Shown here piece after piece: positions 1 through 64,000 of a DNA stretch of 64,000 nt (position 1 is its first letter; the number at the start of each line of letters is the position of its first letter). The stretch is from a virus. The stretch lies in IMG/VR virus record IMGVR_UViG_3300048686_000449, positions 1 to 64,000 of that record, one strand, 5' to 3'. Position numbers and translations under genes: made by a program. Under the pieces are notes generated by a model. The model saw only the letters and a program-made list of their open reading frames with translations. It was not told where the DNA came from and ran no database searches.

Positions 1-1106
1 GCAGACTTCTTCCGTTCAAACTCCTGAGCCAAGAGCGCAATGTAATCGCGATTCTGTTCCATAAACTTCTGGAAGAGTTCGTTTCGCGTCTCAACAGGAA
101 TACTCTGATGATAATAGTTAGATGTGCTATAGTAGGTCTTCAAGACCTGGAGCGTCTCCTTCCATGGCACCACGATCTGTTTCAGATTCGGCGTCGGCAA
201 CGTCACATATTCCAGATCAAATGAGTCCTGACTCAACAAACGAGACTGCTGCTCACGATAATGTTCATCGGTACGCACACGAGGTTCACGTTCTTCTTTG
301 TCTTCCTGTTCTTTTGAAGAATTCTGCGCAGCATCGTGGTCATGTTTTGTTTCGTTTGCGCCCAATCCTTCTTCGTCAAGAGAAGATACCTGCTTCTTCT
401 TTTGTTTGTCAGATTCGTGTTCTCCTGCGTCGCTGTCGTCAAAGTCCATAGAAGACAACGTATCGCCCATCTCAGACCCATCCCCCTCGCCTTCCATTTC
501 ATCTGAATCCAGATCCATATCACTCAAATCTGAGTCAGGCTGTTCTTCCATCTTATCTTTTTCATATTCGTACAAGTCTTTCGCCAGAGCCTCAACATCA
601 TCCCAAGTCTCCAAGGCTTCCATGCGTGTAACATAAGGGAGTTCTTCGGGACTAAAGCGACATTCTAGCAGATTGCCACCCTTCGCTAAGAGGTTCATTC
701 GATCAATCAACGGATACTCAGAGACATTTTTTCCTTCGACGCCAAAGAAGTTGTCTTTCCGCAGCTGTTGATACGCATGATTGAAGGACAATGTCAAGCC
801 AGGGAACTTGCGCTTCATCTTCTTCTCGATGCGCGCATCCTCCAAGACATTGAGGAAATACTTGAACGTGCCCTTCTGATCTTTGAGAGCCTCGTGCCAA
901 CCTTCATCTGGGGTATAGAGCGCATGACCGACTTCATGACCCATCAACAAATCATACAGTGCACCGTTCATATTTTTCCAGATCGGACAGATCAACGTCC
1001 GATTCTTGAGGTCAAAGTATGCAGTAGTGGTTTTGCGATGCTCGACCCGAATATTTTCTTCGGCGAGCAATTTGGCGAGTTGAGATTTTGATTCAGCAGT
1101 AAACAT
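1..1106 (-). CDS. Putative HExxH metallopeptidase (T4-like phage peptidase/VWA-associated family), runs off the window start
   Basis: Absent from the ORF track (no stop in window). Manual translation from ATG 1106: MFTAESKSQLAKLLAEENIRVEHRK...YDLLMGHEVGHALYTP...LNVLEDARIEK, then an acidic linker. AGGAG RBS upstream. Confidence 0.75.
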   Translation of the reverse strand, partial: MFTAESKSQLAKLLAEENIRVEHRKTTTAYFDLKNRTLICPIWKNMNGALYDLLMGHEVGHALYTPDEGWHEALKDQKGTFKYFLNVLEDARIEKKMKRKFPGLTLSFNHAYQQLRKDNFFGVEGKNVSEYPLIDRMNLLAKGGNLLECRFSPEELPYVTRMEALETWDDVEALAKDLYEYEKDKMEEQPDSDLSDMDLDSDEMEGEGDGSEMGDTLSSMDFDDSDAGEHESDKQKKKQVSSLDEEGLGANETKHDHDAAQNSSKEQEDKEEREPRVRTDEHYREQQSRLLSQDSFDLEYVTLPTPNLKQIVVPWKETLQVLKTYYSTSNYYHQSIPVETRNELFQKFMEQNRDYIALLAQEFERKKS

Positions 1107-1136
1107 AGTCGGTCGCTCCTTTCATTCTATAAAGAT

Positions 1137-1217
1137 ATTCTACCTTAGTCTTACGAAAAAGTCAAGAAAAATCTTCCATTTTGAAGAAAATAATTTCCTT
1201 GTCTTTTCAAGAACTTA
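1137..1217 (-). promoter_or_regulatory. Sigma70-type early promoter with upstream IHF-like box
   Basis: Minus strand TTGACT-N17-TAGAAT (1160-1165 / 1137-1142); TTTCAAGAACTTA at 1205-1217. Confidence 0.7.
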
Positions 1218-1451
1218 GGCACGTCGTGCGCGTCGTGTGATGCGAATGGATTGACGTTGAACAGGAGCAGCTTGTGGAAGGCGATATTCAAATCGATACA
1301 ATCCATCGATCATCGTATAGCGATATTCCACTCGTTCAAGCCAGACACGATAGGTTCCATGAGGAACATTCACGGCGACTGGATACCACGCGAACCACGA
1401 AATCCACTCAGAACATTCTGAAATACGCACGGGTGACTTCAATCGTCTCAT
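1215..1451 (-). CDS. Hypothetical protein
   Basis: ORF on coding strand; WISWFAWYPV...VWLERV motif is common in small phage proteins. Confidence 0.6.
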   Translation of the reverse strand: MRRLKSPVRISECSEWISWFAWYPVAVNVPHGTYRVWLERVEYRYTMIDGLYRFEYRLPQAAPVQRQSIRITRRARRA

Positions 1452-1802
1452 ACCGATTCCTCTTCTGTGTTATACGACGTGTGTCGGGCAACGGGCAGTC
1501 ACATACCATTGCATCGCGACCACAATCAGGACAATCTGTGGGGATAGTACGCGGAGTGCAATTTCCATCACACTCATGACGATCATGCCCACAACTCCAA
1601 TGCCGACCTTCGTAACTCATTCTAGATCTCCATCAATGCCCAAATAAGAAGACTAAAAAAGACTACAAATCCTATACTCCGCAACCATCCAAGCTCACCG
1701 ACCAACGATAACAATATTCCATAACAAACCAAGAAGATGACCAATACAAACACTGAAAGAATATAAAATTCCGCAATGTTTCGTTTAGTTGGCATTTTCA
1801 TC

Positions 1803-2315
1803 TTACGATGTTCTCCGCTGAATCACCATCGCACCATCTCGCTGAATGATTCGCAAATCAGGATGCGGCAGTGACGGTTGATCACCATTTCGGAGTTCTG
1901 CCCATAACTGTCCTTCATTGTTGACACCCGGATGGAAACCAGCCTGGAACATTGGAACATCTTCCCAGTCAGGAGATTCCGTTTCTTTCTGAAGCGAACA
2001 CAACACAGTCTCAGGATATTCTGAAGAGATCGTTGGTGTGTGGTCTTTCTTTTGTTGCCACGAATCTAAGAGACGACAGACATCTCTCAGTTGATTCGCC
2101 ACATCATAAATGGCTTCCAACTCGTTGGCATCAATCCGAATCTGCTGAGTGCCATCTTTCGGAGGATCATCAGGAAACTGTTGAATCACCAGAAACGGTC
2201 CCGCTCCGTCATCCTCAATGCGAATCGTCGTCGCCTGTTCACTAAAGATCGCCTCACCTTTCGGCAAGACCACCATGGATGTAATAATTGTCTGATACTC
2301 AGGTGTGCTCATCAT
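1803..2315 (-). CDS. Hypothetical protein
   Basis: ORF with AGGAG RBS, downstream of a TTGACT-N17-TAGAAT promoter (2345-2373). Confidence 0.65.
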   Translation of the reverse strand: MMSTPEYQTIITSMVVLPKGEAIFSEQATTIRIEDDGAGPFLVIQQFPDDPPKDGTQQIRIDANELEAIYDVANQLRDVCRLLDSWQQKKDHTPTISSEYPETVLCSLQKETESPDWEDVPMFQAGFHPGVNNEGQLWAELRNGDQPSLPHPDLRIIQRDGAMVIQRRTS

Positions 2316-2387
2316 CTACTCCTGTTCAATAGGTGGATAGAATCATTCTACCTTAGAATCACACAAAAGTCAATTTTTTGAAGAATA

Positions 2388-2639
2388 CTATGAATTGAGA
2401 TCTTGGCGAAGATCTAAGATGCGAAGAATGGCGTCTTCAGCAATTTGGACGGTGCCCGTTTGAAGCTCCAGAATCTCACAGAGCGCGGTGTAACAGATTT
2501 CATTTTCTTCCGCCATGGCTAAGACCGTCTTCATCACTTCTTGCGCAAGAGAGGTATGGGAAAATTCCAGCTCACGATATTGGGCTTCCAGTTCGCGAAC
2601 TCGCTGGGTTAATTGCGCCACATGGTCTTGGTCTTCCAT
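2388..2639 (-). CDS. Hypothetical coiled-coil protein
   Basis: ORF on coding strand with heptad-like pattern; CTAAATA late-type motif just upstream. Confidence 0.6.
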   Translation of the reverse strand: MEDQDHVAQLTQRVRELEAQYRELEFSHTSLAQEVMKTVLAMAEENEICYTALCEILELQTGTVQIAEDAILRILDLRQDLNS

Positions 2640-2935
2640 GAGGATATTTAGTCTCAGAACCCCGTGTTAGACTGTAGAAGATGTGTGTTGTAATAGATCG
2701 ATTCCTTGCATGACCCAGGTATGGGCTGTGAGAATTATCACGCTAATCGCTTTTGCTGCTTCCTGGGGGTACGCAATGGCTAATCCAGTCCCAACACCCA
2801 GCATAAAATTCCACATGGCTTACCTCAATGTCCAGATACGATAGAGAAGAATACCAATAATCATTCCGAGAATAAAGATTCCCGTGACCAACAGGGAGAG
2901 AGTATCATAATTAATTGGACCCATCGGCTGCTGAA

Positions 2936-3418
2936 TCATTTGAGATTCCCCTTCATCAATTGATGAAAGCGTTCGCGTGTGACCGTCTTGCGTTCGGTTT
3001 CAATCTTCTTTTCCCCCGTCAGATAGACGACCTGTCCTCTCACCAGGTGCGCCGTATAGTCCCAGGAAATCGCAGGATCGCCGTTGCCATCTTCTGTCAC
3101 CCAGACATATCCATCAGGGCTTGGTGTGCCTCCGCTGAGATTCGAGATATAAAAATTAATCGTGCCGTTAAAATCGGCGACTCGTTCTTCTCGTTCATTC
3201 ACTCGTGTCATCATCCCAGAGAGACGTTGAAGACCTTCCGCATTCGGATCACTTCGGTCTTCAATGTCGTAGGTGGTCACCCACAACGCGCCATTCGCAT
3301 CAATGCGATATTCATCCAACATCTGATTCGGTGTATCTTTCGTTTGAAAGCGAATTGAGGCACCATTCGGTTCATCAGGTAACGGATACTCACAGCGAAT
3401 CCAATCAAACATTCCCAT
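2936..3418 (-). CDS. Conserved phage hypothetical protein (MGMFDxIxC...FQTKD type)
   Basis: Start moved to MGMFDW after an AAGGA RBS; the N-terminal motif is common in phage proteins. Confidence 0.65.
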   Translation of the reverse strand: MGMFDWIRCEYPLPDEPNGASIRFQTKDTPNQMLDEYRIDANGALWVTTYDIEDRSDPNAEGLQRLSGMMTRVNEREERVADFNGTINFYISNLSGGTPSPDGYVWVTEDGNGDPAISWDYTAHLVRGQVVYLTGEKKIETERKTVTRERFHQLMKGNLK

Positions 3419-3432
3419 CTTCTCATCCTTTC

Positions 3433-3891
3433 TTATACAAGAATCGTATCGCCACAGATTTGACATCCACTTGAGACTCTAGCATCTCCAGAGACCCAAG
3501 CCTTCCCAAAGACCCAAGCATTCTCATAGACCCGAGCATATCCAGAGACCTTAGCATTTCCAGAGACCTGAGCATTTTCAGAGACCTTAGCATTCCCAAA
3601 GACCCGAGCATCTCCATAGACCTTAGCATTCCCAAAGACCCGAGCATCTCCATAGACCCAAGCATATCCACAGACCTCAGCATCTCCAGAGACACAAGCA
3701 TCTCCATAGACCCAAGCATTTCCAAAGACCAGAGCATGTCCAGAGACCTGAGCATTCCCAGAGACCTGAGCATCAGGACCAACAAAGGCTGATTCTTCTA
3801 CTGTCGCCGTCTCAGCAACCCAACCGCCACCGTTCTTATGTCGGTGGGCTGGGACTGGTCCGTTCCCATCTTGAAAGTCAAACATCCCCAT
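3433..3891 (-). CDS. Hexapeptide-repeat (left-handed beta-helix-like) protein, paralog 1 (~19 hexads)
   Basis: MFDFQDGNGPVPAHRHKNGGGWVAETATVEESAFVGP followed by G[ND]Ax[VI][YSF] repeats. Confidence 0.8.
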   Translation of the reverse strand: MGMFDFQDGNGPVPAHRHKNGGGWVAETATVEESAFVGPDAQVSGNAQVSGHALVFGNAWVYGDACVSGDAEVCGYAWVYGDARVFGNAKVYGDARVFGNAKVSENAQVSGNAKVSGYARVYENAWVFGKAWVSGDARVSSGCQICGDTILV

Positions 3892-3892
3892 C

Positions 3893-4216
3893 TTAGTCTC
3901 CCTTCGTCGTAAACTGTGTGAGTTCATCCACACTCCAATAGGATTCGACAGGAACATCTTGCTGAATGGCTTGCAAGTAGGTGTCGAGTCCTTCGAGGGC
4001 ATCATTCACCGATTCCGCCAATCGATCATAATCATTCTCGCGGAGTTCATCTGCTCCCTCATCAATCACCACCATGATCGCCCTCCAGCGCATCCGTATA
4101 GCAAAGCTCGCCAGTTCGGGTTGGCAGAGGAATTCCTTCTTGGTATCATCCACTAAGATCTCTACTTCTGCTAAGAGTTGGTTAACATATTGCTGCGATT
4201 CTTCTGGTGATAGCAT
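3893..4216 (-). CDS. Hypothetical protein
   Basis: ORF with RBS, abutting the next gene. Confidence 0.6.
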   Translation of the reverse strand: MLSPEESQQYVNQLLAEVEILVDDTKKEFLCQPELASFAIRMRWRAIMVVIDEGADELRENDYDRLAESVNDALEGLDTYLQAIQQDVPVESYWSVDELTQFTTKGD

Positions 4217-4531
4217 ACTATTCCCCTTTACAAGACATACCCCGATACAAGCGCCCCCACTCCAACACAGACGATCAAGAGAATCAAGAACAGTGTCACG
4301 GTATCTTCACTCAGATCTCACTCAGAGGGTGTCATATCAATCTCCTACATATACCGTTCCCAGTTTGACATGTTATCATGGGTCTCTTCTCCTTTTCTTC
4401 TGTCTTAGAATACCATCACGCCCAAAGTCAGTAGGGTGATCACTGTGCCTAACACGATTCCGATAGCGATATCAGAGATCATGGAATCTGTATAGCGTGT
4501 ATTGGGTCGAATGCGGTGCATCTAGTGCTCC

Positions 4532-4774
4532 TTATGCCTGATAGGGTAATGCGGTGACATCCTGAATCATTTCGTAATCATCATTTTCTTGATTTCCGAA
4601 GTAGATACAGAGAGTGACTCCATCCAGGATATAGAGGACGTCATCCTGTTCTGCGTAAAATGGAACAGGAGAAGTGCATCCTGCGAATCCATACCACATC
4701 GATTTGTCAAATGGCTTCCAATTCAGGTTAGCCAGGAATTCTCTGGTCACGGTAGGTAATGTCTGAGTCATCAT
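4532..4774 (-). CDS. Hypothetical protein
   Basis: Likely start at MMTQTL after AAGGAG; directly downstream of promoter repeat 1. Confidence 0.6.
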   Translation of the reverse strand: MMTQTLPTVTREFLANLNWKPFDKSMWYGFAGCTSPVPFYAEQDDVLYILDGVTLCIYFGNQENDDYEMIQDVTALPYQA

Positions 4775-4786
4775 GGTCTTTTCTCC

Positions 4787-4904
4787 TTGGTTGGTGTTCG
4801 TTCTCATCATCACAAGAGAGATTGTACCCTATTCCTGGTAGAAAGTCAACAGGAAAATACAGATTTCAACATTAAAATTCTTTGCTTGTAATATCAACAA
4901 CTTA
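4787..4904 (-). repeat. Early promoter cassette repeat, copy 1
   Basis: TTGACT-N17-TACAAT plus TATCAACAACTTA (IHF consensus); near-identical to 6326-6452 and 8521-8640. Confidence 0.85.
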
Positions 4905-4915
4905 GGAGAGAAAGA

Positions 4916-4937
4916 GGGAGGGGACAACTCCCCTCCC
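4916..4937 (-). terminator. GC-rich hairpin, probable intrinsic terminator
   Basis: GGGAGGGG-acaact-CCCCTCCC inverted repeat followed by a T-rich run on the minus strand. Confidence 0.6.
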
Positions 4938-4947
4938 GTTTCCCTGG

Positions 4948-5292
4948 CTAGACTGAGGGAACCGCTGCCTGCACCGAACTCGGAGCCGTAGCAGCCGTTC
5001 TCGCGGAGGTCGCGACTGTTGCTGCCGTAGCCTGAACCTTCATAATCGTATTCAGCTTTGCCACCATTTCAGCAATATTCACCACACGAATCGTCTCAAT
5101 CGATCGATTCGTCTTGGTAATCGCAAACTGGATGCCCTCTTTGGCGCGCATCCACTGAATCATTCGCAGTGCACGCTGTTCATTACCTCCTGCCAACTGA
5201 TCACGAAACTCTGCCATGGTGAACGTCTTCCCTGTCACCAGCTGAGCCATGGCTTTCGCCACATAACTATCCTTCGACTTATTCCGTGCCAT
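4948..5292 (-). CDS. Possible winged-helix DNA-binding protein
   Basis: GGAGGAG RBS before MARNK; FTMAEFRDQL...RALRMIQWMRAKEG pattern and Ala/Thr-rich tail. Confidence 0.45.
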   Translation of the reverse strand: MARNKSKDSYVAKAMAQLVTGKTFTMAEFRDQLAGGNEQRALRMIQWMRAKEGIQFAITKTNRSIETIRVVNIAEMVAKLNTIMKVQATAATVATSARTAATAPSSVQAAVPSV

Positions 5293-5366
5293 ACTCTCCT
5301 CCATATTATAGTGTTGGACTCTCGATCTGCCCAGTCCCGCCAACAATCAAGACTGTGCCACAAACA

Positions 5367-5786
5367 TTACTTGCTCTTCTTTCGGTGTTCTTGGTACTTT
5401 CTCACATTCTCTTTTGCATCCACCCATTCCAGATTCGATGGATGAAAATTCTTATTATTGTGATCAATATGGTTCACTTGAAAATTGTTCTGAACAAGCC
5501 GCTTCACAGATTTGGGGGTCTTCTTCCAGTCTGTGCTGGTAATGCTGGAAGGTTTTGGGAAGGGGTGAAACGTTTCACACACCATTTGATGCAAAGGGAT
5601 GGTTCTCGTTTTGCCGTCAAAATAGAGGCCAACAGCAGGATATGGGCTTTTCCCAGAAACATTTATTGACAGTCGTCTCATAGACCCACTGGGTGATTTA
5701 TCGCTAAAAATATTCCCCTTCTTGTCAAGAAAATATCCGTACAGCATCTGACCTTTGAATACTGCCTGTTTCATATGAGTCTCCAT
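5367..5786 (-). CDS. HNH endonuclease
   Basis: LHQMVCETF...QVNHIDHNNKNFHPSNLEWVDAKEN, an HNH_3-type motif. Confidence 0.85.
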   Translation of the reverse strand: METHMKQAVFKGQMLYGYFLDKKGNIFSDKSPSGSMRRLSINVSGKSPYPAVGLYFDGKTRTIPLHQMVCETFHPFPKPSSITSTDWKKTPKSVKRLVQNNFQVNHIDHNNKNFHPSNLEWVDAKENVRKYQEHRKKSK

Positions 5787-5804
5787 TTTTTGGATAGAGT
5801 TGTA

Positions 5805-6110
5805 TTAGACTGTCTGCATCGCCTTCTGGACTCGCCGCTTCGCTTCCGTCAACATCTTCCGAGTAATCCCCAGATCACGAAAGTGTGGGATCGTCACCGC
5901 ATCTTGATCAAGAATCATCACTGCCGCGATTCGCCGTTCCAGCGAACTCGTCAACCGAGGAAGCACACGATCATAGAGGGCTTGCCGCTCCCGATCGTCT
6001 TCCGTTTCGAGGAAGTGATTCTTCGGTGGCATCTCATACACCCGAGGCGCACGACTCTCATCCACCCCAAATTCGTCTACTGAGAACAAATCGGTCAACG
6101 TTTGCTTCAT
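5805..6110 (-). CDS. Hypothetical protein, possible sigma region-4-like fold
   Basis: GGAGG RBS; C-terminal half resembles 8662-9051. Confidence 0.55.
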   Translation of the reverse strand: MKQTLTDLFSVDEFGVDESRAPRVYEMPPKNHFLETEDDRERQALYDRVLPRLTSSLERRIAAVMILDQDAVTIPHFRDLGITRKMLTEAKRRVQKAMQTV

Positions 6111-6118
6111 GGGTCCTC

Positions 6119-6316
6119 CTATCGGTTGGTGAGTTTATCGTAATTCAGAATCGCATAGCCTAACGAAGAACGATCGAAGTTTCGCTGAACTTTGCTGCCC
6201 TTGACACGCATCTTCGGTCTCGGAACTCCAGCGGCTCTCGCCGACTTGACGACGGTAATCCGTCCACCACGCTTCATAAACGAACTCACCAACTCATTCA
6301 CATCAATACGGGTCAT
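6119..6316 (-). CDS. Small basic hypothetical protein
   Basis: True start MTRIDV after AAGGAG; FMKRGGRITVV motif. Confidence 0.6.
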   Translation of the reverse strand: MTRIDVNELVSSFMKRGGRITVVKSARAAGVPRPKMRVKGSKVQRNFDRSSLGYAILNYDKLTNR

Positions 6317-6325
6317 TGTAGAACT

Positions 6326-6452
6326 CCTTTGGGTTAGGTTGACTGCCATTCTCATCATCACAAGAAGAATCATACCGTATTCTACCAGGAAAGTCAAGCG
6401 CAAAATACACACTAGAACATTAAAATTTTTTGCCTGTATAATCAACAACTTA
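6326..6452 (-). repeat. Early promoter cassette repeat, copy 2
   Basis: TTGACT-N17-TATGAT; AATCAACAACTTA box at 6440-6452. Confidence 0.85.
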
Positions 6453-6524
6453 CGAGACGATAGCCTCGTGCAGCTAAGAGAGATTGGAGTCGTTTCAGGG
6501 TCTTTTGATTCAGAGTCGTCGGTT

Positions 6525-6719
6525 TCATCGTATCTCCTTCTGTTGTGTACGTTCAGCCTTGTCAAGCGCCTGATAGATCTCCATCGCCAGCGCATCATTC
6601 ATATCCCCATTCTCGTTCTCACAATACGCTTGGAGACAATCCGCTGCACGTCGTAAGAGTCGCACATGATACTCTTCAATGGATTCTACATAGGTTCCGT
6701 TGGGATAATAGGGCATCAT
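6525..6719 (-). CDS. Hypothetical protein
   Basis: Member of a chain of overlapping small ORFs with GGAG RBS. Confidence 0.5.
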   Translation of the reverse strand: MMPYYPNGTYVESIEEYHVRLLRRAADCLQAYCENENGDMNDALAMEIYQALDKAERTQQKEIR

Positions 6720-6988
6720 CTGATCTCCTGCTGTTTTGTGATCAATTGGCGTGCTTCCCACCCGAGTTGATAAAACGCTGAGAGCGGTGCATGCCCACCC
6801 AGTCCTTCAGCTGACGGGCAAAGTCGTGAGAGTTTTTTGAGAATCTCCAGCATCTCTGGGACTTGAGCGATCACCTCAGCTGTGTCATCAAAGACCAGCG
6901 CAATCTTGTGTCCGTTCGTGTCATAGATCGCCATATATCCAGAATCACCACAATCTTTAGCCGCAATCCACGGTCCTACAAGGTTCAT
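6716..6988 (-). CDS. Hypothetical protein
   Basis: GPW...IAQVPEMLEIL motif is common in small phage proteins; ATGA overlap with neighbour. Confidence 0.6.
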   Translation of the reverse strand: MNLVGPWIAAKDCGDSGYMAIYDTNGHKIALVFDDTAEVIAQVPEMLEILKKLSRLCPSAEGLGGHAPLSAFYQLGWEARQLITKQQEIR

Positions 6989-7182
6989 GAGCGTATCTCC
7001 TTTATCGCCTCACACACCCATTGAGGTGTCCGTGTCTCTCGCAACCATCCCGCTAAAGGATGAAAGATAAAGAGACAGTGACACTCTCGGCAGTAACGAT
7101 AGGCTCTCTGGTTTCGTCGTTCAGGAATGCATTCCTGTATCTGATCACTGCCACAGTAGCCGCACTCAATAGGAATAAACAT
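6985..7182 (-). CDS. Zinc-ribbon protein
   Basis: CGYC...CREC. Confidence 0.6.
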   Translation of the reverse strand: MFIPIECGYCGSDQIQECIPERRNQRAYRYCRECHCLFIFHPLAGWLRETRTPQWVCEAIKEIRS

Positions 7183-7334
7183 TATGAGACTTTCTTGTTG
7201 AGCAATTCGACCGCAGTAATCAGTTTCTCCACGGTGTCATCGAGCGTATTCAATTTTAGAAACAGGGTGTTGATATCCGTATCAATGTCTTGAACACGGT
7301 CTTGGAGTGATTGAAATTCTTCATCGTGAATCAT
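7182..7334 (-). CDS. Small coiled-coil protein
   Basis: Real start MIHDEEF after GAGGAG; the upstream part of the track ORF is a frame shadow of the repeat gene. Confidence 0.55.
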   Translation of the reverse strand: MIHDEEFQSLQDRVQDIDTDINTLFLKLNTLDDTVEKLITAVELLNKKVS

Positions 7335-7350
7335 TGTATTCTCCTCGTGA

Positions 7351-7644
7351 TTAGTTGAGGACCACATCTCCGAACACCCGTGAGGTTCCAGAGACCCGAG
7401 CATTTCCAGAGACCCAAGCATCTCCAGAGACCAGAGCATTCCCATAGACCCGAGCATTTCCAGAGACCCAAGCATCTCCAGAGACCAGAGCACTAGGTCC
7501 CACAAAGGCTGATTTTTCTACTGTGGCTGTCTCAGCGATCCAACCACCACCATTCGGATGTTGATGAGCAGGAACAGGTCCGTTCCCGTCTCTAAAGTCA
7601 AAGAGTGTCTTCTTATTTGTTTTCTTCTTGCGTTTCGTCATCAT
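7351..7644 (-). CDS. Hexapeptide-repeat protein, paralog 2 (~8 hexads)
   Basis: FDFRDGNGPVPAHQHPNGGGWIAETATVEKSAFVGP plus GNARV-type repeats. Confidence 0.8.
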   Translation of the reverse strand: MMTKRKKKTNKKTLFDFRDGNGPVPAHQHPNGGGWIAETATVEKSAFVGPSALVSGDAWVSGNARVYGNALVSGDAWVSGNARVSGTSRVFGDVVLN

Positions 7645-7651
7645 TCTCTCC

Positions 7652-8512
7652 TTACCGAAAGCAGGTAATCTTCGCGAGTTTCTTCCATCCCAGTGAGTCC
7701 ATCTTCATCAAGCCAGCGAGCTTGATCACCATCCGAAGACTCAATTCACGCAACCGATCCTGCTCTTCCACGATAAAGTCCAGAATCGATTCTTCCTGGA
7801 CTTTCGTAAAGCCTTCACGACTCAACATCCCATGGTCTCGAACCACCTGCTTGATACGCACCACATAATCCCGCTTCGTCTTCATCTCCAGATCCAGATA
7901 GTGGCTACGGGAGATCATCGCTTCAAAGTGAGGCGCGAGTTTGTTCCCATTCGCTGCCATCGAGGACATGTCATAATTCGTGATGAAGATAATCGAGCCT
8001 TCAAACTCAAAGTTCCGAGGAAGTCTCTCTCCCTCTTCATCTTCCATCCGAGTCTCCGTCAACCAGGACAACCGACGGCTCTTCGTCATATCACAGGCAG
8101 TCTTCAGGATATTCAATGAGACATCATCCAAGAACACCGAATCCGCATCATCAAAGACCACGACGCAATTCGGGTCTTTGAACTCATAGAGCGTCTTATA
8201 GAGCCCAGTGGGACGCACATATCCACGAACCACATAGGGACGATAGCCTTTCGACTCCAGATCCTCGACGACCTTCATCACCCCATAGGACTTCCCAAGA
8301 CCCGCAGGACCAGAGATAATCAGTGATCGGTTCTTGCCAGTCGCCGTCGCCTCAGCCAATGTTTCCATGGCCGCAAAGCGATCGGTCAGTTTCTGGTAGA
8401 TTTCCTCTTCAGTTTCCACGATCACGGGAGCCTGGGTCATCGGCATCGTTCCCTTTCTCATCAAAAAGTTCTTGGTCTTACGGAAACCAGACTTGGGGAC
8501 ACCTCTAGGCAT
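7652..8512 (-). CDS. AAA-family P-loop ATPase
   Basis: Walker A GPAGLGKS, Walker B VVVFDD, sensor-like IIFITN. Confidence 0.85.
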   Translation of the reverse strand: MPRGVPKSGFRKTKNFLMRKGTMPMTQAPVIVETEEEIYQKLTDRFAAMETLAEATATGKNRSLIISGPAGLGKSYGVMKVVEDLESKGYRPYVVRGYVRPTGLYKTLYEFKDPNCVVVFDDADSVFLDDVSLNILKTACDMTKSRRLSWLTETRMEDEEGERLPRNFEFEGSIIFITNYDMSSMAANGNKLAPHFEAMISRSHYLDLEMKTKRDYVVRIKQVVRDHGMLSREGFTKVQEESILDFIVEEQDRLRELSLRMVIKLAGLMKMDSLGWKKLAKITCFR

Positions 8513-8520
8513 TCATCACT

Positions 8521-8640
8521 CCTTTGGTTAGATTCGTTCTCATCATCACAAGAGAGAGTGTACCGTATTCTACCAAGAAAGTCAACAGGAAAAGTGCGAA
8601 ATCAACATTAAAATTTTTTGCCTGTACCATCAATGACTTA
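8521..8640 (-). repeat. Early promoter cassette repeat, copy 3
   Basis: TTGACT-N17-TACACT; CATCAATGACTTA box at 8628-8640. Confidence 0.85.
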
Positions 8641-8661
8641 GGGAGGCGAGGAGAGGAGGAG

Positions 8662-9051
8662 TTACTGTTCCCACCCAAATGCGGCTCCAGCACGGAACAA
8701 CGCATTTAGAACCTTCTCACGACGGATTTGCAATTCGTTTGAATTCACACCTGGAAACTGTGTGGAGGTGATGAGAGGAGGACGACGGCTTGTGACGAGC
8801 ACTTCAGCAATCTGTTGATCAAGGGGATTCGTCAACAGTGATTGCACTTTAGTGAGCAATTGTGTTCGTTCTTCAGATGAGAGCGGTGCGCCAGGGCTAC
8901 GCCCATATCGCGCACCCCATAACCATAACGAGACCTTTTTTCTGTTATGTTCTCCACTGAAACGATCTAATTCTCGTGGAAAATTGAATCGCTTCCCTTG
9001 GGTGGGAGAAGTAGATTCTAGACAATACTGACGAAATGAGTAGAGTGCCAT
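8662..9051 (-). CDS. Hypothetical protein, paralog-like to 5805-6110
   Basis: Start MALYSFRQYCLE directly after a CTAAATA late motif (9057-9063). Confidence 0.55.
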   Translation of the reverse strand: MALYSFRQYCLESTSPTQGKRFNFPRELDRFSGEHNRKKVSLWLWGARYGRSPGAPLSSEERTQLLTKVQSLLTNPLDQQIAEVLVTSRRPPLITSTQFPGVNSNELQIRREKVLNALFRAGAAFGWEQ

Positions 9052-9880
9052 ACACCTATTTAGCGTTCTGTAGCGTGCACCAGGACAAAGCTGGCAAATG
9101 GGGTCTGTCGAGTGGTCTGAGTAGCTGGATTCGTGTATTCGACGGTCCAATAGGTGATGCCATAGAGGATCCCGAGACAGTTCACAATCGTCCCAGTCTG
9201 GTGATAGAGCATACTAGGAACACTGTGGTGCACTCGTTCTCCGAGTCGCGAAGTATCCGTACTGGGTTTCAGTTGTGCACGACGAGCCATCGAGATCCTC
9301 CCAATAAATAGTGTACAACAAGTCTACCTTATTCTACCAAGAAAGTCAAGTTTCCAGTCTCTGAACATGCTGCCTTAGTGGATTATTATCTGGTGCAGGA
9401 TGGAGTGGATATTCCCTTCTCTGCGAAAGCTGGGGCTGGTGGAGCACCCCGAATCCTGTGGGCAATCGGATCGGGATGACGATGGTCAAACGACCTCATA
9501 AGACCTAATCAGGAGTCTCAATGCGTCCTTCACAGTCAGACGGGATCATTCGCGAATATACCAGTTGCACTCGACGATCATCATGCATTTGTGTCTCCGT
9601 GGATGGTTTCTCGAGATTATCCAGTTTTTCTACGACCCCCTAAATACTCAGTCTAGACCGCAATTTCTCAGTAGATTATCATGTGTTTTCGTTACTTTTT
9701 CGTTACGTGATCTAATATAGAAAGAAATATCTCTATGCAACCCTCTCAAATAGACTGGATTGTAAAAGAATGTGTTCATAACTGGACTCATGGAAAGAAG
9801 CGTAAGGTATTCAATTGTCTTCGTGTGTGTATGATTCAACGAGAGTGGCAAATGATACGAATCATACTGACAGCGATTCT

Positions 9881-10123
9881 TTAGTGGACTTGCACTCGAT
9901 AATAGGTGATCTTAGGAGTGATTCGAATAGATTCAAGAAGCGTAATAGAGGCGAGGTGACAAAATTTGTCAAAGTCTTTGTCAAATGTGGGATCATCGGC
10001 GAGAATATCAAGGATCTCACCCGAACACATGGTATTCAGGGCAAGTCGAACGTGAAGTATAGGCAGGGGACACGCAAGTCCCCTGCAGTCCACTGATTTA
10101 CTCTTGATCTCTATATCGTACAT
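9881..10123 (-). CDS. tusA: TusA/SirA-family sulfur carrier protein
   Basis: VDCRGLACPLPIL...GEILDILADDP: the canonical CPxP TusA signature and size. Confidence 0.85.
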   Translation of the reverse strand: MYDIEIKSKSVDCRGLACPLPILHVRLALNTMCSGEILDILADDPTFDKDFDKFCHLASITLLESIRITPKITYYRVQVH

Positions 10124-10460
10124 GACCGCTAGAGGATGATTCTGTTAGTAATTGTCCCTTTGATGTTGATTCGGTCACAGCAGATTGAGCTTGAAGCAAA
10201 TCGTGTAATTCACACTGAAGACGACGATATTTCTGCCAGGTTGCTTCAATGTCGCGTTGCAGCTGAGATACACGATATCGAATCATTGATTCGTCCATCA
10301 TACATTCGTCTCCTCTTGTTCCCAAAAAGGAACCACATGAGATATATCCTGATCCTGTTCATCCGAGGTATCATCGTTGTGCGGGGGGCGTTTCTTGTTG
10401 ATCGGGGTGGCATCGTCACGAAATTTCTGTTTTTGACGCATGGGTTCAAGACTGCGACTA

Positions 10461-11213
10461 CTATACATGGGAATGATTCTCCTTCTGACGCCAGGGAAAG
10501 GACTGATTAAATCGCTGGGCATATTCGGCATTTCCAGCGAGGAAAAAGGGCAACTGGACCGATCCAGCATTGCCACCGAGACGATAATTGACGGTATACT
10601 CACCCGTACACGCAAAGCGCGGAGCAATCTTTCGTAGATGTGAAAAGAACACACGATCTGCACCCCATTGTCCATACCAGGCAGGACCGACGGTGATTGC
10701 TAATGATCGTGGCACACAATAACAGGAGGTATCAATGTGCTGATAGATGTGTGCGGGGTCGGGGGAATAGGCATTCCACTTACCCAAGGATTCACAGTTA
10801 TCACAACAGAGCCAGGTACCTTTTACATCAACGATATTGCGCAGACTATAGGCCCACTGCGCCTGAGTTCGATGTAGAGTAGACAGCAGTGATGCGCAGT
10901 GATGTGGCTGGAGTGTGTTGTCGGAATCTAAGTATATGATGAAATCTGTGTTACAGAGGGCGGGAACTGAGCTATACACACGATGCCCATAGAATCCTTT
11001 GCCGACATTTTCCTCTAAAAAAATAATGCGAAGATGTGTTTGTGATGGTAAGGACTCAACAATATCCATCACTTCCTGATGATATTGTGCCCCATCAATC
11101 ACAAGATAATGAACCACGGGAATGGTTTGTTCCATGACCGAACGAAGACATGCGGCGAGATGTGGACCACCAATTGTGGGGGTGATAATACCTATAGTGG
11201 ATTCAGTCATCAT
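10461..11213 (-). CDS. Glycosyltransferase family 2
   Basis: IITPT...LVIDG...IYLDSDN (DxD), GADR. Confidence 0.85.
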   Translation of the reverse strand: MMTESTIGIITPTIGGPHLAACLRSVMEQTIPVVHYLVIDGAQYHQEVMDIVESLPSQTHLRIIFLEENVGKGFYGHRVYSSVPALCNTDFIIYLDSDNTLQPHHCASLLSTLHRTQAQWAYSLRNIVDVKGTWLCCDNCESLGKWNAYSPDPAHIYQHIDTSCYCVPRSLAITVGPAWYGQWGADRVFFSHLRKIAPRFACTGEYTVNYRLGGNAGSVQLPFFLAGNAEYAQRFNQSFPWRQKENHSHV

Positions 11214-11234
11214 GTTAACACTAGTATATACGAT

Positions 11235-11453
11235 TCACACACAAAAGTCAAATTTATGGCAGTGGATCTCGTCTGTTGGGGTCTTTTCCCATGGGAGTAT
11301 GCACTGGCTCATCAAGTGGAATAGGATTTTTTTCGGTTTTCGCGGTATTCGTGTCTTTGATGACGAGAGTGGACCTATCGGGGTCATAGAAATCGCTCCA
11401 CTCCATCGCGGTGGAGCGTCATCTTCAGTAATAAAAGCACGAAATGTTTTCAT
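11235..11453 (-). CDS. Small protein with capsid-targeting-like N-terminus
   Basis: MKTFRAFITE start; the C-terminal frame is uncertain because of an A7 run. Confidence 0.5.
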   Translation of the reverse strand: MKTFRAFITEDDAPPRWSGAISMTPIGPLSSSKTRIPRKPKKILFHLMSQCILPWEKTPTDEIHCHKFDFCV

Positions 11454-11765
11454 ACTAGTAATAACAGCATCTCGTGTGCAACCAGTCCAATGGATAGTGG
11501 AGAGTAAGGCTCTCGTCCGTATCTGGGAACACGATTATCTGTCATTCTCATTGTAGTGAGAGACTGAACGACTATTTCTATTTAGTATTTCCTGAGAATT
11601 CACTATATCGTAATTGCATTCGTAACTCCTCTAATTCACGCAAAACTCGCTCATAATCCTCTGCTTTGACATAACACGGGGTTCCATCATTATGATAAGA
11701 CCATTCAGGATCAGGAATAAGATATTTGTCATCTAAACACAGATATCGTATAGCCATAGTGACTC

Positions 11766-12014
11766 CTAACGACGAAAATCTTTCCAGAAATCGTCCATCT
11801 CGGGCGGTGGTGCATCAGCCGCTGGTTGCAAGACTGGATTCAGTTCATAGGATCCTCGTCGTGTCTCAGTAGTTTGGAGCTTTTGATGAAGATCTCGCAA
11901 GGCTAATCGAATAATCGCTGCCATTGAGAGACCATAGTGCGCCGAAAGCTGTAACAGCTTTTCATAGTCGGACACTTCCATCAATGTATCAAACTTTTTG
12001 ACGAGTCGTGCCAC
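11766..12014 (-). CDS. Ribbon-helix-helix (CopG-like) DNA-binding protein
   Basis: KKFDTLMEVSDYEKLLQLSAHYGLSMAAIIRLAL. Confidence 0.7.
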   Translation of the reverse strand: MARLVKKFDTLMEVSDYEKLLQLSAHYGLSMAAIIRLALRDLHQKLQTTETRRGSYELNPVLQPAADAPPPEMDDFWKDFRR

Positions 12015-12507
12015 GCTTCTTCGTCTCCTTCACTGAAGTGTCAACTTTGGTTGCTTCCTTCAGATCAAAGGGTAATGTTGGGAAGGCTTCCTTAGCAACA
12101 GATGCCGTCAATCCATGAATACACTCTGGCACTTTCTTTTGTAGCAGGGCGCACAAAATCTTGGCTTCTTCTGGATGTAGATAGGACAGAATCTGCGTCA
12201 AAATTGTTTGCTCTTTCTTTTCAGTTAACTTTGATACCCGTCTTGGATGCCCGTCTATAAAGATATATAACCGTGAAAGCTCTCCGTGTAAGTAGGTGTC
12301 GTTCATTCCCGCTGGCATCAATGATGGTTTATATTTGGGAATTTGCGAAATATCAAACTTCACGGTAGGATTGAACGCGGCATTCAGGAATTCGGGCAAC
12401 CGTGATCCGCCGCGCGACATTGCAAAGTTTCTCAAAATTATGATTTTCTCTTCTCGCGTCTTTGCAGACTGAAATTGTTCAAACACTTCATGATAGAGTT
12501 GATACAT
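11989..12507 (-). CDS. Conserved T4-like hypothetical protein
   Basis: TREEKIIILR...IPKYKP...LHPEEAKIL pattern seen in T4-like phages; GGAGG RBS. Confidence 0.65.
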   Translation of the reverse strand: MYQLYHEVFEQFQSAKTREEKIIILRNFAMSRGGSRLPEFLNAAFNPTVKFDISQIPKYKPSLMPAGMNDTYLHGELSRLYIFIDGHPRRVSKLTEKKEQTILTQILSYLHPEEAKILCALLQKKVPECIHGLTASVAKEAFPTLPFDLKEATKVDTSVKETKKRGTTRQKV

Positions 12508-12555
12508 ATGACCTCCTAATAATATATTCACACAACCTACTGATATTTAGTGACC

Positions 12556-14556
12556 TCATTTACTCGTCGCCACATAGACGCCCGTCCAATTTGAAGGGCA
12601 TCCTGCAGATAATCGCTGTGTCATGATGGTATAATACTCTTTCAGTGTAGGATTTGATTGCGATAATCCATCAGCTAAGTGAAGAGCTTTTTTCCATTCT
12701 CCCGAATAATACAAGTCTAAAAATTGTTGATGGACTGTATCATGTTCAGCTACGGTGTAAATATGAACACCCTGCTTCTTACCTTTCACAGCTAAACAAT
12801 CAAGTTCTGTTACTGAGATTCGCGATTTCACTATCTCAGCAGTCTGTGGCCCAAGAATCAACTTGACCCCATATGATTTGCTCTGACCTTCCAATCGTGA
12901 GGCGAGATTGACCGCATCACCTAGACAGGTATAATCAAATCGTTGAGTGCTGCCCATGTTCCCGACAATCACAGATCCTGTATTGATGCCGATACCCATG
13001 CCAAATGGTGGAACGCCTTCCGCAGCAATCTCCTCATTGAAACGATCCAAATCATGAAGCATTGTTTGGGCTGTCAGAACGGCATGATACGCATGATCCG
13101 CATCATTCAACGGTGCATTCCAGAAGGCCATCTGGGCATCTCCGATGTACTTATCTAATGTTCCCTGTTGAACGAGAATAGTTTCAGTCATGGCTGTCAT
13201 ATACCGATTCATAATCTGCGTCAGCCCTTCAACATTCTCTCCATAATGTTCTGAGATCGTGGTGAATCCGCGTACATCAGTAAACATAATACTCAGTTCT
13301 CGTCGTTCACCACCCAAACGTAACAGCGCAGGATTTTGTTGGAGCTTCTCCACCATTGCAGGTGACAGATAAGTTCCAAATTGTTTTTTGATTTGTTGCT
13401 TTTGCAGAAACTCAGAGAGGAACTTGACGCCATACGCATGTAACGCAATCAGAATAAATCCTGCATCCAACATCGTAACATCAAGCAGCCATTTCTCTTT
13501 CGTATAGAACCAATAGGTGAATGCTGGCGCACTCAAAATCAGAAGAACTGTAAACCCGAGTCCCACATAGGTCCAGCGACTGAGCGCAATAATTAGAAGA
13601 CCCCCCAGACACAGCAATGATAATTCAAGTCCCATGGCCCAATCGGGTCGTTGAATGGAGATGCCATTGATCAGAGTACCAATGACCGCTGCTTGGACAT
13701 CGTGCGGCCACACTGATCCAAGACTGGTCGGCACAGGATTGGCCACGCCTGTCGCAGTGACACCCAGAATGACAATGGCACCGTTGAGATCGGGAATGGG
13801 ATCAAGAAAAGAGTGTGTTTGAGCCGTCTGTGTCCAATCAATCCACACTCGTCCGAGTTCATCAGTCGCAATCGGTCCAAATTGAGGAATACGCAACTTC
13901 TCAATCCCGCCCGAGAATAACTTGACCTGAATCGTTGTATCATTAGCTAAGAGACGAAGAGTTTCCAGTGGCACCGAAGGATACAACACGCCCTGCGCAC
14001 TCGCGACTAATGGCATTCGACGAACCACACCATCAAGTTCGGGTAATGTATGAATCGTACCGACTCCAGCGGCAGCCGTTTCTAACAGAGGAATATTTGA
14101 GAGCATACCTGGATAAGTGATGAGTTGTGTGAGATATTCGGGATTGAGCACTACGCTTCCAGGGTAACGTGGTACATTCTTTTGTTCTTTGGCTGGCGCA
14201 TTCACTAAGAGCACGGGATAACGATCCATCGTTTTTGCAAATAATTCATCACCATGATGTGGATCTGGGTCGGGCATCAAAATGGTGCTGATAACAAGTC
14301 CAGCACCGTGTGCATAGAGTTGTTGAATATACTCTGCATACACTGAGCGATTTAATGGATATTGCCCATAGCGAGTAATTGTCTGATCATCGATTTGAAT
14401 TGTATGAATCTGCGTGGCGACAGCAGGACCCGATGTCACCAATGTATCAAAGTATCGTAATCTGACTGATTCTAAAAATGATGGATCAGATTCACGAACA
14501 GCAACCATTAAACATAATGTGAGAATTGCCCACCAGGGTGTTAACCAACGAATCAT
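12556..14556 (-). CDS. CHASE2-domain class III adenylate/guanylate cyclase
   Basis: N-terminal TM, CHASE2 (DGVVRR), three TMs, then cyclase motifs IMFTDVRGFT, DKYIGDAQMAFW, GIGINTG, GDAVNLASRLE, VKGK. Confidence 0.93.
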   Translation of the reverse strand: MIRWLTPWWAILTLCLMVAVRESDPSFLESVRLRYFDTLVTSGPAVATQIHTIQIDDQTITRYGQYPLNRSVYAEYIQQLYAHGAGLVISTILMPDPDPHHGDELFAKTMDRYPVLLVNAPAKEQKNVPRYPGSVVLNPEYLTQLITYPGMLSNIPLLETAAAGVGTIHTLPELDGVVRRMPLVASAQGVLYPSVPLETLRLLANDTTIQVKLFSGGIEKLRIPQFGPIATDELGRVWIDWTQTAQTHSFLDPIPDLNGAIVILGVTATGVANPVPTSLGSVWPHDVQAAVIGTLINGISIQRPDWAMGLELSLLCLGGLLIIALSRWTYVGLGFTVLLILSAPAFTYWFYTKEKWLLDVTMLDAGFILIALHAYGVKFLSEFLQKQQIKKQFGTYLSPAMVEKLQQNPALLRLGGERRELSIMFTDVRGFTTISEHYGENVEGLTQIMNRYMTAMTETILVQQGTLDKYIGDAQMAFWNAPLNDADHAYHAVLTAQTMLHDLDRFNEEIAAEGVPPFGMGIGINTGSVIVGNMGSTQRFDYTCLGDAVNLASRLEGQSKSYGVKLILGPQTAEIVKSRISVTELDCLAVKGKKQGVHIYTVAEHDTVHQQFLDLYYSGEWKKALHLADGLSQSNPTLKEYYTIMTQRLSAGCPSNWTGVYVATSK

Positions 14557-14557
14557 A

Positions 14558-15322
14558 TTAGTGTTGAGTCACACTCGCCGAACAACCCGCAGGATTCAAA
14601 CAATTTTGTGTTAACGAATAGGATTTATTCGTTGATCCACTCTGCGAGAGATTCAGTGAAGATGACCCCCCTCCATTTGTAAGTTCAATGATAGCTGTAT
14701 GCGATCCGCTCCCCGTTTGTGAGGAGGTCACGCTATTACCATTACCATTGAGTGTGACTGATAATGAATGATTCCCCGCATCTTGTTGGACCGCAGAGAT
14801 CATATTTGTATTACCATTAATGTTGAGAGTTTGAATTTTTGTCTTGGCATCTTTTTGCAACGCTGATACTTGATTGGCATTTCCTAAAATTGTTGTATTG
14901 AGAATATGCCCCGAATCAACATCTCCCATATTAAATTGTGTGACATTGAGAATATTATCCACCCCATTTATATAAATGTTTGATGTGTGACCACCACTGT
15001 CTAACGCACCACCTTGGGTGACGTTAACACTATTTCCTTGATTATATAACTGAACCGACGCAGTTGACGAAGGAGTTTCTTGTGTTATGGTGATTATATT
15101 GTTATCGCCGACTTGATCCACATACACTGAATTCTCTGCGAGTGCAGGAGGATTAACTATAAAAAGAATCGTCAAGATCCAGTTAGTTAGACTGACGAAT
15201 CGTAATTGTCGTGCTGCCGCCCTGATTAACACGGTTTGTAATCTCCACGCTACCTTGGATTTGAGTGATGGTACTATTTTGATTTGTAGGAGTCTGAATA
15301 CATTGAATATTAGACCCATCAT
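14558..15322 (-). CDS. Curlin-repeat protein (CsgB/CsgA-like); true start probably ~15230
   Basis: Signal-like hydrophobic stretch, then NSVYVDQVGDNNIITITQ and further Q-x-G-x-x-N repeats. Confidence 0.8.
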   Translation of the reverse strand: MMGLIFNVFRLLQIKIVPSLKSKVAWRLQTVLIRAAARQLRFVSLTNWILTILFIVNPPALAENSVYVDQVGDNNIITITQETPSSTASVQLYNQGNSVNVTQGGALDSGGHTSNIYINGVDNILNVTQFNMGDVDSGHILNTTILGNANQVSALQKDAKTKIQTLNINGNTNMISAVQQDAGNHSLSVTLNGNGNSVTSSQTGSGSHTAIIELTNGGGSSSLNLSQSGSTNKSYSLTQNCLNPAGCSASVTQH

Positions 15323-16349
15323 TTCGGCATAATTCTACACTTGGTTCATCAATCGCCACAACAACTCCAGAAGATTTCACATAATCTGGTAAGAGTCCAC
15401 CTTTGGTACGAGCTAATGCATCCGCTTTTGCTGCGAGTTGTTCATTGATTTGATCAAGAATATTTTGTAAAAAGTCTTGATCTAATGAATTCTGTTCCAG
15501 CTTATTGACATACATTTTTTGAATTTCTTTATTTGATTGATCGAATGCATTCACGAGTCCTGTGGAAGCCAAAAAGTCAATATCTAATGCACCTTTGTTG
15601 AGATTCAATCGTGCGTCTTTTTTATCCTGTAGTTCCTGTGGTGGAGCAAATAGAATCATATTATGAATCGCATCTTCGCTGAGATTGAGAATGACGGGTG
15701 ATTTGGGTTTTGTTTCTTTAGTCTCCACACGTGTGGCTTGAAATGCTTGATTCATTACAACAATACCTTCCGATGTCTCTACAGAGATTTCACCCACCTT
15801 ACAATCACGTTCAATTGAGATCCAGCCACGTGGACAACTGGGTAACAAGATAATCGTGCTGCGTCCCAATTCATCAACTGATGCAGTAAAATCCGTCCCG
15901 CGCACACCGATTGTTGCTGTGGGAGTCGTAATCGCTACAGCTTGAGGATTGCGTTTCGCAATTGCTCCAGAGGCATATCGTACTGTTCCAAGTGCCACTT
16001 TCATCGCTAATTTTCCACCAGTAGATGATTTTGGATCATAGACAAACTCATCAATGACTAATCGTGAATTATCAGTTACCTGTACTTTAGTTTGATCGTC
16101 AAAGACAATTCCGATTTTTCCTTGCGCAGTACGAATCGCATCCATCATCTCAACTCCACTACCCTTCTTCCCCTCTAAAAATTGGGTTGAGCGTTTAATT
16201 TGCGCGGGTTGATTGATTTGTTCTGTAATCGTTCCGATGGACGCACTGACCATCACTGGAACAGTCAGTGCGATCCACAGATTAATTATGAGAATTGATA
16301 CTAAGTGTATTCCCATTTCCAACCGATGTAATAGCGACATGGGTATCAA
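15183..16349 (-). CDS. FecR-domain protein with curlin-like C-terminus
   Basis: DAIRT...FDDQTKV...TPTATIGVRGTDF FecR signature; signal peptide (likely start 16316). Confidence 0.85.
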   Translation of the reverse strand: MIPMSLLHRLEMGIHLVSILIINLWIALTVPVMVSASIGTITEQINQPAQIKRSTQFLEGKKGSGVEMMDAIRTAQGKIGIVFDDQTKVQVTDNSRLVIDEFVYDPKSSTGGKLAMKVALGTVRYASGAIAKRNPQAVAITTPTATIGVRGTDFTASVDELGRSTIILLPSCPRGWISIERDCKVGEISVETSEGIVVMNQAFQATRVETKETKPKSPVILNLSEDAIHNMILFAPPQELQDKKDARLNLNKGALDIDFLASTGLVNAFDQSNKEIQKMYVNKLEQNSLDQDFLQNILDQINEQLAAKADALARTKGGLLPDYVKSSGVVVAIDEPSVELCRNDGSNIQCIQTPTNQNSTITQIQGSVEITNRVNQGGSTTITIRQSN

Positions 16350-17055
16350 TAGTGCCGCTTTGTGTAATGGTTGCGCTGTTACTAGATCCCGTCACACTTA
16401 ATTCAGTCGTATGACCTGTCGTTCCTGCGGTGCCGCTTTGCGTTAAAGAGACGGTATTACTCGCACCCACTGTCGTGATGGTACTGGTACCTTTATTACT
16501 TGTGAGATTAAGTGTTGCGCTGTTACTCGCACCACCCGTCATTGATGTAGTATTAGTAATATTCGTTCCTGCAATAGTGGCTGAAAGTGTTTGATTATTA
16601 CCACCCGTTTGTGTAGCAGTTAACGAGTTACTGGTACCAGTCATTGTCACGTTAGTTGAAGCATAGTTTCCTCCTTGCGTGATGGCTACTGTATTCTCAT
16701 CAGAGATAGAGGATCCATCGTTGTTCATATTAATGGTAGCTGAACCGTTACTTCCTGTAACTTCATATGTCATTGAGTTTGAATCACCCAACCCACCATT
16801 AATACCTAAATTCAGTTGGTTTCCTGTACCCGTTTGGGTCACAGAAACTGTTGTATCTGATCCATAAATTTTAGCTTTGGTATCACTAGCGGCTCCAATT
16901 CCCTTGACTGTATTTGTTGAACCATTCTGTTCAATCGTAATCGTCGAGGTCGATCCGATTTGATCAATATAAACTCCATTATCTCCAGCCCACGCTGTCA
17001 CTCCAATCATACATGATAACAGCAGCGTGAAGATAAAATGACTGAAACGTTTCAT
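16282..17055 (-). CDS. Curlin-repeat protein (major curlin-like)
   Basis: Signal peptide, NGVYIDQIGSTSTITIEQNG and many S/T/G/N-rich QxGxxN repeats. Confidence 0.85.
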   Translation of the reverse strand: MKRFSHFIFTLLLSCMIGVTAWAGDNGVYIDQIGSTSTITIEQNGSTNTVKGIGAASDTKAKIYGSDTTVSVTQTGTGNQLNLGINGGLGDSNSMTYEVTGSNGSATINMNNDGSSISDENTVAITQGGNYASTNVTMTGTSNSLTATQTGGNNQTLSATIAGTNITNTTSMTGGASNSATLNLTSNKGTSTITTVGASNTVSLTQSGTAGTTGHTTELSVTGSSNSATITQSGTIDTHVAITSVGNGNTLSINSHN

Positions 17056-17879
17056 TGATCCTCCTGTGGGGTAATTGAATCAGGGGGATTCCCCCAAATT
17101 CCCTTTCGTGTTCCTTCCTTAATAAGTTCTAATACAGCAGCTTCAATAGTATATTTGACGGCAAATGTACCAGGCTCATTGACAGTCAATCCGATTTCTC
17201 CTTCAAATGCTTTTGTTCCTTGATCAAAAAACTTTAATGCAGTCGCATGATCGGCCACTGAGAGTAAGTTTTTTTGTACATTTACTGATGCTAACACTTT
17301 CCCTGTTGACACTGATACAACACGCAAACTGACGGTCACGACATCTTCTGAAAATTGTGTAGATCCGCCGACCCCTAAGTATCTCGCCCCAATCCCACCA
17401 CTTTTGGTCGTTGTATCATAACCAATGACTCCACCTTCAATTAAAATTCCAGCAAATAATAATGGTTGAAGTGGTTTTGAACTAGTCCCTTCATAGGCAT
17501 CGCGCATCTGACGAATCAATTGACGTTCTCGTGTCAATCCATCGACGCCAATACGTTCTAATACTGTGAACCATTCACCTCTTCCTACATCTTGCAGAGC
17601 TTTAATTAAAAAGACTTCAGCTCCTTGGGTCAATGCAGTGCTAAATGATGCCATGTTATTGGAGGGTCGTCGTTGTCCCGTTTTATCTAAAAATGAATAC
17701 ACCGCCACCGTAATTGGTTTGCCCATTGGTGGACCAGTGATACTATCAAACTCGCGTTGTAATAAATTTTTCGTCACTTCTGGTTTTTGGGGTAATTGAT
17801 CGACCAAGACTGCGCATCCTGTCATCAACCAGAGATGCAGGATAATCATCAGCGTGAGTATAATTGAGAGAATATTCAT
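17052..17879 (-). CDS. csgG: Curli secretion channel CsgG
   Basis: Lipobox MTGC; VAVYSFLDKTGQR, STALTQGA, WFTVLER, IEGGVIGYD. Confidence 0.93.
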   Translation of the reverse strand: MNILSIILTLMIILHLWLMTGCAVLVDQLPQKPEVTKNLLQREFDSITGPPMGKPITVAVYSFLDKTGQRRPSNNMASFSTALTQGAEVFLIKALQDVGRGEWFTVLERIGVDGLTRERQLIRQMRDAYEGTSSKPLQPLLFAGILIEGGVIGYDTTTKSGGIGARYLGVGGSTQFSEDVVTVSLRVVSVSTGKVLASVNVQKNLLSVADHATALKFFDQGTKAFEGEIGLTVNEPGTFAVKYTIEAAVLELIKEGTRKGIWGNPPDSITPQEDQ

Positions 17880-18331
17880 TAGAATTGAAAACTTCCCAAT
17901 GGAATCGTGACCACCGTGCGAGTCCCATTGGTGTCAATCGTAGTAAGTTGAATATTTGTGCCATCTTTAATCCACGAAATCGTATTTCCCTCAAACACCA
18001 AGGTGCCTTGATTTGTCCCACCATTGGCAAACATGGCTGTAGCCAAATTTTGGGAGATTTGTGCGTAAATACGACTTTCCAGGTTATTGAGAAACTTGGA
18101 GAGATTGGTATTGTTGGATTCAGCTTTGGCTTTATCCAAGGCTGCTTGAATCTCAGCTTTGAGTTTATCACGACGAGTAGCTTCAAGATTCTCAATCGTC
18201 AGGGTATGACTGGAGTACCCTATACCATTGAATGCAGGACTAAGAAACTTGAAATCTTCAATAGGAGCAGCAAAAGAGAAATAAGGAAAGAGTAGCAAGA
18301 GAAGTATAACAATAGTGCGGGGGGATAACAT
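17879..18331 (-). CDS. csgF: Curli assembly protein CsgF
   Basis: Signal peptide, FKFLSPAFNG, FLNNLESRIYAQ; position next to csgG. Confidence 0.85.
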   Translation of the reverse strand: MLSPRTIVILLLLLFPYFSFAAPIEDFKFLSPAFNGIGYSSHTLTIENLEATRRDKLKAEIQAALDKAKAESNNTNLSKFLNNLESRIYAQISQNLATAMFANGGTNQGTLVFEGNTISWIKDGTNIQLTTIDTNGTRTVVTIPLGSFQF

Positions 18332-18377
18332 CGAGAACTCCTTATGTTATCATCATATTTGAAAACCTCACGCTCGG

Positions 18378-18629
18378 TTATTGCTCATTGTGTTTTTGTT
18401 TTTTCAATTCTAAAACAACATTGACTTTTTGATGAAGACGAATCAAATCATTATCAAGCATTCTAACTCGGTCAATCAACCCAACTAATGTCTTTTTCGT
18501 TTCATTAAGTACGGGTTCAATAGTTTCGGTCACCCAAGTCCAGACATACCAAATCATATAGAACATCCCACCTGCTGCCACGATGGGGAATCCATATTTA
18601 TTGATAAGTTCGACTGGATTAGTTTCCAT
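18378..18629 (-). CDS. Small membrane protein (YvrJ/holin-like)
   Basis: GFPIVAA TM followed by a coiled coil; paralog of 18629-18907. Confidence 0.6.
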   Translation of the reverse strand: METNPVELINKYGFPIVAAGGMFYMIWYVWTWVTETIEPVLNETKKTLVGLIDRVRMLDNDLIRLHQKVNVVLELKKQKHNEQ

Positions 18630-18907
18630 TAGTCTTTCCGAGCATCTTCTTTTCCATCAGATCGCGATAAACGATCTAGATCTGGTTGTAAGCGTAACGC
18701 ATGGGAAATTAATGTATCAATTCGAACAATATCAGAGTTCATCGTTTTGACGCGGTTATCAAGTGCCATAATGATGCCTCGCATACTCTCAATCGTTTGC
18801 TGAACGCCTTCAAGAAGAATCTTGATTGTCAAGAAAACAAAGTATCCAGCCCCACATGCAGCAGCAATTGGGAATCCAACTTCCAGTAATGTCAGAAACA
18901 GTTCCAT
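18629..18907 (-). CDS. Small membrane protein (YvrJ/holin-like)
   Basis: GFPIAAA TM followed by a coiled coil. Confidence 0.6.
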   Translation of the reverse strand: MELFLTLLEVGFPIAAACGAGYFVFLTIKILLEGVQQTIESMRGIIMALDNRVKTMNSDIVRIDTLISHALRLQPDLDRLSRSDGKEDARKD

Positions 18908-18912
18908 AAGAG

Positions 18913-18920
18913 TATTTATA
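18913..18920 (-). promoter_or_regulatory. T4-type late promoter (TATAAATA) heading the curli operon
   Basis: Exact TATAAATA on the minus strand a few nt upstream of ATG 18907. Confidence 0.7.
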
Positions 18921-19126
18921 GTCTACTAGAACTACCAATTACCGCACAGATTCGCTTCCGTAAGGAATTGATGGTTCTCCCTCGCAAAGTCCGCTGTGTA
19001 CACAGAGATGAGATTCCAGAGATTCATCTTCATCTTTCATCACGAAACAATGAAGAACAATCAAAAGCACAAATGATATGACAATCACACCTGAAATTAA
19101 TAGTAGTTTTTTAATCATAAATTCTC

Positions 19127-19975
19127 CTAAAATTCTTGAATACATTCTACTAACCTGGTACATTTACAAGCAATCAAATATGACAAGAACTCTTGCATGG
19201 TGGCGGGTTTGATGCGTTCAAAGGCTTCCTGAATCTGTGTTGCTACAGAGTCAGGAATCTTAGATAAATCAATTAATTGTTCATTTCGTTTATAATTACG
19301 CAACAGATCAGAGGAGAGCGCACTGACAGGCTGTTCCATCATCTCTGCTAAACGCTTTTGTGTCATTGGCTTCTGTCTGGTTCCCTTCACAAACGTATCA
19401 TCGGCTGAGAGAATATTAGGAATCCCATCACCCTTATCACCCGTCAGAATGAGTTCCTTGAGATATTCTTGAGGGTGTGTTTTACCAATCATTGTCTTTT
19501 TAGCGGGGGAATACTGAACCACTCGCGTACCATATGTATGAAGCTGAATAAAGTCTTTGTCAGATGAGACAATCAGAATTGGTTCATGAGGGGCATACTT
19601 TATGGTTAATATTCCAATGATGTCATCAGCTTCAACTCCATCTAAACGAATCGTTCGATAGGGAAGTGACGCAGGGAACTCAGTCTTCAATGGTTCCAGA
19701 AGTTCAAACACTTTAGACCAATCTTGGCCCGATGATTCACGCTGTTCCTTGCGCTTATACTTGTAATGCGGAAACACATTTTTTCTCCAATAATTGCGAC
19801 CATCCATCGCAATGACTACCTCGGGTCCAAAGGTGCCTTTATGACGGGCGGTGATCGCTCTGATACTATTGAGTATCAAATGTCGGAGAAGATCCGTGCT
19901 CGGCGTCTCTCTCAGAGAGGTCGTCATTTCTAATGCGCAGGAAAATGCCACTCCACTATAATCAAATAGAATCAT
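19127..19975 (-). CDS. rnh: T4-like RNase H / 5'-3' exonuclease
   Basis: YWRK..FPHYK, EADDIIG, SSDKDFIQL, GDKGDGIPN. Confidence 0.93.
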   Translation of the reverse strand: MILFDYSGVAFSCALEMTTSLRETPSTDLLRHLILNSIRAITARHKGTFGPEVVIAMDGRNYWRKNVFPHYKYKRKEQRESSGQDWSKVFELLEPLKTEFPASLPYRTIRLDGVEADDIIGILTIKYAPHEPILIVSSDKDFIQLHTYGTRVVQYSPAKKTMIGKTHPQEYLKELILTGDKGDGIPNILSADDTFVKGTRQKPMTQKRLAEMMEQPVSALSSDLLRNYKRNEQLIDLSKIPDSVATQIQEAFERIKPATMQEFLSYLIACKCTRLVECIQEF

Positions 19976-20241
19976 AACGAAGACTCCTTCTTATCAGATA
20001 CAGGTTTGAATGGGGTAGCTTCTTTGCGCATTTCTCGTTCAATGCGCGAACGTAACACCAAAAACACATGATCAGGCACCTTCTGCCCACAATCACGAAT
20101 GTTGATCAGAATATCGACTGCTTCAGTAGCAGAACAATTATACCAACTATTCTCCATGCCATCATGGATATTATACCCGTAGTCAGTGGCGTAGGCAAAA
20201 ACATCACAATTATTGGACCAACGACAGAGTGCCATTCTCAA
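19972..20241 (-). CDS. Hypothetical protein
   Basis: ORF overlapping both neighbours. Confidence 0.55.
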   Translation of the reverse strand: MRMALCRWSNNCDVFAYATDYGYNIHDGMENSWYNCSATEAVDILINIRDCGQKVPDHVFLVLRSRIEREMRKEATPFKPVSDKKESSL

Positions 20242-20855
20242 ACCTCACAATGCGTTTCTTTCCACTTCAAAGACTTTTCTAATTCTTTATCAAAAATCAT
20301 CAGGAACCGATGTTTTCGAGTACGATCTCTCCATTCACCTTCCAATCCCTTGACAGAACCACGTGAATGCTTGGTGCCATCCGCATAGTAGAAATCTTTC
20401 TTAGGATCGGTGAGTCCATAATATTTGAAATTACATGCACGATAAATCGTTCCAGTATGGCGAGAACTATCCGCATAACTCAGAATCACTCGAACATCCG
20501 ATTCACTACGAAATTTACGAATACAACGACTCACGAACCATGAGGTGATATTGTATTCCGTCTGCTGTAATTCTGGATGAACACAGAGACGTGAGAGTTC
20601 ATAGAGTCCTTCTTGTTGATCTCGTCGAAGACCAAAAGCCCCGACCGCTATTTCTGGCACGGGAATTTTTGTAAAGATACAGACTCCTAGACATTCTCCC
20701 ACGTGTAGAATATCAGTGACGGCATTTCGATATAAGCCATATGAGTAGGGACTAAACTTGAAATCTTTCGATTCATCTTTGAGGTAATGGAAGGTGGTCA
20801 GTAGACCCTTGACCTCAGACTTTTTCACATTATCAATAAAGAACTCAGACTTCAT
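20238..20855 (-). CDS. Mom-like (GNAT-fold) putative DNA modification protein
   Basis: FHYL...ELSRLC...SWFVSRC...ILSYAD...HTGTIYRACNF. Confidence 0.7.
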   Translation of the reverse strand: MKSEFFIDNVKKSEVKGLLTTFHYLKDESKDFKFSPYSYGLYRNAVTDILHVGECLGVCIFTKIPVPEIAVGAFGLRRDQQEGLYELSRLCVHPELQQTEYNITSWFVSRCIRKFRSESDVRVILSYADSSRHTGTIYRACNFKYYGLTDPKKDFYYADGTKHSRGSVKGLEGEWRDRTRKHRFLMIFDKELEKSLKWKETHCEV

Positions 20856-20856
20856 A

Positions 20857-21408
20857 CTACTCTTCGCACGAATAGGTCTGCGTTTGCAATTTGATTTCCG
20901 TAGGCCACTGCGGGTTCTTCACGAATGAACGTTCACACATCAACAGATGATTTGTGGGTTGTACGGTATAACGACCATTTTCGAGAGCCACAAAGGAGAA
21001 CTCTTTGGCTTGTTCAGGTCGAGAGGACCATCCATCATATAGTGGAGCTACAGTGAACAGATAGCGACCTGGATATTCATGTACATTAGCTTGCACCAGA
21101 CACACACTGTCTTTTAAGAACGCATACTCAAGTACAGCAAAGTGATAATCATAACAATCCCATGTCTGAGCATCTTTCGGCGTCCACACCCACTCAGGGT
21201 CTGCTTTCCAGGCTAATGCATGAATAGGCACATTCCGATACACGGCCCCATTCTGAAACAAGACATTACACCCCCAGACTCGTCCAGGATACGAGACTAA
21301 TCCAAACCAGATGCACGGCACAAATCCCTGTGCTTCTTTATAGGTGAACGAGGAATCCACCAGTGCGTATTGATGCACTGGAAGATCACCAATGAACGTG
21401 TATTCCAT
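20857..21408 (-). CDS. Conserved phage hypothetical protein
   Basis: GAVYRNVPIHAL...WDC...YLFTV...QPTN. Confidence 0.6.
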   Translation of the reverse strand: MEYTFIGDLPVHQYALVDSSFTYKEAQGFVPCIWFGLVSYPGRVWGCNVLFQNGAVYRNVPIHALAWKADPEWVWTPKDAQTWDCYDYHFAVLEYAFLKDSVCLVQANVHEYPGRYLFTVAPLYDGWSSRPEQAKEFSFVALENGRYTVQPTNHLLMCERSFVKNPQWPTEIKLQTQTYSCEE

Positions 21409-21412
21409 ATGA

Positions 21413-22510
21413 TTATTTGTGTACTCGTATAATCAGAGTTTCTTTATTCAACCGATTGCGATACTTGGTCGGTTTCGTTGTCAAAGAATCCATCAACTTC
21501 TTCGTAATAGTTTTGCCTCCATTCAAGACTTCTTTCAATGTCTCTTGTGGCTTGCGTAATTTCTTTGAGATACACATCGTTTGACTAGTATTAAACACCG
21601 AGGTGCCTTTGAAAGTTAGACCAGAGGCATCATCTGCAACATGAAGAGTCAATACACGAGTCTTTGTGTGATAAGTCCACGCATAGAGGGCACCCACCAT
21701 TTGCGCAGGTTCTATTGATTTCACCCCCAACTCATCATCGACTGATTGATACTGCACACGCTTGGCAATCTGTTCTGGCAATTTCTTCTTTTTCTTACGA
21801 GGCGACCGCGTCTCCATGGATTCTTTGACAAGCAATAATCCATCCGTCATAATCTGGTCACAATAGTTGGCCAGTTTATTCAGTTCGGGTTTACTAAAGT
21901 TGGAATACGCCTCCCGCATATCAGGATCTGCTGCACTATGAGCAAGGCGATATTCATCGCGAATCTTTTTGAACCAATTAATAATCTGTTGCGCCTGGGG
22001 TCCTTTGATCTGATGTTCGCGCATGATCTTGATTGGCGGTTTTGCAGTCTTGAATTCAGAAAGAATCAATTCATCTAGACAACCTTCCAGTTCCCCAAGA
22101 CACTTGGAAATCTGTTGCTTCATTCGTTCTTGTACACTGACGATGGGTTTCTCAATCTTCACGGATTCTTTCGGTCGATCATTATACGCATCCAACGGCT
22201 TGACGAATGTTTTGAATTCTTCTATTTGGTTCTTCAGCCATCGTTGAGAAGATTCGGGTAATTGGGCTCCGCGCATCTGAATGCGACAGAGATATCCTAC
22301 ATTTGGATGATAGGTAATAAATCCAAGAACAGAATCTTGATCGTATTCAATCTGTTGACTTTTTAGATACTCGTTAAAATACTTGGCTGACATATCTGAT
22401 GTGTAATTGGCGGCATACCAATTCAATAAACTAATGAGTTGATTCTTCGTTAGTTCAGCAGTCAACGTAGGAATCTGAGGCTCCGATGACTTATATGAAG
22501 TCTTACTCAT
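21413..22510 (-). CDS. Conserved T4-like hypothetical protein
   Basis: Start MSKTSY after AAGGGG; C-terminal KKLRKP...RLNKETLII. Confidence 0.65.
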   Translation of the reverse strand: MSKTSYKSSEPQIPTLTAELTKNQLISLLNWYAANYTSDMSAKYFNEYLKSQQIEYDQDSVLGFITYHPNVGYLCRIQMRGAQLPESSQRWLKNQIEEFKTFVKPLDAYNDRPKESVKIEKPIVSVQERMKQQISKCLGELEGCLDELILSEFKTAKPPIKIMREHQIKGPQAQQIINWFKKIRDEYRLAHSAADPDMREAYSNFSKPELNKLANYCDQIMTDGLLLVKESMETRSPRKKKKKLPEQIAKRVQYQSVDDELGVKSIEPAQMVGALYAWTYHTKTRVLTLHVADDASGLTFKGTSVFNTSQTMCISKKLRKPQETLKEVLNGGKTITKKLMDSLTTKPTKYRNRLNKETLIIRVHK

Positions 22511-22718
22511 TGTAGTCCCCTTCAAACGAATTTGATTCACGCACCTGATTGACACGAGATAGAGGATAATGATAGGTGTGTTCGACCTTTTTCTTTTCGT
22601 ATAACCAAGACACTGAGACCACATCATTCGCCACAAATACATTTGTGACATTCGTCAGCGTGACAGGCTCTTTACCGTCATTGAATTCAATCCAGACTGA
22701 ATGTTTCTTCCAGGTCAT
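22503..22718 (-). CDS. Hypothetical protein
   Basis: AGGAGG RBS and a TTGACT-N17-TACAAT promoter upstream. Confidence 0.6.
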   Translation of the reverse strand: MTWKKHSVWIEFNDGKEPVTLTNVTNVFVANDVVSVSWLYEKKKVEHTYHYPLSRVNQVRESNSFEGDYNE

Positions 22719-22766
22719 TATTTCCTCCTTGTACTTATTGTATATGTTTGACCATCAAAAGTCAAA

Positions 22767-23891
22767 TTATTCATAATCACGAATTGCGATACCAACAGGA
22801 AAGATCGGAATGCCATCGTCACTATAATTTTGAAATTTGACAGTCAACATCTTATTCAAATACTTCTTATGATGCTTCCACTGTTCTTGGCGTTCTTCGT
22901 CGGTGCCTTTGCATCGCACCTCAAACTCTTTCTTATCTTTGGTAATACAACGGAAGGTAGCTTTCCCTTCGTCCTTCCCGACACCTTCCTTCGCTCCAAT
23001 AATCTCAAACTCGTTATCCAGAAAGTCTTTGAGCTTGAGCAGCGTGGGTGAACGATACTGAAACCGATACGGTTCTTGACCACCAGACCGCACCATCGTG
23101 CCTTCATAGCCTTGGTACATAAATGTGTCATGACACGCCATGATTTCTTCTTCCGTTTTGGCGAGCCAAGTCGTCACTTTCACAATATGCACATAACTAA
23201 CTAGACGCTCGGCTCGCTCGTGAAATGGCGCATCAATGCAAATATCATAGTTATAGAACTTGACATACTCCTGCAACATCTTCGCATTCTGTTCTTTGTT
23301 CTTATCGTTCTTGATCAATGAGACGAGTTCTTGAAAGGAAATCTTCTGATGACAATAGAGTTCACCATCCAGAATCTCGCCGTCTTTCATTACTTTCAAT
23401 GCGTCTTCTTTGATATGATCCAGTGTCGTAAACTGTTTGCCACCACGAGAATGAAAGATAATTTCGTCGCCATTGCGTTCCATCAAACAGCGCACACCAT
23501 TGAGCTTTGGTTGAACATACACTGGCCACACCAAATCGTGCTTGCGATCTTCATACTTCAGTGCCAGCATCGGTAAGCGTGAGCCCGTTGTCTTAGACGG
23601 CGCAACAGTCAGCAGACTTGAGCGATCCTGAACATAACCTTTGTCCTGTTTCTTATTCCAGAAGGCTTCTGCTTCAAGTCGGGCTTGTTCAGCCGCCGTC
23701 GTCTCATTACTGCGCCCGATGTTTTTACCTGCTTTGATTTTGCGAATGGTTTGTTGTTGTTTGCCATTTTGAATTCCATGGTGAATAATAATGTGAGATT
23801 CGTTCTTGTGGTCTTCTACGGCAATCGACCACACTTTGATTGTTCCGTGGGAGGCACGTCCATACAGAACAGGATAGGTCGTGGTGCTCAT
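22767..23891 (-). CDS. ATP-dependent DNA ligase
   Basis: PMLA, QPKLNGVR, LDGELY, EGTMVR, LLKLK, PIFPV. Confidence 0.92.
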   Translation of the reverse strand: MSTTTYPVLYGRASHGTIKVWSIAVEDHKNESHIIIHHGIQNGKQQQTIRKIKAGKNIGRSNETTAAEQARLEAEAFWNKKQDKGYVQDRSSLLTVAPSKTTGSRLPMLALKYEDRKHDLVWPVYVQPKLNGVRCLMERNGDEIIFHSRGGKQFTTLDHIKEDALKVMKDGEILDGELYCHQKISFQELVSLIKNDKNKEQNAKMLQEYVKFYNYDICIDAPFHERAERLVSYVHIVKVTTWLAKTEEEIMACHDTFMYQGYEGTMVRSGGQEPYRFQYRSPTLLKLKDFLDNEFEIIGAKEGVGKDEGKATFRCITKDKKEFEVRCKGTDEERQEQWKHHKKYLNKMLTVKFQNYSDDGIPIFPVGIAIRDYE

Positions 23892-24069
23892 TATTTCACC
23901 TCAAACGCATCAGCCCAATCACCAGGCTCTGCGACAATGGAACCGCAGAACTCACACGAAGTGGTCAGTGAGTCATCCTCTGCGTATTCACCGAGCACAG
24001 GTTCCTGACATTTAACACAGAAGAACACAGGCGTATAGTGATCTAAGAACGTAGCCATCATTTACTCCT

Positions 24070-24285
24070 TTAGGTAGTGATTTTTGGATTCAATTGTTTG
24101 AGCCAGTCTCTGGTCACTAATTGGTAAGATGACTTATTTCCGCACGCCACAGGAAACACTCGCTGCTTCGCAACCTTGTCACCACAAGACAAGCAATCAC
24201 GATAACCGAGTTCCCAGCGTTTGGGATGAACCTCATACAGCGAACATTTGACGCAATAGTGTTTCACAATTCCTCCTTTCATCAT
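24070..24285 (-). CDS. Zinc-finger protein (DksA/TraR C4-like)
   Basis: CVKC...R...CLSC. Confidence 0.55.
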   Translation of the reverse strand: MMKGGIVKHYCVKCSLYEVHPKRWELGYRDCLSCGDKVAKQRVFPVACGNKSSYQLVTRDWLKQLNPKITT

Positions 24286-24367
24286 ATAGAAGAATTATAC
24301 TGTATTCGATATGAAAAGTCAAGCATTATTTTTGAGGGGAAAGATGAAGAAAATCAAGAGGTTAGAG

Positions 24368-24443
24368 TGGCGAATTCGCGAGGATTTGAACCTCGACCCT
24401 TAGTTTTGGAGACTAAGATGCTACCATTACACCACGAACTCGC
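24368..24443 (-). tRNA. trnW: tRNA-Trp(CCA)
   Basis: Cloverleaf; anticodon arm TTAGT-CT-CCA-AA-ACTAA, GGTTCAAATCC, encoded CCA. Confidence 0.93.
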
Positions 24444-24463
24444 AAAGAGAAAACATAAAATGA

Positions 24464-24549
24464 CTAAATAGATGTGGGTCGCGATGTTATCAGCATCCAC
24501 CCACTCTAACACTATAGATTTAGGAGGAGTGCCAGCTATGTCTATTTAT
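24464..24549 (+). repeat. Endonuclease-associated structured element, copy A
   Basis: TAAATAGATGTGGGTCGCGATG...CATCCACCCACTCTAACAC...GGAGTG.CAGC..ATGTCTATTTA, shared with 55633-55720. Confidence 0.85.
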
Positions 24550-24593
24550 TCTACTAAAACTTATTCATTCGCATATCTCACGAGAGGTGGGAT

Positions 24594-25307
24594 ATGAACT
24601 ACAAAAAAGTTTACTTCTCTTTGATTGAGAAACGAAAAACCACTCCAGTTTTGGGATATTCCGAATCTCACCATATCACACCAAGAAGTCTAGGAGGTTC
24701 AGACGCTCCAGATAACATCGTTGAATTGACGGCGAGGGAGCACTTCTTCGCTCATCTACTTCTCACAAAAATACACAAAAGAGGTCCGGCGAAATATAAG
24801 ATGGTCAGAGCTTTTATTATGATGCTTTGTGTTGCGGGTCAAAATCAACAGAGATATATCTCATCAAAAAGATATGACCAATTACGAAAACAATTTTCTA
24901 TTGCGCAATCATTATCACAATCAGGCGAAAGAAATTCTCAGTTCGGAACTTGTTGGGTCGTTCACGATCTATTCGGTCCAAAAAGAATAGAAAAATCCCT
25001 ATTCTGTGAATATGTAGAACAGGGATGGTATCTTGGAAGAACTTTCAATTATATACAAGAAAAGAAAACGTCAGTTCAGATAAAAGAAAGAAGAAAACAA
25101 AAAACTCTAAAAAAGTATCCCAATCTTGATGAGTGGTATCGCATATATGATGCGAAAGGATTTGAAGAATTTGTTAGAATTACTGGATACCCTCATTCAA
25201 AACCTAATTTGGTTACGTTATTCGCAAAATATGTTCCGTCTTTTGTCCCACAAAATAGAAAAAGAAGAGGTTGGCTGGCGGGGCAGGCTTCGATCCTGCG
25301 ACATTAG
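24594..25307 (+). CDS. HNH homing endonuclease, antisense within the tRNA cluster
   Basis: ESHHITPRSLGGSDAPDNIVELTAREHFFAHLLL; GERNSQFGTCW; AT-rich. Confidence 0.88.
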   Translation: MNYKKVYFSLIEKRKTTPVLGYSESHHITPRSLGGSDAPDNIVELTAREHFFAHLLLTKIHKRGPAKYKMVRAFIMMLCVAGQNQQRYISSKRYDQLRKQFSIAQSLSQSGERNSQFGTCWVVHDLFGPKRIEKSLFCEYVEQGWYLGRTFNYIQEKKTSVQIKERRKQKTLKKYPNLDEWYRIYDAKGFEEFVRITGYPHSKPNLVTLFAKYVPSFVPQNRKRRGWLAGQASILRH

Positions 25308-25348
25308 GAGTAACAATCCTACGTTCGTACCATCTGAGCTACCCGACA
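25272..25348 (-). tRNA. trnN: tRNA-Asn(GTT)
   Basis: Anticodon arm TAGGA-TT-GTT-AC-TCCTA, discriminator G plus CCA; atypical T-loop ATCGAAG and one acceptor mismatch. Confidence 0.8.
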
Positions 25349-25365
25349 TCAGCACATCTTATAAT

Positions 25366-25440
25366 TGGTAGCGGGGGCTGGAATCGCACCAGCGACCTTT
25401 AGGTTATGAGCCTAACGAGCTACTCCTGCTCCACCCCGCT
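25366..25440 (-). tRNA. trnM: tRNA-Met(CAT)
   Basis: AGCGGGG/CCCCGCT acceptor, anticodon arm TTAGG-CT-CAT-AA-CCTAA, ACCA end; T-loop TGCGATT. Confidence 0.85.
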
Positions 25441-25465
25441 ATATTATATCTACAGACGCACTATT

Positions 25466-25617
25466 TAGTGGAATGGTGTTGGACTTGATACCAACTCTGG
25501 ACAGCCGCCGTTCTTCCAGACAAGTAGCCGAGGTGTTAAGCGGTATCCCGCAATCCACCTGTGCTTGCGCTCGATTCGTCGGTCTTCTATAGCACGTCCT
25601 TCCGTGCTGCCCATTCC
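25466..25617 (-). ncRNA. tRNA-like RNA with a large inserted domain
   Basis: GGAATGG/CCATTCC acceptor stem, AGCA-CGGAAGGACG-TGCT D-like arm, GTTGG-TATCAAGT-CCAAC T-like arm, multi-stem insert. Confidence 0.6.
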
Positions 25618-25623
25618 ATTTTC

Positions 25624-25821
25624 TTAGAAATGCGTCACTTTCTGTAGCACATCCAAGACCGCTTGAACCTGTGGATTTGATTCCAACATCGCCAAGGCTG
25701 CGTCAAGTTCATCCAATCGCCTCTTCACATCAGCCCGTTCATTCTTCAATCGTTCTGTCATTGTCGGACGATAGCAATCAACTGCCTTCGCAGGAACCTT
25801 AGCATCATACTCATAACTCAT
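25624..25821 (-). CDS. Hypothetical protein
   Basis: AAGGAG RBS; coiled coil. Confidence 0.55.
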   Translation of the reverse strand: MSYEYDAKVPAKAVDCYRPTMTERLKNERADVKRRLDELDAALAMLESNPQVQAVLDVLQKVTHF

Positions 25822-26031
25822 TGGAATCTCCTTTGTTAGTTTTTCTGAACCGTCTTATCTAGTATTGCCAATTTAATGTTACAAGAGGAAGAGAAATAGC
25901 AATGACAGCACTCGTGGTCGCAAGTCCATAGTATTCAAAACTCACGAAAATACCAGCAAGAGACGCAATTCCTGTAACGATTAGCACATCTATCACATAG
26001 CCCCACTGAATCGTCATCGTATTTCTCACTG

Positions 26032-26355
26032 TTACAAGTAATGCCCACCTTTATTTTTGGGGGCTTCTATTAGCGTGGCCAGTTTTGCGAGATCCCACAG
26101 ATCCACACGCCCCAACGGAATATAGGAATTACATTCGTGAATATCATTCTCGACCACTCGATCAATCTTGCGACAAAACACTGTCATCTCATTCCGATAT
26201 TTGCGAATATGAATATGCCCACTCTTACACTGTTCGCAGAGATTATGCGGTTTATTCTTGAAGATGATCTTCGACCGATTACTATCAGTCAGAGCATCCC
26301 CGACCGCATTCACCTGATCATAGATCTGTTCTGTCTCTTCGGTGTCTCTCATCAT
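26032..26355 (-). CDS. Cys-containing hypothetical protein
   Basis: CEQC...C...C. Confidence 0.55.
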   Translation of the reverse strand: MMRDTEETEQIYDQVNAVGDALTDSNRSKIIFKNKPHNLCEQCKSGHIHIRKYRNEMTVFCRKIDRVVENDIHECNSYIPLGRVDLWDLAKLATLIEAPKNKGGHYL

Positions 26356-26520
26356 TCCTCTGATGGCTGGTGTCTTTCAATTTTGACTGCGTTGATTCCA
26401 TCACAATAGACGTAAATAAACTCACCAGGAATAATTGGAATACCTAATGCCTTGAGAATATCTTTCTGATCATAAATGAGAATGGTAGAACGCTGTATTG
26501 TTCTTGGTTTTATTTTGTTA

Positions 26521-26721
26521 TTAGTAGCCATTTCGTTTCCACTCGTGCTGACAAAAAGGACATCGCCACGCCACGGTACAATCTTCTGTCATATCATAGA
26601 TGCCAATCACCGTGCTCCAATGCGTCTTATCACCATAATATCCCGCATCAATATACTCTTGAGGAATCGGATCACCTTGAAAGGACACAAGACAATTGGG
26701 GCACGATGTGGGATCACTCAT
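26521..26721 (-). CDS. Zinc-ribbon protein
   Basis: CPNC...WRCPFC. Confidence 0.6.
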   Translation of the reverse strand: MSDPTSCPNCLVSFQGDPIPQEYIDAGYYGDKTHWSTVIGIYDMTEDCTVAWRCPFCQHEWKRNGY

Positions 26722-26724
26722 TTC

Positions 26725-27600
26725 TCAACTCTTAATCCAAGTATTTCCGCCGATTTGTTTCTCTCCATAGATCTCGGCATCTCCAGAGATCCAAGTATAT
26801 CCATAGACCCAAGCATCTCTAGAGACCTGAGCATCTCCAGAGACACGAGCATTTCCATAGACCCGAGCATTTCCATAGACCTGAGCCTTTCCAAAGACCT
26901 GAGCATCTCCAGAGACACGAGCATTTCCATAGACCCGAGCATTTCCATAGACCTGAGCATCTCCAGAAACCCGAGCATCTCCAAAGACCCAAGCATCTCC
27001 ATAGATCAGAGCATTCCCATAGACCCAAGCATCTCCAGAGACTTGAGCATCTCCAGAGACACGAGCATTCTCATAGATCCGAGCCTTTCCAAAGACATGG
27101 GCATTTTCGGAGACTTTAGCGTTTTTAGAGATCCAAACATCCCCATAGACCTGAGCTTTTCCATAGACCTGGGCGTTGTCGCAGATCCAAGCTGTTTCAG
27201 AGACCCGAGCATTCTCGTAGACCTCAGCATTTCCAAAGATGCAAACATCATCGTAGATGTGAGCATTTCCAGAGATCCGAGCACTTTGAAAGATATGAGC
27301 ATTTCCATCAATAGCAGCACGTTCAGAAACCTTCGCCTGTCCAAAAACCCAAGCATTAGGTCCCACAAACGCAGATTCTTCTACCGTCGCCGTTTCAGCA
27401 ACCCAACCACCACCATTCTTATGTTGATGGGCTGGAACAGGTCCATTCCCATCCAAAAAGTCAAACATCAGAAGAGATGATGAACTTTGTTTCGGTAACT
27501 CCTCAATGCTAGGTGGCTTCGGTGACGCAGCAGTGACGCTCGGCAAGGCTACAGTCGCAAGCGATCCCAATACTACTTTGAAGAAAGTTCTACGATTCAT
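26725..27600 (-). CDS. Hexapeptide-repeat protein, paralog 3 (~35 hexads), with Tat-like N-terminus
   Basis: MNRRTFFKVVLGSLATVAL, then MFDFLDGNGPVPAHQHKNGGGWVAETATVEESAFVGP and a long GNARVY array. Confidence 0.8.
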   Translation of the reverse strand: MNRRTFFKVVLGSLATVALPSVTAASPKPPSIEELPKQSSSSLLMFDFLDGNGPVPAHQHKNGGGWVAETATVEESAFVGPNAWVFGQAKVSERAAIDGNAHIFQSARISGNAHIYDDVCIFGNAEVYENARVSETAWICDNAQVYGKAQVYGDVWISKNAKVSENAHVFGKARIYENARVSGDAQVSGDAWVYGNALIYGDAWVFGDARVSGDAQVYGNARVYGNARVSGDAQVFGKAQVYGNARVYGNARVSGDAQVSRDAWVYGYTWISGDAEIYGEKQIGGNTWIKS

Positions 27601-27926
27601 TGGAATCCTCATTCAATCCAAAGACTTCACGAATCTTCTGAGCCGCACCGCCACTGGTCATCTGAGTGGCTTCACCCTCTTCACAAATTCTCGCGCATTC
27701 CTCTGCGACCGCTTGAGTATAATGAATCATATCTGTCGTGGAAGAATGATCTAGAATCAAATTAATCATGAGATCTTCGTTCATAGTGTAATCTCCGTTA
27801 GAGAGGCTAGAGCCGCCCAGTCTTGGGGACCGGACGGCTCCGTATGCTCATTTCCTACGCATGGTAGGCGAGCCGTTAATTCGTCTCCCGAATGCACTCA
27901 GTAGACGAACCCTGTCTACCTAAGAA

Positions 27927-28202
27927 TTAGGCAGACTTCCGAAGGCGGGCATAAAAGCGGTTCTTGCGAACACTCTTGGTCGGCGTACCGAGACGATAGA
28001 TCGCAAGCTTTTCACCGCTCTTCGACCGCACAATGTTGGTATAGATCGGATGACCTTCCCGACGAAGCTCAGAGATCCGAGCGGAGACGTTCTTCACGCC
28101 AAACATCCGCTGTGCCTGCTTCACCGTAAAGTTGTTGTACGGTCCTTCCTTCTGAAGGAAATTCAACATCCGCTCATTTACCGTCATCGTAGCACTAGCC
28201 AT
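27927..28202 (-). CDS. Winged helix-turn-helix protein
   Basis: FTVKQAQRMFGVKNVSARISELRREGHPI. Confidence 0.7.
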   Translation of the reverse strand: MASATMTVNERMLNFLQKEGPYNNFTVKQAQRMFGVKNVSARISELRREGHPIYTNIVRSKSGEKLAIYRLGTPTKSVRKNRFYARLRKSA

Positions 28203-28532
28203 AACAAACCTCACTATAAAATAATATTGATCGCACTTGGTGGGAGGGGCGACCATTGCCTCACATTCTTTAGATAGTATATACTATCATACCCTAGATG
28301 TCAAATTTTTTGATTTTTTTCGTCTTCTTTTTTGAAGACACTTTCTTCTTTTTTGGTTTATCCTCTACAATCACATCTTTCCCAAGACAAAGATCATCAA
28401 TATTATCATCCATTTTAGACTCATTATATTCAGTTGGTGAAAAATTGAATTCATTCTTCTTATCTTTACTGCGAAAAATATTTGAGATCTTTTCCATAAA
28501 TTCTTGTACCCAGCTCATTTTTTCTCCTCTTG

Positions 28533-28847
28533 TTAAGAATAAAGTAACCAACGGACCATACCAACACTATCAATAACCAAAAATGTACCATAGATAATTG
28601 TAAAACCTGTTGATCCGCGATTAATAGATGTTACAATCAAACATGATGATCCGATCATCCACAAAAGATAACACACTCCAATATTTGGATCAGGTACTGT
28701 GACAGCCAATACAAATGAAGCGAGAATCGACGCGATCATTCCAATCATCTCCAGAACGAATCGACGGCTGTTATGATAATAATCATCTGAGATGAAATTA
28801 ATAGCCACTCCAACACGTTCACTCACCTTTCCTAATATATCATACAT
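28533..28847 (-). CDS. Small multi-pass membrane protein
   Basis: Three hydrophobic segments. Confidence 0.6.
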   Translation of the reverse strand: MYDILGKVSERVGVAINFISDDYYHNSRRFVLEMIGMIASILASFVLAVTVPDPNIGVCYLLWMIGSSCLIVTSINRGSTGFTIIYGTFLVIDSVGMVRWLLYS

Positions 28848-29043
28848 TATAAAATCCTTTTAACATAGTTACTAATCATCATTAATTGACTTGACAGAAT
28901 CTCTTCTTCAGCCTTTCTCTTTTTATATTTCGCAAACGCATATATCGCACACCATCCTATTGCAATTATCGCGATTGAGATATAATATGTAACAGAAGAA
29001 ATATGTAACAGTTCAAATAACGTCATAATTGTATTTTACTCTA

Positions 29044-29607
29044 TCATGAGATAGAAGTCAAATTTTTTATCACATACCAATCGGGAACCGAACGATTTTT
29101 CCAATGGGCCAGATGTTGCTTCTTTTCACGATAATAAGTTCGATAGGCTTCCACAGCATCAGAATGTTTACACTCATCAGGCATTGCTTGCGCTGGTTCA
29201 GTCCATCCTTGCGATGGGAAATATGCAGGAGGAACCCACAACATAGAGATCAAACCATCTCGTTCACACTTATGCGTTTTTCCATAACGATAAGAATACT
29301 CTTTTGCGAGCGCATTCGTGAGACTCCACAACCACGTATAATTTTCAATCGAATTGCGACACCACACTGCACAGGGATGATTGATGTGGGTGGCATGGTA
29401 TAGCATTGAATCATACGTCTGTTCTGAGAGCATATATCGTGTAACACGTCGATTCGTCTTGGTGCGATCTTCAAAGGGAGTCCCATCATTGACTCGATGC
29501 GCTGTAGACAACAATTGACACGATTCGAGCACCATTTTGATTACATGAGAATTATTGTGATACCGAGCGCATGTCACAGTGTTGCGATCTAAGTGAAAGA
29601 TGTTCAT
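29044..29607 (-). CDS. Pyrimidine-dimer DNA glycosylase / endonuclease V-like family protein
   Basis: MNIFHLD...HVIKMVLESCQLLSTAH...THINHPCAVW...AMPD...AYRTYY. Confidence 0.75.
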   Translation of the reverse strand: MNIFHLDRNTVTCARYHNNSHVIKMVLESCQLLSTAHRVNDGTPFEDRTKTNRRVTRYMLSEQTYDSMLYHATHINHPCAVWCRNSIENYTWLWSLTNALAKEYSYRYGKTHKCERDGLISMLWVPPAYFPSQGWTEPAQAMPDECKHSDAVEAYRTYYREKKQHLAHWKNRSVPDWYVIKNLTSIS

Positions 29608-30206
29608 AACAATAGCTCCGTCAACATATCCTCGCTACCGAGTGTCCCCTTGACGATGGCATTAAATGCTAAACTGATACGTTCGCCGTCATTCAGTTTC
29701 GTTTCAACCTGATGAAACAGATACGAGGGGAATACAATAATCTCATTCGTGGCTGGCTTGAAGGAACATTTCTCAGCATTATGATTATTATTGATTGCGG
29801 GTGGAATAGCAAATAATTTCCGTTCAGGTTGTATAAAGGTAATAGAATCCTGTTCAGTTTCAATATAGAATACACCCGAGAGCAGACTATTCGGATGATT
29901 ATGCGAATGATGCATCTCACCTTTTCGTGTGATATTCGTCCAGGATTGTGTCAGTGAGATAATAAGTTCATGTTTCGGTTGTAGGACTGAATCCACATAG
30001 GATTGTAATGTTTCAACACAAAACGATTTAATCGCAGCCAACTCAGGGCAATCAAGAACATGCGTATTCACGCTTCGTTGATTTCCAACATTCCGTGTCA
30101 TTTTCAATTCGCGAATAAAGGTTAACTCAGAGTTAGTGATTCCTTGCGCATAATATGAAAAGAGTACAGGAGTCGGAAACAATTCAATCACATGTGTTAA
30201 CTGCAT
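29604..30206 (-). CDS. 2OG-Fe(II) oxygenase (TIGR02466-like)
   Basis: LFPTP, SWTN...HNHPNSLLSGVFY, IVFPSYLFHQV, RISLAFN. Confidence 0.85.
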   Translation of the reverse strand: MQLTHVIELFPTPVLFSYYAQGITNSELTFIRELKMTRNVGNQRSVNTHVLDCPELAAIKSFCVETLQSYVDSVLQPKHELIISLTQSWTNITRKGEMHHSHNHPNSLLSGVFYIETEQDSITFIQPERKLFAIPPAINNNHNAEKCSFKPATNEIIVFPSYLFHQVETKLNDGERISLAFNAIVKGTLGSEDMLTELLL

Positions 30207-30226
30207 CGTCAACCTCACAGAGGAAA

Positions 30227-30251
30227 CGGTGGGGGATTTGGTCCCCCACCG
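30227..30251 (-). terminator. Intrinsic terminator
   Basis: CGGTGGGGGA-N5-TCCCCCACCG hairpin followed by TTT on the minus strand, just after the lipoprotein gene. Confidence 0.7.
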
Positions 30252-30258
30252 AGATTAG

Positions 30259-30468
30259 TTACTTCGTGGCGGGTGCAGCAGGAGCGGAAGGAACAGCGGG
30301 AGCGGATGTCGGAGCAGGACTAGTAGGAGCCGCAGCAGCTGCTTCAGGAGAGACAGTCGTTGCAGCAGGAGCTTGCGTCACTGGAGCTGGTGTAGCAGCT
30401 TCCTCTTTCTTTCCACAAGCTGACAATCCAAGAATACACAACGCAACAATCATAAAACGAAACTTCAT
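30259..30468 (-). CDS. Small Ala/Pro-rich lipoprotein
   Basis: GGAGG RBS; MKFRFMIVALCILGLSAC lipobox. Confidence 0.75.
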   Translation of the reverse strand: MKFRFMIVALCILGLSACGKKEEAATPAPVTQAPAATTVSPEAAAAAPTSPAPTSAPAVPSAPAAPATK

Positions 30469-30491
30469 AAAACCTCCTAAAAAGTAAATAG

Positions 30492-30566
30492 TGGAGCTGA
30501 CGATAGGACTTGAACCTACAACCTGAGCTTTACAAAAGCCCCGCTCCGCCATTGAGCTACGTCAGC
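30492..30566 (-). tRNA. trnT: tRNA-Thr(TGT)
   Basis: GCTGACG/CGTCAGC acceptor, anticodon loop TT-TGT-AA, GGTTCAAGTCC, TCCA end; sigma70 promoter directly upstream. Confidence 0.92.
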
Positions 30567-30613
30567 GTTGTTTCATAGTAACTATAACGCAGCGGAGAAC
30601 AAAAGTCAAATTT

Positions 30614-31222
30614 TTATGTCCACAGAGAACTGCGCAAGTCCATGAGCTTTTTCAACTGATCGTTGTCTTCTTGATAATACTGTTCTTCTAAAAGATTCGC
30701 AGCGTCCGATTGCTTAGTCCAGAGAGCAAGTTGTCGTTTCTCTTCATCTGTCAAAGGTTCATTATTTCCCCACCACGCCCAATCAAATTTCACATCAATC
30801 TTACTATAGGGATCAACTCGCTTAGGTCGCATAATCGTCCACCACCAGTACAGATCATAAATCTGTTTCGCTGTTGTTGCTTGTGGTGTTGGTTTGCCAT
30901 TATCATCTCTCAGATCGCTTTCCCACTGAAGGTACTTCGTGCCGTGCCGCCGTGATCGTAGAGTTCCTCCGCATATCAAATACAGACGTTGAATCAATGG
31001 CAACTCATTCCATTCATCCGAGGAGAATACGATGTTCATCCAGGCGCATTCTTTCTCCACATAATTCACCAAAATCTGGAAATTGGCATGGAGAATCTGC
31101 TCATCTGAATCGTGCCATCCACCCCGCAGCGTCTCAATCGTCATTCGAAGCGGAAAAAGTTTCTGAAACATTCTTCGCAGACTCCGACATTTTTGACGCA
31201 TCATTCTATAAATCAATCCCAT
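30614..31222 (-). CDS. Conserved phage hypothetical protein
   Basis: LHANFQILVNYVEKE...LYWWW...LWT. Confidence 0.6.
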   Translation of the reverse strand: MGLIYRMMRQKCRSLRRMFQKLFPLRMTIETLRGGWHDSDEQILHANFQILVNYVEKECAWMNIVFSSDEWNELPLIQRLYLICGGTLRSRRHGTKYLQWESDLRDDNGKPTPQATTAKQIYDLYWWWTIMRPKRVDPYSKIDVKFDWAWWGNNEPLTDEEKRQLALWTKQSDAANLLEEQYYQEDNDQLKKLMDLRSSLWT

Positions 31223-31242
31223 TATCTATCCTTTTCCTGTTC

Positions 31243-31749
31243 TTATTCTTGTTCTTGTTCTTTGACAAATTTTTTATACGCACAAAGCAATGGGCCTTGT
31301 GTTGCGTAGGCATCTTTTTCCCATGGCAAATCCCTATAGGCATACTGTGTCACATCAATTATCTTCCTACGCCATCGAGTCAAATCACTATTGGCCGCGT
31401 AATCGAACAACTGATTAGTCACAAATTGTTTCACATGGGTCAATTCGTGGGCTAACGTCACCATTCTTTGGTTTTTTGTCTGACGAGTTGAGATTCGTAT
31501 CAAAAACTGACGTGGTCCGATATTATCATCCAACCACTCACAATCCCCAACATAATTTCCGAGATGTGGAACAAACCGAACAGTCAAATCAATATTTTTG
31601 ACTAGTCGAGTTCCCACGAGTGCAGTAAGCATCCATTCGATTGCATGACGAAACTGTTTTCGATCAGTCTTTCCGATACCTGTGATACTGAGTCGAAGCA
31701 GTGATGTCGGAGTCGCTCCACCATCGAATAATAATCGACGTTTTGGCAT
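31243..31749 (-). CDS. Putative HExxH metallopeptidase-like protein
   Basis: TLAHELTHVKQ...PWEKDAY. Confidence 0.7.
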   Translation of the reverse strand: MPKRRLLFDGGATPTSLLRLSITGIGKTDRKQFRHAIEWMLTALVGTRLVKNIDLTVRFVPHLGNYVGDCEWLDDNIGPRQFLIRISTRQTKNQRMVTLAHELTHVKQFVTNQLFDYAANSDLTRWRRKIIDVTQYAYRDLPWEKDAYATQGPLLCAYKKFVKEQEQE

Positions 31750-31775
31750 AGAAACTCCTTTCTCAGATTCCTTTC

Positions 31776-32078
31776 TTATTTATTGAGAAGTTTTTTAGCT
31801 TTTCGAACGGAAAGAATCAACGCATTATACATGATATTCCGAACAACTGTCTGAAATTGTTTCACAATACGCGGTTGATCAAGAAACAGTTTCTTTATCG
31901 CCTTTGGAATGCGCAAGAAATCATACTGAAACGACAGATTATTACCCCTAAAGGTGATCGAATGAATCTTAAAGGAAACACCTTCAAATTTTCCACTCGT
32001 GAGGCGCACAGACATTGTATTCGCTTTACCTTTTCTCGCAGAATAGGTGGGAATGACTCTCAATCGTGACGCACTCAT
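31776..32078 (-). CDS. Hypothetical protein
   Basis: ORF overlapping its neighbour, with RBS. Confidence 0.55.
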   Translation of the reverse strand: MSASRLRVIPTYSARKGKANTMSVRLTSGKFEGVSFKIHSITFRGNNLSFQYDFLRIPKAIKKLFLDQPRIVKQFQTVVRNIMYNALILSVRKAKKLLNK

Positions 32079-32374
32079 TTCAGACCTCCATCACGTTGAA
32101 CATCATACCACACTTGCCCACCCGCCGAAGTAATGAGCTTCACGGAATCCCAACAAAATGAACGCCATTCGTCTAGAGTCACATCAAAAATAGGACACGC
32201 GGCTCCCACTGCGTTTGATTCTGATTCTTCCTTAATTGAGATGGGAAGTTTATGAAACGGAATGCGAGAAGGATCTTGTGTGCCCGTAATCGTGCGCTCC
32301 GTGCCATCTTTCTTCGTAAACGTGACAGTCAACACCCCTGTCCACAGTTGCCCCTTCACTTCTGATCGCGTCAT
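32075..32374 (-). CDS. WYL_2/SH3-like beta-barrel protein
   Basis: VTFTKKDGTERTITGT...FDVTLDEWRSF. Confidence 0.75.
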   Translation of the reverse strand: MTRSEVKGQLWTGVLTVTFTKKDGTERTITGTQDPSRIPFHKLPISIKEESESNAVGAACPIFDVTLDEWRSFCWDSVKLITSAGGQVWYDVQRDGGLK

Positions 32375-32378
32375 AATC

Positions 32379-32888
32379 TTACTCCTCCTCAGGTTGTTCC
32401 TTCGGCATGATACCAAACCACATTTTAATCCGAGTCCACAACGGAATCTGCTTATGCTCTTCCTTCATGCGACTCATAATCAATTCACGCATAATATCTT
32501 CACCTTCACGTTCAACACCCTTGATGAAGGACTGCGCTTTCTTGACATCCCGCACAATGAATCCAAACATCTGCGTTTGTTTCCGAAGCATATGCGCGTA
32601 TTCTTTAGGATCAGAAAAATGCGCACGAAACGTTTCAAAAAGTTCTACATCTTCGTTGCGAATAGAGTACAGAGACACATGGCAGGGAATGCGCTCATCT
32701 TCTCTATGTACCACTCGTTTTCCCGATAAACAAAAATATTCAAAATACATTTGCGAATGTGTGGGATAGAAAATGACTCCATCATACATCTGTGGGGTCA
32801 GTTCTTCCTCATTATTCGCAGCGACTGTCACGGTCATGTCCTTCTTTCGTTTGGGCATGAATCTGTCCCTTTTCTTTGTGACGGGCAT
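32379..32888 (-). CDS. Hypothetical protein
   Basis: ORF on coding strand. Confidence 0.55.
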   Translation of the reverse strand: MPVTKKRDRFMPKRKKDMTVTVAANNEEELTPQMYDGVIFYPTHSQMYFEYFCLSGKRVVHREDERIPCHVSLYSIRNEDVELFETFRAHFSDPKEYAHMLRKQTQMFGFIVRDVKKAQSFIKGVEREGEDIMRELIMSRMKEEHKQIPLWTRIKMWFGIMPKEQPEEE

Positions 32889-33060
32889 AAAGTTTTTTAG
32901 ATGTCACAATTCGTTGATGAAATTGACGTTCTCGCAAAGAGGCTGCAACTGGATTTTTCTTTGTAAGAATTTTACTCATCGTCATCATCCAATCGACTCA
33001 GTATTAATCCCGTGGTTATCAAAATCATAATAAAGAATGTGGGAATAAGTGCCCGCAGTG

Positions 33061-33495
33061 TCATGATACAACTATCATACTATCTGTAAGGCGAGAAGTC
33101 AAATTTTTTAGATGACTACGATGGACTTTACAAGAAGTCCATTGATTATAATAGTTGGATGAGAGTAAAGCATGGGAGGCAAAAATCTCATAGTTCTCCC
33201 AATAGGTGCATTCTCCTCGCGAAGTGCAGAGATGCAGAATTTCTTTGGTGAAATGATCTTCTCCGAGTTGTTGAATATCTGATAAGAGTTGATCGTTAGA
33301 CCCCCAGTAGGTCTGCCAATCAGATTGAACGCGAAGTTTTTTATTACGTTTTTTACGACGAAGCGTTTTGGCTTTGGTGAAGAATTTACGACCTATATAG
33401 TGTTTATTCGTCAGAGTATTAGTGATGCGATATACATATCCATACGAATCTCCTATCATGTCTTCTGTGAAGGGATTTCCCTTATAAATCCACAT
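33061..33495 (-). CDS. GIY-YIG nuclease
   Basis: GYVYRITNTLTNKHYIGRK...YWGS...YYN. Confidence 0.8.
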   Translation of the reverse strand: MWIYKGNPFTEDMIGDSYGYVYRITNTLTNKHYIGRKFFTKAKTLRRKKRNKKLRVQSDWQTYWGSNDQLLSDIQQLGEDHFTKEILHLCTSRGECTYWENYEIFASHALLSSNYYNQWTSCKVHRSHLKNLTSRLTDSMIVVS

Positions 33496-33548
33496 TAGAA
33501 ATCCTCAAATAACTAATATGATAAAGGTGATGTCTCCTGTTTCTATTT

Positions 33549-33725
33549 TTATAACTCCACGTCATCGTCATCTACGAATCCTCTCAAACTTGGAGGGTCG
33601 TCACGATGTTCCGCTGTGTATTCTCCACAAAAAACGCAATAATCAGGCGTCTCCTCAATTACCTGATCATCATAGAGAATTTTAAATTGGCTTTCGCAGT
33701 GTTCACAGGTTACTAGATGTGTCAT
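33549..33725 (-). CDS. Small zinc-ribbon protein (58 aa)
   Basis: Manual translation: MTHLVTCEHCESQF...YCVFCGE...DDDDVEL. Confidence 0.6.
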   Translation of the reverse strand: MTHLVTCEHCESQFKILYDDQVIEETPDYCVFCGEYTAEHRDDPPSLRGFVDDDDVEL

Positions 33726-33727
33726 AG

Positions 33728-34156
33728 TTATTTTAGATGCGACTTGAGCATCCAGGCAAACTTGTCATGCTTGTCGATACGATCTTCCAAGAAATTAATG
33801 ATCCCCGCTTCACTGACTGCATCTGCTTCCCCACGAGCCCGATACAAACTGGCTCGAACCAGATCGTTGGCAACGATCAATCTTGTAATCATCTCACGAG
33901 TTTCATAGACACTCGTATCTTCCGAAATCTCACAATTCGTCATCAGACTAGTGAGCGATACTGGTGCATAGACACCCAACGCACGAATATGTTCAGCGAT
34001 TGGATCCACCGCAGCATGAAGATCTTCATAGAGTGTGCCAAAGAACTCATGAAGTGACGCGAATAACATGCCCTCCACATTCCAGTGAGCGGCATGTGCC
34101 TTATAATAAAACATGAATGTGTTTGATAAAACTTTCTTCATTTCATCAGCTAACAT
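33728..34156 (-). CDS. dps: Dps / ferritin-like DNA protection protein
   Basis: AHWNVEG...LHEFFGTLYE...DPIAEHIRALG...WML. Confidence 0.9.
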   Translation of the reverse strand: MLADEMKKVLSNTFMFYYKAHAAHWNVEGMLFASLHEFFGTLYEDLHAAVDPIAEHIRALGVYAPVSLTSLMTNCEISEDTSVYETREMITRLIVANDLVRASLYRARGEADAVSEAGIINFLEDRIDKHDKFAWMLKSHLK

Positions 34157-34159
34157 AAC

Positions 34160-34651
34160 TTACCTCTTCGGTTGAAAAATTTCAGCCCCGTCCCAATTGA
34201 TTATCGCACCTTTGGGTCGTTTTTCAGGACTCGTCGCGCCGTTCTTGTATAACTCGTAGTATAACACCAGATCTTTACAGCTACCTTCATTAGCTTTCCC
34301 GCTTACATCTATGTATATGAGATCTGGAGCACCATCTTGGGGCTCAAAATCAATCTCATAGAGAATGCCGACGCCATGCACGACTTCAATATCATCGGGA
34401 TCTCTCTGCTCTATAATGCCATAAGAGGGCGAATAGAGCGCAAGATCGGGACGGCCATCGCCATTAATATCATACAGTTCAGAGAACAAGCCATTTTGTG
34501 ACAATCGTGTATCGATAATCTCTGGTTCTCCATGAGGATGCAGCGGCTGAAAAATGGAACACCGCAAGATATCTTTGGAGATATGGGCTTCTGGAGATTG
34601 ACCAGGAATCATCAAACAAGACAACAGAATGAGCGTTTGAAGCAGTTTCAT
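34160..34651 (-). CDS. Secreted hypothetical protein
   Basis: Signal peptide MKLLQTLILLSCL; DINGDGRPD EF/FG-GAP-like motif; late-type promoter at 34681. Confidence 0.55.
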   Translation of the reverse strand: MKLLQTLILLSCLMIPGQSPEAHISKDILRCSIFQPLHPHGEPEIIDTRLSQNGLFSELYDINGDGRPDLALYSPSYGIIEQRDPDDIEVVHGVGILYEIDFEPQDGAPDLIYIDVSGKANEGSCKDLVLYYELYKNGATSPEKRPKGAIINWDGAEIFQPKR

Positions 34652-34692
34652 GGTACTCCTAGATGATAGGATGATACCACTATTTATGGTTT

Positions 34693-35682
34693 CTAGTTTG
34701 CCGCACCCCAAACCTCATCCCACGATCCGCTCAACGCACCTTTGGCATAGTCACTGCTGCGATTTTCGAAAAAATTAGTGTGTCCAGGTGCATTAATAAG
34801 TCCTTCCACCCAAGGCAAAGGATTCTTTTTGACCTTGAAAATCCCCTTCATACCCATAGAAATCAAGCGACGATCCGCGATATACCGAATGTATTGCTTG
34901 ACTTCATCAGCTGTCAATTCAGGCATCGGACCCATTTTATACGCCAAATCAATAAACTGATCTTCCAATTCCACCATCTTTTCTGCAATGGTATAGATAC
35001 CTGACTTCAGCTTATCATCCCAAATTTCTGGGTGTTCTTCAATAAACGTGCGGAACAGCTTGATCATACTTTCGCAATGTGCGCTCTCGTCACTTATCGA
35101 CCAAGAAATAATCTGCCCCATCCCCTTCATCAATCCGTGCCGAGGAAAATTGAGCAACATAATAAACGAAGAGAATAACTGTAGTCCTTCCGTGAACGCT
35201 GAGAACGCTGCAATCTGAAGCGCAGTAGAATCTTTAGAGACCGCGCGATCACTAATCTTCAACAAATAATCGTGCTTGTTCTTCATCTCCTGATATTCAA
35301 GAAATTCATTATAGGTGGACTCGGGCATTCCGAGCGTTTCAATTAAGTGCGAATAGGCTGCGATATGAACCGCTTCGCGTGAGCTGAATCCCAGCAACAT
35401 CATTCGCACTTCAGGCGACTTGAAATAAGGAAGATAGTGTTTCACATAGCCAGACGCAACGTCTATATCTCCCTGAGTGAAGAATCTGAAAATATTTGTC
35501 AAAAAATACTTTTGTTCTGGAGTAAGTTTCGTTTTCCAATCTTTGACATCTTCAATCATAACCACTTCAGTGTGAATCCAATGAGATTTTTCATGCGCTA
35601 ACCATGCGTCATACGCCCAATTAAAACTGAACGGTTTAAAAGCAGTTCTCTCATCCGTTAATAATAATTTCTTTTTAGACAT
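34693..35682 (-). CDS. nrdB: Ribonucleotide reductase class I beta subunit
   Basis: FFTQGD, EAVHIAAY, EGLQLFSSF, DESAH, NFFE. Confidence 0.95.
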   Translation of the reverse strand: MSKKKLLLTDERTAFKPFSFNWAYDAWLAHEKSHWIHTEVVMIEDVKDWKTKLTPEQKYFLTNIFRFFTQGDIDVASGYVKHYLPYFKSPEVRMMLLGFSSREAVHIAAYSHLIETLGMPESTYNEFLEYQEMKNKHDYLLKISDRAVSKDSTALQIAAFSAFTEGLQLFSSFIMLLNFPRHGLMKGMGQIISWSISDESAHCESMIKLFRTFIEEHPEIWDDKLKSGIYTIAEKMVELEDQFIDLAYKMGPMPELTADEVKQYIRYIADRRLISMGMKGIFKVKKNPLPWVEGLINAPGHTNFFENRSSDYAKGALSGSWDEVWGAAN

Positions 35683-35939
35683 TATCTATTCTCCGTATCC
35701 AGCCACTTCGCCGCAGCAAGTTCATAAATTTTGTTGAATGCTCGTTCAATCGCGGTAAACTGTTCGGGCGTAAAATCCATATCCTTTTTCAGAAAATGTA
35801 GATCCATCAGTTCTTCCTCATAATCTTCGTGTGAGAGCACCTCATACTGAAGTTTTGTTTCGAGTTGAATCAACCGCTTGATGAGTTTAGACGTTCTACA
35901 AGGCGGATCTTGATGTAGTATATAGATAATCGCATCCAT
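35682..35939 (-). CDS. Hypothetical protein
   Basis: GAGG RBS; stop/start overlap with nrdB. Confidence 0.55.
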   Translation of the reverse strand: MDAIIYILHQDPPCRTSKLIKRLIQLETKLQYEVLSHEDYEEELMDLHFLKKDMDFTPEQFTAIERAFNKIYELAAAKWLDTENR

Positions 35940-35963
35940 AATAAGTCCTCGAAGAGTAAATAA

Positions 35964-37181
35964 TTAGAAAAACCATTGCGCTTGTAAACGAATTAATTCA
36001 CTAGAAAATGCTGTTTGAGGATCAGTATTTGTAATAGCTACTCCAGGTTGTGTTTGAAAGGTATTTAATCCATCTTTATGCATATATTCTATCACAAATC
36101 TCCAAGATGTTGGTTCCCATACAATACCAAGATTAAATGTTTTCGTTGTTCCATCCATGCCATTGATGGACTTTATTCCACCACTATATTCTCCATATCG
36201 TGTGTATACAGTTACGCTTCCTTCTGATGAATAGACCCATTTGTAATATGGTTGAGCATAAAATCCTCGTAATGAATCGCTGTGTAGGTATCCTTGTTCG
36301 TCTCGTTTTGGTCCTCTTCCAATGCTGTATTCGGCTAAAATTCCCCATGGTTGGGCTGGGGTCCATACATATATAGTTGCTCGTTCATCAATTGTTTCGC
36401 ATCCTTTAGATCCTTGATCGCTACCGTATACTGATTTTTCAGCTCCACAACGAAATGCATTTGAATAAGGAACTACAAATTTTCCTGTGTATGCATGTAT
36501 ACCAGTTTCTATAAATCTTCCTGTTGGCAGTTCAAATGGATGACCTACTCTTATTCCAAGATGTTTATTAGCATTTAATTCAGGTTTATTTCTTCCCTGT
36601 CCATTATACAGAATAATTCCAAAGTTTCCATAATCACCAGGACCATTATAATATCTTTTTAAAATTTCATATCGTTGTTGCGCGATTTCTGATGTCCACA
36701 TATAAGAGACACCGAGATCTCGTTCACCTACAGCACCGCTTTGAACAGATTCATGACGATCTAATTCTTGACGTTGACTACTTGAACGATATGTGTCGAA
36801 TGAGTTTGCAACACGTTGAATACCAAATCGTATTCGATTTCTTTTATCAGTCGTGAGATGAAAATCGCCATATGCATCAACTACATCAACTGAATTTCCA
36901 GTGTTATATCCATCACCTTCAAATGCTGGCTGAAGATAAAAAGATAATCGATCAGAGACATCACCAGAAATCGGAAGACGAATGCGACGAATATACAATG
37001 ACTGTGGCGACTTTGTGGCCTGTTTATCCCCTAATGGAATATCCATCATGGGATCTGAACTCATCGCATATCGTGTTTGTACATATCCATTAATAGTGAG
37101 ATGTTCATACCAAGGTTCAGCAGAATATGATACTGTGGGAAACAATACTAGTAATAATAAAACAGATAAAAATAAATTCAT
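35964..37181 (-). CDS. Outer-membrane porin (OprO/OprP-like)
   Basis: Signal peptide, GYVQTRY, IRRIRL, DAYGD, ERDLG, C-terminal RLQAQWFF beta-signal. Confidence 0.8.
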   Translation of the reverse strand: MNLFLSVLLLLVLFPTVSYSAEPWYEHLTINGYVQTRYAMSSDPMMDIPLGDKQATKSPQSLYIRRIRLPISGDVSDRLSFYLQPAFEGDGYNTGNSVDVVDAYGDFHLTTDKRNRIRFGIQRVANSFDTYRSSSQRQELDRHESVQSGAVGERDLGVSYMWTSEIAQQRYEILKRYYNGPGDYGNFGIILYNGQGRNKPELNANKHLGIRVGHPFELPTGRFIETGIHAYTGKFVVPYSNAFRCGAEKSVYGSDQGSKGCETIDERATIYVWTPAQPWGILAEYSIGRGPKRDEQGYLHSDSLRGFYAQPYYKWVYSSEGSVTVYTRYGEYSGGIKSINGMDGTTKTFNLGIVWEPTSWRFVIEYMHKDGLNTFQTQPGVAITNTDPQTAFSSELIRLQAQWFF

Positions 37182-37269
37182 ATTCAGTATACCTCTAATT
37201 AATAAATCTAGAAGTATTTACTGAATATAAGTTACTAAACAGTTATCTCTATATTACGAATATGTAAAT

Positions 37270-39060
37270 TTATTCACACGCCAAACACGTATCTTCGCCA
37301 GATGCCAAAGCCTTCAGATCAATCTCCTCAATGACTTTGCGCTCAATCTTCTTCGCGACTTTATCAGCCTTGGCGAGCTTTTCACTGCGACAGTAATAGA
37401 GCGTCTTCAGTTCGCTCATCCAGGCTTGAAAGTGAACCGCATGAAGATACTTGATATTCACATCAGGGCGAAAGAAGAGATTGATGGACTGGGCTTGATC
37501 AATATAGACTTGTCTGTCTGCGGCGTGCTGAATCACCCAGCGTTGATCAATTTCCATCGCCGTCTTGAATACGGCTTTTGTATGATCATCCAAAAAATCT
37601 AAATGTTGAACCGAGCCATCATTGGCAGTAATGGATGACCAGATATCATCATAATCCAGTTTTGAATTATCTGTACAGAGCTTTTTAATGACGGCATCCA
37701 AGTACCGATTCTTATTCAAAAACGATCCTGACAGCGTATCTTGGCGATAACAATTCGCACGAAAGGGTTCAACACTGGGCGAGGTGTTTCCCATAATGAT
37801 TGAGCTTGAAGCATTGGGGGCAACGCTGGTCATATGTGAGAATCTTCGTCCTGTTCCTTTCGCGTCAGGAGCTTCGCCACGTTCCTTCCCGAGTCTAAAA
37901 TTCGCATCCTCTAATTGTTTACGAATGTGTCTAAAAATATTTTTGTTGATACCAGATGCCACAGCAGATTCCCACGGCACATTTTTCTTCTGAAGATAGG
38001 CGTGAAAGCCGAGTGCCCCGATTCCGATACTACGTTCACGACTCGCGGAGTACTTTGCACGATGAATCTCTTTAGGCGCATGATCAATGAAATATTGAAG
38101 CACGTTATCGAGCATCTCAGCGATGTCTGACAAGAAGTGTGGGTCTTTCTTCCACTCATCGTAATATTCAATATTCACCGAAGAGAGGCAGCAGACAGCC
38201 GTTCGTTCTTTACTTACTGGCAAGACCACCTCTGCACAGAGATTGGATTGCTTGACGCTCAAGCCCAGCTTCTTTTGCCATTCAGGAAGATGCTGATTAG
38301 AGGTATCAATGAAATGAAGATAGGGTTCACCAGTCTGCATGCGAATTTCTAGAATGCGTTGCCATAGATCTTTCGCAGAGACCACTTCACGCACCACTCC
38401 AGAATGTGGATCTTTCAATTCCCAATCATCACTCGCAGAAGGATCAATCATACACTTCTCAATAATCTCCATGAACGCATCAGAGATATTGATGCCGTGA
38501 TGAAGATTTTGGCAGCGCATATTCGGATCGCCCGTGGGCTTGCGCATTTCTAAGAACATCAGAATGTCAGGATGGGAAATATCCAAATACATTGCATAGC
38601 TTCCACGACGGGTCTGCCCCTGACGATATGCAAGACAGGAAGCATCATACGTGCGCAAATGAGGCATAATACCAACCGACTTGTTATCGGTGGAACGAAT
38701 GCCGACACCAACACCTACTCCTCCGCCCAACATTGATAACCAATTCACTTCAGAGAGTGTGTCTACCAATCCTTCGGCTGTGTCGTCTAAAAAAGAAAGA
38801 TAACAGGAAATTGGTAACTGACGCTTTCGTCCCGCAAACGACAAAATGGGCGTCGAATAACTCAACCAATGCTTTGACGCATAGTTATAGAGCCGTTGGG
38901 CGTGCTCAGGATTACTACTAAACTGTTGTGAGACAAACGCAAACCGATCTTGCGGAGAGCATTCGTTCTCTGTCATATACGATTCTTTGAGTCGCTTGAT
39001 GCCCAGTTCATCAAACAAACTATCGCGAGTATAATCAATAGTGACAATTTTGTTGGTCAT
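37270..39060 (-). CDS. nrdA: Ribonucleotide reductase class I alpha subunit (no ATP cone)
   Basis: STPIL, PISC, GGGVG, SNLCAE, APNASS, TLYY, C-terminal CLACE. Confidence 0.95.
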   Translation of the reverse strand: MTNKIVTIDYTRDSLFDELGIKRLKESYMTENECSPQDRFAFVSQQFSSNPEHAQRLYNYASKHWLSYSTPILSFAGRKRQLPISCYLSFLDDTAEGLVDTLSEVNWLSMLGGGVGVGVGIRSTDNKSVGIMPHLRTYDASCLAYRQGQTRRGSYAMYLDISHPDILMFLEMRKPTGDPNMRCQNLHHGINISDAFMEIIEKCMIDPSASDDWELKDPHSGVVREVVSAKDLWQRILEIRMQTGEPYLHFIDTSNQHLPEWQKKLGLSVKQSNLCAEVVLPVSKERTAVCCLSSVNIEYYDEWKKDPHFLSDIAEMLDNVLQYFIDHAPKEIHRAKYSASRERSIGIGALGFHAYLQKKNVPWESAVASGINKNIFRHIRKQLEDANFRLGKERGEAPDAKGTGRRFSHMTSVAPNASSSIIMGNTSPSVEPFRANCYRQDTLSGSFLNKNRYLDAVIKKLCTDNSKLDYDDIWSSITANDGSVQHLDFLDDHTKAVFKTAMEIDQRWVIQHAADRQVYIDQAQSINLFFRPDVNIKYLHAVHFQAWMSELKTLYYCRSEKLAKADKVAKKIERKVIEEIDLKALASGEDTCLACE

Positions 39061-39062
39061 GT

Positions 39063-39731
39063 TTATTCCTCTTCCAATGCTTCTACAATACTAGGAAATT
39101 CTTGTTTGAGGATTTCCCAACAACCTTCAGCAATTGCTTGATGTTCGAGTTGCGTTCCATTCTTTCTTCGGAGATCGCAATAATGCACCCAACTACGAAT
39201 ACTACCAGCCATATATAGTCTACTCATCGTACACCCTTCGGGAAACACCGCACGAGCTTGCTCCTTAGCAATACCATTTTTAATAGCCCATTCATATGTA
39301 GTCTGCGCTCTGAGAATCACTCCTTGCTGTCTCGCTTCCCATTCTTCCTTCAATTTTTTATTTGTTGTCGTAATACTATTTTGCCGATTCTTGGTATCTT
39401 GAAGCCGTGCGTCTTTCGTAATGAACTTCAAATCCTTTGTCGGATCCGCATAGCGTTGACTAAATTCCTGAAACGAAAATGACCGATGCCGCAAAATCTG
39501 TCGCGCAATATCTCGTGTAGTATTGATCTCTACTGTCATGTTCACCACCTCCAGAGGACTCCAATGCTTGTTCTTGATCAGATACCGAATCAATTTAGGA
39601 CCCGTGTCCATATTGGCTTGATTCGCAGGATTGGACACACGAGCACAATACGCAATCAATTCCTCTGCGGTCATATTGGGAAATTCTGGCAACCGAGGCG
39701 CGGAGACACACACGAGCGACACTGAATTCAT
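39063..39731 (-). CDS. thyX: Flavin-dependent thymidylate synthase
   Basis: HWSPLE, RHRSFSFQEFSQRY, EQARAVFP. Confidence 0.95.
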   Translation of the reverse strand: MNSVSLVCVSAPRLPEFPNMTAEELIAYCARVSNPANQANMDTGPKLIRYLIKNKHWSPLEVVNMTVEINTTRDIARQILRHRSFSFQEFSQRYADPTKDLKFITKDARLQDTKNRQNSITTTNKKLKEEWEARQQGVILRAQTTYEWAIKNGIAKEQARAVFPEGCTMSRLYMAGSIRSWVHYCDLRRKNGTQLEHQAIAEGCWEILKQEFPSIVEALEEE

Positions 39732-39733
39732 AC

Positions 39734-40759
39734 TTACACCTTCTTCCAAAATGAGAGTTTAGTTTGTGCGGTCAATCCTGATGCTGAATCGCGGTAGATT
39801 GCTTGAGTTAATTCTTCTACTGTATGACCATTGAGAATCATTTCATTGACATCTTTACCACGAATCGTTTCGGACCAGAACATCACACGATAACCTGCGT
39901 GAATTGCTTTGCGCATGGACTCAACGATTTCTTTATTACGTCGTTCGTTATCAAATACCAAATACACATCATCGTGTGTCGCTCGTTGGGCTGCGAGCAT
40001 CAAGTTTGCATCACCTGACGCCACTGCATTTGGAAAGAACAAACTATCCAGGGGTCCTTCTGTGACAATCAGTGGTTGGTCAGATTTGACTCGCTCCATC
40101 CCATAGACTAATTTATCTTTTCCCTCTGCGAGACGAATCGTCACATAACGAAGCTCTGATGCCCCCAATGCACGCCCAGAGATTGCCGTGATTGATCCAT
40201 AGCTATCATAGAACGGAATCAGTAGTCGAGTATCGGGACGAACCTTATTGATGTTCTCTGGTGAGAGGTGACGAATCACTGTCTCATAATTATCTGTGTA
40301 ATGAAGCAATGACCACCGCGAAAAGGGAATTTGTCTTCGCGTCAAATACAACCGACAATGATGTTGTTCAGGAAGATAATCACATCGTTCAGCGCCCTCA
40401 ATTGCGGTCTGCTTGACCGTATCAAAACGAACAGCTGGGATACTCTGCACTCGTTTCTGAAGTGATTTGTGCTGTTGATGATGCGGGTCACTATACGACT
40501 CTAACACATATTCTTTATAGAGAGTCGGATCGAGATGTCTAAGAATCGTCGAGATCTTGTGACTTCGTGAACAGTTATGACACTTATAGACGAGGCGCTC
40601 TTTCTCTCTAAAAAAATATCCCCGCATTTTCGTCTTTTTTACGTGGGAATCGCCGCACAAAAAGCAGCGACAATTCCATAAGTATTCAGATTTCTTATGG
40701 AATCCCTCTAGACGAGTCGAGAGTAACTGGAGATATTTGATGTCAGTGTATAGAGCCAT
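39734..40759 (-). CDS. 61: DNA primase (gp61)
   Basis: CFLCGDS...CHNC zinc finger; EGPLDSLF, VFDNE, KDVNEM. Confidence 0.93.
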   Translation of the reverse strand: MALYTDIKYLQLLSTRLEGFHKKSEYLWNCRCFLCGDSHVKKTKMRGYFFREKERLVYKCHNCSRSHKISTILRHLDPTLYKEYVLESYSDPHHQQHKSLQKRVQSIPAVRFDTVKQTAIEGAERCDYLPEQHHCRLYLTRRQIPFSRWSLLHYTDNYETVIRHLSPENINKVRPDTRLLIPFYDSYGSITAISGRALGASELRYVTIRLAEGKDKLVYGMERVKSDQPLIVTEGPLDSLFFPNAVASGDANLMLAAQRATHDDVYLVFDNERRNKEIVESMRKAIHAGYRVMFWSETIRGKDVNEMILNGHTVEELTQAIYRDSASGLTAQTKLSFWKKV

Positions 40760-40795
40760 TCATCCATTATATAATAATCACGCATCAAAGGCAAA

Positions 40796-41251
40796 CTATT
40801 TCAAAAGAAACTCAAACATTGGCTGGATTTTTGCTGTGTAGTACCCTATAAAAAATACTATCACAATGATCGCCCAGACAAATTTTCCTAATTTGTCTAT
40901 ATTGAACAAAGAAAAGATGCTCTCATTATTCTCATTCTTCTGTTCGCGACTTAAAATACAATCTAAGATTTTTTGTTCTTTCTTCTCAATCATCTCTTGG
41001 ATTTCACGAGCAACAGTAGTAATTCTTGAGTGAAGGTCTTTGATATCCTGTTGAAACGTGTTCTGAAATCTCTCATGTTGTTCATGCTTCTCATCGTGTA
41101 GTGCAATCATCCGCAACAAATTAACATTCACTTCCTGGATTTTCTCAATAGACTGCGAGAGGCGATCAAAGAGTATCCTATTCTGTTGGGTATCACGCTC
41201 CAACAAGCCCATTTGTAACTTCATGTCTGCGAATTCTTCTGGTCCTGTCAT
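40796..41251 (-). CDS. Coiled-coil membrane protein
   Basis: AAGGAG RBS; coiled coil plus C-terminal TM. Confidence 0.6.
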   Translation of the reverse strand: MTGPEEFADMKLQMGLLERDTQQNRILFDRLSQSIEKIQEVNVNLLRMIALHDEKHEQHERFQNTFQQDIKDLHSRITTVAREIQEMIEKKEQKILDCILSREQKNENNESIFSLFNIDKLGKFVWAIIVIVFFIGYYTAKIQPMFEFLLK

Positions 41252-41259
41252 GGCACTCC

Positions 41260-41685
41260 TTATTTCTTTCCGTAGCGAAGATAGCACATCGCGCCAGTCC
41301 GTTCATCCTGAATGATGATTGGACGACTGTAATCTTCATTCCCATAGGCGCGAATCGCTTCACCGATTTCATCATTTCCAACATAATGCTCGTATCTCGC
41401 ATGTTTCTTTTTTCCAAATCGCGCACGTTGAAACCAATCAGCGTTGACCTCAAAGACATCCATGCCAGCAAACTTTTTACGTTTCAGCATTGTGGAGTGT
41501 GAGATGCCAGGTTCACCTTGAGGCCCGATCCCAATTCCCGCAATCGCTCCACTGCCTGCTGACATCGCGGGAGCATCTTCTTTTTGAAGTCTGTTTCCAC
41601 TGATTGATTGTTCTATTCCTGTATCTGCTTGTTGAAATGCAGGCGTATAGGATTGTGTAGAAGATTTCTTTTGCGGTCTTTTCAT
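41260..41685 (-). CDS. Conserved T4-like hypothetical protein
   Basis: GAIAGIG...EPG...FEV...IIIQDERTGAM. Confidence 0.6.
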   Translation of the reverse strand: MKRPQKKSSTQSYTPAFQQADTGIEQSISGNRLQKEDAPAMSAGSGAIAGIGIGPQGEPGISHSTMLKRKKFAGMDVFEVNADWFQRARFGKKKHARYEHYVGNDEIGEAIRAYGNEDYSRPIIIQDERTGAMCYLRYGKK

Positions 41686-42071
41686 CGTAGTTCTCGTAGT
41701 TTATTAGCAACGAACATATCGACTGCTATTGACGAAGATTGAATATCTGCGTTTCGAATGCCTCGTATTATATTGGGCATATAATTCAAAAACAATAAAC
41801 ACGTTTTTAATATCGAATACTCTGATGACCGAATATAGAAAAACAATAATCGTGTCGTGGGTTCAACACCAAAAACGTTGTACAACACGACCAAATGATT
41901 CAAAATTAATCGCTCTCGTAACTCTCCTGTTTTCTTATAACGACGAAACAAGCGGCCCAGATAACTGAACCGCTTGAAGTCATCTTTGAATTCACTTTTG
42001 ATACAGTTAGGGCGTTCATACGCTTTTACTGCATACAAAAATACATTATCTTCTGTTAGCACATTAAACAT
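41682..42071 (-). CDS. Conserved T4-like hypothetical protein
   Basis: YAVKAY..P.C...EF.DD...ERLILNH. Confidence 0.7.
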   Translation of the reverse strand: MFNVLTEDNVFLYAVKAYERPNCIKSEFKDDFKRFSYLGRLFRRYKKTGELRERLILNHLVVLYNVFGVEPTTRLLFFYIRSSEYSILKTCLLFLNYMPNIIRGIRNADIQSSSIAVDMFVANKLRELR

Positions 42072-42074
42072 TAC

Positions 42075-42482
42075 TTAGATGTCGAGCGTCTCATCCTCAT
42101 CCGTTGAGGTCAAAAAATCATTGAGATTCTGCTCGTCCATAATTTCCGCATAAAACTCATACTGTCCCATGTCTGTCTGAAAATATGCAGTATACAAAAA
42201 CCACTGTTGTGACCCATCGATTAAGTATATATGTTCTCCCTGCTCAGGATCTAATGGATATGCAAATAATGGCAGGGCCAGATGATAGGGTGCCATGAGT
42301 TCATAAACTCGTTTATATCCAATGTCAGGACTGAGCATCGGGGATTCAAATGCCTCAGCAAACTGGTCATTCAATTCATCATGCCAGTCATTCCCGAGGG
42401 TCATATCCATGGGTCCTCTTTCAGGACCCATGGTAACAATATGATCTTCATCGATGGCAAATTGTTTGAACGAAATTGCCAT
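42075..42482 (-). CDS. Acidic hypothetical protein with capsid-targeting-like N-terminus
   Basis: MAISFKQFAIDE. Confidence 0.6.
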   Translation of the reverse strand: MAISFKQFAIDEDHIVTMGPERGPMDMTLGNDWHDELNDQFAEAFESPMLSPDIGYKRVYELMAPYHLALPLFAYPLDPEQGEHIYLIDGSQQWFLYTAYFQTDMGQYEFYAEIMDEQNLNDFLTSTDEDETLDI

Positions 42483-42508
42483 ATCGTGCTCTCCTACGAA
42501 GTCATAAA

Positions 42509-42835
42509 TTACTGCGGCAAGACTGCATCATCTGATGTGCCATCATTCTGCGAACCCTGCGCCACGATTGTTTCATAATGGACACGACCCGCACGACCGC
42601 CAGTACCTTGTTTGCGAAGCACCCATCCCGCATGAGATACCTTGATAGATTCGCCTGTGGTATTTGCCTTTTCTCCAGCTGACACTCCAAATACGCCAAT
42701 CGCTGCACCAGTGACGAATGCACCAGAAGTGGTATTGCCGTATAACGTATCACCATTACCAGAGACTCCCAATCCACCAGCGACGGCAAATTTTGGTGCT
42801 CCTGTGTTTGCATCTGTTGCTGACCAAAGTGACAT
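42509..42835 (-). CDS. Putative small virion protein
   Basis: MSLW...HAGWV...GGRAGRVHYETIVA, a conserved T4-like structural-type motif. Confidence 0.65.
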   Translation of the reverse strand: MSLWSATDANTGAPKFAVAGGLGVSGNGDTLYGNTTSGAFVTGAAIGVFGVSAGEKANTTGESIKVSHAGWVLRKQGTGGRAGRVHYETIVAQGSQNDGTSDDAVLPQ

Positions 42836-42854
42836 GATACTCTCCTTGTAAATG

Positions 42855-43355
42855 TTAATGATAACCGAGTTGTCTCAATTCATTTAATGTCTGATTCACA
42901 TTCATATGATGAATAGCGATTCCGCCAGCACGACGAAATTCTTCAATGTTATTCCGAAAATCATCAATCAAGAGATTCGGACCCGTTTCCGACTGAGCAT
43001 AGTCTTGTTTCTCTGAACGTCTCACAATATGCACTCGTGTTAATGGAATACCAAGATGCTTCTTGACCCACATCATTTTTCCGATTCGTGAATACCGCAC
43101 TCCTGCGTCACGATCCCAAGATGCTTTAGCTGAAAGAATATGCGATTGATATTTGGAAATTACTTTCCACAATCGCATCATCTCGGGCATTGGTGGCAGA
43201 TTCGTCCAAAACTCATCTTTCAGTTGAAGAATCTTTTGACGATCTTGTTGCTTCGCCGAATCTAAGATTGATGAATCAAATGGATGACCCACAGCGATTT
43301 CTGCACCTTTCTCAAAGTTAACTAAGACGCCATCCATGTCGCAATAAATGATCAT
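42855..43355 (-). CDS. HAD 5'(3')-deoxyribonucleotidase-like protein
   Basis: IYCDMDGVL, ILSA, K, LIDD. Confidence 0.85.
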   Translation of the reverse strand: MIIYCDMDGVLVNFEKGAEIAVGHPFDSSILDSAKQQDRQKILQLKDEFWTNLPPMPEMMRLWKVISKYQSHILSAKASWDRDAGVRYSRIGKMMWVKKHLGIPLTRVHIVRRSEKQDYAQSETGPNLLIDDFRNNIEEFRRAGGIAIHHMNVNQTLNELRQLGYH

Positions 43356-45007
43356 TGTTGTGTAATCACCAATGGATGATATTCAGGATCTTTTTCAAAC
43401 TCCGACTTGCCGCCGATCTTCTGTTTCTGTTTCTCTTTGGCAGATTTCATAACATCTTTGAGAATCTCTTGCTTCCGCGTACTCTTGGGAGCTGTATCAG
43501 ATCCCGTGACGGTCTTTGTAGAGATATCGCCGCCCATCGGAACACCTGCGCTCTCAGGACCACCAACGCCACCTGAGGGCGTCTGTTCATTGACAGGGAC
43601 GCAATTCGGCACTTTCTTGCCACCTTTTTCTTTCATTCCAATCGCCTCAAAGCCTTTCCAACAGGCATCTTTCAGACTCGCTTCTTCCAGTTTCACTTCT
43701 TCATTCTGTGTTTTTGGAAGATGTGGCGTCACTTTGAAGACATGGAGTTTTCCGCCATGAGTTTTGTGAGCTTGAATGCGTACATGCTTGCCGTCGTTCT
43801 TCGTCACTTTCCCGCTTATTTTATCTCCTGTACCAGACGCATAAAAATCGATTTCGCGACCAGTTTTCTGATGAATCGGAAGTCCTGCATGCTCTGGATG
43901 CATCAACCCATGGGATGCATATTGGCGTCCATTGATGAACTTCTCATCTAGCTGAGTTTCTTCAGTCTTCATCGTAGTTGATGGCATAATCGAATGATGT
44001 TCAGCATCGTGGACTTTATATCCACTATTTCTATAAAATTTCTTTGCCTTTTCGACTGCACCTTCTTTGGTATGACTTTTTACTGCCACACGTTTTGCAA
44101 TCAATTCTTTTCGTTTATGGACCATAGGATGATTCGGGTCGGATACTGTAACCATGACTTTATGAGTCTGAGGTTCTGATTCATCCAGTTCTACTTCTTC
44201 CTTCGTCGGACGCTCCATCGTTTTGCCGTGTGACATCACCTGCCAACGAGACCCATACTTCACATCCAGCGGTTTCTTCTTCATGAAGGATTCTTTCCCC
44301 TTCATCGTCGTGTAACCTTCTTCAACGCTTTCTTTATGGACTTGTTGAATATGCTGATGAATCTTATCAATTTCCTCTGGAGACATATTCTTATTGTGTT
44401 TGGCTACATGCTCCCGAGATGTTACCGTGCTATGTGATAACGGCTTTTTATGCTCAGGTTCAAAGGAGGAGTATGTAGCATGAGGAACCACATACGTTTT
44501 CCCGCCGATCTTTCCTGTATATTGGTGCGATCCTTTGTGTGATGGCGCCATTTCTTCATCTAAAGATTCTTTGGTCACATGATGATGGGGGGCAATAATC
44601 TTGCGCGGTCCAAATTTATCATGTGGGTCCTTATCTAATTCGACGTGGACATGTCCATTTCCATCCATCTTTTTCACAACACCACGAAACCCTACACCAC
44701 CTTTAGAACCAAACCCCGCATGAACACGATCGCCAACTTGAACGTGATCTTCATTCATCTTCTTACATTTACATGGATCACAGCCACAATCAGGGCACGC
44801 AGCAGACTCCGCAACCGTATGAGGATTGAGATGATGCGGCTGGGCTGTTGTCGCCCCCATGCGATACCGATTCCGCTTGCCTGTCAATCCCTTCGGCTTG
44901 ATATTCACTTCACCAGTGCTGTGAACATGAATCACCGTATGTGGGTGTCCTTTATGTGGTCCGATCGTCGGAACCACGGTATCCCCGACTTTGTATGAGT
45001 GTGCCAT
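43352..45007 (-). CDS. His/Lys-rich multi-module protein, putative internal virion polyprotein
   Basis: Start MAHSYK; SH3/KOW-like modules (VGD.V) separated by E-rich linkers; ACWKGFEAIGMKEKGGKKVPNCVP motif. Confidence 0.65.
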   Translation of the reverse strand: MAHSYKVGDTVVPTIGPHKGHPHTVIHVHSTGEVNIKPKGLTGKRNRYRMGATTAQPHHLNPHTVAESAACPDCGCDPCKCKKMNEDHVQVGDRVHAGFGSKGGVGFRGVVKKMDGNGHVHVELDKDPHDKFGPRKIIAPHHHVTKESLDEEMAPSHKGSHQYTGKIGGKTYVVPHATYSSFEPEHKKPLSHSTVTSREHVAKHNKNMSPEEIDKIHQHIQQVHKESVEEGYTTMKGKESFMKKKPLDVKYGSRWQVMSHGKTMERPTKEEVELDESEPQTHKVMVTVSDPNHPMVHKRKELIAKRVAVKSHTKEGAVEKAKKFYRNSGYKVHDAEHHSIMPSTTMKTEETQLDEKFINGRQYASHGLMHPEHAGLPIHQKTGREIDFYASGTGDKISGKVTKNDGKHVRIQAHKTHGGKLHVFKVTPHLPKTQNEEVKLEEASLKDACWKGFEAIGMKEKGGKKVPNCVPVNEQTPSGGVGGPESAGVPMGGDISTKTVTGSDTAPKSTRKQEILKDVMKSAKEKQKQKIGGKSEFEKDPEYHPLVITQQ

Positions 45008-45011
45008 AGTG

Positions 45012-45953
45012 TTAGTCCTTCTTGGCGATTTTTGTTGCCGTCGCGTACATGACTTCTTTCGCTCGCTCACCGTAGCGTTCCTTGAAGCCCGGCAATTTCT
45101 TCTTCATACTCTTGACGACTTCTTCCTTCTTCTTCGTTTCCGCAGGTGTCAATTCACGTTCCTCAATCTGTTCTACTTCTTCCTTAGCAAGTTTCTTTAC
45201 TGCAGTGGCAATACCCTTTTCTCTTTTTTGTGATTCTTTTGCAGCGATATGTTTTGGGACACCAGGTTCAGGGTGACGCGCCATATACATCTGTTCTTTA
45301 TGAGCTTTTTGAGTGTACGATGCTAGTGTGGACTTCTTCAATTCGTCCAACTGCTCTTCCTCAAGCTCTTCCACTTCTTCTTTCATCTCATGCCCACCAC
45401 GCAATGCTTTCAAATCATGTTGATCAATCTTGTGTGGATCACCAGCAATCTTCGCAATCTTTTTCTGCTTCGGAGACAGTTCCGCTTCCTCAATGCGCTC
45501 CAGCGATTCCTTGCGCAACGTCTTCAATGTTTTCGCGAGTCGCGCACGCTTGCCCATCTTTCCAGGTTCTTTCGCCGCTTTCTCAAGTTTTTCAGCAGGA
45601 ATCTTTTCACCTTCAGGCACCCCCAAGGCTTTATGCAGCGCACCAGGTTTCTTGATCGCACCGGCAATCCACTTCTTTTCTTCTCCAAGCGTTTCCACGG
45701 TAACACCATTGATCGCATCTGCGTCATACATCTCCACTTCTTCATTCTTGACAGCCTGCACAGAAGGCTTGGCGACTTCAGCTTTCTTCCCCTTACCCTG
45801 CGACTTCGCTTCAGCCGTCTTGACTTCTTGCGTAAACTGGTCGTTGTCAGGCTCTTCTGTCAGCGGTTCCAGCTGACCCTGCATCCGATGTTCCATGATC
45901 TTCTTGTAATCAAACTGCCCATCTGTCATGAATTGTTTCGTAAACTGTGCCAT
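45012..45953 (-). CDS. Lys/Glu-rich multi-module protein, putative internal virion polyprotein
   Basis: Start MAQFTK; KWIAGAIKKPGALHKALGV, LDELKKSTLASY and FKERYGERAKEVMYATATK modules. Confidence 0.65.
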   Translation of the reverse strand: MAQFTKQFMTDGQFDYKKIMEHRMQGQLEPLTEEPDNDQFTQEVKTAEAKSQGKGKKAEVAKPSVQAVKNEEVEMYDADAINGVTVETLGEEKKWIAGAIKKPGALHKALGVPEGEKIPAEKLEKAAKEPGKMGKRARLAKTLKTLRKESLERIEEAELSPKQKKIAKIAGDPHKIDQHDLKALRGGHEMKEEVEELEEEQLDELKKSTLASYTQKAHKEQMYMARHPEPGVPKHIAAKESQKREKGIATAVKKLAKEEVEQIEERELTPAETKKKEEVVKSMKKKLPGFKERYGERAKEVMYATATKIAKKD

Positions 45954-45963
45954 ACATGGCTCC

Positions 45964-47256
45964 TTATGTGAGTGTATTCCAAGAAATAATCGCGCCAACA
46001 TCTGCGCCATTTGTATCAGATTGTACAACGACTGTGATAATATCACTCGTATTATTTAATGATGCACCTAATGTCGAGCTGAAATCTTCAAGCGATCCAA
46101 TACTAATAGACCCACCCTTCAATGCGGTACTGAAATATCCTCCATCCAGTTCTATTCCCCCCGTAATCGTATTTGCCATGAGATCATATTGCACCGTATT
46201 AGCAGAATGTGTCGTCCATGAAGTGTTCGCAAGAGTGCCATTTTTAATAATTCTATACTTATAGAATGCACTCGTATTATTGCTGCCCACTAATTCAATA
46301 TTAATTGGGTTTACCACACTCTCTTCGCGACCAGGGGCCAGACGAATGGATGTAATCGGATACCAAGTACCCGCTGTTTGCAAATCTTTTAATTGATTGA
46401 TGTGTTGACCCGCATGGTGTGGTTCTGAACGACCTTGATATCCACCCTCAGAGATTACAGTGGAACAGATTTGTTTCATGAAGGCATTAGATGAAGCTGT
46501 CCCTGTATTAAAAACTTCATATCGTAATGGCAAACAGGCAGTGGTTATATATGCGCCCGTCGCCAGATTATCATGATGAAATACATGCGCAACAATCGGT
46601 AAACCGTCAACCACAAACCCACACCGCACATCACCAACACCAAGCCATTCAATATCCAACCAGAAAATTTGAGTCTTCGTTACATCTAATGATGTAGAAT
46701 GATTTGAATTTACTGAATATGCAACTCCAGATCCGTCAAATCGATCAGTATTCCAATCTGTCTGAGGTACACGAGTTTCTACAATTGTTCCACTTGAATT
46801 GGAACGAAGAACAAGATTGACAGTACTATCGGCGCGTTCAAGATAGACACCATTATTCGCACCATAATATCCAACACGCATAGTTGTATTGGCTTGTTCT
46901 GGTCCCATGACAAAGGTATTCATCACAAGAAGCGATTTTCCTGGTTGATAGGCGAATCGTCGATAGGTTTGACGAATAACACTATCAGTGTTTGCAGTTG
47001 AAATCTTTAAATTTACAGACGATTCAGATTCTATAAATGTGATTGTACCCGATCCAGCAGTTGCAGTATCCCATTTTTTATTTTGTTCATATCGATGTAC
47101 TGAGTCAAATAAGGTAAAAGGTTCTGATGTGCGCAATCGACCAAAGGCATCAGTTGTCGTGCCGTTAGGGGTCAATCGACTAGACAACATCATTACTTCG
47201 TAATTCGTTTTTCCTTCGGGACGAATGAGATTTTTGTCAATACGATATTGTGCCAT
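45964..47256 (-). CDS. Putative virion structural protein
   Basis: DAFGRLRTS, YQPGKS, WLGVG.VRCG; beta-rich. Confidence 0.65.
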   Translation of the reverse strand: MAQYRIDKNLIRPEGKTNYEVMMLSSRLTPNGTTTDAFGRLRTSEPFTLFDSVHRYEQNKKWDTATAGSGTITFIESESSVNLKISTANTDSVIRQTYRRFAYQPGKSLLVMNTFVMGPEQANTTMRVGYYGANNGVYLERADSTVNLVLRSNSSGTIVETRVPQTDWNTDRFDGSGVAYSVNSNHSTSLDVTKTQIFWLDIEWLGVGDVRCGFVVDGLPIVAHVFHHDNLATGAYITTACLPLRYEVFNTGTASSNAFMKQICSTVISEGGYQGRSEPHHAGQHINQLKDLQTAGTWYPITSIRLAPGREESVVNPINIELVGSNNTSAFYKYRIIKNGTLANTSWTTHSANTVQYDLMANTITGGIELDGGYFSTALKGGSISIGSLEDFSSTLGASLNNTSDIITVVVQSDTNGADVGAIISWNTLT

Positions 47257-47266
47257 AATTCTCTCG

Positions 47267-47539
47267 CTATTGTAAATATTCGTAAATTGAAAGACTTAAT
47301 TTTGTTGTTCCGCGATGTAGTCGGTGATACACATTCTTGGGAATCACATATGTTTTACCAACATTCAATAGAAATGGCATATGATCTTCTATCTGTAACT
47401 TCCAATTTTTCCCTTCTTTGATCTCAATGAAACGAGTATGATGATCGCGATGCCAAATTAATTCATCATCATTAACTGATACATCAAATACACGAATCCA
47501 AGAATCTTGCGTTTTACAATCTGTATAAGTCATCACCAA
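47267..47539 (-). CDS. Small cupin-like protein
   Basis: LIWHRD...IPKNVYHRL. Confidence 0.6.
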   Translation of the reverse strand: MVMTYTDCKTQDSWIRVFDVSVNDDELIWHRDHHTRFIEIKEGKNWKLQIEDHMPFLLNVGKTYVIPKNVYHRLHRGTTKLSLSIYEYLQ

Positions 47540-48090
47540 AAAAAATTCCCCCCTCCAGATAATCCTAATGCCTTTGCATAACGAGGAGTATTACATGCCC
47601 AATATGCAGCACTCGTTCGATCTTTCTGTGTAGAACATTTATGTCGTGCAGCGAATGACTTTCTTCGTTCAGGATTATTCATCTTTACACTTAATCCTGT
47701 GGTATCACCCCAGGTTACTTTTTTGACGCCACCATCTGGCTTGCGCACATACACATAAAACTTCTTAGGACCTCCGCGTTTTGGCTTATTTAATGGTGGG
47801 GTCGCTTCGTCTTCTTCCGCAATCATTGGACAATCCAATGGAACCATCGTTCCTTCATAGAGTTCAAATTCGCCAATATCAGTTTCTTCTAATAAGATTC
47901 GATCCAGTTCAGATAATTGAATCACACCCTCTAATTGTAATTCGCGAGCCGTCCGAAATAGTTCAAAATACTTTTCAGATCCTACGCGGAAAATATTTTC
48001 CTGAAGCGGAACTTGATTAGTGAGATGCCAATCAAGTGCTTCCGCAATAGTTTGATCGGGTGCTGTATAATAGAATTTAAAAGATTTCAT
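47533..48090 (-). CDS. Conserved T4-like hypothetical protein
   Basis: LNKPKRGGPKKFYVYV...RRKSFAARHKC...AAYWAC. Confidence 0.7.
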   Translation of the reverse strand: MKSFKFYYTAPDQTIAEALDWHLTNQVPLQENIFRVGSEKYFELFRTARELQLEGVIQLSELDRILLEETDIGEFELYEGTMVPLDCPMIAEEDEATPPLNKPKRGGPKKFYVYVRKPDGGVKKVTWGDTTGLSVKMNNPERRKSFAARHKCSTQKDRTSAAYWACNTPRYAKALGLSGGGNFFW

Positions 48091-49940
48091 GATTTCTTTA
48101 TTAAAAACGTTTTACTTTTGACTGGAGCTCCCGCTCGTCCACCCATTTTCATATTCCATTCATCCTTATCAGGACCCCATTGTTGTGGTGTCGTTTCATC
48201 ATACCCATAGGTGGTTTCTTGCATTTTCTTTTTCACTTGTGCAAATGACAATTTCTGTTTAGGCGACTGTTCTAAGGTTTTCAATTTCGTATAGTAATCG
48301 GGACGTTCTTTCAAATGATCTAATGCAATCTTGAGTGCAATATCCTGATCTTTCGTGTGTTCCATTTCTACTTCAATGCCCATTTCTAACTGCGCCATAA
48401 TAGACTTGTGGGAGACTCCATGTTTTTTCGCTAACTGGTCAATCATGGTTTCGCTTTGCTCCTCGATTATCTGCGATTCTTTGATACTGCGTTTTGGATA
48501 GGAATCTACGGGTATCAAACGATTTTCGTGAAGATGATGTGTGATCAGACCGTGTGTGCCATACCGTCCAAATCCATAATATCGCAATCCTAGTTCAGCA
48601 ATTTCATCAGAGAGATCTGGTCTTGGATGATCGGGAAGTGCAGGACGAATTGATTCAAAAAGCTGGTATGCGATTGGATCTTGGGAGTCGCGTGTAAGAA
48701 ACTGATCAATGCGATGACGAATTTGCGTCAATTCAATGTTTTTTGATTCTGTAATCGTCAAATCAATCTGGGGATTCAACAGATCAATTGAGTTATCAAA
48801 TACAATCAAATCTTCTTCAAACAAATCTTTAAAACGATCTAAGGCTTGTTGAGATCGTTCCCATTTTTCATGACGAATTGATTCTGTCATACATCGACCA
48901 CCGCGATGCCCACGAAGTTGATTACGATGTTGAGAACTTTCATCTGTAGTACTCACAAATGTCATCGCTGTGCTATATCCGACTGACTCCAATAGTTCAG
49001 CAATATGCACAATCTTATCCGCATCCTCAGCAGATCCGTTGACAATAATTCCTTGTGACCCTTCCAAGACCAACCGCGATCTCAAATCTGAGATCATCAA
49101 TTTAGAAAGAGATTTTGTGGTTGAGTGCATCAAATGATCATAGATTTTTTCTGCACTTATTTCTGTCAATCCACATCCCTCAAAGACTCGTTTCAAAAGA
49201 AAATCTTTACCTGATCCTGGTCCGCCAACCAAAAACATGGCTTTATAGAGAGGTGGTTCAGGTGTATGAACTGATTCGGTAAGTTTCATGCTATGACGCA
49301 CATCATGATAGAGTTCTTTGGCATGTTGATCCGAGACATGTGTGGGAACACCTTTACGAAATTCTTTGAAGTTGCCCGACTTCGCATGTTCTCGCATCTT
49401 TGATGCACTCATACCTTCGGCTCCTTCAGCATCGGGGTCTCTCTTTCCCGCTGACACTACTTTGATGGACTTGAACTTGTATTCTTTTCCATTATACTTG
49501 TTCAGGAGTTGCTTATACTGATGCGTGCGATCACTTCCTGCGACAAAGACTAAATGTTGATGCCCTGCCTGGTTCAATCGTTTGGCATGATGAATCAGTG
49601 TTGGCTCGTCTTTTGATGCAGCGGTAATCTTAGTGCCAGGAAAGTATCGCTTGAGATGCTTTATTTTTTGACTTGGCGACAGTGGATTCTTTTTAGAGTC
49701 CTGAGAATGGGAGACGACGAGTTCTTTATGATGACCCTCACCCACCTCATGGATCTTATCGACGAGTTTAGCGTGTCCAGTCGTTGGGGGATTCAGCCGC
49801 CCAAATGCCAGAACCGCTGTTGATTCTTTACCTTCAGAATACAGTTTCGGAAAAACTTCGGTGTAGGGCTGCGGAACTACTGAACTGGTGGCAGTGTTCG
49901 CTTTAGGGGAAAATATAGGTTTAGTGCTAAATTTTGACAT
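48087..49940 (-). CDS. HxGH nucleotidyltransferase + P-loop kinase + small C-terminal domain fusion
   Basis: FGRLNPPTTGH, GSDR, MSASKMR; LVGGPGSGKD; GIEVEMEH...DHLKERPDYY. Confidence 0.8.
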   Translation of the reverse strand: MSKFSTKPIFSPKANTATSSVVPQPYTEVFPKLYSEGKESTAVLAFGRLNPPTTGHAKLVDKIHEVGEGHHKELVVSHSQDSKKNPLSPSQKIKHLKRYFPGTKITAASKDEPTLIHHAKRLNQAGHQHLVFVAGSDRTHQYKQLLNKYNGKEYKFKSIKVVSAGKRDPDAEGAEGMSASKMREHAKSGNFKEFRKGVPTHVSDQHAKELYHDVRHSMKLTESVHTPEPPLYKAMFLVGGPGSGKDFLLKRVFEGCGLTEISAEKIYDHLMHSTTKSLSKLMISDLRSRLVLEGSQGIIVNGSAEDADKIVHIAELLESVGYSTAMTFVSTTDESSQHRNQLRGHRGGRCMTESIRHEKWERSQQALDRFKDLFEEDLIVFDNSIDLLNPQIDLTITESKNIELTQIRHRIDQFLTRDSQDPIAYQLFESIRPALPDHPRPDLSDEIAELGLRYYGFGRYGTHGLITHHLHENRLIPVDSYPKRSIKESQIIEEQSETMIDQLAKKHGVSHKSIMAQLEMGIEVEMEHTKDQDIALKIALDHLKERPDYYTKLKTLEQSPKQKLSFAQVKKKMQETTYGYDETTPQQWGPDKDEWNMKMGGRAGAPVKSKTFLIKKS

Positions 49941-49971
49941 TTTTCGCCTCTACAGCAAATAGTCTCTACTA

Positions 49972-50946
49972 CTATTTAGTCTTTTTGAGAGTTGCCACCG
50001 CTAAAATATCATCAACAGTATTCCCTATCAAATGGGTGGAGTGAAGGCGGCGAGATCCTGCCACCAGTTGTTCACAATTCACGGTGTAAGTCTTTAGAAT
50101 CTCCTTTAATTGAGATTCGGACTCATAGACTGTTCCGAACTGTTTCAATAATCGCGCTCCCGCAATATTACGAGCAATCCAAGGAGTCTGATTTAGCATA
50201 CACTCTAATAGAACCAATCCAAAACCTTCTTCGCTTGAGTTCATAATATAGACATCCGCATCGGCAATAGCATTCGCTACATCGCTCTCCCTTTCTAACA
50301 TCAACGGAAGCACACGAGATGAGGCGGTTGGCATCAGATCCATTGAATTGTCATATCCAGTCGTGACCAGAATCGCATTTTCAAGATTCGCTTGTTCAAA
50401 GGTCTGAGCTAATTCCCGCATCCGTTTATTGGGCCAATACCCACCACAGGACAAAAAGAGTCGTGTTGTATTTGGAATTCCGTATTTCTCGCGAAAAAGT
50501 CCACGGGTTCCTGTACGTCGATTCGGATCAATTCCATGACGCACGACATAAGCGCGATCCCCAGCCTTATACTTAGAGACATGATCCCAATCTTCAATCG
50601 TTGAACATCCAATCGCTGCAGCATAATTCATGGCCAACTGACACACAGGACTATCAGAGGGTTTAATAATCAGATATAACACCGGCGAGGTCAGACGAGG
50701 AATGGCTGACAATACAGCGTTTTGAACATGAACATCTCCACCATGGACCACGATCAAATCAAATGACTCATTAAAGATAATTCCATCTGAGGTGACTCGA
50801 ACGCCATTTAAATCCCCATCGTGTTTCCCCGTAAAGACTGTGACCTCATGACCTCGACGTTGACATTCTTCAGCCATCCATTGGACATAATATTCAGATC
50901 CCCCAGGGAATGGAGCATAACGATGAACCACAAAGCAGAGTTTCAT
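49972..50946 (-). CDS. Glycosyltransferase family 4
   Basis: PGGSE...EEGFGLVLLE. Confidence 0.88.
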   Translation of the reverse strand: MKLCFVVHRYAPFPGGSEYYVQWMAEECQRRGHEVTVFTGKHDGDLNGVRVTSDGIIFNESFDLIVVHGGDVHVQNAVLSAIPRLTSPVLYLIIKPSDSPVCQLAMNYAAAIGCSTIEDWDHVSKYKAGDRAYVVRHGIDPNRRTGTRGLFREKYGIPNTTRLFLSCGGYWPNKRMRELAQTFEQANLENAILVTTGYDNSMDLMPTASSRVLPLMLERESDVANAIADADVYIMNSSEEGFGLVLLECMLNQTPWIARNIAGARLLKQFGTVYESESQLKEILKTYTVNCEQLVAGSRRLHSTHLIGNTVDDILAVATLKKTK

Positions 50947-51091
50947 TTGGATTCCCCTATCTTTTCGTCAATCAGTTCCCAGATCAATTCTCGCAAGTCT
51001 TTGAGTCCATCTTGACTAATGGGCGATCCAAAACGAACGGAGGAATCAAGAGACTGATGCCACTGTCGCAGTTGTTTGAGTTGAACGTCGG

Positions 51092-51811
51092 TCATACTTT
51101 TTCCGTTCTCAACCAGAGCCATTGTGGATGCTCATCTTTACATGGTTCCGTCAGCACAATATCCGTATGGTGAAATCCAGCCGTTTCGACATCCTGCGTC
51201 AAGACAGACAAATCTTCGACTCGCACATCCTTATTCACAAATTCATCATCGTGCGCAAACGTCTCAGCAAAATAATCAACCGAACGAGGATGTCCAGGTC
51301 CATATCCAGTTTGAAAACAGAAATACCCACCTGGCTTCAGCACGCGATTGACTTCTTTATAAAGATTGAGTCGAACTGCGCGTGATGTAATGTGTTGATG
51401 AGAAATCACCATAAACACAATATCATAACTGGCATTCCCAATCATCGGAAGCGACTTGCCATCCATGGCCCATAGATTCGGAATCGGCACTCCTGCGTCT
51501 GTTAGATTGATTCGTGCTTTGATCAAGGTATCAGGAGCGATATCGACGCCATCAATCCGCGCAAACCAGTCACGAAAGAGAATCATATTGCGTCCAGGAC
51601 CACACCCGATTTCCAAGACCACTTTATCTTTCGTATTCTGAATTCCACGAAACAGATGAGTCTTATAATAGGGGAAACTATTATGGAAATCATACCAACC
51701 GACAACAGGATTCTTATTCTGTAGGGACCAGGTTTGAGAAATCCCATTCCAGAAATCTGATTGTCGTTTCAGAAACGATCCTTCACTCATCTTAGACATA
51801 AAGCCCCCCAT
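51092..51811 (-). CDS. Class I SAM-dependent methyltransferase
   Basis: VLEIGCGPG, GVDI, VLKPGG. Confidence 0.88.
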   Translation of the reverse strand: MGGFMSKMSEGSFLKRQSDFWNGISQTWSLQNKNPVVGWYDFHNSFPYYKTHLFRGIQNTKDKVVLEIGCGPGRNMILFRDWFARIDGVDIAPDTLIKARINLTDAGVPIPNLWAMDGKSLPMIGNASYDIVFMVISHQHITSRAVRLNLYKEVNRVLKPGGYFCFQTGYGPGHPRSVDYFAETFAHDDEFVNKDVRVEDLSVLTQDVETAGFHHTDIVLTEPCKDEHPQWLWLRTEKV

Positions 51812-52598
51812 TCAAATATTTCGTTGTAAACCACGGATACCAATCGATCTCAGGAATCTGCGATGGAGTGGTGTATTGAATCATACTCCCAATCCCATTG
51901 ATGCCATTTCCTGGCGCATCCCATTTCGCTTTGAAATGCGATTGTGATTGGTGTAGAGCAGTGTTTCTTCGATTCAATTTTCCTTCTGTTTCTTCGTGCT
52001 GATTCACATAGGTAGAATCAACAGCCTTGGCGTGAATATCAGTCGGAATAATTCTTCCCACGCCAATATCATTATGCGTAAATCCCCAGTCGTGACTGTC
52101 TGTCACTGAGAGACGATCACGATCATAACTGATCCAGATACGTTTGAGGAAATCCGCATCCCCACAATAACATCCCAAATAGCGTTCATCAAACCATCCT
52201 GCCTTTTGTAACACAGATTTGGTCAGATAAAAGAACTGATCTCCCGCAGGACCCCAAATCAGATCATACTTGGGCATATTCTCTTCGAGCAACGCACGAA
52301 ATGCTGCAGGATTCGTGATGCAAGTATCATCCTGAATACAAATTATTCGTTCTTCCGTTTTGAATGCTTTGAGAAAGATGTTATTCCAAGATCGCGCACA
52401 ATACGAATTCGATTCTGGATCTGACAATGTATTATAGATGATATGGAGTCGTTCTTGTTTCAATAACTCGTGATTCTCTTCAGTCAATTCAATGACTGGA
52501 TGATTAGAAAAAATATGAACATCAGCCCAATCCTTGAACGCATTGATCTGCCGGTTGAGAGCTTGAGGACGATTGAATGTCAAAATCCAAACTTGCAT
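51792..52598 (-). CDS. Glycosyltransferase family 2-like
   Basis: ILTFNRP, QDD, GWFDERY, GDAD. Confidence 0.75.
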   Translation of the reverse strand: MQVWILTFNRPQALNRQINAFKDWADVHIFSNHPVIELTEENHELLKQERLHIIYNTLSDPESNSYCARSWNNIFLKAFKTEERIICIQDDTCITNPAAFRALLEENMPKYDLIWGPAGDQFFYLTKSVLQKAGWFDERYLGCYCGDADFLKRIWISYDRDRLSVTDSHDWGFTHNDIGVGRIIPTDIHAKAVDSTYVNQHEETEGKLNRRNTALHQSQSHFKAKWDAPGNGINGIGSMIQYTTPSQIPEIDWYPWFTTKYLNGGLYV

Positions 52599-52610
52599 TC
52601 TTTACTCCCA

Positions 52611-53984
52611 TCACTTATGATGTTGAAGAAACACTTGTAAATCTTCAGGTACACCGAGTCCCCACATTTCTTCAACAGACTTGACACGAATCCGTTTTCC
52701 ATCCTCAATCGCTTGGTTGAACACGGGGCACACATAAAATTCATTATTGAATCGAATATTTCGTTCAATCATCTGTTCGGCATACTTGACATAATCCGAA
52801 CCTTTACGCCAATAGTAGATACCTACCGTTGCAATATTGGAGATCGGTTTCTTTTCTGCAACCTCTTTCACAAATCCGTGTTCATCCAACGCCGCATAGG
52901 ACCATTTAGGATGGGTCGCGGTAAAGGTCAGAATGCCACCATCAATCCCATCAGCGGTAAACGCATAGAGACATTCATTAGAGTTCCATTTCACAAATTG
53001 ATCGGAGTTCGCAATCACCAAGGGATTGTCATTGTTGATAAACTCTTTTGCTAAAAGAGTGGTACACGCAGCACCCTGCGTGACGCCATCGACTTGCACA
53101 ATCGTCACATTATCGGACAACAGATTCAACAAATACTTGAGATTATACTTTTCATAATGTTCTTTCTGAACCAGAAAGATATAATTGGCTTCAATGTTCA
53201 GGTTTTCGACTACCACCTGAATCATCGGCTTGCCGTTCACTTCAATGAGTGGCTTAGGAAACGTATATCCTGCTGCCGCAAATCGTGATCCAGCCCCAGC
53301 CATCGGAATCAACACATTCATCTTTTTGTCGCGCCACGGAATCGACTGCGACCGATCTTGGTGTTCAAACTGATCCATCCATGCCATAAAACGATCCTCC
53401 TTCAAATCAGCAACATTTTCTACAGGATACAGATGCGCACCAGAATCCAATGCGCCTTGACGACCAATATGACTATCTTCAATAATGACTGTATGTTTAG
53501 GCAACACTTTCATCGCCGTCATACATTGCCAATACATTTCTGGAAAAGGTTTCGGGTGACCCACATCCTCATTGCTCACAATATGATTTACATAAGGCAG
53601 CAAGCCAATCGCATTGAGTGCAGTCTTGATGGTCTCCCGAATCGCATTACTGGCGACTGCGATTTTCCATCCACGCTTCTGTAACGCAATCGCAATATTG
53701 ATCGCAGTCACATTCATCTGAAGATTGGATAATAATTTGACGGTGTACTCTTGTTTCAATTTCCAAATCACATCAAACAGAGTGCGAGGCAACCCTCTGG
53801 TCTCTGCTAATTTTTCCAGCTTCTTCGTGGTGGGTAATCCATCAAACACACTCAGGTGATCTTCACGACTAATCACATAGGATTCATCGAATGCCGCGAG
53901 TGCGTGATTCAGAGCTTCAAAATGTGCGTCACGTGAATCAATCAAGACTCCATCCAAATCAAAAATCAACAGTTTAGTGAGCAT
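52611..53984 (-). CDS. HAD phosphatase / sugar-nucleotidyltransferase fusion
   Basis: IFDLDGVL, KPFP, IEDS; IPMAGAGSRF...PKPLI. Confidence 0.88.
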   Translation of the reverse strand: MLTKLLIFDLDGVLIDSRDAHFEALNHALAAFDESYVISREDHLSVFDGLPTTKKLEKLAETRGLPRTLFDVIWKLKQEYTVKLLSNLQMNVTAINIAIALQKRGWKIAVASNAIRETIKTALNAIGLLPYVNHIVSNEDVGHPKPFPEMYWQCMTAMKVLPKHTVIIEDSHIGRQGALDSGAHLYPVENVADLKEDRFMAWMDQFEHQDRSQSIPWRDKKMNVLIPMAGAGSRFAAAGYTFPKPLIEVNGKPMIQVVVENLNIEANYIFLVQKEHYEKYNLKYLLNLLSDNVTIVQVDGVTQGAACTTLLAKEFINNDNPLVIANSDQFVKWNSNECLYAFTADGIDGGILTFTATHPKWSYAALDEHGFVKEVAEKKPISNIATVGIYYWRKGSDYVKYAEQMIERNIRFNNEFYVCPVFNQAIEDGKRIRVKSVEEMWGLGVPEDLQVFLQHHK

Positions 53985-54597
53985 CGCGATGTACCTTATT
54001 ATGACGCACAATAGCGTTTCCGTTACAGACCAATTTACAAGTTTTTCTCACACGAAGAGACCACTCAATATCTTCTGCTGATCCCCACATCATCTGTTCA
54101 TTCAGTGGATATTGAATCGCAATTTTCTTTTTTAGAAGATAGTATCCCCCTGAGATGTACATATACTGCGTCAGTTCCCATTCATTATAATCAATCGGTG
54201 TATAACGAGGGATGGTCGGATGATCCCACATGACCCAATCGGTGAAGTGGCGTTTTCCCGTAATCAACAGCTGCTGATTGGAACAAATATCCCAGTCCTC
54301 ACCAAAAGTTAAAAATTGATCATACCAGTTCCGATCAAAGACATAATAATCATGCATCAAGACAATATTGTCATACTCAGCTTGTTGACAAAGAATATTT
54401 TTCTTTCGAGTAATCCAACCAGGGCGAACAGATTCATCAAATCCAAGACACCGCACCCGTCCATTTTTTCCATCTCGACCAGGACCAATAATCAAGACTT
54501 CATAATGAGGGATGTGTAAATTGCGAATGGAGTTGACGATTTCATCCAGTCGCCCTTCATTAGAATAATCAGTAGTGATTGCAAAGGTAAAATTCAT
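53974..54597 (-). CDS. Glycosyltransferase (GT-A-like)
   Basis: WITRKKN, MHDY, EDIEWS. Confidence 0.7.
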   Translation of the reverse strand: MNFTFAITTDYSNEGRLDEIVNSIRNLHIPHYEVLIIGPGRDGKNGRVRCLGFDESVRPGWITRKKNILCQQAEYDNIVLMHDYYVFDRNWYDQFLTFGEDWDICSNQQLLITGKRHFTDWVMWDHPTIPRYTPIDYNEWELTQYMYISGGYYLLKKKIAIQYPLNEQMMWGSAEDIEWSLRVRKTCKLVCNGNAIVRHNKVHRDAH

Positions 54598-55460
54598 TCA
54601 GCATACTTCGCGTCAATCATCGACTTCCATTCTGGCACTCGATCATATTGATGCACAAGATAGTAGGGATCACCATGTTCAGTACAAATCAATCCATCTT
54701 TGAGAATTGGTTCGCCCTCAGTCAGGAAGGGACGAAACTCAGACACTTTATTAGGATCTTTGGTGGTACCTAACTGCGCAGCCCATGCTTCATTAGCAGC
54801 GGTGAATCGAGTGATGCTTTTATAGGCGCGAGTATTTAACAATATATTTACAGCCGCTTGATCTGCTCCTCCGCCACCAGGAACATGAAGAGGTGCGCCT
54901 AAACAGGTTAAGTAAACATTCAAAAAGAAATCCAGAAGATGAGAGAATCGACCAGAGATAGTCCCAGCATTATAAATGAGATTATTCTGAAACTGATCAT
55001 AGATTAGAGGCCCAAATGATTGATAAAGATTATTCCGACCCCATGGTTCATCTTTATAATGAATCGATTCACAAGCCACATTGATCTTCCACGGATCAAT
55101 AAGATTATCTTCAAGCCACTCTGAAGGATTGCGCTGAAAGATCACATCTTTGACATCCGTTGCGATCACATACCGATAGTCAGATTTGTTTTCCAGACGA
55201 TTAAGAAAATACCAAAGATGCAGAAAGCGTTCTCGCACGATATTGAATTCACCTGAATATACGAGATCTTTCGTTTCTGGATCTTGATTGAATGCAAGAA
55301 TCGCATAGCCACGCCGTGCAAGTTCCTGCGCCACGTCGAACTTGATATTATAACACAGCATCGCCTTGGTTCCTTTGAACCCACAGCGATCTAATGAATT
55401 GACCCAATTCTTAATTTGAGAAAAAGAATACCCTGTTACTGCACCAATCACAAGATCCAT
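54594..55460 (-). CDS. Glycosyltransferase-like protein
   Basis: RF...TDVKDVIFQ, NAGT, DQA, HQYDR. Confidence 0.7.
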   Translation of the reverse strand: MDLVIGAVTGYSFSQIKNWVNSLDRCGFKGTKAMLCYNIKFDVAQELARRGYAILAFNQDPETKDLVYSGEFNIVRERFLHLWYFLNRLENKSDYRYVIATDVKDVIFQRNPSEWLEDNLIDPWKINVACESIHYKDEPWGRNNLYQSFGPLIYDQFQNNLIYNAGTISGRFSHLLDFFLNVYLTCLGAPLHVPGGGGADQAAVNILLNTRAYKSITRFTAANEAWAAQLGTTKDPNKVSEFRPFLTEGEPILKDGLICTEHGDPYYLVHQYDRVPEWKSMIDAKYAE

Positions 55461-55480
55461 AATTACCTCATTATCTACTC

Positions 55481-55618
55481 TTATTTAGTGGACTGCCCTG
55501 GAGTCTCCTCTTGATACTTTTTGACCACTTCAGACCGACCCCATTCCCCTGCTCCTGCTTTGGACACAAAATCCTGCTTGGGTTTATACTTTGCGATATA
55601 TTTCTTGAACTGAAGCAT
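55481..55618 (-). CDS. Small protein (45 aa)
   Basis: Manual translation: MLQFKKYIAKY...GAGEWGRSEVVKKYQEETPGQ. Confidence 0.55.
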   Translation of the reverse strand: MLQFKKYIAKYKPKQDFVSKAGAGEWGRSEVVKKYQEETPGQSTK

Positions 55619-55632
55619 AAAAACTCAAATAT

Positions 55633-55720
55633 TATAAATAGATGTGGGTCGCGATGCTACTAACATCCACCCACTCTAACACCATAGCTTTAGAAGGGAG
55701 TGTCAGCATGTCTATTTATA
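55633..55720 (+). repeat. Endonuclease-associated structured element, copy B
   Basis: TATAAATAGA...TCTATTTATA terminal inverted repeat; interior matches 24464-24549. Confidence 0.85.
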
Positions 55721-56370
55721 ATACTACAAACAACATCTCAAGTCAAGAAACCCAATACAAGTTCTATGTCTACGCTTATCTGAGAAAGCGAAACGGAACT
55801 CCATATTACATCGGAAAAGGTAAAGGTCGTCGTGTATATGCTACTCATAAAGGAATTTCTATTCCTTCAGATCGTTCTAAAATTATATTTCTAGAAAAGA
55901 ATCTAAGTGAAGTTGGTGCGTTCGCATTAGAAAGAAGATATATCAGATGGTATGGAAGAAAAGATCTGGGAACAGGAATCCTTCTCAATAAAACAGACGG
56001 CGGAGAGGGAACAGATAACATCTCACCTGAAACAAGAAAAAAGCGATCAGAATCAAGAAAAAGATGGTGTAAAGAAAATCCAAATTCAAATCCAATGAAT
56101 AATCCAAAATATCGCGAAAAAATCAGCAAATCTTTGACAGGAAGACATCATTCACCAGAAACTATAGAAAAACTCAAAAAGTCTCATAAAGGAATGACTG
56201 GAAGAAGACACTCTGATGAAACACGAGCGAAAATATCAGAAACTAAGAAAAGAAAATGGCAAAATCCAGAATTCAGACAAAAAATGATGAGTGTGCTTCA
56301 AGGAACAGAATATAGAGAAAAAATGTCCAAAACTATGAAGGAACTCTTGTCAACGCAAGAATCTTCTTGA
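55708..56370 (+). CDS. GIY-YIG homing endonuclease with NUMOD3-like repeats
   Basis: FYVYAYLR...PYYIGKG, E...[10 protein letters not shown]; HSPETIEK / [10 protein letters not shown] repeats. Start set at MSIY after GGAG. Confidence 0.88.
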
Positions 56371-56611
56371 TGACATCTTCTAGAATTTTGGCCCTCCCAG
56401 GCCAGTAGATATACGCCTTATCAGAAGTCTTCAACATCTTCACGAGAAACGGCATTACCATCTTTTCCACTTGCTGAAGGCGGTCTTTGAGTTCATCGAC
56501 GGTATCAGCAGATTCGTTGATAACTTTATTGTACTCTTCTTCTGAGACAGCAGAAAATCCAAATGCATCATCGTCGTATTCTTGAAGAATTTGTGAGAGA
56601 TCAATCGCCAT
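56333..56611 (-). CDS. Conserved T4-like hypothetical protein
   Basis: FGFSAVSE...YIYWPGR. Confidence 0.7.
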
Positions 56612-56982
56612 TATTTTTTCTCCGGTTCGCACGACAAATTTGTGCCTGAAAGTTTTGAATATCCTACAATCACTGTAAAACCATACGGTCGAATGGGATT
56701 AGGATCAATATACGCAAACAGAATCCGATAGCGTTCATCATCGACAGTTTTTCGATCCAGAGATGCGCTAATAATTCGCACTTCCACAACAATCTGCCCT
56801 GCAGAGTCTGGGGCCATCTCCTCGATAACCCACGTATAAGATCGAGGACCACCATGCTTTGTATTGTTCTGAATGAATCGTTCGATGAGCGTCGGAATAT
56901 CGCGTTCCATTTCCGCAGGGGTCATAGCCCAAGCAGAAACGGAGAGAAGCGACCATATTAGGAAAACGAGTATCCAACGCAT
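56611..56982 (-). CDS. Secreted hypothetical protein
   Basis: Signal peptide MRWILVFLIWSLLSVSAWA. Confidence 0.6.
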   Translation of the reverse strand: MRWILVFLIWSLLSVSAWAMTPAEMERDIPTLIERFIQNNTKHGGPRSYTWVIEEMAPDSAGQIVVEVRIISASLDRKTVDDERYRILFAYIDPNPIRPYGFTVIVGYSKLSGTNLSCEPEKK

Positions 56983-56983
56983 A

Positions 56984-58210
56984 TTATTTCTCCCAATTTT
57001 TGGCGGATTGAAAATTGGCCCTGGAAAAAATCAGTCTGTCAATCAATTTTACAGCATTACCTTTCTTCAAGTTCACCGCCACAAAGCCTTCTGGTGTCGT
57101 GGCTCTGAACCCAGTATCGGTGCGCAGGAAGGTTCCGAGACTCTTGATCTGTTGTATTTTTCTGACAATCACCAACTTAGCTTGAACTAAGGCATTCATC
57201 AATTCAATCATGACGATTAATGAGGCATAGTTCGTGCGCAAAAAGCCAATCGTTTGCGTCTTTTCTTTCGTGCGATTCGCTTTTGTTTCAGCTTTCTTCG
57301 CACTCAAAATCTCTTGATTCAGTTCTGTTTCATAGGTCCGAATAAACTGATTGATAAACAGAGGTGGCTTCTCAATACTCTGCCCCTGACGAATTTGCGC
57401 ATTCTGAAACTTTTTGAGTGCAGCGATAATCTTTTCCTGAACCAATAATTGACCCATAAACCGTGAAGGAAGCTGTTTCACTAATCTCTGCGCCTCAACA
57501 ATATGATCTGTCACATCCTGCGTTTCTTCTTTGGTGAAGGTCGCGAGTCCACTTTCATCGACAAATGAGGCATCACGGAACCAGACCGATTTGATATGAT
57601 GAAGTGAACCGATATCGACGTTGAATGAGGCTTGCATATCCGCCATCGTTTTCCCATGATAGGAGGTATGGAACACAATTCCAATTTCAGCCTCAAGCAT
57701 CCGTTTGATCAGCGTTGAGTCCTTCGGGACCGCATAGACAATCGTATTTGGTTGGAAGGTGTAATAGTGCTCGCCATCGATGGTTTCTGATTTCAGATCG
57801 CCTTTGGTGAATAACATATCACCTTGCAGCACACCCTTGATGCCAATCTCCGAGAGATATCGCAGCGCCACCTTGAGTTTCTTATTCAATCCTTCGGCGG
57901 GGTGATTTTTATCAATATCGGCATCAGTGAAGTTCAACTTCGGCGATTTCGCAAACACTGACTTGGTGCCGACGAAAAACTTTTTGGATTCAGGATCAAT
58001 ACCGCAAACGATAGCAGGTGCGCCATCCCACTTGGTCGTGATATTGATTTGTTGATCAACATCACCTGACAACATATCGCGCAATGACCGCAAGAAATTG
58101 ACGGCATCATTGGCGCCAGCCAAGCCACGATTCAACACCTCATCTTCGAGGTGTTCCAGATGGACGTTTTTACCTTCTTTAGATTCTTTGAGGAACTGAG
58201 AGAATTTCAT
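56984..58210 (-). CDS. Conserved T4-like protein with ligase-like motifs (DUF6267-like)
   Basis: HLEHLED, TKWDG, QGDMLF, PEGFV, VKLIDR; capsid-targeting-like start MKFSQFLKE. Confidence 0.7.
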   Translation of the reverse strand: MKFSQFLKESKEGKNVHLEHLEDEVLNRGLAGANDAVNFLRSLRDMLSGDVDQQINITTKWDGAPAIVCGIDPESKKFFVGTKSVFAKSPKLNFTDADIDKNHPAEGLNKKLKVALRYLSEIGIKGVLQGDMLFTKGDLKSETIDGEHYYTFQPNTIVYAVPKDSTLIKRMLEAEIGIVFHTSYHGKTMADMQASFNVDIGSLHHIKSVWFRDASFVDESGLATFTKEETQDVTDHIVEAQRLVKQLPSRFMGQLLVQEKIIAALKKFQNAQIRQGQSIEKPPLFINQFIRTYETELNQEILSAKKAETKANRTKEKTQTIGFLRTNYASLIVMIELMNALVQAKLVIVRKIQQIKSLGTFLRTDTGFRATTPEGFVAVNLKKGNAVKLIDRLIFSRANFQSAKNWEK

Positions 58211-58223
58211 CACGTGATGACCT

Positions 58224-58799
58224 CTATAAGTAATGCAGATACGTGCCTATGATATATTTAGGGTTGCTGATCGGTTTATTCCCAGCATGGAGAAACATCC
58301 ACATTGGTGGGAATATCAATAACTGTCCTTGAATGGGTTTCACGACCCGTGCGGATCCATTTGATAAGAATCGAGGAAACACTGTTTCTCCACCACTCTG
58401 AACGTCGTTCAAATACCAAAAGCACACCAAAAACCGTCGTGCCGAAGAATGATCTCCAACATCGACATGAAGCCGAAATTCATCATTCGTGTTTGGTATA
58501 TACCGTTTGATACGAATTTGTTCAAATCCATATTGCTCAGGTAATTGGCAAGAATCTAATCCAATATCTTTCGAATAAAGCTGCAAGACATCGATAGTTT
58601 TATTCACAAGGAGGTCGTGAATATCATGCCAATCAGATACTGAACTAACATTGATTTCAGTGAATGACCGATGACCTGGCATTGAAATTTTTTGTTGATT
58701 CGCTGTATCCTGTTCAAACCGACGGATAATCATATTGCAGGTCTCAGCATCCAAAGAGGATGGGTATTCACGAACCAAACTGTTCAAGTCTTTTGTCAT
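58224..58799 (-). CDS. 2OG-Fe(II) oxygenase (prolyl-4-hydroxylase-like)
   Basis: HVD...WYLND...GGET.F...IFPP...H...KY. Confidence 0.85.
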   Translation of the reverse strand: MTKDLNSLVREYPSSLDAETCNMIIRRFEQDTANQQKISMPGHRSFTEINVSSVSDWHDIHDLLVNKTIDVLQLYSKDIGLDSCQLPEQYGFEQIRIKRYIPNTNDEFRLHVDVGDHSSARRFLVCFWYLNDVQSGGETVFPRFLSNGSARVVKPIQGQLLIFPPMWMFLHAGNKPISNPKYIIGTYLHYL

Positions 58800-59150
58800 A
58801 GAGTCGCAATCTTGAGTTTTTTATTCAGTCCCTCGCCTGGATGATTTTGATCAATATCCGCATCAGTGAAGTTTAACTTGGGAGATTGGGCAAAGACTGA
58901 TTTGGTGCCGACGAAAAACTTTTTGGATGTGGGATCAATACCACAAAATGACCGCACGTGCGCCATCCCATTTGGTAGTGATATTTACTCGACGATCTGC
59001 GTCTCCCGACAACATATCGCGCAATGAGCGCAGAAAATTCACTGCATCAGTCGCTCCCGACAGACCACGGTTAATCACCTCGTCCTCAAGGTGCTCGAGA
59101 TGGACGTTTTTACCTTCTTTAGATTCTGTAAGATATTGAAGAAATTTCAT
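58796..59150 (-). pseudogene. Frameshifted, truncated duplicate of the 5' end of 56984-58210
   Basis: Homology continues past the stop in a shifted frame (CGIDPTSKKFFVGTKSVF...GLNKKLK) and ends at the oxygenase start. Confidence 0.8.
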
Positions 59151-60265
59151 TACAATTGAATCCCTAGTTTATCACGAACTCTATCCCAAGAGGCTTTACT
59201 ACGAAACGCATATTCGTCCCCCACATGATAAGTATCTAATTGAAATACTTTAGTAGCATCTGCGGTTGTCTGTAGGTGAAATTGAGGTATACCATCTTTC
59301 GTCAACCCCATTTTAATGATATTCAGATCTGGAAATAGAGCTTTCATGATATCATCAAATTTAAAATCTGATACTGAAGATATGTACTTAATCATCCCGA
59401 ATACTACATTAACACTCAAAAATCCATACCCATCTTTATCTTTTTTAGCCATAGCTTTAGTTTCTTGCTTCTTCTGAGTAGAAATCTTATCAAATACATA
59501 CTCAGTTAAAAAAGATTCGTATGCTTTTTGATTAGATAACTTCAACTTAGAGATATACTCTTCTTTATTTTTTTCCAATTTAACGGCATCTGCTGCGAAA
59601 TTAACGTTCCTAAAAATATTATAGACCTTCGAATCAAATCCTTCAGCCAACTTTTTCTTTTCCATCATCAACCCAAAAGCATTAACAACTCCAGAAAACA
59701 TCCCCCCATCCGTTAACGCCCTCAGCACATCTATCTCTACCTGAAAATTACGAAAGTCTGCCTGTGTTTTCATTTCGGTCATACGCTCAATAAACAGCCT
59801 CGGAACTAAGGGATTAGAACCACCCTTTAATGCCTTTGAGCTAAACCCATAATGAATTCCGTCTTTCACAAAGAAATCAAATATTTCATAATTTTGTCTA
59901 GTCGGAAACACAATATTATGCATCTTCTCTGATGTACTTTTTTGTAGAACAGTCAAAGCAAAAAAAGGACCAAGAACTTCACCGAAATTTTTAATGATAT
60001 CGGTATCAGGAATATTATTTTTCTTGTACAATGATGCTAAAGGTATCGTTTTTTTCCCACCCATATATTCAACAAGGGCAATAAGATATTCTTTTGATCC
60101 GCGATCCAAAGACTTAATAATATTAACCTTTTCCACCAACAGCTGTTGGTATTTACCGATAGGAATCACCCAAAACTTATCGTTCGATTTTCTGACCAAA
60201 GAGGGAATGTCTTGTGATCTTTCGCGTTCGAACAAACTAGAAGGTTGTAATGATTCCCAAGCCAT
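59150..60265 (-). CDS. AT-rich hypothetical protein, possible PD-(D/E)xK-type nuclease
   Basis: GEVLGP...FPTRQNYEIFDFF...GFSSK; own TATAAATA at 60287-60294. Confidence 0.45.
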   Translation of the reverse strand: MAWESLQPSSLFERERSQDIPSLVRKSNDKFWVIPIGKYQQLLVEKVNIIKSLDRGSKEYLIALVEYMGGKKTIPLASLYKKNNIPDTDIIKNFGEVLGPFFALTVLQKSTSEKMHNIVFPTRQNYEIFDFFVKDGIHYGFSSKALKGGSNPLVPRLFIERMTEMKTQADFRNFQVEIDVLRALTDGGMFSGVVNAFGLMMEKKKLAEGFDSKVYNIFRNVNFAADAVKLEKNKEEYISKLKLSNQKAYESFLTEYVFDKISTQKKQETKAMAKKDKDGYGFLSVNVVFGMIKYISSVSDFKFDDIMKALFPDLNIIKMGLTKDGIPQFHLQTTADATKVFQLDTYHVGDEYAFRSKASWDRVRDKLGIQL

Positions 60266-60312
60266 GAACTCTCCTTATTTACAAAGTATTTATAACTTAA
60301 CCAATAATGAAG

Positions 60313-60714
60313 TTAAAGAGTCACGATCTCTTGAGTTTCAGTGGTATAATACACATGGCGAATTCCGAACTCTGCAATCGCTTTCTGACACCCTTCACAT
60401 GGCTTTGACATTCCTAAACGAGGATTCAAACGATTATCATATTTAATCCGCACACTAATCAACATGGATCGTTTCAATTCCTTCTCAGATAAATGCCAAA
60501 TCGCCCGTTTGATCGCAGCCACTTCAGCATGAAGATAGATGGCATCAGGACGCCGACGATATTTGATCTGAAACGGATGAGTTTTAAAATGATTGGTTCC
60601 AACAGCAACAATTCGATTGCGATACACAATCGCTGCAGCATGACGACTTCGATGATCATCAGCAGTTTCCGCTAACGCTTTCAACATCGGCATATGTCGA
60701 GCAACATCATACAT
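60313..60714 (-). CDS. Zinc-dependent cytidine/deoxycytidylate deaminase-family protein
   Basis: HAE...KPCEGC. Confidence 0.82.
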   Translation of the reverse strand: MYDVARHMPMLKALAETADDHRSRHAAAIVYRNRIVAVGTNHFKTHPFQIKYRRRPDAIYLHAEVAAIKRAIWHLSEKELKRSMLISVRIKYDNRLNPRLGMSKPCEGCQKAIAEFGIRHVYYTTETQEIVTL

Positions 60715-62087
60715 TATACAATTAATCCTGAATATTTTTCAAACTTCTGATGAACCTCTTCGTCATCCTGACCCGAATCAGTCAACTGCTGCGCAGAGTT
60801 TTCCACATCGTACAGTTTCATTTTTGCTCGATCAATCCCAATCACAAACCGTTTATTCGTAGAGGGATCGCCATACCGATTCTTCAACTGTTTGATCATC
60901 ACTTGATTCAACTGCTGCAATTCTTCCGTAACAATCATTGCAAACATAAAATCAGCCGTCGCGGGAAGCCCAAATGATTCGCTCGTATCAGTCAAGTCGG
61001 GGTCAGAATTCGCAAACCCGCTTCGTGTCGTCTGAGTCGCACTGACCAAGGGCACATCAAATTCTACTGCCAGTCCGCGCAACTCCTCGGCGATAGATTT
61101 CACATAAGTGTAAGAGTTGATATTCGCTCCTGGTTTTACCCGAGCAGATGCACAAATATTGATGTAATCGACAAAGATAATATCAGGACGAAAGTTTTTC
61201 TTCAACTGAAGCTCATTCAACAATGATCTAAAATGAAGTACAGAGGCAGACGCCGTTGGATATTCCTTGATGATCAGTTTTCCTTGTGTTCGAGATCGAA
61301 GAGCTTGGAACTTCCTCTCGTAATCAGCTTTAGAAATTTTCTTCAATGTATCCAAATCTAAATTCAACAGATTCGCATCAACTCGTTCCGCAATCCGTTC
61401 TTCAGCCATTTCCATCGTCAGGTACAACACATTCAATCCTGCCGACAAACAGGATGCTGTCATATGACACATCGCCAAAGTTTTCCCGCAACCAGTTCCT
61501 GCGAGAATGATATTCAGTGTCTTTCTCGGCAATCCTCCATTTGTAATCTTGTTGAGGAACTCAAGATCAAACGCAATTCTCGCTTCTTTCTTATGATAAA
61601 ACTCAAATCGTTGCTCAGCCTGTTCAATATAATCATGACCCACATGCGGATCAAACGAGACTCCCAGGGCTTTCTTGAGTAATTCTGGAATCTCACCCTT
61701 GGCACGTTTGGTTTTCTTATCTTCAAGAATCGCCACAGATTCTAGCACCGCATTATAGACTGCTTTGTCCTGGCAGAACGATTCTGTTTGCGAAATCAAC
61801 CACTCAAGATTCGTGTCATCCTGACGATGTTCATGAAGCGTCTTGATAAGATCGTGACTCTGCTGAACTTCATCTTCGCGTAATGAGGTATTCTCTGACA
61901 AAGAGATAATGAGAGCTTCATACGTCGGACACGCTTTATAATCTTCAAGAAATCTACTGATACAGCGAAATAGCACCTTTTCCGAACGTTCAAGGAAATA
62001 TTCTTCTTTGAGAAACGGAAATACTTTTCGCGTGTAGTCTTCGTGATAAATGAGATGACGAAGAATAATGTGTTCAAGACGGGTCAT
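60714..62087 (-). CDS. 41: Replicative DNA helicase (gp41)
   Basis: AGTGCGKT, TMEMAEE, IKEYPT, VDYINI, SATQTTR, QLKNRY. Confidence 0.95.
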   Translation of the reverse strand: MTRLEHIILRHLIYHEDYTRKVFPFLKEEYFLERSEKVLFRCISRFLEDYKACPTYEALIISLSENTSLREDEVQQSHDLIKTLHEHRQDDTNLEWLISQTESFCQDKAVYNAVLESVAILEDKKTKRAKGEIPELLKKALGVSFDPHVGHDYIEQAEQRFEFYHKKEARIAFDLEFLNKITNGGLPRKTLNIILAGTGCGKTLAMCHMTASCLSAGLNVLYLTMEMAEERIAERVDANLLNLDLDTLKKISKADYERKFQALRSRTQGKLIIKEYPTASASVLHFRSLLNELQLKKNFRPDIIFVDYINICASARVKPGANINSYTYVKSIAEELRGLAVEFDVPLVSATQTTRSGFANSDPDLTDTSESFGLPATADFMFAMIVTEELQQLNQVMIKQLKNRYGDPSTNKRFVIGIDRAKMKLYDVENSAQQLTDSGQDDEEVHQKFEKYSGLIV

Positions 62088-62421
62088 TCAATCCCAACTC
62101 CTTAGTTTCAATCATTGAACAAAGAATATCACCAGCAGTGGTATGAAACTCGTGATCTAACTCACTGAATCCCGAACGATTCAAAATCTCTGTAGAGAAA
62201 TGTAATGTTGCAAATCCTTCTGATTCTGTGACATAGGACCATCGATACCGATACCGCGCCCCCGCATACAGACCAGTCAACACTTCAATAAACTGGCCCG
62301 TATCATCTTCACAAATACGATAATCTTTATTCAGAATCTTCTTCGGTTGATCGGGTGGGAAGAATAGATCCGTAAGCCACTTCATACCGCTTGCGAATAA
62401 ATTCTTGAAATACTGTATCAT
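62074..62421 (-). CDS. Hypothetical protein (gp40-like position)
   Basis: Lies between uvsX and 41, as gp40 does in T4; similarity itself not verified. Confidence 0.5.
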   Translation of the reverse strand: MIQYFKNLFASGMKWLTDLFFPPDQPKKILNKDYRICEDDTGQFIEVLTGLYAGARYRYRWSYVTESEGFATLHFSTEILNRSGFSELDHEFHTTAGDILCSMIETKELGLNDPS

Positions 62422-63361
62422 TCAACATATCTCCCCAAAATTCTTTGGTTTGTGTATCTTCAAAACGAAGTTTGGTAGTTTGTCCGTCTTTCTGATACCA
62501 ACCAGGTGACGGTTTCTTGACAAATCCGCCTTCTAACGCAACATCTAACAATCCTGAATATGGTTGAATGCCACCTTCAAATGAGACGGTAATCGGAATC
62601 TTAGACTTCTCACGAACGAATCGTGACTTATCCACATTGATCACGAAATTGTAACCCGTCAACTCAGTGCCATCTTTATCTTGCTGACGACCAATAATCC
62701 AGACGGTATCTGCGGAATACATCACACCAGTACCACCAGACACAATATCTTTGGGATACATACCAATTTCTTTGTAGGTATGATTCACCACCAACATCGG
62801 AATATCCTTGATACGCAGATGCGGAGTCACCATACGAAACAGTGATTTGATAGATTTTGATCGCGAAAAATCGGCAACGTTTTTACCCTCAATTGAATCA
62901 TCCACTTCTTTCTTAGATGCCAGATTCCCTAATGAATCTACAATAATCAGCACTCGTTCTTTTGCTTCAATAGACTGTAACTGCGTCATCACATCATGTT
63001 TCAACTGCTCAATATCAGTGATCGGCGTATGGAGAACACGCTTGGTATCAATTCCAAATGTATCAAAATATCCCTGCGGGCATCCAAACTCAGAGTCATA
63101 AAACAAAATTACACTGTCTTCATATTTCTTCTGATGCGCAGCTGCCATCAAGAGCGCAAAACTGGTCTTGAAATGTTTAGATGGTCCAGCGAATACCGTC
63201 AATCCAGGCGTCAATCCACCATTCAGATGTCCAGATAATGCGACATTGATCATCGGCACATCCGTCTGAATTAGATCCGCATCAGTAAAAAACTTGGACG
63301 ATGACAACACGGAGGCAGAATCAATCGTCGTATTTTTCTTGAGTTTGTCAAGAAGACTCAT
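62327..63361 (-). CDS. uvsX: RecA-like recombinase UvsX
   Basis: AGPSKHFKT, FYDSEFG, DSLGNLASKKE, SGGTG. Confidence 0.95.
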   Translation of the reverse strand: MSLLDKLKKNTTIDSASVLSSSKFFTDADLIQTDVPMINVALSGHLNGGLTPGLTVFAGPSKHFKTSFALLMAAAHQKKYEDSVILFYDSEFGCPQGYFDTFGIDTKRVLHTPITDIEQLKHDVMTQLQSIEAKERVLIIVDSLGNLASKKEVDDSIEGKNVADFSRSKSIKSLFRMVTPHLRIKDIPMLVVNHTYKEIGMYPKDIVSGGTGVMYSADTVWIIGRQQDKDGTELTGYNFVINVDKSRFVREKSKIPITVSFEGGIQPYSGLLDVALEGGFVKKPSPGWYQKDGQTTKLRFEDTQTKEFWGDMLNDTVFQEFIRKRYEVAYGSILPTRSTEEDSE

Positions 63362-63373
63362 ACAAGGCACCTC

Positions 63374-64000
63374 TTATTGAAATGTAGTAATGTTGGATTT
63401 AGGAATCAATACACTTGATTGTACTATAGAAGGGTCATCAAAGTCAAAATTTTTACGATGCATCCAACTCATATTCGCAGCGATCAATAGCAAAATCGCT
63501 AATGGATCAAACACGGCAATGATCAACAAAATCACAATCCGAACCGCTTTATCAACAAATGACGGATCCGACTTGTCATAGAGAAACTCGGCAACATACC
63601 GAATCGGTCCAATTTCACCCATCAAGGTATTTTCCTGTTGCTTCAATGGCAACTTAGTAGTACCAATGTCTTCTAATTGTTTCTGAAGACGACGTAATTC
63701 ACGAGATTCTGCTGGTGTTGGACCGTCTGGGCGTTCCGCTTGTTTTAGAATAAAATTCATACGTGATTGAAGCAATCGTTCACGAGTCTCTAGTGATTGA
63801 ATCTGAATCGTGGTCGTAGACGAGACGGTCGTAGTTTGAAGATGTGCTGATGACAAAAAACCAAAAATCCCCATTGAGGTGATCAACATTAAGACCAATA
63901 CTGCTCCGGTGAAATAGGAGCGCAATCCCCAATGAACGACAGACCAATTACGATAGAGCCAAGACGCTGTGACTAACTTAGCCAGTTCTAATGTAGAACC
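63374..64000 (-). CDS. Conserved phage membrane protein (partial; start beyond window)
   Basis: Frame open to the window end: LELAKLVTASWLY...TSMGIFGFLS...EIGPI...VFDPLAI. Confidence 0.7.
   Translation of the reverse strand, partial: GSTLELAKLVTASWLYRNWSVVHWGLRSYFTGAVLVLMLITSMGIFGFLSSAHLQTTTVSSTTTIQIQSLETRERLLQSRMNFILKQAERPDGPTPAESRELRRLQKQLEDIGTTKLPLKQQENTLMGEIGPIRYVAEFLYDKSDPSFVDKAVRIVILLIIAVFDPLAILLLIAANMSWMHRKNFDFDDPSIVQSSVLIPKSNITTFQ

Follow-up and report, generated by a model that had tools for sequence, protein, structure and literature searches.

Why should two unrelated homing endonuclease genes of one phage be headed by the same short element, and what would such an element do for them? 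Mosaicism in T4-like phages is driven to a major extent by free-standing homing endonucleases; to our knowledge, how these are restrained has been worked out only for a few genes of T4 and Aeh1, in which sense-strand hairpins and autorepression are responsible. We examined the question in a 64,000-nt stretch of viral DNA (the window; positions 1 to 64,000 of IMG/VR record IMGVR_UViG_3300048686_000449). The contig that hosts the elements is a 75.9 kb viral contig representing a half-complete genome. The phage is a freshwater T4-like myovirus whose clamp loader shares 56% identity with the one from Methylophilales phage Melnitz and about 54% with those of cyanophages, and its DNA is present in lake and reservoir metagenomes of many studies. 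By a crude ORF call for the genome, 19 of 119 ORFs are on the plus strand.

A preliminary description of the window had placed one and the same element ahead of both nuclease genes, and this held up: the 22-nt core TAAATAGATGTGGGTCGCGATG is found at exactly two positions of the window, 24465 and 55635, against 0 occurrences expected from shuffled sequences, and BLAST within the genome aligned the two copies, here called A and B, at 86% identity over about 95 nt. The shared part extends from the TAAATA motif through the TATTTAT that follows the ATG, i.e., 24464-24549 for copy A and 55633-55720 for copy B (Table 1). The span originally given for copy A, 24464-24597, stands through position 24549; the remaining 24550-24597 is the rest of a 19-codon relic ORF and lies outside the repeat. 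The late-promoter-like motifs described on opposite strands at the two ends of the element are present in both A and B. A third copy (copy C, 73% identity; G000:C1:69209-69292, minus strand) is found outside the window on the same contig, where it heads a second GIY-YIG-type gene that has a gp62-like clamp-loader gene on one side and a regA-like gene on the other. Copies A, B and C all terminate in ATG TCT ATT TAT.

Table 1. Coordinates of cassette copies A and B, their predicted transcripts and the adjoining genes (window positions).
Feature	Position	Strand	Basis or remark
Late-promoter-like CTAAATA for nuclease transcript, copy A	24464..24470	+	read in sequence
Hairpin H1, copy A	24474..24504	-	6-bp outer stem, single G-C between two one-base bulges, variable inner stem
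Hairpin H2, copy A	24506..24535	-	8-bp stem CUGG...UUAG with G.U pairs
ATAAATA, predicted antisense promoter, copy A	24543..24549	-	within relic-ORF codons 2-4
Predicted antisense RNA, copy A	24460..24537	-	inferred from promoter geometry and fold strand
19-codon relic ORF MSIYSTKTYSFAYLTRGGI	24538..24597	+	TGA overlaps HNH ATG (ATGA)
HNH homing endonuclease, 237 aa, copy A cargo	24594..25307	+	phrog_655 'homing endonuclease', E 2.7e-42
tRNA-Trp	24368..24441	-	ARAGORN and Rfam tRNA; first gene downstream of predicted antisense promoter A
TATAAATA, late-promoter motif for nuclease transcript, copy B	55633..55640	+	read in sequence
Hairpin H1, copy B	55644..55674	-	sequence and covariation
Hairpin H2, copy B	55676..55706	-	sequence and covariation
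TATAAATA, predicted antisense promoter, copy B	55713..55720	-	within GIY-YIG gene codons 2-5
Predicted antisense RNA, copy B	55630..55707	-	inferred as for copy A
GIY-YIG-type (seg-like) homing endonuclease with NUMOD3 repeats, 220 aa, copy B cargo	55708..56370	+	NUMOD3 E 8.9e-7

The relic ORF of copy A looks like the N-terminus of a B/C-type GIY-YIG gene (consensus MSIY...FYVYAYLRK, alignment A2), and copy A is, as we read it, a cargo swap in which this relic N-terminus is followed by the HNH gene. The HNH product matched the Pfam HNH model at 17.5 bits, below cutoff; it is 45% identical to the HNH protein of another locus (L013), there joined directly to the cassette as MGIY..., and is unrelated to the copy B GIY-YIG protein. 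A domain swap with a common DNA-binding tail between the two nucleases of the window was rejected, as there is no similarity between them. At its 3' end the HNH ORF runs 36 nt into tRNA-Asn (25272-25348, minus strand; overlap at window 25272-25307), and three phage tRNA genes, for Trp, Asn and Met, flank the nuclease gene, an arrangement reminiscent of segB within the tRNA cluster of T4.

In two lake/reservoir metagenomes the dominant strain joins position 24441, the end of tRNA-Trp, to 25596, and this variant is without cassette A, the HNH gene, tRNA-Asn and tRNA-Met (window 24442-25595). The metagenome depth was about 3.5-4.6 over the HNH stretch vs about 100 in the flanks; the low depth and the junction together indicate that the block of cassette A and HNH gene is a minority insertion in nature. 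A rarer metagenome variant breaks directly after ATGTCTATTTAT, with 24549 joined to 25353. Lake metatranscriptome contigs of this phage cover the tRNAs and flanks, with the cassette and HNH gene outside the coverage.

The copy B cargo matches phrog_15526 and phrog_314 ('homing endonuclease'), its family profile gave weak matches to GIY-YIG structures (E 0.005), and it is 47% identical to the cargo of copy C. Copy B is located within a minus-strand sugar-modification cluster (cytidylyltransferase, glycosyltransferase-like; 48087-49940, 54594-55460 and 56984-58213), and several of the sugar-modification genes near it have CTAAATA or ATAAATA in front. A sigma-70-like motif, TTGACT-17-TATTAT (10 of 12), on the minus strand at window 55718-55746 overlaps the minus-strand TATAAATA of copy B; this motif could add early antisense transcription.

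Elsewhere in IMG/VR, the H1-arm pattern (GTGGGTCGC...CCCACTCTAAC) was found at 24 loci with the same layout, and a second pattern, drawn from the commonest H1 variant (GTAGTT...AACTAC), at 120 loci at least. Relatives of the B/C-type nuclease are encoded on at least 589 IMG/VR stretches, and a covariance model built from the first-pattern set (24 loci) was run on the best 80 of these 589 or more GIY-YIG-homolog loci and detected the cassette in 58, always on the strand of the gene and with two cassettes in some loci. Cassette pairs lying within a few kb on the same contig (L039, L041, L042, L069, L100, L135, L196) indicate that cassette-bearing nuclease genes cluster. One cultured carrier is Pseudoalteromonas phage vB_Psh_XG4 (PP712099, cassette at about 56127-56220; 39.7 bits with the covariance model): a default model search of five isolate phage records returned none, and cmsearch with the filters off then gave the XG4 copy, so that the default search is insensitive. 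The model gave nothing in four cyanophage loci with homologous GIY-YIG genes, and when the loci and the cassette itself were compared by megablast and blastn with 50,697 isolate phage records, the cassette had no match. Cassettes in bacterial genomes were rejected, since 0 of five pattern matches were confirmed by the model and about 25 were expected by chance. An Rfam release 15 cmscan of both strands of three loci (E<=1) returned only tRNAs and two sub-threshold chance matches.

The cargo types found behind the cassette include at least four GIY-YIG subfamilies, at least two HNH types, and nuclease-less NUMOD3 ORFs. Each of the 63 longer second-pattern cargo ORFs with an annotated PHROG match belongs to homing or HNH endonuclease families, and Pfam matches on the cargos were to GIY-YIG, HNH, NUMOD3, and the I-TevI and I-HmuI DNA-binding parts. 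All classifiable cargos are homing-endonuclease-type ORFs (GIY-YIG, HNH, or a NUMOD3 part only), and nearly all begin M-x-I-Y. The earlier proposal that the element is a portable module accepting varied nuclease cargo is borne out by these loci, and we read the cassette, about 85 bases long, as a portable control module of free-standing homing-endonuclease genes in aquatic T4-like phages.

Several loci depart from the common layout. Cargos of 116-168 aa that comprise NUMOD3 and the C-terminal module only, without a catalytic domain (L004, L014, L015, L017, L019, L021, L009, L010), may be nuclease-less derivatives. Two decayed forms were seen: one (L027:1944-2080, minus strand) keeps the hairpins with an 18-codon ORF only and is without the TATTTA box, and the other (L094, about 1940-2010) has both boxes 22 nt apart and is without hairpins. 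The cassette-linked GIY-YIG ORF at L011:3903 and at L018:5841 has CTG instead of an ATG start (CAGCCTGACTATCTAT). In a further subgroup (L042, L046, L086, L107) the start codon lies inside the H2 arm (CATCATGACCAG) and CCAG is coding; these cassettes score low or below the model threshold.

Between the two boxes lie hairpins H1 and H2, whose antisense-strand forms are designated H1' and H2'. The 6-bp outer stem of H1 is of many types (GUGGGU/ACCCAC, GUAGUU/AACUAC, GUCGGU/ACCGAC, GCUAGU/ACUAGC, and others); within it a single pair, G-C or in some members A-U, stands between two conserved one-base bulges, with a variable inner stem beyond. The stem of H2 is 8 bp long. On the sense strand, the Shine-Dalgarno sequence of the nuclease gene falls in the loop and one arm of H2; on the minus strand, the complement of this sequence lies in the loop of H2'. 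As the preliminary description had proposed as a check, covariation was looked for in the homologs, and both hairpins covary strongly: the covariation score of the antisense alignment was 0.603 vs 0.207 for shuffles and at most 0.165 for slid partners, 15 of 19 pairs have changed on both sides (MAFFT-only antisense alignment), and in H1 all 11 of 11 stem pairs covary with 99.2% paired (antisense alignment).

The strand on which this fold is kept was judged from 45 cassettes, taken as antisense-strand sequences and aligned with MAFFT only. Stem cells were paired in 98.0% on the antisense strand vs 89.1% on the sense strand, and G.U cells numbered 83 antisense vs 7 sense, or 39 vs 7 when the invariant pair was left out, with the proviso that related sequences inflate all of these cell counts. 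The sense-strand stem cells that do not pair are almost all A.C, which is G.U on the opposite strand; the A.C/G.U cell at the third pair of H2 is invariant, this pair being G.U in 44 of the 45 sequences, and the fourth pair is AU in 24 and GU in 16. RNAalifold gave -23.99 kcal/mol for the antisense alignment vs -16.65 kcal/mol for the mirrored sense alignment, and the single-sequence minimum free energy (MFE) was lower on the antisense strand in 74 of 82 cassettes (means of -17.3 vs -13.1 kcal/mol; p=6e-14). On the G.U bias, the pairing fraction, the RNAalifold energies and the strand preference of the MFE, we assign the selected fold to the antisense RNA, i.e., the fold under selection is, by this comparative evidence, that of an RNA from the strand opposite to the nuclease gene. 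The second hairpin had been described as pairing with the ribosome binding site; this does not survive the comparison, as the sense strand is not the one on which the structure is selected.

The upstream TAAATA, 3-5 nt ahead of H1, is exact in 75 of 84 family members and lies directly upstream of the nuclease gene, as in T4-type late-promoter systems. The downstream TATTTA, which on the minus strand reads (A/G)TAAATA, matches exactly in 60 of the 84 and with a single mismatch in another 17, mostly 6 nt from CAG (range 5-7); the minus-strand TAAATA is accordingly less strictly kept than the sense promoter. The downstream box is read in three frames, ATG-NNT-ATT-TAT (xIY), ATG-TAT-TTA-C (YL) and ATG-RTA-TTT-AC (I/V-F-T), which argues for a constraint on the nucleotides and not on the protein. 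Among homologous genes TATTTA is present in 40 of 52 with a cassette vs 3 of 17 without one (p=2e-5), and the cassette-less relatives have a plain late promoter and Shine-Dalgarno sequence without the box. CTAAATA and ATAAATA motifs also stand in front of several other genes of this genome, and the late promoter of marine T4-like phages is NATAAATA (PMC2984593).

The reading that we favour, with a probability of about 0.55, is that the two face-to-face late promoters yield a nuclease mRNA together with a structured cis-antisense RNA that restrains the nuclease; this figure is for the reading as a whole, in which we infer the firing of both boxes, the ends of the antisense RNA and the repression. 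The sense/antisense RNA pair suggested in the preliminary description has thereby become the best reading, with the fold now placed on the antisense strand and with both promoters predicted. The TAAATA motifs face each other across about 70 bp that contain both hairpins. From the left promoter, the nuclease mRNA would begin at H1 or just within it; from the right promoter, on the opposite strand within nuclease codons 2-4, the antisense RNA would begin at the foot of H2'. The start positions are predicted by analogy with T4 late promoters. For copy A the predicted 5' end of the antisense RNA is near 24537/24536, from where the RNA would pass through H2' before H1', with tRNA-Trp 23 nt further on; by this geometry, and if the promoter fires, the RNA would start 1-2 nt from the AUG and cover the Shine-Dalgarno sequence and AUG. 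It would fold into two stable stem-loops fully complementary to the nuclease mRNA leader including the Shine-Dalgarno sequence, with the G.U pairs holding the antisense RNA folded and leaving the mRNA side looser, and when the two RNAs pair, translation would be blocked or cleavage triggered (or both), such that the nuclease stays low.

Some parts of this proposed control are less firm. A terminator downstream of H1' was found neither at copy A nor at copy B, where H1' is followed only by A-NN-UAUUUAU, and without a canonical terminator the antisense RNA could be longer than a small RNA. Promoter interference, and not RNA pairing, might also be the main effect of two late promoters that converge from a distance of 70 bp. 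Bulged bases in the stems of antisense RNAs such as CopA aid fast pairing and protect against RNase III; the conserved bulges of H1' could act like CopA-type bulges, which we offer only as a lead. The H1 and H2 bases are nearly identical and common to many unrelated homing endonucleases, and it is conceivable, if unlikely, that the cassette encodes a trans-acting antisense RNA which silences the nucleases behind other cassette copies, whether on its own genome or on that of a co-infecting phage. We found no evidence at these loci for a nuclease-guiding noncoding RNA.

The minus-strand TAAATA could instead be an outward promoter, with H2'-H1' as a stabilising 5' leader, that relieves polarity on the minus-strand phage genes lying downstream, i.e., tRNA-Trp for copy A and a small ORF plus the glycosyltransferase cluster for copy B; insertion of the nuclease would then be harmless and its loss costly. 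This accords with a left neighbour that runs opposite to the nuclease at roughly two loci in three (56 vs 27, and 40 vs 21 in a second tally) and starts 1-75 nt from the cassette, with the absence of a terminator after H1' noted above, and with the promoters for neighbouring genes that are embedded in T4 segG, segA, segE, mobB and mobC (PMC2988022). However, where the left neighbour is co-oriented, and there is nothing to drive, the box is still exact in 17 of 21 loci with an antisense energy bias of 4.2 kcal/mol, compared with 21 of 40 and 4.5 kcal/mol where it is on the opposite strand, and the conserved two-hairpin fold with its fixed bulges is left unexplained. The outward promoter of the preliminary description is therefore possible but weakened, since box and antisense fold are equally kept with a co-oriented neighbour, and as a full account we consider polarity relief rather improbable. 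Polarity relief and antisense control are not mutually exclusive, and the two roles may coexist.

A gate on the sense strand, of the T4 gene e / I-TevI type, appears quite unlikely to us. Here the UAAAUA of a read-through transcript would pair with the UAUUUA after the AUG and hide the start, late transcripts would begin inside this helix and be translated, and H1 and H2 would serve as scaffolds. Such gating is the paradigm in T4 e, I-TevI/II/III and Aeh1 mobE, and probably in segB (PMC3014915, PMC2988022); MFE folds of copies B and C do form the closing helix, and accessibility of the start region rises from 0.47 to 0.56 in the late form. The fold is, however, selected on the other strand, and the terminal inverted repeats that had been described as closing the element over the start codon do not make up a conserved helix: it consists of six A-U pairs with almost no element-specific covariation (-4.77 kcal/mol for native pairs vs -4.36 kcal/mol for cross-paired arms, p=0.02), and accessibility of the start site in the long RNA (0.47) is no lower than in a shuffled-upstream control (0.495, p=0.17). 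The helix is convincing in some copies only and was rejected as a conserved RNA feature across the family. In addition, two thirds of the cassettes face away from the upstream neighbour, so that read-through RNA should be scarce. Least probable, and in our judgement very improbable, is that the cassette acts as a processing site or insulator in a long minus-strand read-through RNA, or as a recombination hot spot in DNA without any RNA role. The cargo junctions do cluster at the box, where the cargos have their M-x-I-Y start, and the rarer metagenome variant breaks there, at 24549; but compensatory changes with G.U tolerance on one strand are not predicted by a role in DNA only, and if the element were a processing site, the constant spacing of a promoter-like box would be left unexplained.

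For the antisense control that we favour, the closest parallel is RNA-OUT of IS10/Tn10, a 69-nt RNA antisense to the region where translation of the transposase begins (PMC5006887). As proposed for the cassette, RNA-OUT comes from an opposite-strand promoter near the 5' end of a selfish element's enzyme gene, firing outward, and is a short, stably folded antisense RNA complementary to the start region of the enzyme mRNA (PMC5006887); it can also act in trans, which is relevant with three cassette copies in this genome. The cassette differs in that its enzyme is a homing endonuclease and not a transposase, its promoters are T4-late-like and not sigma-70, it has two hairpins and not one, the overlap is the whole leader (about 55-60 nt), no terminator is seen, and its RNA is predicted. 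In cyanophage S-PM2 the CfrI antisense RNA runs opposite to a homing endonuclease gene (Millard et al. 2010, cited in PMC2984593); CfrI resembles the proposed cassette RNA in being antisense to a free-standing homing endonuclease gene of a T4-like phage and co-expressed with it, whereas it differs in its length of about 225 nt and in linking the endonuclease gene to psbA. T4 e, I-TevI/II/III, Aeh1 mobE and T4 segB share with the cassette a late promoter and structured RNA around the ribosome binding site (PMC3014915, PMC2988022), and segB, like copy A, sits in a tRNA cluster; in e, I-TevI, mobE and segB, however, the sense-strand fold hides the ribosome binding site in long transcripts, whereas the fold of the cassette is selected on the antisense strand.

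A full-text literature search found no paper describing such a cassette. The PeSL (promoter-early stem-loop) units, which Arbiol et al. are said to have described in 2010, are reportedly mobile regulatory cassettes of T4-type phages that carry sigma-70 early promoters and terminator hairpins and flank small ORFs of hyperplastic regions. PeSL and the present cassette are alike as small repeated promoter-plus-stem-loop units at gene junctions that accompany modular shuffling; unlike PeSL, the cassette has late-type motifs on both strands and no terminator, and it is tied to homing endonucleases.

If the antisense reading is true, these phages would have a different solution to the restraint of homing endonucleases, its principle borrowed from insertion sequences. 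A common, exchangeable cassette would give a late promoter and a structured antisense RNA to any nuclease gene placed behind it, and the junction at the M-x-I-Y box would explain how nuclease cargo is swapped. With hundreds of members and no counterpart in Rfam, the cassette is a candidate RNA family, and the cultured phage vB_Psh_XG4 provides a system for testing it. Should the trans-acting reading also be true, competition among selfish nucleases in a large aquatic clade of T4-like phages would be governed by an RNA-based layer of 'multicopy inhibition' or immunity.
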